Assembly (NCBI RefSeq): GCF_000150275.1
Contig: NW_002060946.1
Location: 801,562 to 865,561 of the forward strand
DNA: 64,000 bases
Direction: 5' to 3'
DNA from: Trichoplax adhaerens
Taxonomy: Eukaryota > Animalia > Placozoa
The notes beneath the pieces were generated by a model that had not been told where the DNA came from, ran no database searches, and saw only the letters and a program-made list of their open reading frames with translations. This document shows positions 1 through 64,000 of the stretch, one piece after another. The first letter of the stretch is position 1; the number at the start of each line of letters is the position of its first letter. The translations under genes and the position numbers were made by a program.

Positions 1-2158
1 AGTGCACGTTGCCAGATCTGAGCCAGATGATATAGTACACTAACTCAGCAAGATTGGCATTATGTCATGTTCTGACTAGGCTGTGAACTGTATATAATTA
101 TTCTTTTTCGATATGAAATAGTACCGGCATAATTATTATTATTCATTACCAAATGAACTATTATAGCTTGATGATGCCGACTACACCATCAATTTTTTCT
201 TTTACCTGTATAGTCTATCTATATACAAGTCGTGTGCCAGCAATGTCTAATGCCAGTCTACTAAAGCTATCAATCTGCATAAAAAGCGCACAGCTGTTGC
301 AACTATATACGCGTAAATCTCCAAGAGTTACGAGTATTTTAGGAGTATACGACTCAAAAAATGATTAATGATACTGTAATTGCTAATAGATTAAATTAAT
401 TTCGTGATGCCTCTTATGTAGCAGATAAGCATATTCTTAGTTAACTGCACCTTGCACGGGTATCAGCTGCACGATCTCCATTAATAGGGTTCCCCCTACT
501 TGCGCTAGCATTTCATGCGTGCCGTACCGTAGCAATAACTTGATGTAAAAGATCTCTGCAAGCATCGGCTTTCACCAGTACTATATGCAACGCAACAGAT
601 GTTGAATTAAAATTAGTTTTTGATGAATTAAGTAACCACGGGATACACCTTGAGTAAGGGAGATAGAAATTGCATACGCTATAGAATCCCTGTTATATAG
701 CTTATTCTAATAGCGTACTACATTTACATACGCAGTGAGCCAGGTAATTCAGGAGCATGCAACCGAAAGAAAAATCAATTAGAATTATTGATATATATTA
801 ACCAGCCTTGTTATGCCCCTTCTAAAGAAAAAGTCGACATGCTTGGGCATGAATGAATCACATTACTACTTGTACTACTTGCTCCAACTCACACAAAGAA
901 TGTGGTATCTTGTTACATCAACTTCGAAGACTATCACTGAATAAAATAAAATGGGTAAAAATTTTACAATATTTCACATACAATCCTCTTGTTATACCAT
1001 GTGCTGTGTTACGATCGATTTGATAAAGGAATAAATCGAGAGGGGGTGATTATACGACAATCACTTACTGCACAACAACGACAATAGTCACAATTTATGC
1101 GCAGGTTATACAGTAGTAGATGACTAAAGAACGAGAATCGCCTGCAATATATTAGACGCTCTCTTAGTTTTATCTGTCACCTTCAATCAATTAATATTGT
1201 TACTGTGCGTAATAACTCATACGTTGCATACAGTAATATAAAATGATAACCATTTACTCTGATACAACAAAATGCCGCTGTGCTTAGGTAGACAACTGCA
1301 CATAGGCGTATCAAATACTACCATGTCACAATATCAACCAGCTGGCCTTCCAAAGTAAAAAATTTCAACCGATACATCTTTTTCAAAGTTGTTATTGTAC
1401 TTTTTAATTGCATAATCAAGAAGCCTATGATTCAGTGATGCAAAGCAAATGTTGCACTAATTACACAATTTTAGTATTATACTTGTATACTATTCATGTT
1501 AGTTATACAATTGTCGGTGAATGCTTAGTTGCATAGAGGTTGATTGATTACAAACTTGCATTTGCTATATATTCGAAATGAACCTTTACATAAGCAAACA
1601 AAAACAACAAAGCTCTACCGCAATTCAAGTTAAAATAATATTATTTCCAAATAGAGGCATCAATAGATACTCATCCTACGGTACAGTAGTACCCCCCTTT
1701 GAATCACATATACCAGAAAGATATATTCTGCACTGCTAAGTGAAACCATTTTCTAAACAAAATATAACCATTTATAACCTTAGCCTATCGTAATTCTATA
1801 CTATCAGTACAAGCAACATTGAACTTTTATATTTCAGAACCATATAATCAATATGCTGTACTGCAGCTATATATTTTTCCAGGTATACCGCTCTTCAATC
1901 AAGTGGTAGTTTATCAGACGCCATATATTAAATGCCAAATAAAATAATACATCATACGTATATTACGAAGGTATTGTATTATGGGATAAATTACATGCGC
2001 CTCCAGTCTTTATGAAATTCATTACTCTAGTTATTTAAAGCACTAAATTGACATGCTATCGTAGATGTTATTATTGTGATACTAAATTAAATTTTTATAA
2101 TTCAGTAAGATGATTACATTCTTTCTCTAAATTTATACCTAGACGATCTAGGTACAGA

Positions 2159-5100
2159 TTAATCTACTTTCACTACGGAGTAGATCTTTCTAACAAATGT
2201 GTAACACGATAAGAAGCCAACGGTACCTAAAATTGTTTTAAAAATATAAAATGAAAGGTCTCAAGATGATTTGCAAGAACCAAGAATGATTACGTTTCCT
2301 TACCAGTTAAGAGGAAGAACAGCAGCGTCATGAGTATGGTATAACCAAAAAAGAGGAAAGTACTTGCACCACCAGTAATAGATAAATTTGAAATAAAGAA
2401 GTGTATTGAATAAATGAATAGATAGATAGCTGTACTACCACTTGTTAGAAATGATCGCCACCACCAATGATAGTCCTATTGCAAAGTAGAAACGTCAATG
2501 TATAAGAGTCACACTCTTGCTAATTCGTGTACGACTGTCGTCAATTTATTAACTTATTTATCATGATACCACATGAATCAAATATATTGCAAATATTTTC
2601 CGTAATCATAGATTTTGTTAACCTCTGAACAAAGATGGAAGTAGCACAATAGAATTGTTGTCTCGGCGCATGTTACAATCAAAATAGAAAATACCAAGAA
2701 GAGAAAACCAAACATGTAATATATTTGATGTGACCTATAATTAATGGTAGCAATATTATCATTCAGTAACCATGCTATACTGTTTATTGAAGCTACATAT
2801 CAATAATTTCAACGTACTGCTTACCATAAGCTATTCATAATGAAAAACATTTGAATAAAGATACATCCAAATGGTAAGATTCCTCCCATGAGAATGCACG
2901 GTAATGGTCTAGTGAAAAATGGCTATATACGCGTAACAAAAGCATCAATATAGTCAATCGCTTATGCTATTTGATAGGAACTACCATAGAGTAATAACTG
3001 AATAGCTTACTTGCTCAGGTATTTGTCTAGGTATTTGATTTGTTCTGACAGGATTTTCGATAGTCTATAAAGTAAAAATGGATTTATTGATGTTACTCCC
3101 ATAAAACCTTACTATAATCTATTTTTCTTAAAAGAAGATAAAATAGCAACACTGGCATATTACCTTTTTCCTAAAACCAAAGAATGCTCCTACAAAAGTC
3201 AGCGGTGTTGAAACACCAAACCTACGTCGGACAAATACCAACACGATGAAATATTCCAATATTACATCAGATTAGAAATCCAGTAAGCAAGACTAGGGGT
3301 GAAAGTTTACTAACGAGTAACTATTGTAATGTGTCACACTGACCATAAAGCAATTAAGGCTATTAAAGTGCCAAAGGGAACAGCTGCAGATGATCGCCTT
3401 GCCCACATCACTAGGTTCAATAGGAAGAAGATTGCAAAGCAAACACTAATGAAAAATTAAAAGCAAGTATTTAGTGTTAAATTGGAACAGGGTGAGTTCA
3501 TATTTATTAACCAAATAAAAAAGTATTTCTTGGTAATCTTAATTTCTGTTAAATACAGTTATGTAGAATATGCATACCCAGGTATGAAAAAGGCAGTCAT
3601 GATTACGTTAGTTTTCCATTTTTCTCCACCAATTGCTGCAAATCATAATTATCAACGGTTTAATTAATATGGCTACTTTTACGCCAACTGTTTTAGCTTT
3701 GCCTAGGATAGATATTAAATTTACCTTTGTAGATCCTAGCTGAAATATATCCTGCACAACATCCCAAACAGACGTACAAAACCTACAATAACGAATAGTG
3801 TCATCAAAAAAATTACAAAAGCAGGCATAAATCTATAAATAAATACCGTAGCGCAAGTCATGAGTCCACCACGGTTAGCAGGAGATAAAAATCCCAAGCA
3901 TGCAAAAACTGTAAAGGAAAGAAAGTGCAATATTATTGCAATAACAAGAACAAGTGAAGTCATATGATTGTCTTGGACTTACACAATGTTACCACGGTCA
4001 TTATAAAAGTTTGTGATCCAGTGCCAACTAAAACCGACAGCAACATTCCTCTTTTAGGAGGTCTAAAGACATCGCCGTGAACTAATTTCCAACCAAATTC
4101 TTCTTGTGCATCTTCCTAAAATTTTTTAAAAATCATTGTAGATTTCAAGTCAATGTCTGCAATATATTAGTCTCAAATGTCAGAATAGAAAGAAACTAAC
4201 CAATGAATCCAACTGATTATAACGAGCAATATCTTTATGTAGCGTTCGTAACAACACCATAGCAACCATACCAGAAAGGAAGAGAACGATAACCACAGAG
4301 TTGATAATACTGGAGACGTTAGCAAAAATAGAAAATACCGTAAATACCATTGTAATAACACTTTAATAGTTAATCTATTATAACGGGCAAAGTACTGTAT
4401 CTCACCTGAACCACTGAATATTCGAATGGGGCATAGAATCTAGAATGTAATCCCATCGTGAGGCCCACATCTTGCTATTATCTCTCTATAAGATACCACG
4501 AGCAATAAAGATCACTTAATATGGACTACTGTCTGTCAGTTATCAATCACTAACTCTTAACCATTAGAAACTCTGAGACCCTCAGGGTTTCTATTTAGCG
4601 TCAGTGAAAAAACAAGATAATCTATCTTAATATTCCCTTACGTGAAATGACACGGAATATGTATAGACTAGGCTGATTCGATCCTTTGACTCTTCACGAA
4701 AGCTCCAGGGATTTTTATTATTACAATCAATTTTTCCTGGTTTATGGTCAATACTAGAATAAGAAATGAATTTCGCAACATGAATTACCATCAATAGCGA
4801 GATAAGGCATCGTTTGTTTACAAATAGTAACATACACATAGGTAATGTCTACATTACCTTCGTAGCTGAACTTTTGCAGACAGTAGACGAGCTCCATTTG
4901 GTTTAAGCTTCTTCCCGTCAGAACTTTCCTGTTGGTCGCCATCGTTATAAGTAATTCGTATATCGATATGATTAAAGATGAAATACTGGTTTTTGCCATA
5001 AAATTTTTCCTATAAGAGTAAATATTGTCTATAAGTATATTGCTTTGATATCATTTATTTAAAATACAGATTTTAAGCTTTCAATACTAGGAACTAACTG

Positions 5101-8100
5101 ATAGAACGCAGGCTTTTTTCCTAGCACCGTCATGGTCAACATAGCACCCGATAGGAAATCCAATTGAACAGTATCTTTTATTACCTTCCACAGGATAGCA
5201 CCAAGTAACGGGCATATTATCTATAATCCTGAAATATTAATCGTGAAAATAAATCATAAAGAAAATCGTGCCATCTCGAACAGTCATTGCACGCCAATAA
5301 TTGATTATGTGTAACAGTACATAACAGATAATTATAATTCTTTTCATCTTGAACTAACCAGTGATTCTGATAATTTTTAGTGATTCCTTTTCTTAGCATA
5401 TTTAACTTGGCTGCGTCTTGATTGTTCTTAGGATTATACTCTTTGGTACACACTTTAGAACATGTGATATTTTCTTTGAAATTGATCTGCATGTAATAAT
5501 TTGATTATAAGTATAACTAACTTAACAGATCAGGTTAAGTAGAATAATAGAATTGGATTATGAAACTTACGTTGTAAGGCGAAGGCCGAATACGTTCACC
5601 AAATAATACCTGTCGTAAAGAATATAAGGTATTATTGATGTACATTTATTTAGGTAAATGATAACAAAGTATGATGGAGTAGTATAATTAATAACGTAAC
5701 TAACCGTATTATTATCGCACTATAGTAATATTAAAGATACTATACACCAATTTTGAAAGGAACAAAGAAAGACTGAACATGGATCAATGTACGCGTAGTA
5801 CAATTTTATTTTAATTAAATTAATGATATCTAGCAAGTTCTTAATCTTAATCTGCTATATGAAGTAAATTATATGTTGATAAGCATGCATTTATGTTTCG
5901 TATTTATAGGAGTATGACTTTATGAGATGAGAGAAGTTCTATAACAAAAAAAAATCAAAACGCAGAATTGTACAGTACTGTTTAGTTACCGTATATATAA
6001 GTCGTATCAACAAGTAGGAAAGGTAGTTTGGTTTCAACTTGATAAAGAACGAAATACTAATATCTCAAATCTCACAGAAAAACTTGATATTATCTTTGTA
6101 ATATTTAGGGTAATATTTTCATGTATCAATCTGTGTCTTTTTATGTTTTAGTTAAATAAAGCGATAATCAAAAACAAGGCGATCAACGAGCAGTTAGGTA
6201 CAGAAAATAAAGGATACTAGCTGTAAACTTATAATACCATCTACTACTAAAATGAGCATTCATTTTGAACAAGTCATTCTATAAATCCTGGGAGACCTGA
6301 GTAACTCAAGGTAGGATACTCGCATTATGAAATTTGCAGATTTTTTTAATGGTAATCTACGTCTTCACCCCTCCAACGAGGAACATATGTTTACCTCTGC
6401 AAGGTATAACGAAAGTACTATAGAACTAACCAGCGATCATACCAAATAGTTCCCAATATTTTTATAGTAAATAGATTGGTGAAATAATCTTGTGAAATTA
6501 ATGGCTAATTTACCCTTAATGTAGTCGAATCGGTCTATAAACATGCACTAATAAAACTGGAATTCTTAAAAGTAGTTGTACGCTATTTATTGTATAGTCA
6601 GTTGGTGAAAATTTCAGTCTAATGTCAATAATGCTTGTTTCCTTAAACGATTTTCAATGATACATAATTCTACTCATCAATGTTCAACAGATCATAAATA
6701 ATATGTATACTGTAGTTATAATTACGTCATTTATGCAGTTGGAGTGTTTTTTGTATTTACTTCGTTAGTAACAACTGCAACTGGTAGGAATGATCGACGA
6801 GACGATTTTTAATCATCATTACTAAAATAGAAAGTTAGCACTATTCCTAAATTTAGACGAAATACAAAAAAGATACTGAAGATGTAATAATCGGACACTG
6901 TGAACTGGATACGATGGCTGCAATGTACATGCAACAGTTTAATAAGTTAAAAAGAGTGCCTACTGTACGTCAGATTTAAAGTCTACGGAATGAACTTTCA
7001 ATTGACAAGCAATAAAAGATGGCAGTTAACGGGCATAATGATCCGTAAAAGTCAGTGTCGAGTTTCTCATGGCCACTTAAAATCTCTATGGTTGACATTC
7101 TAATTCGTTATTGAAGAGGGTTAGGTTATGGCTACTTCTTATACAGAATAAAAACAATGGAAAATAGGCAAGATGATGATGTGGTGCTAATTCCAGAACG
7201 ATATAGAAGTTATTGAGATGATTGTTGATAGTGAATGCCATCAACTTATTTATTAATAAATGATATTCACCTACGGCAACTGAGTATTTATGATGATGAA
7301 AAATTATAAGGACAACATTAATATACGTAGTTACCTGTCCTAAATTTTCAACAGGAGAAGTTGTTATATTGCTACTACAGAAATCGAACCTAAAACAAGG
7401 GTATAATTAGTTCATTAATAAATTAATTATATACGTATATAAAGTTACAGTTAGTGCATATTGTCAGCAGAGAAGCCGCTTCAATATGACAATTACAACG
7501 ATAAGTAACATTGATTTTGGTAAATTTTAAAATTGAATAGCTGTATCATTGCGTAAAGCATACGACAGTATGACTGATCTATAGACTAACAAGCGGTAAT
7601 AAGACTACGATGCCTTTATTATGCACTATTAAGCTTACGATGAATATTCATAAGGTATTACAGATTCTGAACTATCCAATCGGTTCACCATAATGGGAAT
7701 GTCAGACTTTAATATTGCCATTTCATCCAAGATGAGATAGGGGATGAATTCGTTGATTAAATTACAGATAGAAAGGATAATAAAATTAATTAATACGCAA
7801 GCATTTAGTGAAAAAAAGATCGAGACAAAATAGCAGGTACGTAGTGTGTTTACAATGATTATGGTTGGTTAAATAGTGATAAAATAGCGCAACAATTTGG
7901 ATAAGTTGTAGTGAAAATCGAGTGCTAAACGAGCTATTGATATGTCTTATGGCTATTTTGTACTGTCAATAACAAGTCATCTTTTCTGCCATTTGAGTTT
8001 ACTTATGGCTATTGAGACACAGCTATGTATCAAAGATGAATGCAGTAATCTCCAAAATCAACTATTGATTTAGCACGTTCAACTTGTTATTGCTATCATT

Positions 8101-8595
8101 CTAAGTTATGATTTTATAAATTATATAGTAATGGATAGTGTATTTTCGTTCAAGGTGTCTAGAACGTATGCTAAAGTAAGAATAACAAATGGATTCATTT
8201 TCTTCCCGTGTACTAGGACAGCATCTGGTAGGTTAATAAGATTACTTTAAGGCCATTTTACTACATATTTTAATGGAGTATAGTAAGAAATGGACTTCAA
8301 TGCGTAGATAGACTGAAGTAAAATGGTTGGTATCGCTCGATAGATCCAATGATTCTTATCGTATGCTTTGGTTTCTACATTGGTTGTGTAGGAAAAGGAG
8401 CGCAAAATTGGCGTCTAACACTGGTATTCTGGTTATTTTAAAATTGCGTAAGCTTACACGGCAGGATTCGACTTCCGTTCCAATTTTACAATAAGAGACT
8501 GGAGCAATTCCTGGTAGATAGAAAGCATGGAGACTGCTTGAAAGTTGCAATAGTACGATGATACTAAGAAGCGAAGACAATCGCCATGACATCAT
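2159..8595 (-). CDS. TM9SF2: Transmembrane 9 superfamily member 2 (nonaspanin/EMP70), about 20 coding exons
   Basis: Exon 1 (8458-8595) is a signal peptide followed by AFYLPGIAP. Later exons include 7639-7706 ([15 protein letters not shown]), 7335-7389 (FDFC..PVENLGQ), 5571-5609 ([12 protein letters not shown]) and others reading [59 protein letters not shown] and DYHWWWRSF. The last exon ends [12 protein letters not shown] at 2159. A probable non-coding 5' exon has its donor near 9033 and splices to an acceptor near 8632. Confidence 0.95.
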
Positions 8596-10445
8596 TTGCC
8601 GGCCACGCAGGCAGTTGTAACACATGTTCCACTAGATAGAAAAGAAGAATATAACGGTCAGTATGGTTGAAAAAAGAGCCGTACCAATGGAGCGTTGTAA
8701 CTTGTAAGCAATATGATGATGGATAAAATGAAATGAATTATTCCACTACAGTATCGCATCATCATTCCTTGCTTTAACGATACACTATGCAATATGCAAA
8801 GAATCAAAGGATGCTATTAATATGATAAAATGAGGAGAAATTGAAGCATGTTGTGAACAAACAAGAACTGTTGAATTAGCGGCCATAGAAACTCCATGAT
8901 TGATCCATGGTGTAACAATATCATCCAATATCTACTCATATTTCCTGTAATTCTAGCTCGAATTGTATTGTAATATATTCGATACTCGTAAAGGAATGAC
9001 TTGAGTGTTGTAATGTAGAAATAGAGCAATTACCCTCAGCAATTTCTCCTTGCAAATCGCTTTTCTGAAAGACTGGATGGCAGTTTACTAATAATGCTCC
9101 AACTGTTGTCGACAAGATGGGCAGAAATAGTACTTACTATACTGTGTAGAGAAGAGACCCTTAGGACAAGTCTTATACTGTACAGTATAAGTCAGTGCCT
9201 GATTGCAGTGTATTTCTACTCTTGATTTAATCAACTGCGCAGTATCGTTAGTCAGTACCATTTGGGTACCATTTGGGTACCGATAGGGGACGTGCAGTCA
9301 TGGAGACGTGGCAGGAAGTAGAGTACACGCCACACTAGCAAAACAATGATGTCACCCGTGCTTAACTAGAAGCATCCAATAGCGACATTATTTTTGCAAG
9401 TAATGTTACGCTGGCTATAGCGTACTTTGTTGGCAACCTATAGGACTGCAAAAACAATGTCACCAATTTAGGCTTACCGTTGTACAATCAATGGCCTACA
9501 GGCTACAGTACAGAGTCCCTGCTATCAATGACATCATTTTTGCTATCCAGTCATGGCCAACAATGGTGTTATGGAACTGCTCTAACTCGATCATTTACTG
9601 TACTGCAGTAGTCCATGGTACAATATAGATCACAATAATGGTAGAAATGCTTTCTATGGAGACCATACTTTGTTTTACAGTTTATTCTGATTATTGATTT
9701 CTTACTGAGTAGTGTGGACATTCGTCGAAATCGACTCCTGTTCAGTCAAGATATGGAAATGGGTTCACTGTCACATTGTCACCGTCATTGGATGATGATG
9801 CCGGTCTGGGTGTTCGAAAATTTCCTTACTCTGCATGGGCTCATCATTGATGACAATTAAAGTAGACAAAAAGAAGTTGTTGTCAGGCTGTTATTCATTG
9901 CTCTTTGTGCAGTGGAAGTGGTCGGAATAGTTGTCTCTAGGCTGTGCTTTTCACCTATGGTTACAGGAGTGGAGTTTTCTTTTCATGGTGACATTGGCTT
10001 TGCTTGCAATTAACCTAGTATAGGCTATTATGCCAATGAGCTCAGAATTATTACTGAGTATTGCTATTACTCGGTACAGTGCTATACTGTACTATCACTC
10101 TCTATAGGGAATCATTTTGCCATACTTATTCACTATCCAATGACCTGACGAAGCCGCTCACCAAGGATTGCTGAAAATGGCGTGGCAAAAGTAATGTCGC
10201 TACGACTAGCCCGGGCCCTCCACTTACTATACAAAGCCATATAAAATGTGTCCAGACTTTTCGGACGCCCCGTACTGTAGATCTATTCCATGATTTTCGA
10301 TCTCCATCGTACCGACGTCCTAGACGTCCATGACCTAGACCAAAGGACTTAATAACGCTGTCGCACGACGTATCTCATACGAGACGGTGGAGAAGAACTA
10401 CACCAGCTACTCGACTTGATCAAAACTACAACGACCAGCTTGAAA

Positions 10446-13400
10446 ATGTTTTTTCATCATATCTACAGCCTACATGGCTTTCGTAAGTAACTCTTTCATT
10501 CTCTGCTTTTGCTCTCTATTTATCAATCTATCTCGGTGATCAATTAGAATGGAAGGTCTATTGATTCATAGAGAACAATTTTAGTCGATCGTGCATGAAT
10601 TCGACACCACGGTATGCTAGCCAAAGTGATGTCAATACAACAATTGCGATACTGTACAGTTTTCCTCTCCAGTGCGTTATATCGTCTACTCTTGTCAAGA
10701 TGGCAATAATCTTGATGATAGTCCAATCATTCAATTCTCTTATAGCAAATTTTAGCGTTATCGTTGTACAAGGATTTTACCGCCTAATATTGACTAATCA
10801 ATAGGATATGGTATCGAGGATACCTATCGACCAAGATTGGGTATCGGTCAAATCTTGATCAACTCACCCTAGTGATATCATCTTCATCATAGCAATCGAA
10901 AGTCAATTAGTCAATTTACTAGTCCATACAGCGTAGAACTGAAGGTACAATCGATTAAAAGGACTTGTAGCCAATCTTGATGATGCCAACAGATCGTCAA
11001 TGGATCAGTTTACAAGTTCATGCAGCGTAGAACTGATGGTACAATTGATTAAAAGGGCTAGTACCGAATCTTGATGATGCCAATAGATAATCAATTGGTC
11101 AATTTACTAGTTTAGAACTGACAGTTCATTTGATTAAAAGGACTTGTAGCCAATCTTGATGATGCCAATACATAATCAATTGGTCAATTTACTAGTTTAG
11201 AACTGACAGTTCAATTGATTGAAAGGACTTGTAGCCAATCTTGATGATGCCAATACATAATCAATTGGTCAATTTACTAGCTCATACAGAGTAGAACGGA
11301 CGGTTCAATCGATTGAAAAGACTTGACTGAGAAAGAGTTATAAGCAAAACCGTTGACTACTAAATATATCCATAGTAAATCAAGCCTTGTATAGATTGAC
11401 TCCCTAATAAGAATAAGCAGAGGCATAATGGGCTAGAAGAGTAATTTCATCATCATTCAATAAGTAAATATAGATAGTCAATTTACATAGTTGCTGCTAT
11501 AATTATAATGGATAGGTGACGTTCTCCTAGCATCCATAGACTGCGATTATAAATCATTGAATATGACCACCTCAGCGAAGATGGATATAGAGACTATTCT
11601 AGAGTAATTTCAACATTTATTGAACGAGTACCTTATAGCTATTTACTTGCGAACATGGTTGATGTAGGAGGCAGTGAATGTACTGCACTCGTAGTATCTA
11701 CAATACATGTACTAAAGGCTATGCCTGAAGATGGGTATTTATAAAAATCTTATTATATTTAACGTAGCCACTGGTAGTAACCAGTATTTACATCGAGTCT
11801 ACTATAGCAATTGACCATGAATAACCATGTTAATGTATTGGACAAGTAATGGACTGATAGCATCTACTAAAACTGTAACTAAAAAATCTTGGTATACCAT
11901 CACCCGTAAGAAATATTGACATAGATTTAATATCTAATACTTGCTAGGTGATGATATGCCCTAGTAGATGTGTATGGTTAACTGACTAATCAGATTGCAT
12001 AATAATCTATCATTATGGAAGTAATTTACCTAAAGATTGCTGCATGATTAGAAAATAGATATTTGCAAAATTGACTTCACCTAATCACTCTAGCAAGCAA
12101 TAGATATCATATACCGTACAGCAATGCATCGTTATTTTGTAAATACGAGTTACATTGATGTGTAGGTATGACATATATTGGGTCTGTATTCCAATTGTGG
12201 GTTTGATTCAAAAGAAATACTATCAAAATTCTGCCTAGTCTAGCCTGATTATCCTGTGAATTGTAGACAAAATGTATAGTAATTTTATGACAAATACAAC
12301 AGTATGGTTACTAGCATTCAGTTTTACTACTATCGTTGCAATAATCATAACGATGAGAAAGTTGTTAAAATGAATAATGCATATTTCTCTCAAACTGTAG
12401 TAACTTCAATTGCAATCAATAGATTTTTATTTATAGAATGAATCACTACTAGTACTTTACAATTGTGCTATCGTCTTGATAAATAAATTTAGCAGTGTGA
12501 AAGTAGATTGAAACTAATAACCCATGCTACCATCTGATCGTAATAGCTTGACTTGTCATTGCTTCAAATATATATAGGCTATGCTCCTGTTACAAAAACA
12601 TTACTTATTGTCACAACAACTACATCTCTGGCAGTAACAAATCTTTTCCCTCAATTGATGCAAAATTTGAATTTAGATCTATCCGCAATTGTGTCCAAGT
12701 TAGAAGTAAGTTAAACCTATCCAACTTCAACTATACTTTAATTGCATCATTCTAAACATGAAATGAAAATAAATGCTATAATTTATTTTGATTTTACACA
12801 GTTATGGAGACTCTTTACGTCTGCAACCATTTATAGCCGACCTATTGATATTATTTATGGTACTATCCTATTGTATAACTTTCGTTTATTTGAAAGACGT
12901 TACGGTACTGCTAAATTCTTGGTAAGTTACTTCTGTCTTGTCAAATTTAACAGCAAGCACCAAAACTATTACAATTGTATCACTATTACTTGTTTTATCA
13001 AATTTCAACATTGGCTTTATTCAACTTGTAATGGCTACCGTATTCAGTTAGGCTTTCACAAATTGCTAAGTAGACTTAGGATGGTTACACAAAATTTTTA
13101 TCTGCTATTAAGTTTTAACTTTAATAAATGAATAAAATACGATATTATAAATGTAAAAATTCAGAGGTATACCGTTTGATAGTGGTTTTAACTAACATAG
13201 AATTTTTGAGTACAGTACAAACTTTAAGAAACGTAAAATCTTGCGTAATGTTACAAAGATATAAGAATAATGCCGATGTAAACTTATTTTGTTTCTATAT
13301 TTTCATTTTCCGTGATAGTCCTATTTAATTGCTGTCTTTGGCCTTTCCTCACTTTTCCAATTAATACTGCTGATGCTATTTAAACATCAACAAACAATTA

Positions 13401-15135
13401 TGGATTTCCCCACTGGACCGTACTAATCAAACGCTAATTAATTAATCTGCTTTAAGAATTAAAAAAATTTGAACCAATAGCTTCCCTCTGTTGTGGTAAC
13501 ACTTTTAAGAAAGTTTAGTCATACCGCCCTAGCACACTCTTACATTACGTACCAAGTTATCTACAGTACTGTGTACGCTTACCATTTTCATTCAGATTGA
13601 GATAGTTAGATAGTACTTTAATTGTAGGTTTGATAACTACATAACTTAACCAACATCTCTTGTGACGATTCCATATACGAAACACACAAACTATAGCTTT
13701 TTTGTATACCTCAACTATTTGTTTAATGGCAACGATAGAATATTTACTGTAGACAATAATAGTATTACTCATCGTGTCTTTATAAAAGTTAGTCAAAAAA
13801 GATTTTGAATAGATCGCTATAAACTATTTTGAGCTCTCGTACGTGTATAGATTGATTGAAATGACATGCAATTTTACTATTTCTTTGGCTTCCTATGTGG
13901 TTTTGTCATTTTTATTAAATATAGATACTGCTGGATATATGGATTATTAGTTTGTTATTACCGAGAAATTCCAAAATTATCGTCATCGACTTTCAGTCTA
14001 TCGGACAAGAGTTTACTATACTTGTTAAGTTTACAGGTAAACCTATAGACTATATTGCAATCATGCCATGAATTCTCCAGGAACGGTGAATGTATTTAAT
14101 CAATATTTCTAATATTTATTAATCTTTTCTCATATTAAGTTTCTTAGTCAATCTCGTGGATCTATTTTTGTTGGCTTAAGTGGCATGGTAAATGAATCAA
14201 CTACTAATAAATATACGTATTCTGAATGTTGCAATTATACGATCATACTGTATATTGATTTACGTCTAATTATGGCGTCTATCTTCATCATATAATAGCT
14301 GGCAGGAATAATTGCCCGATTTAAGCTAAATTGGTTTCATCAGATACTGCGCTTTCCGGATTCTGTCTACCGATTTTGTCATACGTATCTTGGTAGGATT
14401 TTATACTCTTCTGCACCATTGGCTGATAGTCCTGAAAATCCGATGGGTGCTACAGTAGAAATTCAACGTAGTCAATATTTAGACGAAGTGGAAGCCCAAA
14501 TAACTCGTGCACAGATAAGACAGTTTGGAATGCTAGATGATAATCAGCAACAAGTAAATTTAGCCAGAGAAAATGTATTCTTATTTATTAAATTTATTAG
14601 TTTAACCTGACTTTTGGTGCCTCAATGACATCTCGAAGGAAATAAAAAAATTTTTTATTTCATTAATTTTCTAGCGTAATCGCGTCGGCCAAGGTTACCA
14701 AGAAGTTTTATTACCACCTGAGGAAGGGCCATTTCGCCGTCGGTTTCGAACAAATAGAGATGATAATCCAATAAGACCATCTGAGCCACAATTTCATGAA
14801 CAACCTTCAATTCATGAAGCTGAAAACATTCCAAGACCTGACGATATTTCTGAAGATAATGTAAGTCTAGATTATTTAATGATGGCATGAAGGAACAGTT
14901 CTTTGTGATTTTGGTACATAGAAATTATCACAATAACACGAAAGATCCTTAATTTATTGCGTATCTCCCGCTACTTTACATGGCTTTAATCACTAATAAG
15001 TTATAACGGATTTTTTTTCTAAACTAGGTTAAAACACTAGTAGAAATGGGATTTTCACGTTATGCAGTAATGCAAGCTTTGCAAGTTACTAATAATGATG
15101 TCGGCTTAGCAACAAATATTTTATTAGCAGAATAA
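10446..15135 (+). CDS. UBAC2: Ubiquitin-associated domain-containing protein 2 (rhomboid-like pseudoprotease with C-terminal UBA domain), 9 coding exons
   Basis: Approximate exons: 10446-10482 (MFFHHIYSLHGF), 12578-12705 (YAPVTK), 12802-12921 (LWRLFTS..LLYNFRLFERRYGTAKF), 13319-13419, 13926-14036 (SDKSLLYLLSLQ), 14140-14187, 14299-14553 (MGATVEIQR), 14675-14860 and 15028-15135 (UBA domain VKTLVEMGFSRYAVMQALQVTNNDVGLATNILLAE-stop). Confidence 0.92.
10900..11330. repeat. Minisatellite of about 85-95 bp units, about 5 copies, in UBAC2 intron 1
   Basis: The core AATCTTGATGATGCCAA recurs at about 10974, 11067, 11152 and 11238, each with GTCAATTTACTAG..TAGAACTGA..GATTAAAAGGACTTGTAGCC-like flanks. 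Confidence 0.9.
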
Positions 15136-17209
15136 GCAATAATAGTCACGATACAGTATACTCATAAATTTTTTATTTTCTATAAATGAATATCTGTTGT
15201 TCGTTTAATGATATCTGCCAAATATAAGAACTAGTATAAAGTTATATGTCTTGATGATGCATCCAATGTTTAACATCAGTCACTCTATGAATGGATACAT
15301 ATTTATACATTATTTGCTTGGATCATTCTTCCTGTAAATCATACATTTCGTAAGTGAAAGCTGCAGCATGCTACAGTCCTTATAAATTAGACAAAGTTAA
15401 TCAATTTTAATTCTATAGTCAATGTAAATGATTGTGTGTCGATTATGATTAGCGATTTAACACATCTATTAGTTATGCAGTATATGTAATAATGCTAATA
15501 CCGGTAGTCCCAAATCCCTAATGAATTATGATTATTCGGTGTACCTTTTTATCATAGTATACAGTAAGCCTAAGTAGAGCGAAGATTTTAGGGATAGCCT
15601 AGAGTAACTAAAAATGTTTGCTATAAGCATCATATGCCGGTAATGCTCACACGTTCTGCTGCCTCAACCGATTAAATAAAGATGGTAGAAGAAGTATGAA
15701 CTAATAATACTTACTATATTATTAAAATCACTTGGTATAATATTACGAATTTACGACGATGATAAACGAGTCTTCAAATTGAAAATGTAGTGAAGCAATC
15801 TATGCTTAATATTATTAATTAGTAGCTTAGAATAAGAACTTATTGTCCAATGAAACGCTGAATATAAACAAAATTAAGCGATCACAATAACGTTGCTATA
15901 CCCAACTTGAATATTATTGATGCAACTCTTAATGAAGTAATTTCATGATTACCGCAATTTCTGTATCAGCTAACGTAGAATTATGCATAGAAGTACTGTA
16001 TTATTAGCTATCCTGGAATTAAACTGACCCGGTCTATTACGCATACTAAGGACAGTGGTATAGTATCGTTTGCATTACAATCTGATTTGTAAGGGAAGCC
16101 AAACCGTTCATTCTAAAAGTCAGCGTTAAATATTTAAAATAATAGCATCTGAGTTGACTATTGAAACCACAAACTCTACCGCATTACGACTATGATAAAT
16201 AACTATCTACAAAAAATTAGGTATAACTTGGACACTTAAGGTGACTGAGATACATCTACTAGTAAAAATTTAGTATATATATATTGTGTAATTTACTATA
16301 ATTCTAACAAATTGAGATAACCGATCCTAAAATTATTTAAATTTTGCTATACATTAACAGGAGACACAATAATCCTCAATACTTACTCATACACTGTACA
16401 GTATGTATGTAGGTACTGTTTTACTAAGTCTCGCATTTAACCATTGAAGAAACTGGGTATACAGCTAGCTTCTAAACTTTTAACATCGTACCTAATGTAT
16501 GTATATTTCCTCTAATACATACAGTCAATTACCAACTTCAGTTACATTACTACTTGAGGTAATTTAATAAGCTAAAATCATATTATTAACAATATCTAAT
16601 GAATATCAAGCGTTCTACAAGTAATATTGATCTCATTTATCAATGTAAAGCCATTGGGTGACTTCAATTACAAAAGTAATAAATTTTATTATTACAATGT
16701 TGCTATGCATATAACTATTCAAATTAAAGAATACATTACAGCTATGATCGATACTTATATGTTGTTAATAAGAGATTTAAGAAATAGTTAAGTACATCTG
16801 TATATGCTTATACAATGCTAGACAATATTCGACGGAGATAACAGAATACCATGTTTAATTAGAGTTGCTGAAATACCATCATTGTTAAATTCCAACATTA
16901 CCGTATGTTTGCGATAAACTCGTACATTCAATTTACTAATATTTACTAAACGGTTGAAATTTTATTAAGAAATATACTATATATAATTCACTATCTTGAT
17001 ATTGTACACAGAATTCATTTAATAGTTGCAGCTTAAAAAGTACAGTACATTGGCATTTAACAAATAAATTAGAATTAGTATTGCAATATTTTCGACAAGT
17101 GAAAACTATATAGCATATTTATAAAATGTGATATCGTACTGAAAACTCTTAAAGCTTGTATATAACTACAAATGTTAACATTTTTGAGTGTGATTCCCAT
17201 TGGCTTACA

Positions 17210-20200
17210 TTATGCTACACCAACAGCAGAATAAATCTTCCTTACAAAGTAGTAGCTCGTCAAAAAACCAATCGAGCCTACAAGAGACCAAAAGAAACCC
17301 AGAATGAATATTAATGGAGTAACGTATGTCATCATTACCTTTACATAAAATTGTATACGGAAGGCTGGCACACGTTTGCCTCGTATAACATTTTCTAAAA
17401 ATAATAACTAACCCCCTAAGATGAACACAAATAACATAATGATTGTAGTATATCCAATAAAGAGGAATATGCTTGTTCCACCAACGAGACCAGACCTTAT
17501 AGATACAAAATATATAGAATAAACGAGTATATAAAAACAGCAACCGCCGCCAGTTAAGAATGAGCGCCACCACCATTGGTAATCCTATGCATCAATGCCA
17601 AGCAAAAATAGAATAATTTCTGAGTACAGCGGTAATACAATCGATTAGGCAAAATTCGTGTAAGTCCATGAACTATTATTCTATCTCAATAGAATATAAA
17701 ATACCTCAACAGATAAATGAGCGTAACACAAGCATATTGTTGACTCTGCAGTAGTTAGAATAAATACACAAAACATTGGAAAGAGAAATCCAGAGGCGTA
17801 AAAAATTTGATGCATCCTATAAAGTAATTTGTAAGCATACAGAAGAATTCAAATATGGGTATAAGTAACAATTCACTATGCATGTACTAGTCTATTCATA
17901 CTACTACCTACCATATCGAGCTTAAAATGAAGTAAAATGGAATAAAAAAGCTTGAGAAGGGCAACAATCCACCCATGAGAACACCAGGCCATAGTTTCAT
18001 AATAAATTTCTATATGATTAAAATATTTAAGTGATATTTAGCACTATTATAATCCTGTCGATATCAATTATTAATCTTCGCAATATACGAGTATATATAC
18101 ATGCTTATTATCATCTGCACTATATAATACCGTTGGAGGAATTTTTCTCGGAATACGATTCGTTTCCACGGGATTTTGAATCGGCTGAAATAAAATTATT
18201 CAAGTTGGTTTAAAAGACGTCTTCATCTAAACGTTTTAAAAACTCATATATTTAGTGTATGTACAAATTGTAACCTTCTTTTTAAAACCCAAAAAAGCTC
18301 CAATAAAAGTCATTGGCATTGAAATTCCAATCCTAAATGTCATATTATTTTACATTTTAGCTGAATCGAATGGTCAACTGTAGTAATATCAATATCTAGG
18401 ACAGGCTACTAGTATTAATACGTATGCGATGAAATTAAATGTAAGTATTTCACCCACCACAGTGCCATAACTGCTACAAAAGTACCAAAAGGTATAGCTG
18501 CCGAAGATTGTCCGGCCCATACAAATATATTTAACAAAAAGAAAATCGCTACAACCACCCTAAATAAATAAAAAATATTCTTTAGTAAGTTATAAAGAAA
18601 ACGCTCAGCAAGCCAGAATAGAGAATCATAAATTAACATAAACTATAGCAAATATTACGTACACAGGGAGCAGAAAAAATGTCATAAGTGTCATAGTTTT
18701 CCAATGGAGCCCTCCGATTGCTATAAATATAGCAGATATTTCTTTTATTACAAACATACAGCTGTACATAAAAGTATCGATAAAGATTGCTATGGTTACC
18801 TTTATAAATCCTTGCTGCCGTATAACCAGCAAAACAACTTGAAAACAAGTAAAGAAACTGCAATACCAGAAAGTAGACAGTAAGTACGTTATTAAATTAT
18901 AGCTGTACGTATATTATACCGAATTAAATGAATGTTAAATACCAGAGCACATGTTGCAAGCTCTCCGCGTGAAGCTGGAGATAGCGCTCCAAAGCAAGCG
19001 AGCACTAATACGAATGAATATAAACACTTTAGTTATAAAAGGAAAGATCTTTTAAATGTAATCGCCCTAACTAAATGTTTGTCATCCATTCTTCATCTTA
19101 CGCAGTATGATGGTAGTAGTAATAAGGAGTTGTATTCCAGTGCCAGATAAAATTGATAATAACATAGTCTTTCCAGGAGGTCGAAATATGTCACCATGAA
19201 TCAATTTCCATCCAGATTCTGCCTGAGTTTTCTCCTTCTAAATAAGATACACTATGATCAGGCATTGTAGAAAAAGTTGTATACACAGTAGATAAAAAAA
19301 AGGTTAGTTTAGTGGTGTGCGAATTATACCAAAGACTGTGATCGACAACATCTGATTTCTTTATTGCGGAGAGTTCGAAGAAGTATTAAAGCCACGCAAG
19401 CACAGAGTAGTACAAGGACAATCGTAGAATTTATCAAGCTGCAGTAAAAAAATGTTAGTCGATAACTGATAGTTTATTTCATTTACAACGGGGTATAACC
19501 TTTCTTTACCTGAACCAAAGGATAGTGGGATGAGAATGAGATTTTAGGATGTAATCCCACCTGGATGACCACAAGGTGGAGTTGTCTCGCTAGTAATATT
19601 ACAAATATAATGATCGCGAGAGACATAATAAATAAGCATTAGCCAGGAAATAAAAACTAAGAAATTTCAACGTATTTACCTTAAAATGTACAGAATAAGT
19701 GTAGGTTATTGATGTATTCACTACTAGGTTATCTCTGAATATCCATGGAGAAGTGATATTGCAGTTAACCATATTCGGTGGATGGCGAATACTAATTACA
19801 TCATATTTCAATCGTTGTCAGATATACTGGCAGTTAGTGCGCAATAGGTACGTAGCGATATCAAATGCAGCCTACCTACGAAGCGTAGCTGTAGCAGATA
19901 CAATATTCGCCCCTTGGTTTTTATTTTCGTTTTCATAGTTATAAGAAATTGTTATATCAACATGATTATAGACATAATAGCGATTTACTTTTTCCTAAGA
20001 ATAAAGATTGCAGAAACATAATATAGTGTTAACCATTTTAGTTATGGTATACGAGCATGATGAATTCATTTAGATTGCAGTGTATAGTATTATACCGAAC
20101 ATATTTGATTATCCATGCAGCCACCGATAAAAATTCCTAGCGAGTCAATAGTTTGATGGTTGATAGCTTGAAAACATTGTGTTACTGGCATATTATCGAT

Positions 20201-23200
20201 GAGCCTAATGATATAGGATAGATATAATGAGATATTATTTGGAGTTTAAAAATAAATGTTATAAACTTGTAGCAATTACAAACGATGACATAATCTTGTC
20301 ATGACAAAACGTAGTTAAAGCATTAGGAAGAACCAATAGATTTTTATTACATAATTTAGTACAGCGTAACCAAGATTAACTAGATTACAGACGAACACTA
20401 CAATCTTTCTAACTACTGTATTACGGTGACTAACACAAAAGACCTTGTCACTATACAAGTATTTCTTTAACTATAATTTATAATTGCATAAATAAGATCA
20501 ACCGGGACTTACCAATTGTTAAGGTATCTCTTGACTATGCCATATTTTAATTTCTTCAGTTTAGCTAGACTACTCTTATCCCCTTGAAAGTAGCTTTTAG
20601 TACAAACTTTTGCACAATTAACATCTTCCAGAAAATTGATCTAGATAATGTCAATGTTTTAAATACATAATTTTATCATCTTTTCAAAATATATTCTTCA
20701 CGCTGCATCGATATACTTACAGCATAAGGTGCTATGTGAAGGCGATCTCCAATCAGAACCTATCATACATCAATGCATCATTTAGCAAGTAGATGGTAAT
20801 CAGATCGATACTATCGTTTAAGCACTAGACGACGGACAATCATTATAGTAGAGTTTATGTTTTATGAATTCCAACTCTAGCATAAGTACAGTAGCGTAGT
20901 ACTAACCATTTTCAGATGTATATTTTGAAATTATAAATAAGACGAATCAATGAGTGCAGTCCTCAGTTTTATCCTATTTATTTCTCATGAAGACCAATCA
21001 ATGCAACAGTTTCTAATATCAAGCTTAAATACTGTATCTCATGAGATAGGAACATAGTCGTACCTCCATCATTTATAGAATAGCAACAACTTTCATTAAG
21101 CGTGGCACATACGTCTTAGATACTTGGTTTTTAAACAGTATTTTTGATTTATTCAAATGGTATGAGATTATTTTTGTTATAATGATTACTATATGATTTT
21201 GATAGCAAGAAATTGTATAATACAGTATAGGTCTTATTTACATTAATTTTACACTTTAAAGAGAAGTTCTCGAAAATAGATTTCATCAACCTTCGTAATA
21301 ACTATATTATAATTATTATCCAGTAAGATTTTACTAGCCAATTTCAAAGCAGATTTAACCTTTACTCTTCAAGGATGCAACTATTAACTAAATTACGGTC
21401 AATACTAGCATGTTGAATTTTATGACTATACTCACAACACTATGCGGATATGTTAGTCTGTCGAATTTCTAGTTTGGAAATTTTAAAATTACAAAATTGC
21501 ACGTTGAACTACCTAACATAAAATCAATCGATGAAAGTGAACAGACATTATATATTGATATCATCGCTGGTAAGATTGGTAGTGATGTTAACTTAACAGT
21601 AATACAGTACAGTATCGTGATATTACAGTCTACATTTTTTGCGAACTGATCAGATTATTCAATTCAAACTGATAACTTCTACTACCTACTTTCATTATCT
21701 ATGAGTGGTATTAAATTTATCAAGCTAACTTTAGTGCATTTAAAAAGTTACGATAGCCGATAATGGCCATTTACCTGACCAATCGTTTCAGCAGGAGCAA
21801 CCTTGCTGCCATTGTACTGGCAGAAATCAAACCTATATCATGGAATGGATACAAGAAGAAATGTCAGGATTATTTACTGTTGAAGGCTACAGTACTGTGT
21901 TACCATGCAGGATAGATCATTTATTTATAATATTTGTAATATAATCGTATGAGAAGATGACATATTTACACTTTTATTGGGCAAAATTGCATCATACAGT
22001 TCATACTTACGAAGAATATTCATACGGTTCAGCAACTTTCGGACTATTTAAAGTATTGACCATGAAAGGAATTTCTGACTTTATTGACAGTCAGCAAGTA
22101 AAGGCAGTCCATCATCATCATCGAGTCGATGATGAAGGAAAATGTTCAATAAATATCGTAATGATATCATTCATATTTCGGACGATGAAGAAGGAATGGT
22201 AATTTACCAAACATTGCAGTGCCGTCATCCGTGTTCACATTCGTGAAGGAGAAAAGGCATTCAATAAACACAGCAGTGCCACCATCCATGTTTCCATTGA
22301 TGAGCATGGAATGATGTCCAACAAAGTATTACATTGCCATTAACAAGGTTGCGATTAATGAAGAAAGGAAAATATTTCAATTTACACTACTAACATTTAT
22401 CCATTTCATATCTCATTAAGTGCTTTTGAGTTAAAGTATTACATGCACTGTACGTATTCTAGTCTACATGCTGTCTATTCTATGCGTTGTGGAGATTTCT
22501 CTTTTATTACAAAAAGATATCATAAATATCGTATTAGGACGACATTACAATGTACTCGTATATTAGGCGTTAACAGTATGCAATTGGCATGCTAGATTAA
22601 AGTCGTCCAAAAAACAGCTGAATAGGATCTAACTTGAAGATAATCCCGAATAAGGAGTCGAAAAATGCTGATGTACGATATCGAATAGTCACTTGATGAT
22701 TAACCACCGATTACATCGGATATAAGATATAAATAAATGTCGCAATGCTCATCCATGTTTCCATTTCATACAATACAAGATTGGGTCGAAGTTAGAGTAA
22801 TTACAATAGAAACAACTGGAGTGATTCGTCTTCAAGTGATTACTGAAAACTAAATCAAGAATGCTTTAACACAATATCTAGTCGCTATTAGACGAATATT
22901 ATATCCTCTTTGGATACTATTATGCAAAATTGAGTTGAGATTACAACTGTGATCATTAAAGTACCGTAGAAATAGGACTGTGGAATCTTCAAGTGACTAC
23001 CGAAAACAAAGCCAATGAAGCTTAAGATACGATACATATTTGCTATTTGGCAATCAATACCGAATCCTATTTGGATAATACCTTGCAAGATAGAGTGGCT
23101 TTAGCTTTTGGACAGTAAAATGATGGTTTACCACCAGGTAGGTAAAAAGCAAAACTTAGACTGAAGGATAGCAATAATTGGAGTGCTAGAAGAATTATAC

Positions 23201-23219
23201 GCAATTTCGATCGCATCAT
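17210..23219 (-). CDS. Diverged TM9SF2-like paralogue with the same exon-intron layout as the 2159-8595 gene
   Basis: Exon 1 (about 23082-23219) reads MMRSKLRIILLALQLLLSFSLSFAFYLPGGKP. Further exons read SEIPFMVNTLNSPKVAEPYEY, FDFCQY..ETIGQ, VLIGDRLHIAPY, LIDNMPV, WSSRWDYIL, GWKLIHGDIFRPP, LSPASRGELAT, ETNRIPRKIP and DYQWWWRSF. The last exon ends RKIYSAVGVA-TAA (17210-17212). No internal stops were seen in the exons read. Confidence 0.92.
22130..22415. repeat. Highly degenerate tandem repeat of about 55-60 bp, about 5 units, in intron 1 of the TM9SF2 paralogue
   Basis: A (GA)TGAAG..GAA...TCAATAAA..CAGTGCC..CATCCATGTTTCCAT pattern recurs. A fragment (CATCCATGTTTCCAT) appears again near 22750. 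Confidence 0.5.
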
Positions 23220-23975
23220 TCTGAAAAATTTTCCTTATTTTCGATCAATCTGCCCACCAAAGTAAGTTCACTAGGTCTAGTATAGACTACCAAATAGCTT
23301 TTCCACAGAATAAATCAGTAAAATTGCCTAATAGCGGCTAATGATGGTAAATATACGATTCTTGAATAACAAAGTGAGGATTGGAAGACCTTGCTCAGCT
23401 ATATAACTGCACTATGGCTGTGGACGAGGAATGAAGTGATGGAATACTGTATAGTGCTACAGTCTGCAATAAATTCTAGTCTATACTATAGTTATAATCG
23501 CTTGAATGAGCATAAAGACTGTCTTATGATTAAAACTCCACGTATCCTATAATGATGCTCATACATAATTAATTTTTATGACCATAGTAAATCCTTATAA
23601 TATTTACGACTAAAACAGGATATCATTAGAATGTTCAGGATCGATTTTATAATATATTGAGCTAGTACTATATGTTTGTGTCACTTTTATAAGCTTATAA
23701 GTGAAATGAATAATGGAATAGTACGATTTTACTTGATCGATGTAAAGGAAATTTGCTTATACCGTGGAAGGTAGAGCAACTCTAACTACAGTATAGTAAG
23801 TGTGCAGCGCCTGCTATAAAATCAGCCAAATAATTTCAGAACCACAGTATATGAGAGAGACTAGACAACAGATCAATTTTGAATGGAGAATAAAAGTATA
23901 TATACTGGCCTTATTATTGGTCTCCTAAGTATATTGGTACAGAGATAAAAGAATATACTATCAATTAATATCAAC

Positions 23976-24189
23976 TAAATCTATCTGTAGTCTACGTCGT
24001 TTCTATTAAGTACAGTAATTGCCTATTTAGATCAGGTATTTTTATTGCATTAAATCTGCCTGTAGTCTATGTTGTTTCTATAAAGTAATCGCTTATTTTA
24101 GATTAGTAATGTTATTGCATTAAATCTATTTATAGTTTCTATCGTTTCTATAAAGTAATTGCCTATTTAGATTAGCAATTTTATCGCAA
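23976..24189. repeat. Minisatellite of about 70-75 bp, 3 copies, intergenic
   Basis: Units start TAAATCT at 23976, 24051 and 24121 and continue GTAGTCTA..GTTTCTAT..GTAATTGCCTATTTAGAT..TTATTGCAT. Confidence 0.88.
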
Positions 24190-24900
24190 AGATTGATAAA
24201 TCGATAAGTAGTAGGAGTAGATTTTACTCATATGAGTACTTATCATCTCTAAAAAAAAAAGACAATCGCTTGCTTATATCACTAGTTCTGTTGTAAAGGC
24301 GGACTACACATCCTGCAGCATCAGTACAATATTCTGTCTAGTTATATGCAAGGTCATACTCAATTCATGCCGTACTTTATCATGCACTATAATCATATAA
24401 ATGATTTTCGCTTGTACGTGTACGAGTTGATATATTACATAACGATGTTTAGTAGAGAATAATGAATTAGTAATCCTCCATAATTTAAATCATAATAAAT
24501 ATTTATAATCGAAGATCAAACATCACAATTTCTCGGTTTAACAACACCGTACAACTTTAAAATCGATCAGAATAAAGTATATTCTATAAACATGCAATAT
24601 TAGGCATACACTTGTTCAAGCTATTCAATAAGCGCAGAGCCAAAAGGTAACTCAAAGTACAATATTACCGTAAATATGCCGAAACTGAAGTTTTAACATT
24701 AAAAGCGGATAAAATATAGAGAAATGGAAAAGACATTTATAAATTAAAGTAACAGTCTCTCTCAACATAATTACAATCGGAGTACAAATAGATCGGAAAC
24801 AATAATAAAGAATGTATACTCATCATCTGATTATATATTATATATTAAACATGATCAAATCTTTGGATTGTATAACTTTTAAAGAATTGGTATTACTTGG

Positions 24901-27900
24901 TCAATGACGGACAACATTGTGGCGATTTCGATTGTTAGTAGTATACATTTCGATCAGTCGTAGGACTTCGGAATCTTCAGCATTACGCGGATCAGCTATT
25001 GAATCAGTTACAAATACACTCGTCAATTGCAATCATGTGCTAGCAATGACATTGATAATGAAGTTGTCATCAATGGGTCTAATTCATTATCGCTTTAAAG
25101 TTAATTCATTGCAGCATTAATATCAACAAATTTAGGTGTATTTATATCGACAATGTTATAATCCTACATTTGGTCTACCGGCAGAGTTAACATAGATAAG
25201 AAATTCGAATTATGGCCTAATTTAATTTCTTTGCAAGGTTATGCATTAATAATATCATTTCTTTTATCTTACTTCGACTATTAAGAGATTCATCGTTTGC
25301 AATGTTGTTACCAATAACTGATTTCGTCTTTCCTATTAACAATATAGTTATCATGAAATATCAGAGATTTAATTATTATGTATAAGCTAAATGTATCATA
25401 AAATTGTTAAATAAAACGCTCATGTTAATCATTGCATCATAGGTACCCTGCTTCTTGCGAGATGAAGGCAAAAACTTTCTAGAATCGTTAATGTTTTCCT
25501 AAAAACAAACACAATTTTATCAAACAAAAAATTAATAAAGCTAGATCAAAATACAGCACCAGTGTTATGTAGAAGAAGATCTGCTCATAACTTGAAGCCT
25601 TAATCTTAGATTTACCTCTTTTACTAGTAATTCTACCGAAGTCTTGGCCAGTCGGCTAGGTCGTAGCATCTTAACATTCCACTTAACTGCACTACCATTT
25701 GAATCGATAGCCTGTAATAGAAATAACGGTTATAAGTACAAAGGCAATTGATTTATAAGATTTCAATTTCTATCTGACGTTTACAGTATAAGTATAGAAA
25801 GAATAGGCAGCTCCATACCTGATCGATTACCTCTTCTCTACCTTTTATATCATCATCAATAGATAACTATAATATAAAGATTTTAGACGTAGCAAAACCA
25901 ATTTTATTTTAGGCTCTTTTGGTCGATTTAAAAGAAATGAAAGATTATATTACAAATCGTGGATAATTCTAGTGAACTTTAGTCCGACTCTACAGTATAA
26001 TCTAGGTGTAAAATTTATCAAAATACTTTACTTTTTCCATTTCATGATCAAGTTTCGTACTCCGCTGTCCCTGATTTATGATACGCAAAATTATATTAGT
26101 TGCATATCGATAGTGATCAATTTCAAATTTCGGTACAAAATTTTGATTTATTAATATTACAACCTCGTTTATACTAGTATCTGTTCCTTTTCCGTCAAAT
26201 TTCTAGCCCAGTTAAAAGAAAAAATAGTTTAATCGTTCCAAGAAAATTAATTATGACTACACTGATGCTAAATAAACAATGATTTAACGCATTGCAGGAA
26301 AATCGTTACGAGAAAGACGCACATTATATTTCATTTAATAACAACAGTGAACACTATGAAAAGGAATTAATCTTAATTTGCTAATATGATAAAATTTCAC
26401 TGTTTTACTTACATAAGTCAAGCGATTAAGAAGAGATAACAAATTTTTCGCATCGTTTATTTCCAAGTCAAAGGAATAAGACACAGTTTTATCTACCAAA
26501 AATGTAACTCATCTGATTAGGTAGAGTACACCACTGATAATAATTCTTGATACCTATCGTAACTTTTGCAACTGCATACAGTACCTTCTATTTCGATGCT
26601 TGTGTAAGATTTATTTCCTGAATTACGTAACTTAGTATTTACTTTAAAATTTGCCGATATCGGAATATCACCCTGTAAACCGGCGCAAAAATAAAGTTAA
26701 ATATCAAAAGATATTGGAAAGGGATGTCTATCATTGGAACCATGAGACAAATGTTAGCTATTGATCTCACCCGACAATAGTATCCACTTAATTTTTCAAC
26801 TACACCTACAAGTGCAACAGCCGTATCAAAAACCAATACGTAACGGTCGCTGGCCTATGATACAGTATTGTAAAATAATACATGTATATAGTTATCATAG
26901 AAGATTTGTAAGTCAGAAATAGAAAATAATAGAATAAATAATAGTATTGTATAGCACTGTATTTATGCTAGACCTCAGGATCATTCATTTGTGTCTTGCA
27001 CATGAACATTGGTAAGCCGTATCTACCCTTGAGCTGAGTAAAATGATGTATGCAGCATTAAAAAAATTAGAATAGTATTTCCCGAACAAGTAACCAAGCA
27101 ATTTACAAGCGATACCGTACAAGTTAATAGAAATCACCGATCAATTTAAAGTAAATAATATTATTTTATTCTATCATAGTTAAAACTTTAAACTATTATA
27201 ACCACAAATACTATGCGTGTATACTGCCATACTATGATACACATGCAGAGAGCAAAGCAACAATCACGCTAGATAATAAACTCATAGTTTACATTGCAAC
27301 CATTACAAAATTGCAATGATAAGTTATCATGCCATATTGGAGCAAAGAGATGAAGTGATAAAACAAACCATATGCTGTCCAATTTATACAGCGAAATTAT
27401 AACTTTACTGCTACTATCATTAAATTTTTGATTACCGGTATCAAAGTGATATAGCTAATTTAGAAAGAATCGTCAAATAAAGATACTATGCGAATCTCTA
27501 AAATAAGAGGTAAATCTTACAAAAAAAGTAGCTCCCTTTTATTATACATACGTTTTCATCCGGAAAGCCCTCGAGCTTCCCTGTAATAATGTCTGTTTCA
27601 ATTTCTTTATTCTTCCTTACTATAGCGCATGATTTCTGTAATTGAAGATCCATCAAGGTTATAAACTAAATTACTATTTTAAGTATGATACTATAATATA
27701 TAAATATTTTAAATAATCTAACAAAAACAATGACTATAAGGAATTACATTAATATCAGATAGCAATTCAAATGCTTCGAGTAATTTATTTCGTCCTGGAT
27801 GATGATCCTAATAATAAAGACCATTGCATTAAAAATTTATCTTGAAAACCGCTGTAATATAATCTATCAAATTAAACCTACTTCTACACTATTTAGTAGC

Positions 27901-30900
27901 TCTCTGAGTTTATTTGGGTACGCTTCTAAATGACGTAAAGGCTAAAATGGCAAGGAATGTGAATGAAAATTACAAATTTTGAAGCATTAATGATATCAAT
28001 GAATAGCATATTTTTCCTTAGTCCTTACAATGCTAATGCAAGAGGTCACATTTGAGGACGTCTCCATTTTTGGTAACTGCATCTTTTCTAATAACGCATC
28101 CAAAGCTTCCCTGTTAAGGCGAATAAGAAAATGATCAGCTGCTATAAAATTTTAATTACATAATGCTAAAGACACATTACTACGAATGACGAAGTTATAC
28201 CATACGTACTTATTCTGAATAATTGTTGAAGCTGCAACGGGATGACAACTAAAGTAACTTTTATAATTTTCCTCCAACTGTAACAATTATGTTCACTGGT
28301 TTCAATATGCGATAACATCAAGCGACTAAAATTCAATTAATTGGTAAACCTCTTTACGATTTTCCAACAAAAAACTACCAATAGATTGATCATTTTCATG
28401 GAGGCTAGATTAAAGGAACAGAAATATTTACATAGATTAAATAAGATTACGAAAACTAGTAGTATATCCAAAGTGTTAAAGAATGATCAATACTTACGCA
28501 ATATTTTTTGTCAATCTAACAATAAAGGCCTCGTGCAATATTTTAATAGAATCTAGGCTTGTATAAAGGGGTTGAAATTCCCCGGTAAAAATACTAATAT
28601 ATAAATAGTTTTATACAATATTTCCATTAGTCATATTGCATCCAGTCAATTACTCAAATACGCTAAACACTAACCTCCTTTCAGACTTTAACGGTAGTAA
28701 ACACTGCGATAAAATATTCTATAGTCCATACCAAAATTAATTTATCATATTATTTATAAAAATTTTTAATAAAATTATCAAATTTTTTACTAACAAATAG
28801 CATACCTTTAATTCCTGAACGTAAACCTTTTCATTCGAGAGCAAATCCATCACCAACGACTTGTAGTACTGCCCGACTGTCCTGCGCTTTTCTTTATGAT
28901 CTGGAAGTACTGCTATTTGCAGCATTTACGTGAATATCATATATTTATAATCAGGAATCAATAACTAGCAATTACTTAATGCATAGCTTATTCAACAGAT
29001 AGTGACGAAAGGATTATTAATTATCAATGGTAGAATAGGTTGTATTTCTTTATAGTTTGAAAATGTCCTGCTATCCAATCTAACATATACACATATAACA
29101 CTTACTAAAATGGAAAGTACATGCAATCCTATTTATATTTCGAAGTTAAAATTTATAGGATCCTTACGTTTATCACCTAGAACTGCGGATACACCAAGTT
29201 CTTCAGGTTGTTGCTTTGCTATAAAATTTAGGCTTGCAGACTAAAGAAAATAGAGTTTAAAAATCATTATTTAAGGATATATTTACTAATAGACATCATG
29301 TGATTATTGTGCCTTACTGCCGTTATACGTATGCCCGTAAAAGTATCATAATTATAGAATTAGTTATCCTTATAAGATACTAGTGACAAAGTTTACCTTT
29401 CTTCTAAGCAAGTTTTCATTAGAAGCCTAAAAAATACATCAAAAGTATTATTTAACGACACAATATGTATAATTGCTACATAAAAATAATAACAAGCAAT
29501 GAAAAGGTTTACTCGGTATTTTGACGATTCGTCTGTTATTGTATGGCTCATGGTCTATGAAGTATAAACAGTAAATNNNNNNNNNNNNNNNNNNNNNNNN
29601 NNNNNNNNNNNNNNNNNNNNNNNNNNCAATATGAGATTGTATTGATCAAGTGATCGTAACAAAACTACCATTTACGGGTGATTAATACTAACGTCGTTAA
29701 GTTTCTTTTGTAAGATTCTCAGTATCTGTTCAAAATCTTTAACATCAAGGATATATGTCTCGTAGCTTTTATTATCTGTAGCAATAACAACGTTCCCTTA
29801 GTAAATCAATACTTGCCCATACTTGTTTCTACCATAGATACTTGAGGCAAGAATCCTTTAATCAATATATTTTAGTATCCTTCTTGTGATAAAACTAAAC
29901 ATAAAGCAGTCTTACCTCTGATTTCAATAGCACATTTATAGCCATCGCTATTTTCATCAAGCTTAATCACATCATTTACTACAGTAATCCCAAGATCTGG
30001 GGTTATACTAAACGTACCCTAATGAAAGAAATAAGGTTTAAATATGTCTTATTATAAGCTATCATGGGTGTTAGTGCTTAAATCAATTTCTATTCCATGT
30101 ACGCTGGATAAAATTTATTTATAACCTCCAAACAGTATCCTTGAAATCCAGAACCCGCACTAACGAGCACAATCACTTTATCGAATATCAATAAATAGCG
30201 TTCCTTAGCCTAAAATAATATCAAAAAAAGGTAGAACAAAGAATCACAACGGTTGTATCTCCAATGGGTATTTTTTTCGCAATTAAAAAATCTTGTACGG
30301 TTACTATTAGTTAACTCTGTAGCAGAGATAGCAATGGTTGTATATGCTATATAAAAATTAGCAGAAAAGAAGTAAATTTTATAGAAAATATTAAAGTTTA
30401 CAATCTGCTTAGTTTTATTTACAGATACTCTATGTTCAATAATATATCCAGACATTAAAATGATAATAAAACGTATGGCCAACCTCGGCGGCTTTAATCC
30501 ATACAGTGCATATGTAAATTGCTTTTCCGTAGGTGTGCGCTAACTATTTTTAGTTCATATATTTAAAAGCGATTAGATAAATGACAACTAGTATTATTTA
30601 ATCAATCTATAGAGAAAGGTATAATTGCAGCTTACATATTTTCCTTCAAAACCTATCAATTTTTTAGTGACAATATCAATTTCAGTTTCTTTAGCTTTTC
30701 GCAATTTTGTACAAAGATTCTTTATCAAAGTAAAATGGTAAGTACGGTTAAGATGAAGGATGTTTTTGGGTCGATTTATTCCTTAGTAAATTGAATAATA
30801 TCAACTTACAAACAATTCGGAAAATACTACTAACGCATCCCTCAATGCTGCTTTGCATGGATGTCCATCCTATAATTAACAAGATATCAAACGTTTCAAC

Positions 30901-33900
30901 AGTGGTTTTAACATGAATTAAAATAAAAGTATTTCTCTAAGATTGCAGCAGCAATCAAAAGCAATATTAAATAAATAAATACCCTAATGTTTTCTAAGAG
31001 TCCTCCCAGTGCTTTTAGATACGCCTCAAAATGCTTCAAAGGCTATGATAAGAAAAGAACTTTTAATTATAAACGTGTCATAATACGTATTTTAACACGA
31101 ACAAATCATGCTGTTGGTAATTAGTGATATTGCTGAATAATACCATTTCTATGCAGGTAGCAAAGGTTATGCCTTGATGCGTTGGTAATCGCTTATTTTC
31201 TATAAAAGCATCTAACTTAATCCTTAATAAGAGTACAGCCCATTATTAATATAAGATCTATTAAGTAAAGTGACATGTAATGTAACAGTTTAAATGATCT
31301 GTTGGTGCTACCAACACACCTATTCCGTCGTACTAATACCGAAGCGACCGCGAAGTTGATAAAGTAAAATCGGTAAAAAGCTTCGAACTGCAAATGTTGG
31401 TAATAACATAGATTAAAAATATTCGTTAATACAAAGATATGCCAATATGATGTACTGTATAATAACTAGATTGAAAAGTAATCGAAATAATCACCTGACG
31501 CAAATAATTGAGAAAGCAGCTACCAATAGATTGCTCGTTATTGCTGCGCCTATTGCATATAGATTAAAAGAATATTGATTTTATTGCATTTATTATTGAG
31601 TTTAAATTTTATTTGAAAAACTACGCTATAATATAATTTTAATTAACTTTGGTATATAACCCAAGTCTACATTTAAAATTTAGGTCGTGATTGTTGTATT
31701 ACTGGCTTGAACAATAATACTACCGTAGTAAGAATTTCATTAGAAGACGAGTTATCGCTATCAATATATAATACTACAGTTCAAACTTCTATCTCGGTGT
31801 ATATTACCGTAGTAAAATTTTATATGAATACATAACATTTTGCCACTTGAATTAATGAAACTCACGCTGTTTCATCCTTCAATCTTTTCAAAAATCCCTC
31901 ATGTATTTTAATTAATGATTCAAATTTACCGCAAACGGTTTCAGAATCACCAACCGGTAGCCTACAGTAGTTAGTACATCGACACCAATTAATTTAGAAT
32001 AACCATTTGTATTTATTATAGATATATACGATATTATTGATACGTTAACTTACACTTCTTCTTTTTTAAAAGGTATAAAATAATACTGGTAAATGTCCTG
32101 TTGAAAAAACGTACAATAAATACATATACATATATATATATAATAATAATACAATAAAGGTTTACAAAATTACATAGCAAATTAACCTTAACTAATCACT
32201 AACGGCGTCATCACTGGATTACGACGCTCTAATACTTAATGTCAAAAAATTACCCGTAATTTTTCAATAAATTCCTCTTCTTGTTTTACGATATCTCGGA
32301 CAACAATACCATAATATTGGCCAGAAGTATTTTGTCTGGGCAATGTAGACGATCTGACGTTACTCACTTGATTGAAATCAGAAAAGGAAATTATCTATGG
32401 TGAGCTATCATTAAATGGATGCTTGATCTATTAATTATGGAGCCAAATCCAATAAAACTGATATTACCAGAATAACTACTTGATATCTATTGTATTGTTC
32501 TATACAAGCGTAAAAATATGCATTTTAACAATTTCCTCTACTCATAAGTAAATTTAGATACGAAAATCAGTGTACTAGTAACAAAGGTATAATGCTGTCA
32601 ATTTATGTATGACAGATGTCATCTTTTAATTGTTTCAACATAAACTCTTTCCAAACGTAGTAAAGACGTATATTAATAAAACTGGAAAAAGCCATAATTC
32701 AACATTTACTGTGCTGATTGAGAAATACGTTAGCAAAAAAAGATTAAACTTAAACAGTTTACGATTTTAAATCTAGTACATTTTATTTACCAAATAGCAA
32801 TTAGCATTACCTTTAACCTCAGTAACATGATTAGCTGGAAACCATCCATAGCCATCCTTATCACGTAATTTACCCTTCCACCAATCTCTATCAGGTTGCT
32901 AGAAATATCAATATTGTTATATGAAAAGATGTAATTTTATTGTTTATCAAAATATAGAGCTACTAATTTCGACAGTAAGGTAATCACATTAATTATGCTA
33001 CACACGTACACGGGTTCCCATTAATTCATAGTACCGTACAATAGGTAGTATACACTAATTAAATTAAAATCTTTATAGTTATTAAAGGAATGTCGCAAAA
33101 TTATCTTAATCAAAAAAGGCCATCAAATTAAACGAAAATTTCACGAGTCTGTTATATCAAATTAAGTAATAAATGTAATTTATGGATTTGAATTATTATT
33201 TTCTACGTTAACTAAATCACAGTCTTACCTCTATAATTTCAATATAATCTCCCTTCTTAAAGGATAACTAAAACATGAAAGAGAATTATCACATGTAACC
33301 TAATTAACCGTTTATATCATCTACCATCTGGTATCTTCTTCTATTCTAGTACTATGGTCAATGCATTGAATGTTTACAGCGAATAAAGAAGATATTTCAA
33401 AATTCAGATTATCGCAGCACAGAGTGGACTACACCTTTCTTTCTTAATTATACGTGCATAAATAGATGTAATATTACTAGCTTGCGAATCGGTGGGATCA
33501 AAAACCAAAATAGTTCATTACTAGGCAAAATTGCCTGTACTTATTATTATCTTCAAGTTAAAAATTATTACTGTAATAACTATAATATGAAGGCTAAAGA
33601 AAGGCAAATGCAATCATTTCAATATCAGCCTGCCATTTCTTGTCATGTTGATATCAGCATCATCTTATTTAAGAAGCCAATCTTTGAATAGTATCAAACA
33701 AATCTTACATATCTTCGACTTTCTCTCTAATACAATACAGTGCTGTAGAATCAATGCTATTGTAATCTACAGTATACTAGTATGACAAATGTAAGCATTT
33801 GTTGAATTATGATGTTGTATCTACTCGTAGTGATCAACTTTAATATAACATCTAAAAGGAAGCATGAAAAATTGTTGTACACCTTTTACGTTCTATGCGT

Positions 33901-33993
33901 TCGATTAGAACTTACATCACTATTGCTATCAGCACTGTAATCATGTTTCGCTTTAACCAAGCGGCGTTTTCCTTCTTTTTCAATTGATTTCAT
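24901..33993 (-). CDS. ARHGEF7: beta-PIX/alpha-PIX (ARHGEF7/ARHGEF6)-like Rho GEF with architecture SH3-DH-PH-DH-PH-GIT-binding motif
   Basis: The ATG at 33993 begins MKSIEKEGKRRLVKAKHDY. SH3 exons read LSFKKGDYIEIIE and DWWKGKLRDKDGYGWFPANHV. The DH domain starts GQYYGIVVRDIVKQEEEF and ends with the PIX-type CTKLRKAKETEIDI, followed by PH KERYLLIFD. A second DH-PH follows. The C-terminal region has WNVKMLRP and AEDSEVLRLIEMY (compare the PIX GBD EEDAQILKVIEAY). The stop TGA is at 24901-24903. Confidence 0.85.
29577..29626. other. Assembly gap (50 N) inside an intron of the PIX-like gene
   Basis: Run of 50 n characters. Confidence 1.
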
Positions 33994-34749
33994 GATCAGC
34001 TTGGTTAAGCAAGTGTTCTATGATAACCGCTTGTTATTGTTTGTTTTAATTTCCTACTATCATCAATAAGAAGAGTCATTCTAATTAATAGAGGAAGCAG
34101 AATCAACATTTTAAATTGACGGAGAAGTACTGATGTTTATTTTTGTATTTTTACGAGTAAATTATCTTAACGACTATTGTAGTCATTATGTTAAGATAAT
34201 TTTGAAATAATTACAGTACATACTGTATTGTCATCATGATTAAAAATGGATGATTTTGATCAAAGGATAAAACTACGACGTACGTACTTTAGGTAAGCGT
34301 ATACGTCTAATGTGTGAATCCTCTAGTAGGATATCTTGACAATCTAGATACATTTGAAATTGGTATGGAATATAGAATAACACGTTTATTGATTGACAGT
34401 AACATTCAATGGGATGTGATTGAACTTTAGGCATTAGCATGCACAAAATATAATTACTAAGCAGATAATTTAAATTCAACAGTTCTAGAATTGAATACTA
34501 ATCCGATATTCATTATCAATCAAATCATATGCTAATTTAATCTCGTCAAAGTGGAATTACTTTGCAACATGTCGAATTTGTCGATGCGAAGAGCTCGTTG
34601 GATCTGTAGCAAACTACTGTATGCATATCTCGCTAAGCGTCTTTCAATCGACCGATCCGATGCGTCCATTGAAAGACTGTTTTTTTTATCACTGATAATG
34701 AAATGATCGATACTGTACTGTAGTAGCTGAATTGAACGTCTATCTCAAT

Positions 34750-35426
34750 CTTACCCTTCTTTCCGTATAACCGCCCAATTTCAATATTATGTTAACGGTA
34801 AGGATGAAGGAATAGTTTACGTCTTGGACTGGGTTGTCTAATGGAGGAGAGAAATTTGGCAACTTTTTAAAGCCGGTGCAATTTATTTCCCTGCTGGAAC
34901 ATTCATCCAATGCAGTCCACTAGTACACCACTGTACTGTCATATCATAACAGTGGACTCAGCCATTGCAGCTCACCTGCAAAACATGACACGATAACGGT
35001 AAAATCATCTTCTACAGCCAAACACTATTGTCAACAGTGCGGTACAGTACAGTACATTCACCTATGCAGCCGATCATCATATTGTACTGTACTGTACGTA
35101 CAGTATGATGGTATTCAGTTACAGTACTTTGCACTGGTTCCTGGTACGGTAAATGCCATTCGCTTGTGTTGTACTCTGTACCATGGACTCGTGACACAAA
35201 CACTGACAGACAGCCTGAATGCTATTTTTAGCACAGTAATGCCGTTACTGCAGTCACACCAGACGCCGTCAATGGCCCGTCATTCTCTAGGCTGAAACGG
35301 ACGTACCGAACTTTAAACTCACCCGTGTGTGAAAAGCTTTGTCGTGGCAGTAATCGTGTCAGCCCACTCAAGCCACGGGTCCACAAGCTGCCGAAAAAGA
35401 GAGATAACCCATTTGCCAAGTTCAAC
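34750..35426. promoter_or_regulatory. Probable bidirectional promoter and 5' UTRs of the head-to-head PIX-like and AGFG genes
   Basis: The divergent starts lie at 33993 (-) and 35427 (+). GC is locally higher, a likely minus-strand 5'UTR donor lies near 34754, and CAGTA/TACTG tracts occupy 34920-35180. Confidence 0.55.
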
Positions 35427-38400
35427 ATGGCTTCTCAACAGAAGAAACTGGACGAAAATAACTTGAAAATTTTACGAAGCCTCGTCTCACAAGAGCATAA
35501 TAAACGTTGCTTTGAATGTAGACAGCGAGGCCCAACTTATGTTGATGTAACTGTGTACTCGTTTGTCTGTACGATGTGCAGCGGTTTACTGTGAGTATCG
35601 TTTTTGTTTCATGTAATTCGATGCATTCTTTGTACTTGACTCTGTAGAGAGGAGACCACATTCACTCTTCTTCATTGTAGCCTAGCTGTCTTTGACATTT
35701 TCACTGAATTTTCTATTTGCTAACCAGTCAATGCATCATCTGCTTGAATATACAAAACTCATCATTTGCAACTTTGCCTTTTTATTCGTAGACAAGCAAT
35801 ATTCCTTTTATCATAATGTGGTGATAGCTGTAGTTGGAGTTGTTCGTTCTTTTTGAGATTTATGTCTACTCTATCCTGTTATTGCACTTTGATGAAATTT
35901 AAACTTGTAAATCATGACGCTCACCTATGCTGGACCCTAGCGCCATTGATTGATTCTACCCTTTTAACATTTATTCCTCACAATAAGTACATTGGGGGCA
36001 ATCGTGTAGTGCCACTTATTTTGAACGAGTGTTTTATTAATTCAATACCGCACAGCAAACCTTCTCTAAAGTACAATACACTACTGAGCAGTAAAAATTA
36101 AAGTTATATTATATCGTAGTTAACCTATCAATGGCAATATTTCGTAGCATCATCCATTATTTCAACGCTGTCTACTGCGTATGGTGAGCCTTTGCTATTT
36201 AAATTCGTAAAATAGAATACTTTGTATAAAGTAGTGATCTTCATCAAAGTCATAGGGAGGATACCAAGAATTAGCTTATTTAAATTGTACTAGTACTAGA
36301 CTACGCTATCTCGTCCATACATTCACTATTTTTCCATAATAATGATATACAGTCAAAGATACACTATATCGAAACTTTCTTACTACAGCATTACTAAGTC
36401 AATTTTATCGTGTGCTTTATTACGTTCAGTAAGACGTAATTCTTGCTCCCAAAATTGGAATATATCTCGATGAACTTTGATTCGGTCTGAATGTACAGTA
36501 CAGTACCTCATTAAGTTAAACGGAGAAATCCCAAGTTATCTTGAACCGTTATTATGACAACTTGCACTAGTAGAATTAAAATGAACTAGCCTTCTGAAGT
36601 CGTAGACTTAGTAAGTGAATTAAAGCATTGAAATTAGGAATACCACCTAGAATTCCTTTCTCGTTGAAGGAATTCGAGTAAACACTAGCCCTTCCTGTTT
36701 AACTCTTCAGCGGACTTTCAATGACGTCAAAATGGTTGAATATACAGACTGTATACAGTACAGTTTTACAGTCCATACTATGAACATTATTAGTGAATCA
36801 CGCTTTCATTTTGTCAAGCTGGTCTGTGACCCATTCATGATGGTGTGAGAAAAGAAAAATCGGCTAAAATGCCCTGCGTCCTATTTTTATAGATGCTCGA
36901 TCATAAATTCATCATACTTTCGTTCTTTCGTGAATATAAAGTAAAGTTTAAATGAACTAAGGAATGGAATGCGAAATAGGCCCGAGCAAAGTAATGTGTC
37001 ATACTCTACAGTACAGTATGCAATTATCTCACCTTGCCGAAAGTTCAGGAGTCCAGTGCAATATGTACAGTATGTACTGGACAGTACAAAACTAGAGAGT
37101 AATACTATACTAATATTGACAAGTCGTGTGAAGGTTAAAATTAAAATAAAAACAAAACTACACTACAACTGTAACTTCAGTTCATAGCACAATATACAAT
37201 ATTGTAGTATCCGTCTTCCTATAGCCATAGTACAGTACTGTACTGTACAGCGCTTCCATGTGATGTAATTCAACGTACTGTACCATACCGTGCTGTGCCG
37301 TACCATACCGTACCATATCATCCTTATGGTGCTTTCCGCCAAACCCTTCATATTGCCAGTAGAGTTGCTAAAGCAACTTCTCCAGAATGATTTATCGTTT
37401 GATTTCTTCTATTTGACACTATTTTTTAAGTTATCGAGTACATCCAGCGGATTATTTTGCATTTTAAGTTATGCATACCTTAAATAACCATCATATTCTC
37501 ATAACGAGCAAATGCAAATTTAAAATGCTACGGTCGATTCAGCAGTTACTAAGATCTCAAGACCTTCCTATTGGAAGACATGATTCCCATGATGATAATA
37601 TAGAATTATGGAGTAATAGAAGTAAATTTACCAAGAAAGTACTAGTATTACAGCTATACAACGCAGTAATAACTATCTGTATTTCTTGCATATATACGAT
37701 TAGGATTAATCGTTTTGAGTAGATACATTCTTACATCAATAAATGTGCTTTACTCCTAAAGTTATTGACTAAGCAATCAATCACTCATACTATTATAATT
37801 ATACTGCAACATACGTATTGTACTGATTGCTTTCTATCGTGCAATACTCCGAATTACTATAAACCGTAGCAAGATAACGCAGTATACTGTACTTGACCAT
37901 GTATTTCAATGCGTGAAGATGGATAGCATTGTAAATCTATATAAAACTAACTTAATGAATACATCTTTATATTTCTTAAAAATGATTCTATCTGTAGCCG
38001 TGGCCTTAACCCACCTCATCGCGTTAAGTCGATGTCAATGACTAGTTTTTCCGCTGCTGAAATGGACAACATTAAGTCTTACAAAGGGGGCAATTTGGTA
38101 AATTATTTTGTTCGCAGCTTTAGATTTGTAACTTGTATTCTTAATTGAACAGTCTCCAGTACCACTATACACTTGTAAATAAACTTTACGCCTTTGATTG
38201 TAATTAATTCTTACAGTAGCAACTTAAAAAACATTGTTTTCAGAGTTTTCCTATTCGTTACGTTTCAAGTAATACTACAAAATATCAATATTCTGTAATA
38301 TAGTACCATAATCGATACTACACGTACTGTACTTGACGTACATACATGCTATTACATCAGATTTATATGCTAATAATAAATTTTAATGATTGCCCGCTGT

Positions 38401-41400
38401 ATGTATATTCTTACTGTACAAAATGTATTTTAGATTTGAGTTACTATTTATGGTTGGATAATGATTTAATCTATAGCAATCACTTTACGAACGTTCATAC
38501 AAACGTCCTGTAGTGAAACATATTTAGATCAAGCTTTCCAAAGCATACTGTACTTTACTTTTATCATACAAGTATATAAGTTAACGTAGTATCAGTTTTT
38601 GGATGTCCTATTAACAATTACTATCGATAGATCACAAATGCACAATATCTCTTCGTGTGTTCTTCGCGTATAACTCTGCAATGCTTTGGGTAAAATTAGG
38701 CCTGCCAGCGAGTTTGGCTGGGTAAACATGAAATTAAAACTGATGGGCCATTACCAGATGCTAAAGACGAGCAAAAACTCAAAAAATTTTTGGTTTACAA
38801 ATACGAAAAGAAGACATGGTACCTTGACCCTGCTATTGCTTTGAAAGACTTACAAAATCAAGCCGATAGTGAAGTCAAGCCCTTATCTCAATTAGTTGGT
38901 GCTAAAACTACGCCTCTTGTAGTTGCCAATAATATCAATCAGGTAGGACTGCATGACTTGCAGTGATAAGTGGCGCTCAATTGGCAACACAAAGTAACTT
39001 GATTACAATAAGAAGTACGGTTAAAATACCTATTGTTAAATTATTTCCCTTAACTCATTTTATATACGCGGGACTAAAATAAAACTCGAATGTACAGTCA
39101 AGCCCAAAGATTGAAACTAAAGCTCTTGCTCGACCGACTGGAACAACTTCCCCCACTTCTTCCAATTTAGTCGGCACTCAACAACAGAATAGTCAGCCAA
39201 CTGCTGACCCGTTTGGAAATTTTTCAAGTGATCCTTTCGGTTCTAACTCCAATTGTGAGTATAGATTTATTATCATAACCATATAGTAATCTTAAATTAA
39301 CTAATATGATCAGTTACCTTGTTTTGATATACCGGTATGCGACTAGACTTGATGTAACAGTAAGAGAATTTCGATAAGTTAAGACTGTTTTTCTCTTATA
39401 GCCAATGACAACTTTGGCGCGTTCACGCAGTCAGCACCTGGTAAGTAACGATAATAGTCATTTCTAAGTTCCCGTAATGGAACATAAAATATCTGTTTTG
39501 TCATAATTACGCTGTGCGTACTATTTTAATCACAACTTTCACAACAAAGTAATTTCGACAATGGTACTTTTTTGATAGGTTCACAACAAGCCGGAAACGG
39601 TAATATAGTTATAAAGAGTATTGCTTTACCTATAATGCTCTATGTTGATTAACTTAATGATGATAAATTTACTGCTAAATTCGTACGCTCAATTAATTCT
39701 ATAAATTTTAAAACTCTCCTACCGAGCTTAATCTCCTAACAATTTTTAAACAACTTTTGACTTAGCAGTCAGTAACGATTTTGCTAATTTTGGTAGCCAA
39801 CAACCAACACAATCAGGTACAATTTTAGGATTAGGCTATTATCAGCTAGAACTGTGATGACCGAATATGTTATCAGTCTCAACCGCTATAAACTAAATAA
39901 ACCCCCAGCTATATTTATCGAATCATACTATCATATATCATTAGCAAGCCACTTATTGTAGATGTTTGATAATGTGCTGACATTCTATACTAATTCATAA
40001 CTAATGTAATCTTCTAAATTGAATAATCAGCTTACGTAAAAAATATCAGTTAGAGATAACTAAGTAAAAAGCTGACTTACATATACCGATGATACAGTAC
40101 ATAATTCGGTAATACTTTAGTGATAGTGTAAATAACTTCAGCTATTTCTGTTGAGTATAAATTAGTTTGTCAGTGTAACCGCCCGAGGGACTGCTATTAC
40201 GTATATTTCGGTCAGTATTTAAGTCTTATTGGATTATTAATGTTATATATCAATATTAATGATGAATTTATGTCTGCAATAAGTGGATATGATTAGCTAC
40301 AGTTACAATTTAATCAATGATACTGCTTTACTAACAATCTAAGTTAGGAGAAACATCATCATAAAATTGTTTATTTGTTATATTGCAGGTGGGGGATTTG
40401 CTAATTTTGATAGTCAGCCTGCTGCTCAACCAGGTATAGACTTTGTGGTACTGTATACCTAAAAAGAACGGTTGTAACTTTATCCTATATACTGTATACT
40501 AAAACATCATCATAAAATTTTTTATTTGTTATATTGCAGGTGGCGGATTTGCTAATTTTGATAGCCAGCCTGCTGCTCAACCAGGTATAGACTTTTTGGT
40601 ACTGTATAGCTAAAAAGAACGATTGTAACTTTATCCGATATACTGTATACTAACGATACAGGAATCTAATTAAGCCTTTTACCTATTTTTTAGCTAATAA
40701 CGACTTCACTAACTTTGTGAGTCACACTTCAACTCAACCAGGTAAAAGTCATCATTGTACCGTATATTTGTTATTTCTAGAATAGTACAATATCATAGAC
40801 AGTTGCGCTATTCAAACTTGCTTAATTGAATTTTAAGCACATGTATATAAATCGTTGCCTTATTTAGTAAACAATCAGTTCGCATCATTTGGCAGTCAAC
40901 CACAAAACAACGATTCCACTTCGTCAACGTCAGGTAAATTAGTTAGGTAGCTATCTCTTTTGTAAGACGTAGAGTTAATTCTTATGGCATTTGCATAATA
41001 GGTGGAAAATCAGCTTACGATATTTTCAGACAAGGCGGATCAACAGATACAGTGTCTGGTTAGTAATAAAATTCAAGATTTTTGGTAATGAATCTCCTTC
41101 TGAAGAACACTTAAAATTTATTTTATCTGAAATTTATTATCTTAAAATTTTTAACGTAGTTATTATTTGTCTTACTTTAATTCAATGTAAAAATCTCACT
41201 TAGAAACTAATTCTGGGACTGCAACACCTGTTCTGCAAAGTAAGCGATAGGATGTGTAAATATTATGAAATGTCAACAAAATTTAAAATATTTTAAATCG
41301 TGGGATCGTTTACATAGGCAATACTAATGCTCCCGCTTCTCAACCTACGCCGAGTAATACAACAACGACTACAAATGATGATAGATATGCAGCTATTTCT

Positions 41401-42575
41401 GGTCTAGACAGCCTTAGGATCACTGATACTGTTACTAGTAAAGAAACTGGCTTTTCTCTCTCATCGTCTAACCCCAATCCTTTCGGCAGTAATATTTCTA
41501 CCGATACAGGTTCTTTCCAAGGCTCGCAATGGCAACAACAGCCCCAAACTTCAGTATTTGGTACTTCTTCGACGAATATCAATCCAATGTCTTCAATGAC
41601 CAGTTCTCAAGGATTTAGTAATACTCCTACAACTTCAGTTTTTTCGAACATGGATCCGGGACAAATGCAGCAATCCTCCTTTGGTGGTGGGCAATATCCT
41701 TCTACTCAGTCATTTGCAAGTATGATTTATTTTCCTAAACGAAATAAATATTAGTAAAGGGTCCGTAATACTGTTGTAATTGTTATTGTTATGACACTTT
41801 CTAGAGACAACTCAACAATCGTCGTCATTTGGACAAAATATCCCATCTCAGAATGCTTTTGGACCTCAGTTTAACAATAACCAGATGGCTGGTTTTGGGG
41901 GTCAATCTCAGTCAAATTTTGGTAATCAGCAGTTTTCAGCAAGTCAGCAAGGCGGTGGATCTCAACAACAGCCAACATCGTGGGGACAAACACCATCAAC
42001 TCAACAGTGGGGACAAACATCATCAACTCAACAGTGGGGACAAACACAATCAACTCAACAATGGGGACAAACACCATCAACTCAACAATGGGGACAAACT
42101 CAGCCTGCTAACAATAATTGGGGTCAGTCGCAACAACAACAACAACAACCATCTAATAATTGGGGGCAACAGCAATCCGGTAACTGGGGCCAACAACAAC
42201 AGCCATCAAATAATTGGCAACAGCAAAGTGCTGGCATGAACAGGAATCCTGCTCAGGGTCAGCAAACCGGTATGAATAACTTTGCAGCTGTAGGTATGAC
42301 TGCTATGGCTGCAAATCAATTTGGAAAAACTAACAGTGCGTCCGCAGGCTTTCAACAACAGGCTAAAACGAATCCATTTATGGTTTGTATAATCGCAGAT
42401 AACAGTAAAATTTTTTAACAGTTCGTAGTTGTAAACTTTATTACCTAATGAAACTAAAACTAAAATATTTTACGTAGCATTCATATATTTAATTTTAAAT
42501 ATTTTTATATCATCAATGATCTATTAGGGTGGTGGAGGTAGTGGTTTTGGAGGTAATAATCCGTTTATGCAGTGA
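35427..42575 (+). CDS. AGFG1: Arf-GAP domain and FG-repeat protein (AGFG1/Hrb/drongo family)
   Basis: Exon 1 (35427-35590) has the C4 zinc finger CFECRQRGPTYVDVTVYSFVCTMCSGLL. Exon 2 (about 37998-38097) reads RGLNPPHRVKS, and exon 3 (about 38700-38942) reads CQRVWLG..YKYEKKTWY. Microexons follow, then DDRYAAISGLD, FG and NPF motifs, and a last exon (42528-42575) GGGGSGFGGNNPFMQ-stop. Confidence 0.93.
40351..40653 (+). repeat. Direct tandem duplication with 151-bp period containing a 45-nt AGFG microexon and its splice sites
   Basis: Near-identical units start at 40351 and 40502. Exons 40389-40433 and 40540-40584 both encode GGGFANFDSQPAAQP. Confidence 0.95.
41981..42225 (+). repeat. Coding 27-bp tandem repeat (WGQTxSTQQ), followed by degenerate WGQ/polyQ units
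   Basis: TGGGGACAAAC occurs at 41981, 42008, 42035, 42062 and 42089. Translation of ORF 41885..42418 shows 8 WGQ motifs. Confidence 0.95.
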
Positions 42576-44534
42576 TTCATGTGCATCATGTAAAGATCTT
42601 CATGAGAGGAATTACAGTAGTGATTGGCTATAGCGAATTTATTACTTGGCATCCACTGATATAGCGTTGAAATACAGTTTAAGCGGGAAATAGCATTCAT
42701 ACTGCATCAAGATTTAGCTCTGTCTAAAGTTTGATACTGATCAATTGATGAACAAAAAATAAGTACTAAAATTTCAGCTTTAATGCGTTTTACGTTTACA
42801 TTTAATTTTATTTAATAGCATATTGTAGTGTGAATTGTGATTTAAATTACTTATATTAAAACGGTATTAGGTTTGTCATAGCAATGCTGTACATTATGTA
42901 ACTGATTAGTAAGCGGTCACCGAGTGTCTGAACTAATACTTTTGACCTAGATTTTGTTCTTGGTGGATTTCAGTAATGCAAAAGTTATACAATTATTTAT
43001 TGGCGGGTGTGTAGGAAATTGCTATCAGGAGATCGGTTAATCTGATACCTGTGGAAAGAGTCATGCAGTCTTTGCTTCTTTCAGATGCTTGGTTAAAATG
43101 CATTTGCGTAGATCTTGTAGCACATCACTGTACCTAACACCTGTATTGGACAGTAAATATAAAATACTGAAAGTAATAAGCTTGTATGCAGATTAGTTTT
43201 TCATACATTACCTGGGAATCATTACTTTTGATATAAAAATTTTCGTAATTATAATGAATAGATTATATTTCCAATAGTTTTTTTTGGTATAAAATACACA
43301 TGATTATATGACATTCTAAATAGCGATGGTTTGCAAATTGCAATGCAGCTAGCATTCAGCACCTATTATGATTAACCTCTCTTGCACGGTCATAATTTCG
43401 CATGCATTAACCACCGTTTATCGTGTAATAGAAATTTACAACTAATATAGTTTCAGCATTTTAACTTATTATTACGCTTATTTGCAAGGTACTGCCATAA
43501 CGTATTTACCATAACGAATGAGCTTTTCTAATCGTATAGTCGCAAATAGAAAGGTGTACACTAAGGATAAATTTTACTTTCTTGTCATTGAAATTAAAAT
43601 GTAAGTTTGTAAATATTGTATCATTAAATTAATATTCGTAATTATTAAAAGCCCTTTAAATTGCTATCAATGTTTCTGAACACTGATGTCTATCTAGATA
43701 TTCAGTTTTTTGTACTTGATGAATTTTTACTAACTTTCGAGCTAAGACCACAAACAGCTAACTACGAGGTTAGGATTACATTGCATGTACAATATTAAAT
43801 ATAGCACCTTGTATATGATTAATATACTTGTATACAGTAGATCCTGTAAGTTAATTAATGTCACCTCTATGTAGGAAACGACTTGACAATGTTGTTACCA
43901 ATCTTTGTATGAGTAAGAATTGAATTTCATTGCGTGCTTCCTTCAAGTTATTAGCCAAATCCGTTAATTTTGAAAATATGTCGATAAATGTAAGAATGAT
44001 AATTAGTACTAGTACAGTAATATCCAATTTATGTCATAAGTATAATATACTACTACGATATGCTGTATAATTAATTAACCATAAGTTACAGAAAATGCCT
44101 AACTTCATATCACGGGCACACGAGTTCGGCTGTTTTATTACTGTATTATCACGAATTATAATAATTATATATAATTATTACTTATTATTGCCCTAGTGAA
44201 TACAGTACCGTACGATAATTTTCGATAAATCTAAGTACTCCTGTTTTTTAAATATGACTAAACGGAACAGTTAGCCTGGTAAGATCAAGATTTGTAGTAG
44301 CTTTTGCTACATGGCTATATGATTAAGCTGAAAAGATGCAGCGTTTAGTCAAAGTTAACTGTATTATGAAAATGTGAGATATCATGTTCCGTATTTAGAG
44401 AAGAATATTCATCAATATTTCTGTCGCACTACACCGTTAACGACTAATATAATTATTAATCGAACTAACAGTTCAAGCGGTTGAGCACTGAGCAGTCCGC
44501 CGATACCAGACCCACTACTTCTCCAGTAATAACA

Positions 44535-45060
44535 GTACTACGAATGGTACTGTATAGTACAGTCTTTACTACTCTTGTCATCAGCAATTCAAGAAATTTT
44601 GCATTTGCGAGTTTCAAGAGTCGCGAACATAGAGGTCAAAAAAGCTCTCTACACCAGTCAGGTATGAGTGCAGTAGCTCCTAGTCAGGCTAATAGATGTA
44701 GTCGTCTCTGATTGGCTATCATATTCAGTATAAGATAAGATAGTTACAGTCTTACAGAAACTTACAGTACAGTACATTACAGTACACTACTGTACACTCT
44801 ACTGTCATTACAGTACTGAATCTAGTAGTCTACAGTACAGTATTGTGAGCCACCGTTGTACGTTGCAGTACCGTACAGTATATTACTGTATTGCAGACTG
44901 CAGACTTGAATGGGTACAACTACAGTGCAGTAGTGTACTGTAGGTACTGTACGGCCGTTGACTACTAAATTTCAATTTACCGGTGAACTTAGTGGTGTAC
45001 AGTACAGTTGTCCCATCGCCGTACTGTACGACATACAGTACAGTACAGTACTGTAATCAC
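44535..45060. repeat. CAGTA/TACTG pentamer-rich low-complexity tract upstream of FIS1
   Basis: Dense TACAGTA, TACTGTA and (CAGTA)n words, for example ACAGTACAGTACAGTACTGTA near 45035. Confidence 0.75.
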
Positions 45061-45459
45061 CAGAGTCGGGAGATCTCTAATTGTAATGTAGATTATACTG
45101 AAACGATTGACAAAACAATGTCGTTTTAATGGATTTGCTCATCATTTGCAGCATTCCAATTCATTGATTTGGCGTTTTCATTAGACTAGAAGTAGAGAGT
45201 ACCCGTATTAAATAAAGAGCATATGCTTATGCTGTTGGTAAGTTATTGTATACTGTACTACAACAAATGCGTGATAAATTGATAGCTAGATTTGCAGCAT
45301 AATGAATGATACTTTCATGCTTCAGTGATGCTTGTGTAGCTTAATAACTAGATTAATTTCTCTCCAATTCAAAACAATACAGTATACGCTTCTTAACCTT
45401 ACAAACGAACTGCCATCTCATAAAGTACTGTGTCAACCGTTGCTCCTAAATTAAGGGTT

Positions 45460-48170
45460 ATGGACGAATTCGTTGTGCCTGATATACAAATTGAGGTCTG
45501 TATGCTTCAAGAACTACAGTGCAGCACTATGGGTCACACCACTATATAGTAATGCAAAGTTGATCTTTTTACGATAGCTAACGTTACGCTGTGATTTATT
45601 TTACTCGTTCACGTCCTTTGTGTATTAGATTTAACGAGAGATTCACAGTATCACTATAAAATAGATTGTATTCCATGGTATTTGCAAACTAAAATCGGTT
45701 ATGCATTCCTGTGCTATGTCAGCCCTAAATCTACGTACATCTGCTCGACTTTAGCTTTAGCTAAAGCAACTAACTTTTAGTAAACAGGGTTGTATCCTTG
45801 TAATCCGATTGCAACATTCCACTGTGAAATTAGTAAACTATAGAAGTAATATGCAGTAAAAGTATGCACTGTTGCAAGTATACACCAATGAATCCAACTT
45901 AAACTGTGTGATATATTATAATGTCCAAGTTATTAATTAGAAGTAACTTTGAACATTACGCTGCATATCACAAATGATCATTATACGAACATTACATGTA
46001 CATGTACAACACACTGTATACGGTAAAAATAGTTCCTGAAGTCAAATGAGAAATCATAGAGAACATGCAAATTTTTCAATTTGGAATACCGTGTTATAAT
46101 GAAGTGCTGCAATGATTATTCCAGCAAAATCTACTAAATTAAAGAAACAGTGTAGTTGTACAGTATAACTTGATCAGTGCAGTAATATTTACTTTATTAT
46201 TTATATTACGTACGTATATATTATCGCAGTATTGTCTAAAATTAGTATATTATTAAAGGAACTGAAACAGGCGTATCTAAATGAAGTAACAGCGGACGAT
46301 TGCGGCAGCAAGGCTACTTTTAACTACGCGTATGGATTGATTTTTAGTAGAGCCAATGAACAAGTCAAGAAGGGCATATCTCTTATTGAAGGTGAACTCA
46401 AAATAATACACTCATTTTGTCTTATTTCATTTTATTACTTACATGCCTTACTGTCATTGTATATATATATACGGTATGCAGTTATATGTGCTGTATATAA
46501 TAGCTAATTCATAATCTAAGTCCGCTAGAATCGATTCGAATTTCTACTCGTACTAGCGTTACAACGAGCACAGTACAGCACCCAATACTTGATATTGTTG
46601 TGTCAAGAAACACAGTAGTACAATACTTAGAGTGCTTACCGATATGTACTATGATTTTGCGTTAAATATCTAACGATAGTCTTTTTATATTTACTTATTA
46701 TTACTTAGAACTGTGCTACAGTGGAGAGGATCAGAGAGACTATTTATATTTATTAGCTGTTGGCCATTTTAAATTAAAGGTACATAAAAAGAGTCTAATT
46801 ACGAAAGATGCCGGCTGGTCGTTGGCAAACATTTTAAATAGATTATTCATTTAACAACTCACTTTCTTTTACTTTCTAGGACTACAATTATGCTCTAAAG
46901 TACATTGAACGCGTTCTTGCCATAGAACCGTCTAATAATCAGGGAAACAGATTAAAACAGCTTATCATGAAAAATATGCAAATAGGTAACGCTATAAGTA
47001 ATGGAAGTGTAAAACATTCTATGTTAGCACATATTCTACAGTATAATGCAATTGCAATTATAGTACATTATTATCCTGTTGTCGAAATAGTACCATTTAT
47101 TAGTGGATGATTAGGGAAAAAGATAAATAACACTAATACAAATCTTACCTTCATATTTTATAGTAGACACAGATTTAAAGAGGTTCTTTTATCTTTCACC
47201 ATAATCTGTCATTTATTTACTTTTCCATCGTTGTAGCTGGTACTGTGATGATATAGTACATTTAATAATATATTACTATCAACAATTCACTATAGCCTAG
47301 AAAAAGCACTGCATTATTACTTGCTAAACCGACAGCTAGCTGCAACACTATCGAAGTACTGTACTTTCGTTGGATGGCATTACGATACGACTACATTAGC
47401 GATACATAATTAAAAGTATACGATCCTTGTTCTCTATCAACTAATTTAAAATATGTACATGCAGTATGATATCATAGATGGGGGATTAATTACATATTAT
47501 TATCATATGGTTTTCGACTATATTCAGTATGCAATCGTAAACATCGATAATGTCAGATTTCAGTATTGCAGATAGCATATCATAAACTTTTTTCGTAGTC
47601 TAAATCGATAATTAATTGATATTTCAGTCTATAATGCATTAGTATTTTTGCTTTACGTTAATTTTCTGAAGATATAGAAATAGAATTATTAATCTCAATT
47701 ATTATATATAAAAAATATACCGTAGTGTATCTATACAAACATTACATCATTATTCTGCAGTAGTGGAAAACTTAGTTAATTCATGTCTCATCACTTGCAA
47801 TACTTACCCCGTATTCACTGATATTCACGATGTTTAGCTTAACCATTGTAAGGTCTGTCGCAAAATCCATGATTACAGTTGCGCCTAACGCATTAGCTGA
47901 TATGGGATACATAAATCAATCAATCATTATTATACGTAGTTTTTAAATGGACGATTCATTCAGATACTCGAACAAATAGCTGCAGTATCATGGTAATTCC
48001 ACAACTGCAATCGCATTAATTTTTATTATACGAACTGTATTATAGTCTGTATAGTATCTAGTGTGACCTTATTTCTTTCAATATCATATTTAGATGGATT
48101 AAAAGGTATCGCTATAGTTGGAGGCATAATCGCCGTTGCTGCTGGTGTGGCCTTTGCTATTAAGCGATGA
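45460..48170 (+). CDS. FIS1: Mitochondrial fission 1 protein (TPR, tail-anchored), 5 coding exons
   Basis: Approximate exons: 45460-45495 (MDEFVVPDIQIE; the start is less certain), 46259-46391 (ATFNYAYGLIFS..KKGISLIE), 46709-46779 (QRDYLYLLAVGHFKLK), 46880-46985 (DYNYALKYIERVLAIEPSNNQ) and 48093-48170 (DGLKGIAIVGGIIAVAAGVAFAIKR-stop, a transmembrane segment with a basic tail). Confidence 0.93.
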
Positions 48171-49319
48171 AGACGTTTTGTATTTTATTGATATTTCTGA
48201 TCAGTATTTCATGTGAGAAGTGAATTTTGCTGGGAATAATTAGATGTTACATATAGATGCTCAGTTGGAGAAGTGGTATATTAATCATTTAATTAAACTC
48301 ATCTCAAATACTCACAATGGAATATTGTGCATTTGCTTTACTATTGGACCAAATTGTATTGTACTTATAACTAGTACAGTATGTAACTATGTATAACTAA
48401 TTATAAATTAAAATTAATTAATCTATACAAAAGAGGACTTAAGGGCGATCTAGAAGTCAGTTTCGTCGAGAATTGCGTAAATAAAATCGAATAAGAAATA
48501 CTGTATATACGTACGTAGTTAAGAAAATGTGTCTTGTTTAGTGATAACAGTGATAGATATTCCACATAGATGATTTTAGGTGTTCATAATGGCTGTCCTG
48601 CTACTTTTACAGTATACACGCATACTGTGTATAGGGATTATTGCTGATTGTCTGATGAAATTAATTGATGAATCTTGACTGACTTTACTTACCACATTGA
48701 ATTTTAGTTTACCGGTAAAAACTATGGAAGCTATATGTGGCATATTGTAACTTGTAACAGTAATAATATTGTAATAGGTAAGCAAAAGGTACAACTATTG
48801 CTTGACAATGCACAAAATACAGTATGATGAACGCGTGCTCCACTAGTTCTACAGTGTATGCTCGAACTCGCAAGGCTAATAGACTCAGAAAGATCATTCT
48901 GAGACTGTAGAAGACCCGAGAGATTGATAAAGTTTAAGTTCATGTAGCTCAGATATGTTAAGGCTGTCTTAATTGATGTAGAGCAAAAGTACTGTATCTG
49001 TTAGCTATAATTTGTGTTAAGAAGGGGGATGTGATATGTAACATTCTATGTAAAAGTAGAATATTTGTCAACAAGGGAAATACGAAGCACTGTAATACCG
49101 GTGCTTTGCGTTTGATAGTAACTGCAATAAAGCTAATCGCAAAAGGTTTCAGACTTGAACCCAAGCGCGATCAGGTGTAACTGCTTTTAGTTGTAACTCG
49201 TCACTATTCTATGATTTCCATCTCAATCCCTCCCGTTGTTGTACCCGATGGTAATAAAGTCTATTCTGATCCTGTATCATCTCCGCATCGTGTTGATCGT
49301 TTCAGCATTTCGTTTTCGA

Positions 49320-51560
49320 CACGCTGTACAGTATTACACTGTACAGTACTGTACTTTTCAAGAATGAATCAATCTAAACTAACATTACAAATACAGTATA
49401 GTATAATTAAGTGTAAACTGAAGGTTGCTTTCCTTGCACCTTTCGCTGCAATATTAGTATTGCAGGTTATTGCTGTGCTTAGTTTCGTTATTTACCGACA
49501 ATGTTCAATCGACGATATTCACCCTTTCTATTAAATGAAGAGGCGATTCACTTTTCCAATGTGTGAGGTCATCTTTCGCAGATGTCAGACCTGCGTTCAT
49601 CTTCTGTCCGTCCGCATTTTCATATGATACCATGTGACACGCCGTGCCGTACTGGTACAGTACAGTCAGGTCTAACAGTACTGTACTGTAGTAAAAAGTG
49701 CATACTGTAATCCCAGCCATAGTTCGACTCATACAGTACTGTATGTGGTCACAGCTTATGAACTATGGAATACCTCAACAGAGAGAGACTAAGTGGTCAC
49801 GTACTGTACCGTGTACGGTACAGCAGGAGAAATATCTCATCCACCTGACCTTTAGTCATTCGAGGTCAGACATGTTCAGATGATGTTGCTGTGGCCAATC
49901 AGCAGTTTTACAGTCGGAAGATAAACCAATCACACAATCGTAAGATACCGACAGTTGACAATTGCTGTAATTGCTGTATATTTAGAATAAACAAAAGAAT
50001 TCCGTAGACTAGCGCGTCATCTTCAATCAATAGAAGCGATCGTGCTTCAAGCATTTATGTACATACAGTATTTACTATTTCCTGGAGTTCTATCTCCAGA
50101 AAATTGAAGAAATTTCTCCTCAAAATGGATTACTAATACTGTACTTTAATGCACATTATTGTGCCAATCACTGTCCATAGAGTACTGTAAATCATGTAGC
50201 AGCTGTGTACACTGCATAGATGAATGTCGTTGTATTACATAATACTGTACGTTCTACTGGATTATCATGTGTCAGTATGGTTGATTTTCACTTTTTATCG
50301 TAGTCAACGCTATCCAGCAGTATTGTCTCTGCTGCGGCCTGTACAGTACTGTGCTATCATTGGAAGCCTTTTAGTAGTAGTACTATTTAAAGATGACTAA
50401 ATAAATAAATAATTTGAAAAGTTTTACACACCGTAGATGTCTTACTGTAATAACTGTTACGGCCATTAATTCCACCAAGTCTACCTGAATCACAATAGTC
50501 ATGAAGGAAAGAACCTCGATGATTACAGCACCAATACTGTACTGTACAGTACTGTACTAATGTTAGGTCACCGCCCACTACCGACTGTAGCCGCTCCCAA
50601 AACCGTTTGACAATCCTTATCGGGCAGCTTTTCACTGACGATAGCTTGTACTGTACTGTACACTGTATAGTACAGTATAGTACTGTAAAGTATTGCTGTA
50701 CAGTACAGTACTGTACTGTATTCTCTTTACAGTACACAGGGCAGTCGAGGGTCTTTTGTTCGTTGTTACCAGGTCAAGTTGTGTTAGTATACAGTAGTAT
50801 ACACAGTAGCAAAGTACAGAGGGGCGGTAGATTATATACGGAGGTTTTGGTTTAAAGCGACAGTCGACAGATTGCCAATCTGCCAGCACACAAGTGAGTT
50901 TCTTTACTGATTGCTTTGACTAATATCACACTGTTTCTTATTCAAGTCATACACAATTCAAATTTGAACAAAACTATCCATGTTTCATGTTAAAATCCAC
51001 TGCTACACTGACTTGCAATCTTTCCACTATCATTCTTAAAGGAAATCGAAGATTTATACCATTTGATATCGCACTTTCAATCGTGGATCACTCTTGCTGC
51101 AAGATACCTCGATAGCGCTCTTGATAGGATCAATCGATTCAACATCAGCAACCAGTAGTATTTCTATCCTTTTATTCCGCGTCATAAGGTAAATTTGGAC
51201 ATTATTGATAATCATCCTTGATCATGATATCTTTTGAGGCATTTCTCAACTTGTTTTAAATGATTTCTGTTAACCCTTGTTACCTTATGGGTCAAACAAC
51301 CCCCGGTCTCCATCCATATTTTCCCACGCGCTCTCTCTCTCTCCCCATACAGTCCGCTCTGCTAGACCCTACAGTATACAGTACGCTACCGTTACTGTAC
51401 CGTACCGTAGAAAACTCTGCTGTCGATAGGGCGATAGTGTCAAACAAACCGTGTCGTGCTCACTACGACTCACCATGTAGCCCAGCATCCTTTGGTGCAA
51501 GTGTAGAAGTTCAAAGATGACTGACCTGTTGCCAATCGACTCCACAACTGGGCGTGAGGA
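49320..51560 (+). promoter_or_regulatory. Probable extended promoter/enhancer and non-coding 5' exons of the elongase gene
   Basis: The region contains CAGTA/TACTG tracts, CCAAT boxes (about 49895, 49925, 50164, 50875, 51532), a GC box GGGGCGG at 50821 followed by TTATATA near 50832, and six AGGTCA/TGACCT hexamers. Donors lie near 50894 (GTGAGT) and 51189 (GTAAAT), with an acceptor near 52973. Confidence 0.45.
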
Positions 51561-53076
51561 TTAAAATGGCCACCAAGGAGAGCGATCTGCGTACAGGATG
51601 TAAAATTTGACTCTACTTTTGTTGACGGTGGCAATTCTGTACCGTTAATGCAGTGTAATTCAAAGACAAGATATCAAGACTAATAATAACGAGTAAAGTA
51701 ATCGTACTCTACAGTATGGCCGCAATATCGATTGATGTGTATTTTTGTTCAAAAATAGCAAAGAAAGTGTTAAATGTCCGCTAATTTATACGCTGAAAAA
51801 TAGCGGACATACTGGACCGTAGTATACTGTAGTAGTATGATCGTTAGGTGATACAGTATGCAAACTCAAACAAAATAAGAGCGGCGTTCCAATGCTTGTA
51901 TTTAACGGTTGCGATCTTCTTTTTTATCATGATACTGTACAAGGTTTAGTGAAATGTGCTCAATGCTCGGAACAACGTAGTCAAGCCGAAAGCCTCTACA
52001 CTGTATTTACTAAATTTGAGATTTACGCATTGCTCACCTAAATGATCGATATATCAACAAATCAGTATACAACGCTTTACTTTCCTGTACAAGTGTGATC
52101 CGTTTTCTTCAAGATTGTTTGAATAGGAAAAATTAGAAGTAAAAACGCTTCAAAATAGACCAATCGTCATCAACCTTTCTATACAGATATATTAGCTTAA
52201 AACCATGCATTTGCCATCCATTTTGTACAAATTGATGCAAAAATTGAAATATCGAATGGATCGGATCACGTCGTACAAAGATATTTCCATCAATGACAGT
52301 AATGTAGGATGCAGTGTACTTCGTCTTACTACATTAACACGGTAGTAAAATCATTCTTATCAACACTGTTATTAATCTTAAATAGCGAAACTTTTTTACT
52401 GGCTGTACAGTACAGTACTGTATATGGTTTTGCTATTCAAAGGTGAAATAAAAACTGTAAAAAACTCATCACACACACTGCACAGATTGCTCTTGGCTTC
52501 GAGCACCTGGATCCGTCATCAAAATTTTACTTTAAATTATTTACATTTCATCAGCGATTTGAGCGCCGTATAACTTGAAGCTAAACTTCCATCGAAGTAA
52601 AGCAATTAGTGGGTAATTAAATATTAAGTACTACTGTAGACCTTCGTACACGGGAATAATCGAAATGTTTTAGATTTCAACAAATTTTTTTTTCTACAAT
52701 TCAGTGTACTGTACTGTACTGTACGTGTACATGTCGCGCTATTGTTCAAGTGATCGTAGTAATGCACTTTATTTTATTGCATCAAACTTGGATTATAATT
52801 AGCAAGCAGCATAGAGCACATTTGTACATATGGTACTCATTGAGGAAAATCAGTCAAATTGTATATACTGTATGAATTCATTCCAATACTTCAAAATGCT
52901 TACTCGATATTGAAAGTTAAATATGGATTGTTATATCAAACTTTATGATGTTCCTTTTCTTACTATATTCTAGTACAACGCCTGACTGTCAAGCTTAAAG
53001 AATTCCCATTTACCCTTACATCATTTTACCGTTTTTCATTACCTGTAATAAAAATCAAAATTAATTAATATTAAAG

Positions 53077-53913
53077 ATGGCGATATTGTCTGTTGAGAAT
53101 TATTTCAATGAAAAAATCGCAGCTGATTGGATGAATGTCCTAGCACCGTATTCTGTTCATATCTCTGTTTTGTACCTCGTATTGATATACTGGGGTAAGC
53201 AGTACATGGCTTCAAGGAAGCCATTCAACATGCGCCGCTTATTATTTACCTGGAGTTTAACATTGGCAGGTTTTAGCTTTATCGGTACAATCGCTCTTGG
53301 TTCTTATGTACTTTCTAGTTGGTATTATCATGGTTTTACCTACTCGGTTTGTGATCGCACTAGTTGGAAAGGAAGTGGAGGATTATGGGCGTTTCTATTT
53401 GGTTTGTCAAAATTGCCAGAATTAGGCGACACCTTCTTTATTGTAGTGCGCAAAACACCTCTACCATTTCTCCATTATTACCATCATATCACTGTTTTTA
53501 TATATTGTTGGTATAGTCTAAGAGACCTTATCGCACCAGGCCGTTGGTTTGCTGCTATCAACTTTCTTGTTCATACGGTAATGTACACCTATTATGCCAT
53601 TAAATCGACCGGAATGTACCGACCTCCCAAATGGATCAATATGGCAATTACCACTCTACAACTTTCTCAGATGATTGTCGGTTGTATAGTTAACACATGG
53701 GCATACACTGTCTTGAAATCTGGTCAACGCTGTGGTACTACATGGTCTAACCTTAGATGGTCCCTTATTATGTATTCATCGTATTTCCTCCTTTTCGCTC
53801 ATTTCTTCTATCAGACTTACTTTGTTAATGCCAACCGCTGGAAAATAGCCCAAAAACAGAAAGAACAGAAGATGAAGGCAGCAGCAAGCAGTCAGAGTGA
53901 AACTGCTAAATAA
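53077..53913 (+). CDS. ELOVL6: Very-long-chain fatty acid elongase, ELOVL3/6 subfamily, single-exon CDS of 278 aa
   Basis: Contains SKLPELGDTFFIVVRK, the HxxHH box (FLHYYHH), NFLVHTVMYTYYA, ITTLQLSQM and MYSSYFLLFAHFF, plus multiple transmembrane segments. Confidence 0.93.
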   Translation: MAILSVENYFNEKIAADWMNVLAPYSVHISVLYLVLIYWGKQYMASRKPFNMRRLLFTWSLTLAGFSFIGTIALGSYVLSSWYYHGFTYSVCDRTSWKGSGGLWAFLFGLSKLPELGDTFFIVVRKTPLPFLHYYHHITVFIYCWYSLRDLIAPGRWFAAINFLVHTVMYTYYAIKSTGMYRPPKWINMAITTLQLSQMIVGCIVNTWAYTVLKSGQRCGTTWSNLRWSLIMYSSYFLLFAHFFYQTYFVNANRWKIAQKQKEQKMKAAASSQSETAK

Positions 53914-56266
53914 ATAAAAGTAGCAACCTTGCTACTTGGTAGCCTGATTATCTGTAAAGAAATTACTGCAGTATGTAACAAGTTGCCAACATACAATACG
54001 TTTTCAGAAATTCAACTATAATATTCGACTACTACATTTTATTAATGGTGCTAACAAGTACCATCAGGATATTACCAACTCATACTGTACTTATTCAATT
54101 TTACGTCACGTAAGGAGAAAAGCTATTTGTGTGTCTGTATGATAGTTATGTAAGCTCGTCGCAGCTTAATTTACTGCTCTAGCAGATCTACAACGAAGCC
54201 AATGAAAGACTGTAGTTGAGCGTGTTAAATAATTAAATGAGTTGTCATTTTTTATTCTAGTTTTCTTTTCAACCCGTAAAACTAAATAAACTCGTGCGAA
54301 GCTTGCAGAATTAGCAGATGAACGATTTTATTATTAATCAGATCTTTATATTATTATTGTTATAACTATGGTTATATGAGATTTTAAAATGGATAATTTC
54401 ATATTTTAATTATAGTATAGTATATAATAGTTCTGCTAGCTAAAACCAAATTGAGGTTACTGCTACAGAATTATTTCCGTTGGCAGACCACCAAGACAGT
54501 AGTGTTCATGACCATGTTAGTTACTGTGTAGCTGCATTTATTATTTTTAAACTCACCTGTACAACTGTATTGCAATAGCTGCTTTGCACAATACGACGAA
54601 TTCATTTATATATGCTTTATACATACATAAATATCTTCATAGTATTCAATGCCAACACTTCTAAACTGTAGATGGCGCTCTTTGCAATCAATTATCGCAA
54701 ATGCTGTACCTTGTAGTAGCATTCATTTTGCGGTATTATATAGTACAATGTTGTGATTTCGTAAATATTAATTAACAGTGTCGGATACACGAACGGTAGC
54801 AATTGTAATTATAAGCGCCCAGATCAAAGTTAGCTCTATTTAAGCAAAAGCATCAGATTATTTCATCACAATCTCCCAGGGTAATTAACAATTGTCGCTT
54901 ATTTTAAATAAACGTACTACCTATTAAAAAATTACAAATCTTACTTCGGATCTCTAAATTAAAGCCTTGATATCTATAATCGCTGAATGCCATCGCAGTA
55001 TCAAAAACTCTCATTTTGACTTTTACTCCACTTTATATGGACAAGCATTTGCTTTTATCACATCCTCTGATAAATAATAGCCATTTTTACGTACCCCGGC
55101 TATATTTTAGTTCGGAAATATGAACGCGCGCTAATTTCAATTTCTCCAATAGGTTTGAGAACACTCGGTAACTTTGTAATTCTGTGAATAAGCCACAAAT
55201 GGAAGCTGCAGCTTCATAATTTCAGGATACTGCATCATATTGGTGAAATTTGAGTTGTGATAAAATACTCGTGTGATGTACGCGTATACTTTTCTATAAC
55301 ATTTCTTTAACCCAAGTTGGCATAACTATAGTGATGCTTAGCACTGTGTACATACGTATATACAAATTCAACACTCCAATGATGTAAATCAGTTTGATGA
55401 TCGCGGTAACTTGCATTGATGTCAATATCACGACTGAAAAATTATGTCAGCAAAACAATTTATTGCGGGGTGTGGTAAAGATGACACACTGTTGTAAGGT
55501 TGAACTGAAATGTAAATTCTTGTACTGCCTGATCGCATTTGTTCTTCGCGTATTATCAATATACCTACAACTATCGAAATGCATGTGGCAGCGTAAAAAT
55601 CCGAAAGATGTATGATATTTTGATGCGAACACAGCAAAAGTGCAGTAACGCTACCTTTGTATATTGTATATTATTCAAAAAAAAGTGTATAAAAGTACCT
55701 AAAATGCGGTTACATCAAACAAAAGGTAAAACCAGTTGTACATTTAGTATTACGCAGGGAAAGAATTGAATATCGTATACTGAAATGACAATAAAAGAAA
55801 TAGAAAAACGCAAAACGTTTGTAACGTCTATCTACCATATTCTCCGCGTTCACTACACAAAACTTAAAGTAAAAATTATCGAAAAATTTCGTGTAGCAAG
55901 TTATATTTGTTAAGTAAGCTATTTTAGGTGTTTTGTTCGTAGATCATTAATGAATCATTACGCTATTATACAAGGAATGTTAATCACAGTTTAAAAGGCT
56001 TAAACAGTATGTACAGCTAAGGAAAATTTTAACACAGATTTCAACAACGCCAAGAAGAGTGACTTATAATAACGCAACAATTTCGTCGGGAACAAAATTA
56101 CAACTGAAATTCTAATCAGAATATAAGAAAATGATAGATTAGGAATTTAACGATAATACGAAATCGTGTTTATAGCTAGTAGCAGTTTTAAGATTTTAAT
56201 CTAGATAATTAGTTATTAGCACGACGTCGAATGACATATATTGCACTTTTTACAGAAATTTATGCC

Positions 56267-59200
56267 TTAAGCCTTTTCCATCAACTTGCTATAATTGTAG
56301 CGTATTTTCCGACTCGATTTTTTCTCTTTTGGTTGGCTAGCTAGCCAAGATTCTTGAGAATCAGGAGCGTCAATATAATCAGATCTAAGGATCATGATAA
56401 AGAAGTGTTAGCATTCAAGTGTGGTATTTATAAGAAATATCACGTAAGCAAAATCATAGCATAATCTGTTCATATTATTCCTTTAGTATTTCGCTGTAAT
56501 GTCATAATCTACTTACTCGCTATCTGAACTTTCACTCTCGACAGCTTCCTTGCTAATTGATTCAGCAATTTCGCTTTCATCATGCTTACCGCTATTATCT
56601 TTTGTCTTAACTTCTTTACCTTTCTTTACTTTAGCACCTTTTTGGCTGTCCTCAACATCCATTGATCTGTCTTTACTTGTGGTATCGTTACTGTTGTTTA
56701 TAGAATTCTAATTGCAATATCATAAAAGTTCTCTATCAACTTTAATCTATAAAGGAATGCAATATTAGATGTGGTTATTACATTTGACTGTCTAGCAGCT
56801 GTACGGCCGGATGACCTCATGGAACGTCGTCCTTTCGATTTTCTTTTCCCCTTCTGCTCTTTTACCGCCTTATCTTTGCTCAGCCATTCGTCTTCCTGAG
56901 GCTCTGTAGGTAGAATGTAACACTTCAGCACATGACTGACCTAGACTCATTTACTCAATTCCCGAGAGCAATTATATTCAAAATTACCTTCTACGGGTTC
57001 ACTATCTGCTTTGTCGTCTTTGTCATCTTCAATATCAGCCGCTTCTTCTGCATTGTTTTTCTCACCTTTTAAACCTTCAAAGTATATCCGAAGAGGGTAT
57101 AACTCTTCATTTCTCATATTCGATTTCAGTTCACTAGGTAATAAATCTTCCAAAAAAGGCAGCCTAATAGTGAGGGATGTTATTACATCAATAATCGCTA
57201 CATCTGGTGATCGCCTGACCAATAGATATAAAAGAAAAACAATACTTTTAGGATGCTTATACTAACACTCCTGCCGTTTTACTGCTTTTATCAACATCTA
57301 ACAATCTGCACGAAAATTCGTTTAAAATAACTAAGAAAGGCAAGCGAGGATATGTAGGGACATCGTCGGATTTTTCAAGGGCATATTTGATTCCATCCCT
57401 AACCAATAAAAAAAGATGTCAAAAAGTGTTGATAGTTAAAACAACCACTATTCAATAACCAAAAATCATTTCGGTTTTACCTATGTAAATTAATGAGATT
57501 TTGTCTGGTTGACTGGCTCTTGAGAGATTCTACTCCAAACGTTAAACCGAAGCGTCGTGCTAACTCCTACGATGTTCAAAAATTTGTTAAATAGAAATGA
57601 AACTAGGATATAAATATTCATTTACGAGTAAATACCTTTAACGGCTCAATATCTTTCAAGACGGATGAAGGACTTGCCAAATTTTCAAATTTAACACTTT
57701 CAAAAGCCTGTTAATTAAAATATTTGCAACGTTTATAGCCAATAAATATCTTGACAATGTAATTCATAGACGCTAAACTCACTTGCTGAAGACTTAAAAG
57801 GATCGTCGTTGTATATGCGGACAGATTACTTTGCCTTACTTTCGTCATGACATACTTAATAATATCTCCAAAATCTTTAAATCTCTGGCGTAAATTAACA
57901 GAGGAAGAATTTCCCCAAATTAACAGAGTATCGATTATCAGTTAATAACTAAGAAAAAACTTCGTATATTACTTCCGTTTTCACGTATGAAATATTTCCA
58001 TCATGATGAAGTTACCTTCAAATAATTAGCGAAGACTGGTGCAGCCAATTCGGTGTCAAATATTTTGTATACAATTAATTTACAAAATGCCGCTAATAAA
58101 TTTCGTTTTTCACAAAACATTTCATAGTCGCTGTCTGGTACATCTACACAGAAATTTGAAACTTTACCAAGTCGCTAATGATGGATGCAAACGATACGAC
58201 ATCAATTTTACCGTCTTTGCGAGATTCCAAATCAAAATCTTCATCAACATCGAAAACACATGACACAATAAAGTCTCTACAACGAATCTGAATGCTTCGA
58301 TCAGTTTCATAAGCAAGTATGGTGGCAGGATCTATTTCAGTTCATTGTAATAGAAAATAAATATCGTACCGAATTTGTTAGGCATAACTAATATTACAGG
58401 ACAATGTCACTTTCATATTATTCGTACCTGACTCCATTAAAGGCTTGGATACCATCATAAGAGTGTCGCAAAGAATACAAAATACCTAAAACGAAAAAAA
58501 TTATTTTAAGTTTCAACCAATTTTATTTTTTCATAATCAATCTGAATTTTACCTTTTTCTGAACAATGGAATTACCAAATTGCATTAATTCGTCACACAT
58601 TCTCAGCAAATGGTTAAAGTTCTCCAATAAAGGACCTGTTTTCAACTATGGTAATTGACTTAAACGTTAATTTTTAATTGTCCATCGTTAATGGTTAATG
58701 AAATAAAATTAAGATTACTAAATTACTGATGACAGTGACAACTACTTGAATCAATAGATATTCTCATCAGCCTACAAAATGTACCTGTCCACCTTCAGCT
58801 TCGTCATCCGAGAATTCCCAAGCAAGACTTAGTTGAACGCCTGACATTGCTAGGCATAACATCTACGATAGTGTTGACAATGCATTAATTCAAATAAACA
58901 AGAGAAAATAGTTAGAATACTTTAATTAAGGGATAACGAAACTACTTAGTTCATACTGACCTCATCGTTAATCGATTTTCTAAGCCCGTAATCTACGACC
59001 GCGTTAAAATATGGTATGCACTCCCATGCCTTTATATTAAATTCTCTACAAAATGCACATCAACATATTAAAGAAAGTACAAAATTTCTTAAAATAATAA
59101 CCTTTGAATAATGATTAACACGTACTTGTGCATAACTATGATTTTTCTTAAGTACGTTAGCATATTTATTTCCGTATCATGGTCACATTCTGACAACGCC

Positions 59201-62200
59201 TAAAAAATGTAGAGAATCATCAGGATTACAAATTGAGGAGAAAGCTACACCCATGACGTCTTAATATAATGAGATTGAGATTTACCCTCTCAACATTATC
59301 ATTGATAGCTTCTTTTCCTCCAGTGCCTCCGAATATTTCCTTAAATTCATCTGTAACCCTGTCCATAATTTTGTGACGAGTAACTTCCTAATAACAAAAA
59401 ATTAATAAAACAGCACGCTACTAAGAAATTGGTGTATCCGTTGATTTTACAGATCTTCTAACCCTTTACGAGCATATTAACTATGTTAACAAATACCAAT
59501 CTATCAATAGTATTGCTTATTTAACGATAATACAAACCACAGCTGTTTTAACATTAGATTCTTCGCCTAACAAACAACGTAACGTCTTGGCGCATACATC
59601 AAGCACCTAATACGCAAATAGATATTGATCACTGAGAATATATCATTTTGTAACCGTCATCTACTGATATATATCACGTACACACCTCCATATCCGTATG
59701 TTTGTCTAGAATTCCTTCTATTTGTTTTAGCAACGCTTCCAAAACCTGGATATAATATAAATTTCACGCCGGATGGAAATACGTTATTGCATAATTTAAA
59801 CTTACTTCATTTAAACGAAGTTACTTAAATTTAACGCATACGTTTTGAAGCTCCATTTCTCCATACGCATCTAAGTCCATATATTGGGGTATTTCTACAA
59901 GAAATCCTATCTTTTCTCTTTCCGCAGAAAACTGCAGATCATTTGATATACTTTAGTATTGCGACAAGAAATAACTAGAAATATCACATGTAATGATCAC
60001 TATAGATTATACCTTAGCGAGAAGTTTCGGCAATATAAAGGAAAAATGTGTACTAATCCCATCTTTGAGTGATCGCTGGGCCCTTTTCTCTTTGCTAGAG
60101 ATAAATCCCTAAGTAAAAACTGGATTAGCTACTAAAGGCTTACTTGCATTCAATAGCTAGTCTTCATAGATCTGTTACAATAGTACCTTTTTCCCCATCT
60201 GCCTACCAGGTGGCCCATGACCAACAGAACCTTGCTTAATAGCACAGCACATGATCTTGATAAGTCTAAATTCTTCCTCATCATCTAATGGTTCTTCATC
60301 TTCCTTTAAGTGTTGACCTAAAAGCATTCCAGTCATTATTTCCCAATCCTAGGAACGTTTAATTGAGGAACATCAGATATCCAAAGTTAGAATCATGGAA
60401 ATAATATTTAAAGCATGGTTTTAATTTACCTTTGTTTTCTTACCTTAAGTAATTCTGTGGAATTCCATAAGCTATCAACTAGATAGTCCGCTAATTCATG
60501 TACCTGCAAAAAAATATAACTGTAACATGCGACACCAAGTAAAAGCGAGACAAATATGAATTGTATAATATAATAGCTGGTAACGACTTACTTCCGTATC
60601 GATAAAGAATCGGATCAAATCTTTCATCATGCGTATCTTGGCTTTCTTTTTCATTAAATCTTAAAATGATTTGCAAATTAATCACCCATCGTAAAAATCA
60701 TATTTATCTTATATTTGTTACTACCGGTAGAAACACCATCATCTTTTTCCGTATCATTGTCACCAGAAAACAACCAAGTACTAAGAAATTCTCCAGCAGC
60801 ATGACTAATGTTCGGGTTGGAACAAAATACAAGCCGATAGACTTGAGCGCAAGCAACATCATCTAAAATATCTTCGTATCTTTGGAATAAACCGGAGTAC
60901 AGGTAGATAGAAAAATTAAAATAAATACTAGGGAATGAAAGCAAAACTGCCGAGTCAATGTCTACCTCAATAATATGGTCATTAATTTTATACTTTCTAC
61001 GCAAACATCACATTCTTTATCGGACGTCATAATGATCATTCGTTCCTAAGATAGCAAAGTTAAGTATAATTACTGTATAATAGTTATAAGTATAAATGGA
61101 ATAATTAATCTCACTTACGCAAAATCTTTTAGTGAAGATATTCAATTGAGAAGAGAAATTCGCAACAGAGTACAGTTCCTGTAATACTTTGACCGCAGCA
61201 ATGCGAACTGAACTGACCTATATCAAAAAATTAAGTAATTTGTGGACATCATAAATTAATACACTATTAACGAAGTAAGGTAACTGTAAGTTTATAGCAA
61301 ACTAAATCATACCCAGCGTTTCTACTATACCTTATCGTTCAATGTCCACCCGATATATTTCATACAGTTATCATTCAAAAAAAGTGGACTGAAGATATGA
61401 AGAAACATCATAAGTTTTGTAACAGCTATCGCCAGTAATCATACACCGTGTAATCTTAATCACAATCGAAAAAATCAATTACAGACATTCAGGTATACCT
61501 ATAATATCTAATCCAATTTCCTAACTGTTCTATGCACAACGTCCTAATCTGAGGATTTATATCTCTATAATAAAAAGTAATTTAAATTAAGAAATACTCT
61601 TACAACATTAACTAATAGGATTAAGATTACCTATAACGATGAACGAAGACACCAGTAAGAATATTCTTTAACAAATTTTCAAGAAAGGAAACATTCTCTT
61701 TAAGCTAAGAGTAGATGAATAAACGAGGCCTGTTGTAACATGTGACACTCCAACAAATGAGATAAAAGGGATTATACCCGATCACATTTCGCAGTTAATG
61801 TATCTATCTTGTCACGGCCTTTTTTAGAGCTTGACTTTCTTTTTTCATTTTGTAGCTGATGCTGTAATGTAAATGATCCTGTTATCTATTACTTGCGCAT
61901 GTTCTTTTAAAATTACGAGAATATAAGTAAGATGAGTATACTAATCGGAATGCTTCAGCTCAAAAATACCTGGCTAACTTCCAATTCTCGTTTGACAGTT
62001 GTAATGACGGTAATTAATCCATTCCCAAGGTGCATCCCTATAAATAGCGCAGATATAAAATATAAAATTATAAAATTGACAATGATAGCCGAAGGCATCT
62101 TGACAATTTTGACATCACCTAGGAATGTGCTCGTGTGCCTAAAAGCCCTAACTTGAGAATCAGCAAGTCTTATAAGCCATGATACAACAACAACCATGAC

Positions 62201-63680
62201 ATCATCATCATAGATAATATCATTCTGACAAGCAGCTACAAATTGGACAATAAAATCGCGCAAGTATCCCTACAACCAAAATCGATTTAAAAAAGATTAT
62301 TAAACTCATGAAAATTACTTTTAATTCAAAGCCGCAATACAAGCAAGCCATGCGAAGGAAACGTTACCTTCAGTTTCTTATATTTAGGTCCGGTCATGAT
62401 AATAGGATATTCATTGCTATCCTGCAATTAAAGTTAAATATTATATTATTACCAAGTAATTAACTTATGAACAGCGTAGCATTGAATGACAAATTGGTAC
62501 GCCACTTCACGGTTAATGTATTCCCAGTAATCTGAAAGCAGACCTCATCAAATTTTAAAGTTAATTCTTGAATAGACTTGATATTTTCGGACTCTTTCAA
62601 CATTTCTTCCGTAACAACGCCTGCAATGGTACAATATAAGAAAAATTAAGTAATGCACATATACAATGCAGAGTCCTGCAAATCACTTCAAATGACATTG
62701 TGGTTTAGTTATGTTCTCTGTGATAAATTCACCACGATATAGTGTTACGATAGATGATAATGGTAAAGCGCGTAAGTATGTCCTAAAGCAATATATTTAT
62801 CATTTTTAATTATCGTAAACACCTACCTTTACAGCCACAGCAATGAACAATAAATTGAACAAGCTCTATCAGTCCTTTTTTATTATTTTGATTGTAATGA
62901 GTTATCCAATCATCGATGGTCATCTAGGAAAAATTTACAATTTTTTTACGTTGTTATCACGTTTAATAACCAAGCATCAAATTCCATGATTTGATATGCA
63001 CCTGCATAGCTTGTCCACTTAATACGGCCGCAAATATACTAGCATCATGTTCTACATTTAATACTTTTTTGGCAGTACTACGTCTTTTACGTTTCGCAAC
63101 AGGTGTACTATCTTCTGTCTTATTAAGCTACAATATCAAGGTTCGATGATAATTATAATTAGATGAATGAATTTGTGAAATTATTAACAGGAATTAAATG
63201 TTTAATCATTGCTATACCATAACAAGCATACATTATTTGATATCATATCAGCATATAGAATTTATCGTTTTTATGTCCTTACACTTCTTTTACGCGGACT
63301 TGTCAAATTTTTAGCACGATTGTTTTTTCCCTTTTTCTGCGATGCAGGCGTATATTCTTCGTCACTAATACAGAATTGATGCTTTAGCTATCATAACATT
63401 TTCTATCAACTCTTAAGTCTAATGTTTTTTTATTCACTCTAGTACTGATTTAATCTACCTAAATTTGCTATCAAAATTAATCTTTACCCACTTAATTATT
63501 AACATATTAACAAAAAGTCAATTTATTACTTCGACTAAGAAAGCTATTGTGAGGCACCTACAACATACATACGACGTTAATTAATAGAATAGAATATCAT
63601 CACATCGTTTCACCCTCATATTACTGTATTATTGCCGCTATGGTAAATTTCAGAGCTGGTGGGTAATCCTTCACTTAAAT
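56267..63680 (-). CDS. STAG1: Cohesin subunit SA/Scc3 (STAG1/2 family), many exons; start codon not identified and probably further upstream
   Basis: Exons encode ELVQFIVHCCGCKG, YPIIMTGP, LADSQVRAFRHTST, GVFVHRYRD, IRTLCIEQLGNWI, FLNDNCMKYIGWTLNDK, FKDFGDIIK, ELARRFGLTFG and LPFLVILNEFSCRL. The C-terminal exon ends SKLMEKA-TAA at 56267-56269. Confidence 0.93.
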
Positions 63681-64000
63681 CTATAACAAATGACTACAAT
63701 TATAACCAAGTGCCTTTCTCGTTGAATTTTAAACTAGCAATAAAGTGCAATACATTCAATCAGTAGTAGGCTACAACTAAGCAACAAATACTAGAAATGT
63801 TTGGTGTAACTATGACTCTTTTATGCCGGAGTATTTAATGAATCTATCCATTGTCTATAGCATAAATCAGCACATATACACGTATATAATGAGTAGATAT
63901 ATAGGTAACGTTAATAAATCTTCTGCAGCACTACAAATATTAAGACTTTCAATATGTGTCAACAGGCCTGTAGTAAAATATATATTTACTCGTATAAGAA

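What the first reader, a model, noticed from the sequence alone, without database searches (positions are those of the whole stretch)
26414..32394. PIX-family GEF with an internally duplicated DH-PH module
Seen: two successive DH-PH units match exon for exon. Examples are GQYYGIVVRDIV vs GQYYKSLVMDLL, SLIKIHEGFLKRL vs SIKILHEAFIVRL, NEQSIGS vs NDQSIGS, PLKHFEAY vs PLRHLEAY, GHPCK vs HHPGR, CTKLRKAKETEIDI vs CAIVRKNKEIETDI and KERYLLIFD vs SDRYVLVFD. Unit 1 spans about 29693-32394 and unit 2 about 26414-28909. The linker exons (42, 30 and 73 nt) keep the frame without stops, there is only one SH3, and only unit 2 is followed by the GBD. Known: characterised alpha/beta-PIX proteins have one DH-PH, whereas two-GEF-module proteins are typical of the Trio/Kalirin family. 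Inference: an old intragenic duplication produced a two-GEF PIX, possibly with two GTPase specificities or one regulatory copy.
Basis: partly seen in the sequence, partly recalled or inferred. Interest (0 to 1): 0.8.

Follow-up and report, generated by a model that had tools for sequence, protein, structure and literature searches.

The report
Placozoan PIX gene with two DH-PH modules
This Trichoplax gene encodes a PIX-type activator of Rho-family GTPases whose catalytic DH-PH unit was duplicated in tandem long ago, and both copies are kept by selection; it is already in public gene catalogues, but I found no paper describing the doubled architecture.

Summary
On the minus strand, two blocks of 13 exons (32366-29693 and 28912-26413) match exon for exon. 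All 12 intron phases agree and 10 of 12 comparable exon lengths are identical. The proteins are 31% identical over 317 residues (177 bits).

The N gap is not a mis-join. The gap-free Trichoplax sp. H2 locus is 99.3-99.7% identical on both sides. It shows the gap is about 138 nt and hides a fourth, 48-nt linker exon that keeps the frame.

A 3-kb metagenome scaffold from a more distant placozoan-like animal carries the same junction. All four linker exons have intact splice sites and one open frame, and the linker has no Met. dN/dS is about 0.17 (unit 1), 0.16 (unit 2) and 0.30 (linker).

Public models already join everything into one gene: T. adhaerens XP_002111812.1 (incomplete) and the evidence-based H2 model named 'Rho guanine nucleotide exchange factor 7' (927 aa).

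PIX affinity is supported by the N-terminal SH3, a best solved-structure match of DH1 to the betaPIX DH domain, ARHGEF7 as nearest structural neighbour of both modules, and a C-terminal GIT-binding-like motif. No PIX coiled coil was found.

Verdict: one gene, SH3-DH-PH-linker-DH-PH-GBD, produced by an ancient tandem block duplication. Direct transcript proof and the activity of each module remain untested.

The parts
32811..33993 (-). Start codon and three SH3 exons (33993-33916, 33267-33229, 32898-32811)
   Evidence: Exact lift of the H2 model exons, ag/gt borders. Pfam SH3_1 E 2e-14 at residues 14-61. PDB hits include ARHGEF7 and ARHGEF6 SH3 domains.
30636..32366 (-). DH1: unit-1 exons 1-9 (32366-32254, 32097-32054, 31961-31866, 31549-31495, 31387-31320, 31222-31144, 31042-30983, 30869-30810, 30719-30636)
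   Evidence: All borders AG/GT. Pfam RhoGEF at residues 90-260. Best PDB match is the betaPIX DH domain 1by1, E 8e-19.
29693..30543 (-). PH-like 1: unit-1 exons 10-13 (30543-30484, 30209-30126, 30018-29916, 29775-29693)
   Evidence: AG/GT borders. PDB alignments to ARHGEF4 and ARHGEF9 run from the DH into this region. Atlas structural alignment to ARHGEF7 covers residues 84-400, TM 0.84. No Pfam PH hit.
29577..29626 (.). Assembly gap, really about 138 nt, hiding the 48-nt linker exon Lk-0
   Evidence: H2 locus L002 7369-7506 fills the gap. The exon lies at L002 7393-7440 with ag/gt borders. The same exon is at L001 1522-1569.
29513..29554 (-). Linker exon Lk-1 (42 nt)
   Evidence: ag/gt, phase 0. 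Present in H2 model P0006. Conserved at L001 1658-1699 without the Met.
29397..29426 (-). Linker exon Lk-2 (30 nt)
   Evidence: ag/gt. Present in P0001 and P0006. Found at L001 1815-1844.
29168..29240 (-). Linker exon Lk-3 (73 nt, ends in phase 1)
   Evidence: ag/gt. Found at L001 2060-2132 with 81% nucleotide identity.
27552..28912 (-). DH2: unit-2 exons 1-9 (28912-28806, 28718-28675, 28593-28498, 28404-28350, 28277-28210, 28110-28029, 27941-27882, 27807-27748, 27635-27552)
   Evidence: AG/GT borders. It is the second Pfam RhoGEF stretch and passes E 1e-6 on its own. Atlas structural neighbours are ARHGEF7 clusters, TM 0.79.
26413..27033 (-). PH-like 2: unit-2 exons 10-13 (27033-26974, 26854-26771, 26672-26585, 26492-26413)
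   Evidence: AG/GT borders. Aligns to PH-like 1 exon for exon. Atlas structural alignment covers residues 470-790. No Pfam PH hit.
24901..26202 (-). C-terminal exons (26202-26164, 26070-26032, 25866-25819, 25711-25616, 25498-25447, 25332-25273, 24995-24901 including the stop), with the GIT-binding-like motif in the last exon
   Evidence: Lift of the H2 model. The last exon's only PDB match is the betaPIX GBD peptide 6jmt_I. Weak PF16614 match, E 0.24, at residues 837-919.

Best explanation
This is a single 40-exon gene on the minus strand, about 33993-24901. It corresponds to Trichoplax adhaerens TRIADDRAFT_55213. It encodes a roughly 927-residue PIX-type Dbl-family RhoGEF with the layout SH3 - DH1 - PH-like1 - 64-residue linker - DH2 - PH-like2 - short tail ending in a GIT-binding-like motif.

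The doubled part arose by an ancient tandem duplication of a genomic block of 13 exons. Together with the four small linker exons, the repeat length is a multiple of three, so the frame is kept. The duplication predates the split between Trichoplax and the more distant placozoan-like animal represented by scaffold L001. Both copies have been under similar purifying selection since then.

Inferred mechanism, not shown here: the SH3 recruits a PAK-like kinase, the C-terminal motif docks onto the Spa2-homology repeats of the GIT orthologue present in this genome, and two PIX-type DH-PH modules act in cis on Rac/Cdc42-type GTPases. Whether both catalyse exchange, or on which GTPases, is not known.
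For: Exon-for-exon match with identical phases. Units are 31% identical over 317 aa, 177 bits. Pfam RhoGEF is found twice, each stretch at E <= 1e-6.

The gap is bridged by the H2 locus at 99.3-99.7% identity, revealing an in-frame 48-nt exon.

All 39 readable exons are intact in the window, with only 3 amino-acid differences from the H2 protein.

Scaffold L001 carries unit-1 exons 7-13, four linker exons and unit-2 exons 1-5 in one piece. All have ag/gt borders, exon lengths are the same apart from 3 nt, and 357 codons are open.

dN/dS is 0.17, 0.16 and 0.30 for unit 1, unit 2 and the linker, and the L001 linker has no Met.

The linker frame fits only unit-1 exon 13 upstream (phase 0) and unit-2 exon 1 downstream (phase 1).

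Both public models join the units. The H2 annotation used Maker with transcript evidence (PMC6057997).

PIX affinity:
- DH1's best PDB hit is the betaPIX DH domain 1by1.
- Both modules have ARHGEF7 clusters as nearest structural neighbours, TM 0.84 and 0.79, against 0.60-0.65 for ARHGEF9 and Vav.
- The last exon's only PDB hit is the betaPIX GBD peptide.
- GIT_SHD repeats are present in the genome.
Against: - No transcript or junction read was inspected. Both public models are pipeline predictions, and the T. adhaerens one is visibly faulty: it skips two exons and ends inside an intron.
- In Trichoplax, an ATG at 29671-29669 directly follows the in-frame stop after unit-1 exon 13 and reads in frame into the hidden linker exon. 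A separate downstream product is therefore conceivable there.
- Neither PH-like region hits Pfam PH.
- The GBD match is not significant on its own (E 1.7).
- No PIX coiled coil was found.
- The Atlas neighbours are leads without statistics.
- DH2 could not be searched alone by sequence.
Confidence: 0.82

Rival explanations
1. Two neighbouring genes fused by gene predictors: an upstream SH3-DH-PH gene ending at the TAA at 29674-29672, and a downstream DH-PH-GBD gene starting in or near the linker.
For: If the donor at 29692 is not used, the frame stops 7 codons later. An ATG follows immediately and is in frame with the next linker exon in Trichoplax. Further ATGs exist in Lk-1 and at 28925. No transcript was inspected.
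Against: None of these ATGs is conserved in L001. There, a TAG directly precedes Lk-0 in frame, Lk-1 reads SLSH in place of TMSH, and the whole linker lacks Met. Yet the linker exons keep their splice sites, frame and protein sequence (dN/dS 0.30). The intron available for a promoter is only 90 nt. The donor of unit-1 exon 13 sits at the position homologous to the donor of unit-2 exon 13, and is kept in L001. The H2 model, built with transcript evidence, contains micro-exons of 30-48 nt that ab initio prediction rarely finds (the last point is inference).
Confidence: 0.07
2. One gene, but the two blocks are used mainly as alternative cassettes. Splicing SH3 exon 3 directly to unit-2 exon 1, or unit-1 exon 13 directly to the first C-terminal exon, would give ordinary single-module PIX isoforms with different DH-PH units. 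The double-module protein would be one isoform among several.
For: Both skips keep the frame. Unit 1 plus linker is 1182 nt and linker plus unit 2 is 1161 nt, both multiples of three, and the phases match. Only one isoform per species is in the databases, so alternatives were never tested.
Against: The linker exons are conserved as coding sequence in the only frame that requires unit 1 before them and unit 2 after them. The full-length form must therefore be made and matter. No isoform evidence of any kind was found.
Confidence: 0.15
3. Assembly artefact: a mis-join, or a collapsed or duplicated haplotype at the N gap, created an apparent tandem repeat.
For: The gap lies exactly between the two units, and its stated length (50) is wrong.
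Against: The units are only 31% identical in protein, far too diverged for haplotypes. Two independent gap-free assemblies show the same order: H2 and a distant relative.
Confidence: 0.01

Closest known systems
PIX / Cool family (ARHGEF7 betaPIX, ARHGEF6 alphaPIX; fly dPix; worm PIX-1)
   Same: - N-terminal SH3 directly before a DH-PH unit.
- DH1's best solved-structure match is the betaPIX DH domain.
- Both modules have ARHGEF7 as nearest structural neighbour.
- A C-terminal motif aligns to the betaPIX GIT-binding peptide.
- A GIT orthologue with SHD repeats exists in the genome.
- The H2 protein is named ARHGEF7 by its annotators.
   Different: - Two DH-PH units instead of one.
- No C-terminal coiled coil or PDZ-binding tail was detected; the protein ends about 10 residues after the GBD-like motif.
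- No CH domain.
- The PH-like regions do not hit Pfam PH. Reading the sequence, I see no tryptophan in the last helix of either.
Trio / Kalirin / UNC-73
   Same: Two DH-PH modules in one polypeptide. According to Fort and Blangy 2017 (PMC5499878), these are the only human Dbl proteins with two DH domains.
   Different: Here the two modules are each other's duplicates, with the same intron positions and 31% identity. No Sec14, spectrin repeats or kinase domain is present (Pfam). The architecture therefore arose independently.
Asef (ARHGEF4) and collybistin (ARHGEF9)
   Same: SH3-DH-PH order. They are the second- and third-best groups of PDB matches across SH3, DH and the start of PH.
   Different: They score lower than betaPIX on the DH, are structurally further (TM 0.60-0.65 against 0.79-0.84), and have no GIT-binding motif. 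A separate SH3-plus-DH locus exists on another contig (C1410, about 1.861-1.863 Mb).

Membership tests
PIX (ARHGEF6/7) | SH3 domain immediately N-terminal to the DH domain | tested here: met
   Pfam SH3_1 E 2e-14 at residues 14-61, with DH starting at about residue 84. ARHGEF7 and ARHGEF6 SH3 structures are among the hits.
PIX (ARHGEF6/7) | DH domain of PIX type (first module) | tested here: met
   The best of 177,635 PDB sequences is the betaPIX DH domain 1by1, E 8e-19, gap-free over 195 residues. Atlas structural neighbours are ARHGEF7 clusters, TM 0.84.
PIX (ARHGEF6/7) | DH domain of PIX type (second module) | tested here: inconclusive
   Pfam RhoGEF is significant on its own. Intron positions are the same as in module 1. 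The nearest Atlas structures are ARHGEF7 clusters, TM 0.79. By hand count from the printed alignments, identity to betaPIX DH is about 26%, against about 24% for DH1. No DH2-only sequence search or phylogeny was possible.
PIX (ARHGEF6/7) | PH domain following the DH | tested here: inconclusive
   No Pfam PH hit at E <= 1. Structural alignments to ARHGEF7 models span about 305-309 residues, covering DH plus PH, in both modules. My own AlphaFold model was too poor to use.
PIX (ARHGEF6/7) | GIT-binding domain C-terminal to the PH | tested here: inconclusive
   The last exon's only PDB match is the betaPIX GBD peptide of 6jmt, 9 of 17 identical, E 1.7. PF16614 scores E 0.24, below its cut-off. GIT_SHD repeats are present in the genome.
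PIX (ARHGEF6/7) | C-terminal coiled coil (betaPIX_CC) for oligomerisation | tested here: not met
   PF16523 has no match at this locus and nothing above cut-off in the genome. The H2 model stops shortly after the GBD-like motif. A six-frame, exon-wise search is insensitive, so a diverged coiled coil is not excluded.
PIX (ARHGEF6/7) | A single DH-PH unit | tested here: not met
   Two units are present.
Trio/Kalirin | Sec14 and spectrin repeats before two DH-PH modules of different subfamilies | tested here: not met
   Pfam finds only SH3 and RhoGEF. The two modules are mutual duplicates.

The most novel reading that the evidence does not exclude
Placozoans built a dual-GEF PIX independently of Trio/Kalirin. 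The two conserved modules may have diverged in GTPase specificity, for example Rac against Cdc42. Alternatively, two modules in cis may replace the multivalency that bilaterian PIX gets from its coiled-coil trimer in GIT-PIX assemblies, since no coiled coil is detectable here.
Probability: 0.25. Interest if true: 0.6.

Novelty: new variant of a known kind. Interest (0 to 1): 0.42.

Why it matters
Proteins with two Dbl-type exchange modules are rare. Among human Dbl proteins only Trio and Kalirin have them (PMC5499878). A second, independent origin inside the PIX family would be a natural experiment on how GEF modules are duplicated and divide their work. It has been conserved under selection in diverged placozoans, which have few cell types and a small Rho toolkit.

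The finding also has practical value. The T. adhaerens reference model XP_002111812.1 is wrong in four places, and the reference assembly hides one coding exon in a gap.

The gain is moderate. The gene and its two DH domains are already in public databases, and domain duplication is an ordinary evolutionary event.

Tried and rejected
- **Exon-wise Pfam scan of unit 1 by reference:** exons are too short and nothing useful came out.
- **Six-frame RhoGEF search of the genome:** it did not pick up this locus at all, because the DH is split into nine small exons.
- **Word-based protein search, whole protein and DH1-PH1 region:** it found only the two Trichoplax proteins. I could therefore fetch no PIX sequences from cnidarians, sponges or bilaterians, and no DH phylogeny was built. 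The third search was not spent, because the same failure was expected.
- **AlphaFold2 on the H2 protein without an alignment:** mean pLDDT was 36, so it was not used for fold search. Only its helix/strand order agrees with SH3, DH-PH, coil, DH-PH.
- **Linker against the post-PH2 tail:** no similarity (score below the shuffle mean), so the origin of the linker exons is unresolved.
- **Literature:** no paper in the held library mentions TRIADDRAFT_55213, B3RUA4 or a two-module PIX. The supplements of Fort and Blangy 2017 are not held.
- **Earlier notes of this scan:** nothing.
- I redid the work from coordinates only.
- **Joined model:** my own joined exon model was never sent to a search tool. 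Searches used single exons by reference or the public proteins P0001 and P0006. Joined translations were made only inside scripts, from coordinates, to check frames.
- **Human sequence:** the contig is not human.
Full report
**What the window is.** The assembly has 105.6 Mb in 1414 contigs. The window is AT-rich with introns of about 70-500 nt. A profile built from one exon pair of the finding retrieved an 811-residue protein, P0001. It is XP_002111812.1 / TRIADDRAFT_55213 / UniProt B3RUA4 of Trichoplax adhaerens. The gene lies on the minus strand. The contig is not human.

**Checking the observation.** I read the region in three frames and fixed exon borders by coordinates.
- All 29 exons of unit 1, the visible linker and unit 2 have AG acceptors and GT donors. 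They form one open frame.
- The two units have 13 exons each. After the first exon, lengths are 44/96/55/68/79/60/60/84/60/84/103/83 and 44/96/55/68/82/60/60/84/60/84/88/80. Intron phases are identical.
- Every exon pair aligns, at 5-13 identities each.
- As proteins, the units are 31% identical over 317 residues with two gaps, 177 bits.

This is far beyond chance. It means a genomic block of 13 exons was duplicated in tandem.

- Unit 1's first exon starts at 32366.
- Unit 2's first exon starts at 28912.
- Unit 2 ends at 26413.

**The gap.** The word search with P0001 found a 927-residue protein of Trichoplax sp. H2, P0006, named 'Rho guanine nucleotide exchange factor 7'. Its genomic locus L002 has no N.
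- L002 aligns to window 36987-29627 at 99.3% and to 29576-21907 at 99.7%.
- The 50 N therefore stand for 138 nt.
- Inside them lies a 48-nt exon with ag/gt borders, encoding 16 residues in frame.
- The linker thus has four exons (48, 42, 30 and 73 nt), and the gap is not a mis-join.
- Lifting the 40-exon H2 model onto the window gives 39 intact exons, 6 nucleotide and 3 amino-acid differences, and a stop at 24903-24901.

**An independent, more distant witness.** The same profile search returned a 74-residue open frame, P0004, on a 3091-bp ENA metagenome scaffold, L001.
- L001 is collinear with the window from unit-1 exon 7 to unit-2 exon 5, including all four linker exons.
- All 16 exons have ag/gt borders.
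- Exon lengths equal those of H2, except that unit-2 exon 1 is 3 nt shorter.
- The 357 codons are open.
- Against H2, amino-acid identity is 61% (unit 1), 60% (unit 2) and 62.5% (linker).
- Nei-Gojobori dN/dS is about 0.17, 0.16 and 0.30. Synonymous sites in the DH/PH exons are near saturation.

The duplication is therefore much older than the split of these two lineages, both copies are equally constrained, and the linker is coding sequence.

**One gene or two.** Read through the donor at 29692, the frame of unit-1 exon 13 stops after seven codons (TAA at 29674-29672). In Trichoplax an ATG follows at once (29671-29669) and is in frame with the hidden linker exon. Further ATGs lie in the 42-nt exon and at 28925. 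A two-gene reading is therefore not absurd. Against it:
- None of these ATGs is conserved in L001. There the intron carries stops, with a TAG directly before the 48-nt exon, and the linker has no Met at all.
- The linker exons are nevertheless kept as coding sequence.
- Their frame is reachable only from unit-1 exon 13 (phase 0) and leads only into unit-2 exon 1 (phase 1).
- The donor after unit-1 exon 13 sits at the position homologous to the donor after unit-2 exon 13.
- Both public models join the units.
- The H2 annotation was made with Maker using de novo and genome-guided transcript assemblies (PMC6057997). It contains micro-exons of 30-48 nt. That this particular model rests on transcripts is my inference.

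I put the single-gene reading at about 0.8-0.85.

A variant cannot be excluded. Unit 1 plus linker is 1182 nt and linker plus unit 2 is 1161 nt, so skipping either block keeps the frame. That would yield ordinary single-module isoforms.

**What kind of GEF.**
- Pfam finds one SH3 (E 2e-14) and two RhoGEF stretches, each significant on its own at 1e-6.
- Pfam finds no PH, Sec14, spectrin or kinase domain.
- Against all PDB sequences, the best match is the betaPIX DH domain 1by1 (E 8e-19, gap-free over 195 residues). Asef, intersectin and collybistin follow.
- That search cannot report DH2 separately, because DH1 and DH2 compete for the same target segment.
- By hand count from the printed alignments, betaPIX DH is about 24% identical to DH1 and about 26% to DH2.
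- In the ESM Atlas, the stored model of this protein has ARHGEF7 clusters as nearest structural neighbours for both modules: TM 0.84 over 305 residues and 0.79 over 309 residues. Arthropod and nematode SH3-RhoGEF clusters come next, and collybistin and Vav score 0.60-0.65. These are leads, not tests.
- The last exon's only PDB match is the 21-residue betaPIX peptide bound to GIT in 6jmt (9 of 17 identical, E 1.7). PF16614 matches the tail weakly (E 0.24).
- The genome encodes two GIT_SHD repeats on another contig.
- It gives no betaPIX coiled-coil match.
- In the genome-wide search with P0006, all matches outside this locus fell in residues 4-94 of the query, essentially the SH3 domain. No DH or PH exon matched elsewhere, so there is no close PIX paralogue, within the low sensitivity of exon-wise search.

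**Mechanism.**
- Shown: the architecture, its origin by block duplication, its age relative to two placozoan lineages, and equal constraint on both modules.
- Inferred from knowledge of PIX proteins: SH3 to PAK, C-terminal motif to GIT, and DH-PH acting on Rac/Cdc42.
- In the first DH helix, both modules carry an acidic residue and a Glu at the positions that I recall as the conserved motif of Dbl domains. Both have Lys/Arg-His where canonical domains have Gln-Arg. Neither module therefore looks more degenerate than the other (read by eye).
- Whether both are active, and on what, is open.

**Novelty.** The gene and its two DH domains are in NCBI and UniProt, and the H2 protein is already named ARHGEF7. 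I found no paper in the held library that mentions the locus or a two-module PIX. Fort and Blangy state that Trio and Kalirin are the only human Dbl proteins with two DH domains, and they counted 22 Dbl members in Placozoa. I rate this a new variant of a known kind, of moderate interest.

**Limits.** No transcript data could be reached. No PIX sequences from other phyla could be fetched, so there is no phylogeny and no survey of other phyla. My AlphaFold model was unusable. My own joined exon model was not sent to any search tool. Exons were searched by reference, and the public proteins were used instead.

Noticed in passing
window 24901-33993 (-), compared with P0001: The reference T. adhaerens model XP_002111812.1 is faulty. 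It lacks the 48-nt exon (in the gap), the 42-nt linker exon (29554-29513) and unit-2 exon 3 (28593-28498, part of DH2). It also reads on into the intron after the exon at 25498-25447, so it misses the last two exons with the GIT-binding-like motif.
   Followed up: yes
window 29669-29674 (-): In Trichoplax, the in-frame stop after unit-1 exon 13 is followed at once by an ATG. That ATG opens a 23-codon frame running straight into the hidden 48-nt exon. It is not conserved in L001, where stops fill the intron.
   Followed up: partly
window 29168-29240 (-); L001 2060-2132: The 73-nt linker exon is unusually conserved at the nucleotide level: 81% identity, with a synonymous difference of 0.22 against about 0.64 in the DH/PH exons. 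This might reflect splicing signals or another constraint on the RNA.
   Followed up: no
window 26413-27033 and 29693-30543 (-): Neither PH-like region hits Pfam PH. Read directly from the sequence, neither has a tryptophan in its last helix, and unit 2's region has no tryptophan at all.
   Followed up: partly
window from about 35434 upward (+), by lift from L002 1-1554: The upstream neighbour, in divergent orientation, is an 844-residue ArfGap-domain gene in the H2 annotation. It is not the GIT orthologue, whose SHD repeats lie on contig C1414.
   Followed up: no
window about 22281 downward (-), by lift from L002 14802-15184: The downstream neighbour on the same strand is an EMP70 (TM9SF-type) gene in the H2 annotation.
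   Followed up: no
window 26975-27551 (-): The intron between unit-2 exons 9 and 10 is 518 nt, against 92 nt at the same position in unit 1. It is the longest intron in the duplicated part. Its content was not examined.
   Followed up: no
L001 (ENA ERZ23499115, scaffold_10188): A metagenome assembly contains DNA of an unidentified placozoan-like animal, about 60% identical in protein to Trichoplax at this gene. The species was not determined.
   Followed up: no
G000:C1410 about 1861366-1862628 (-): A separate locus has an SH3 next to RhoGEF exons. It may be the Asef/collybistin-type gene of Trichoplax.
   Followed up: no
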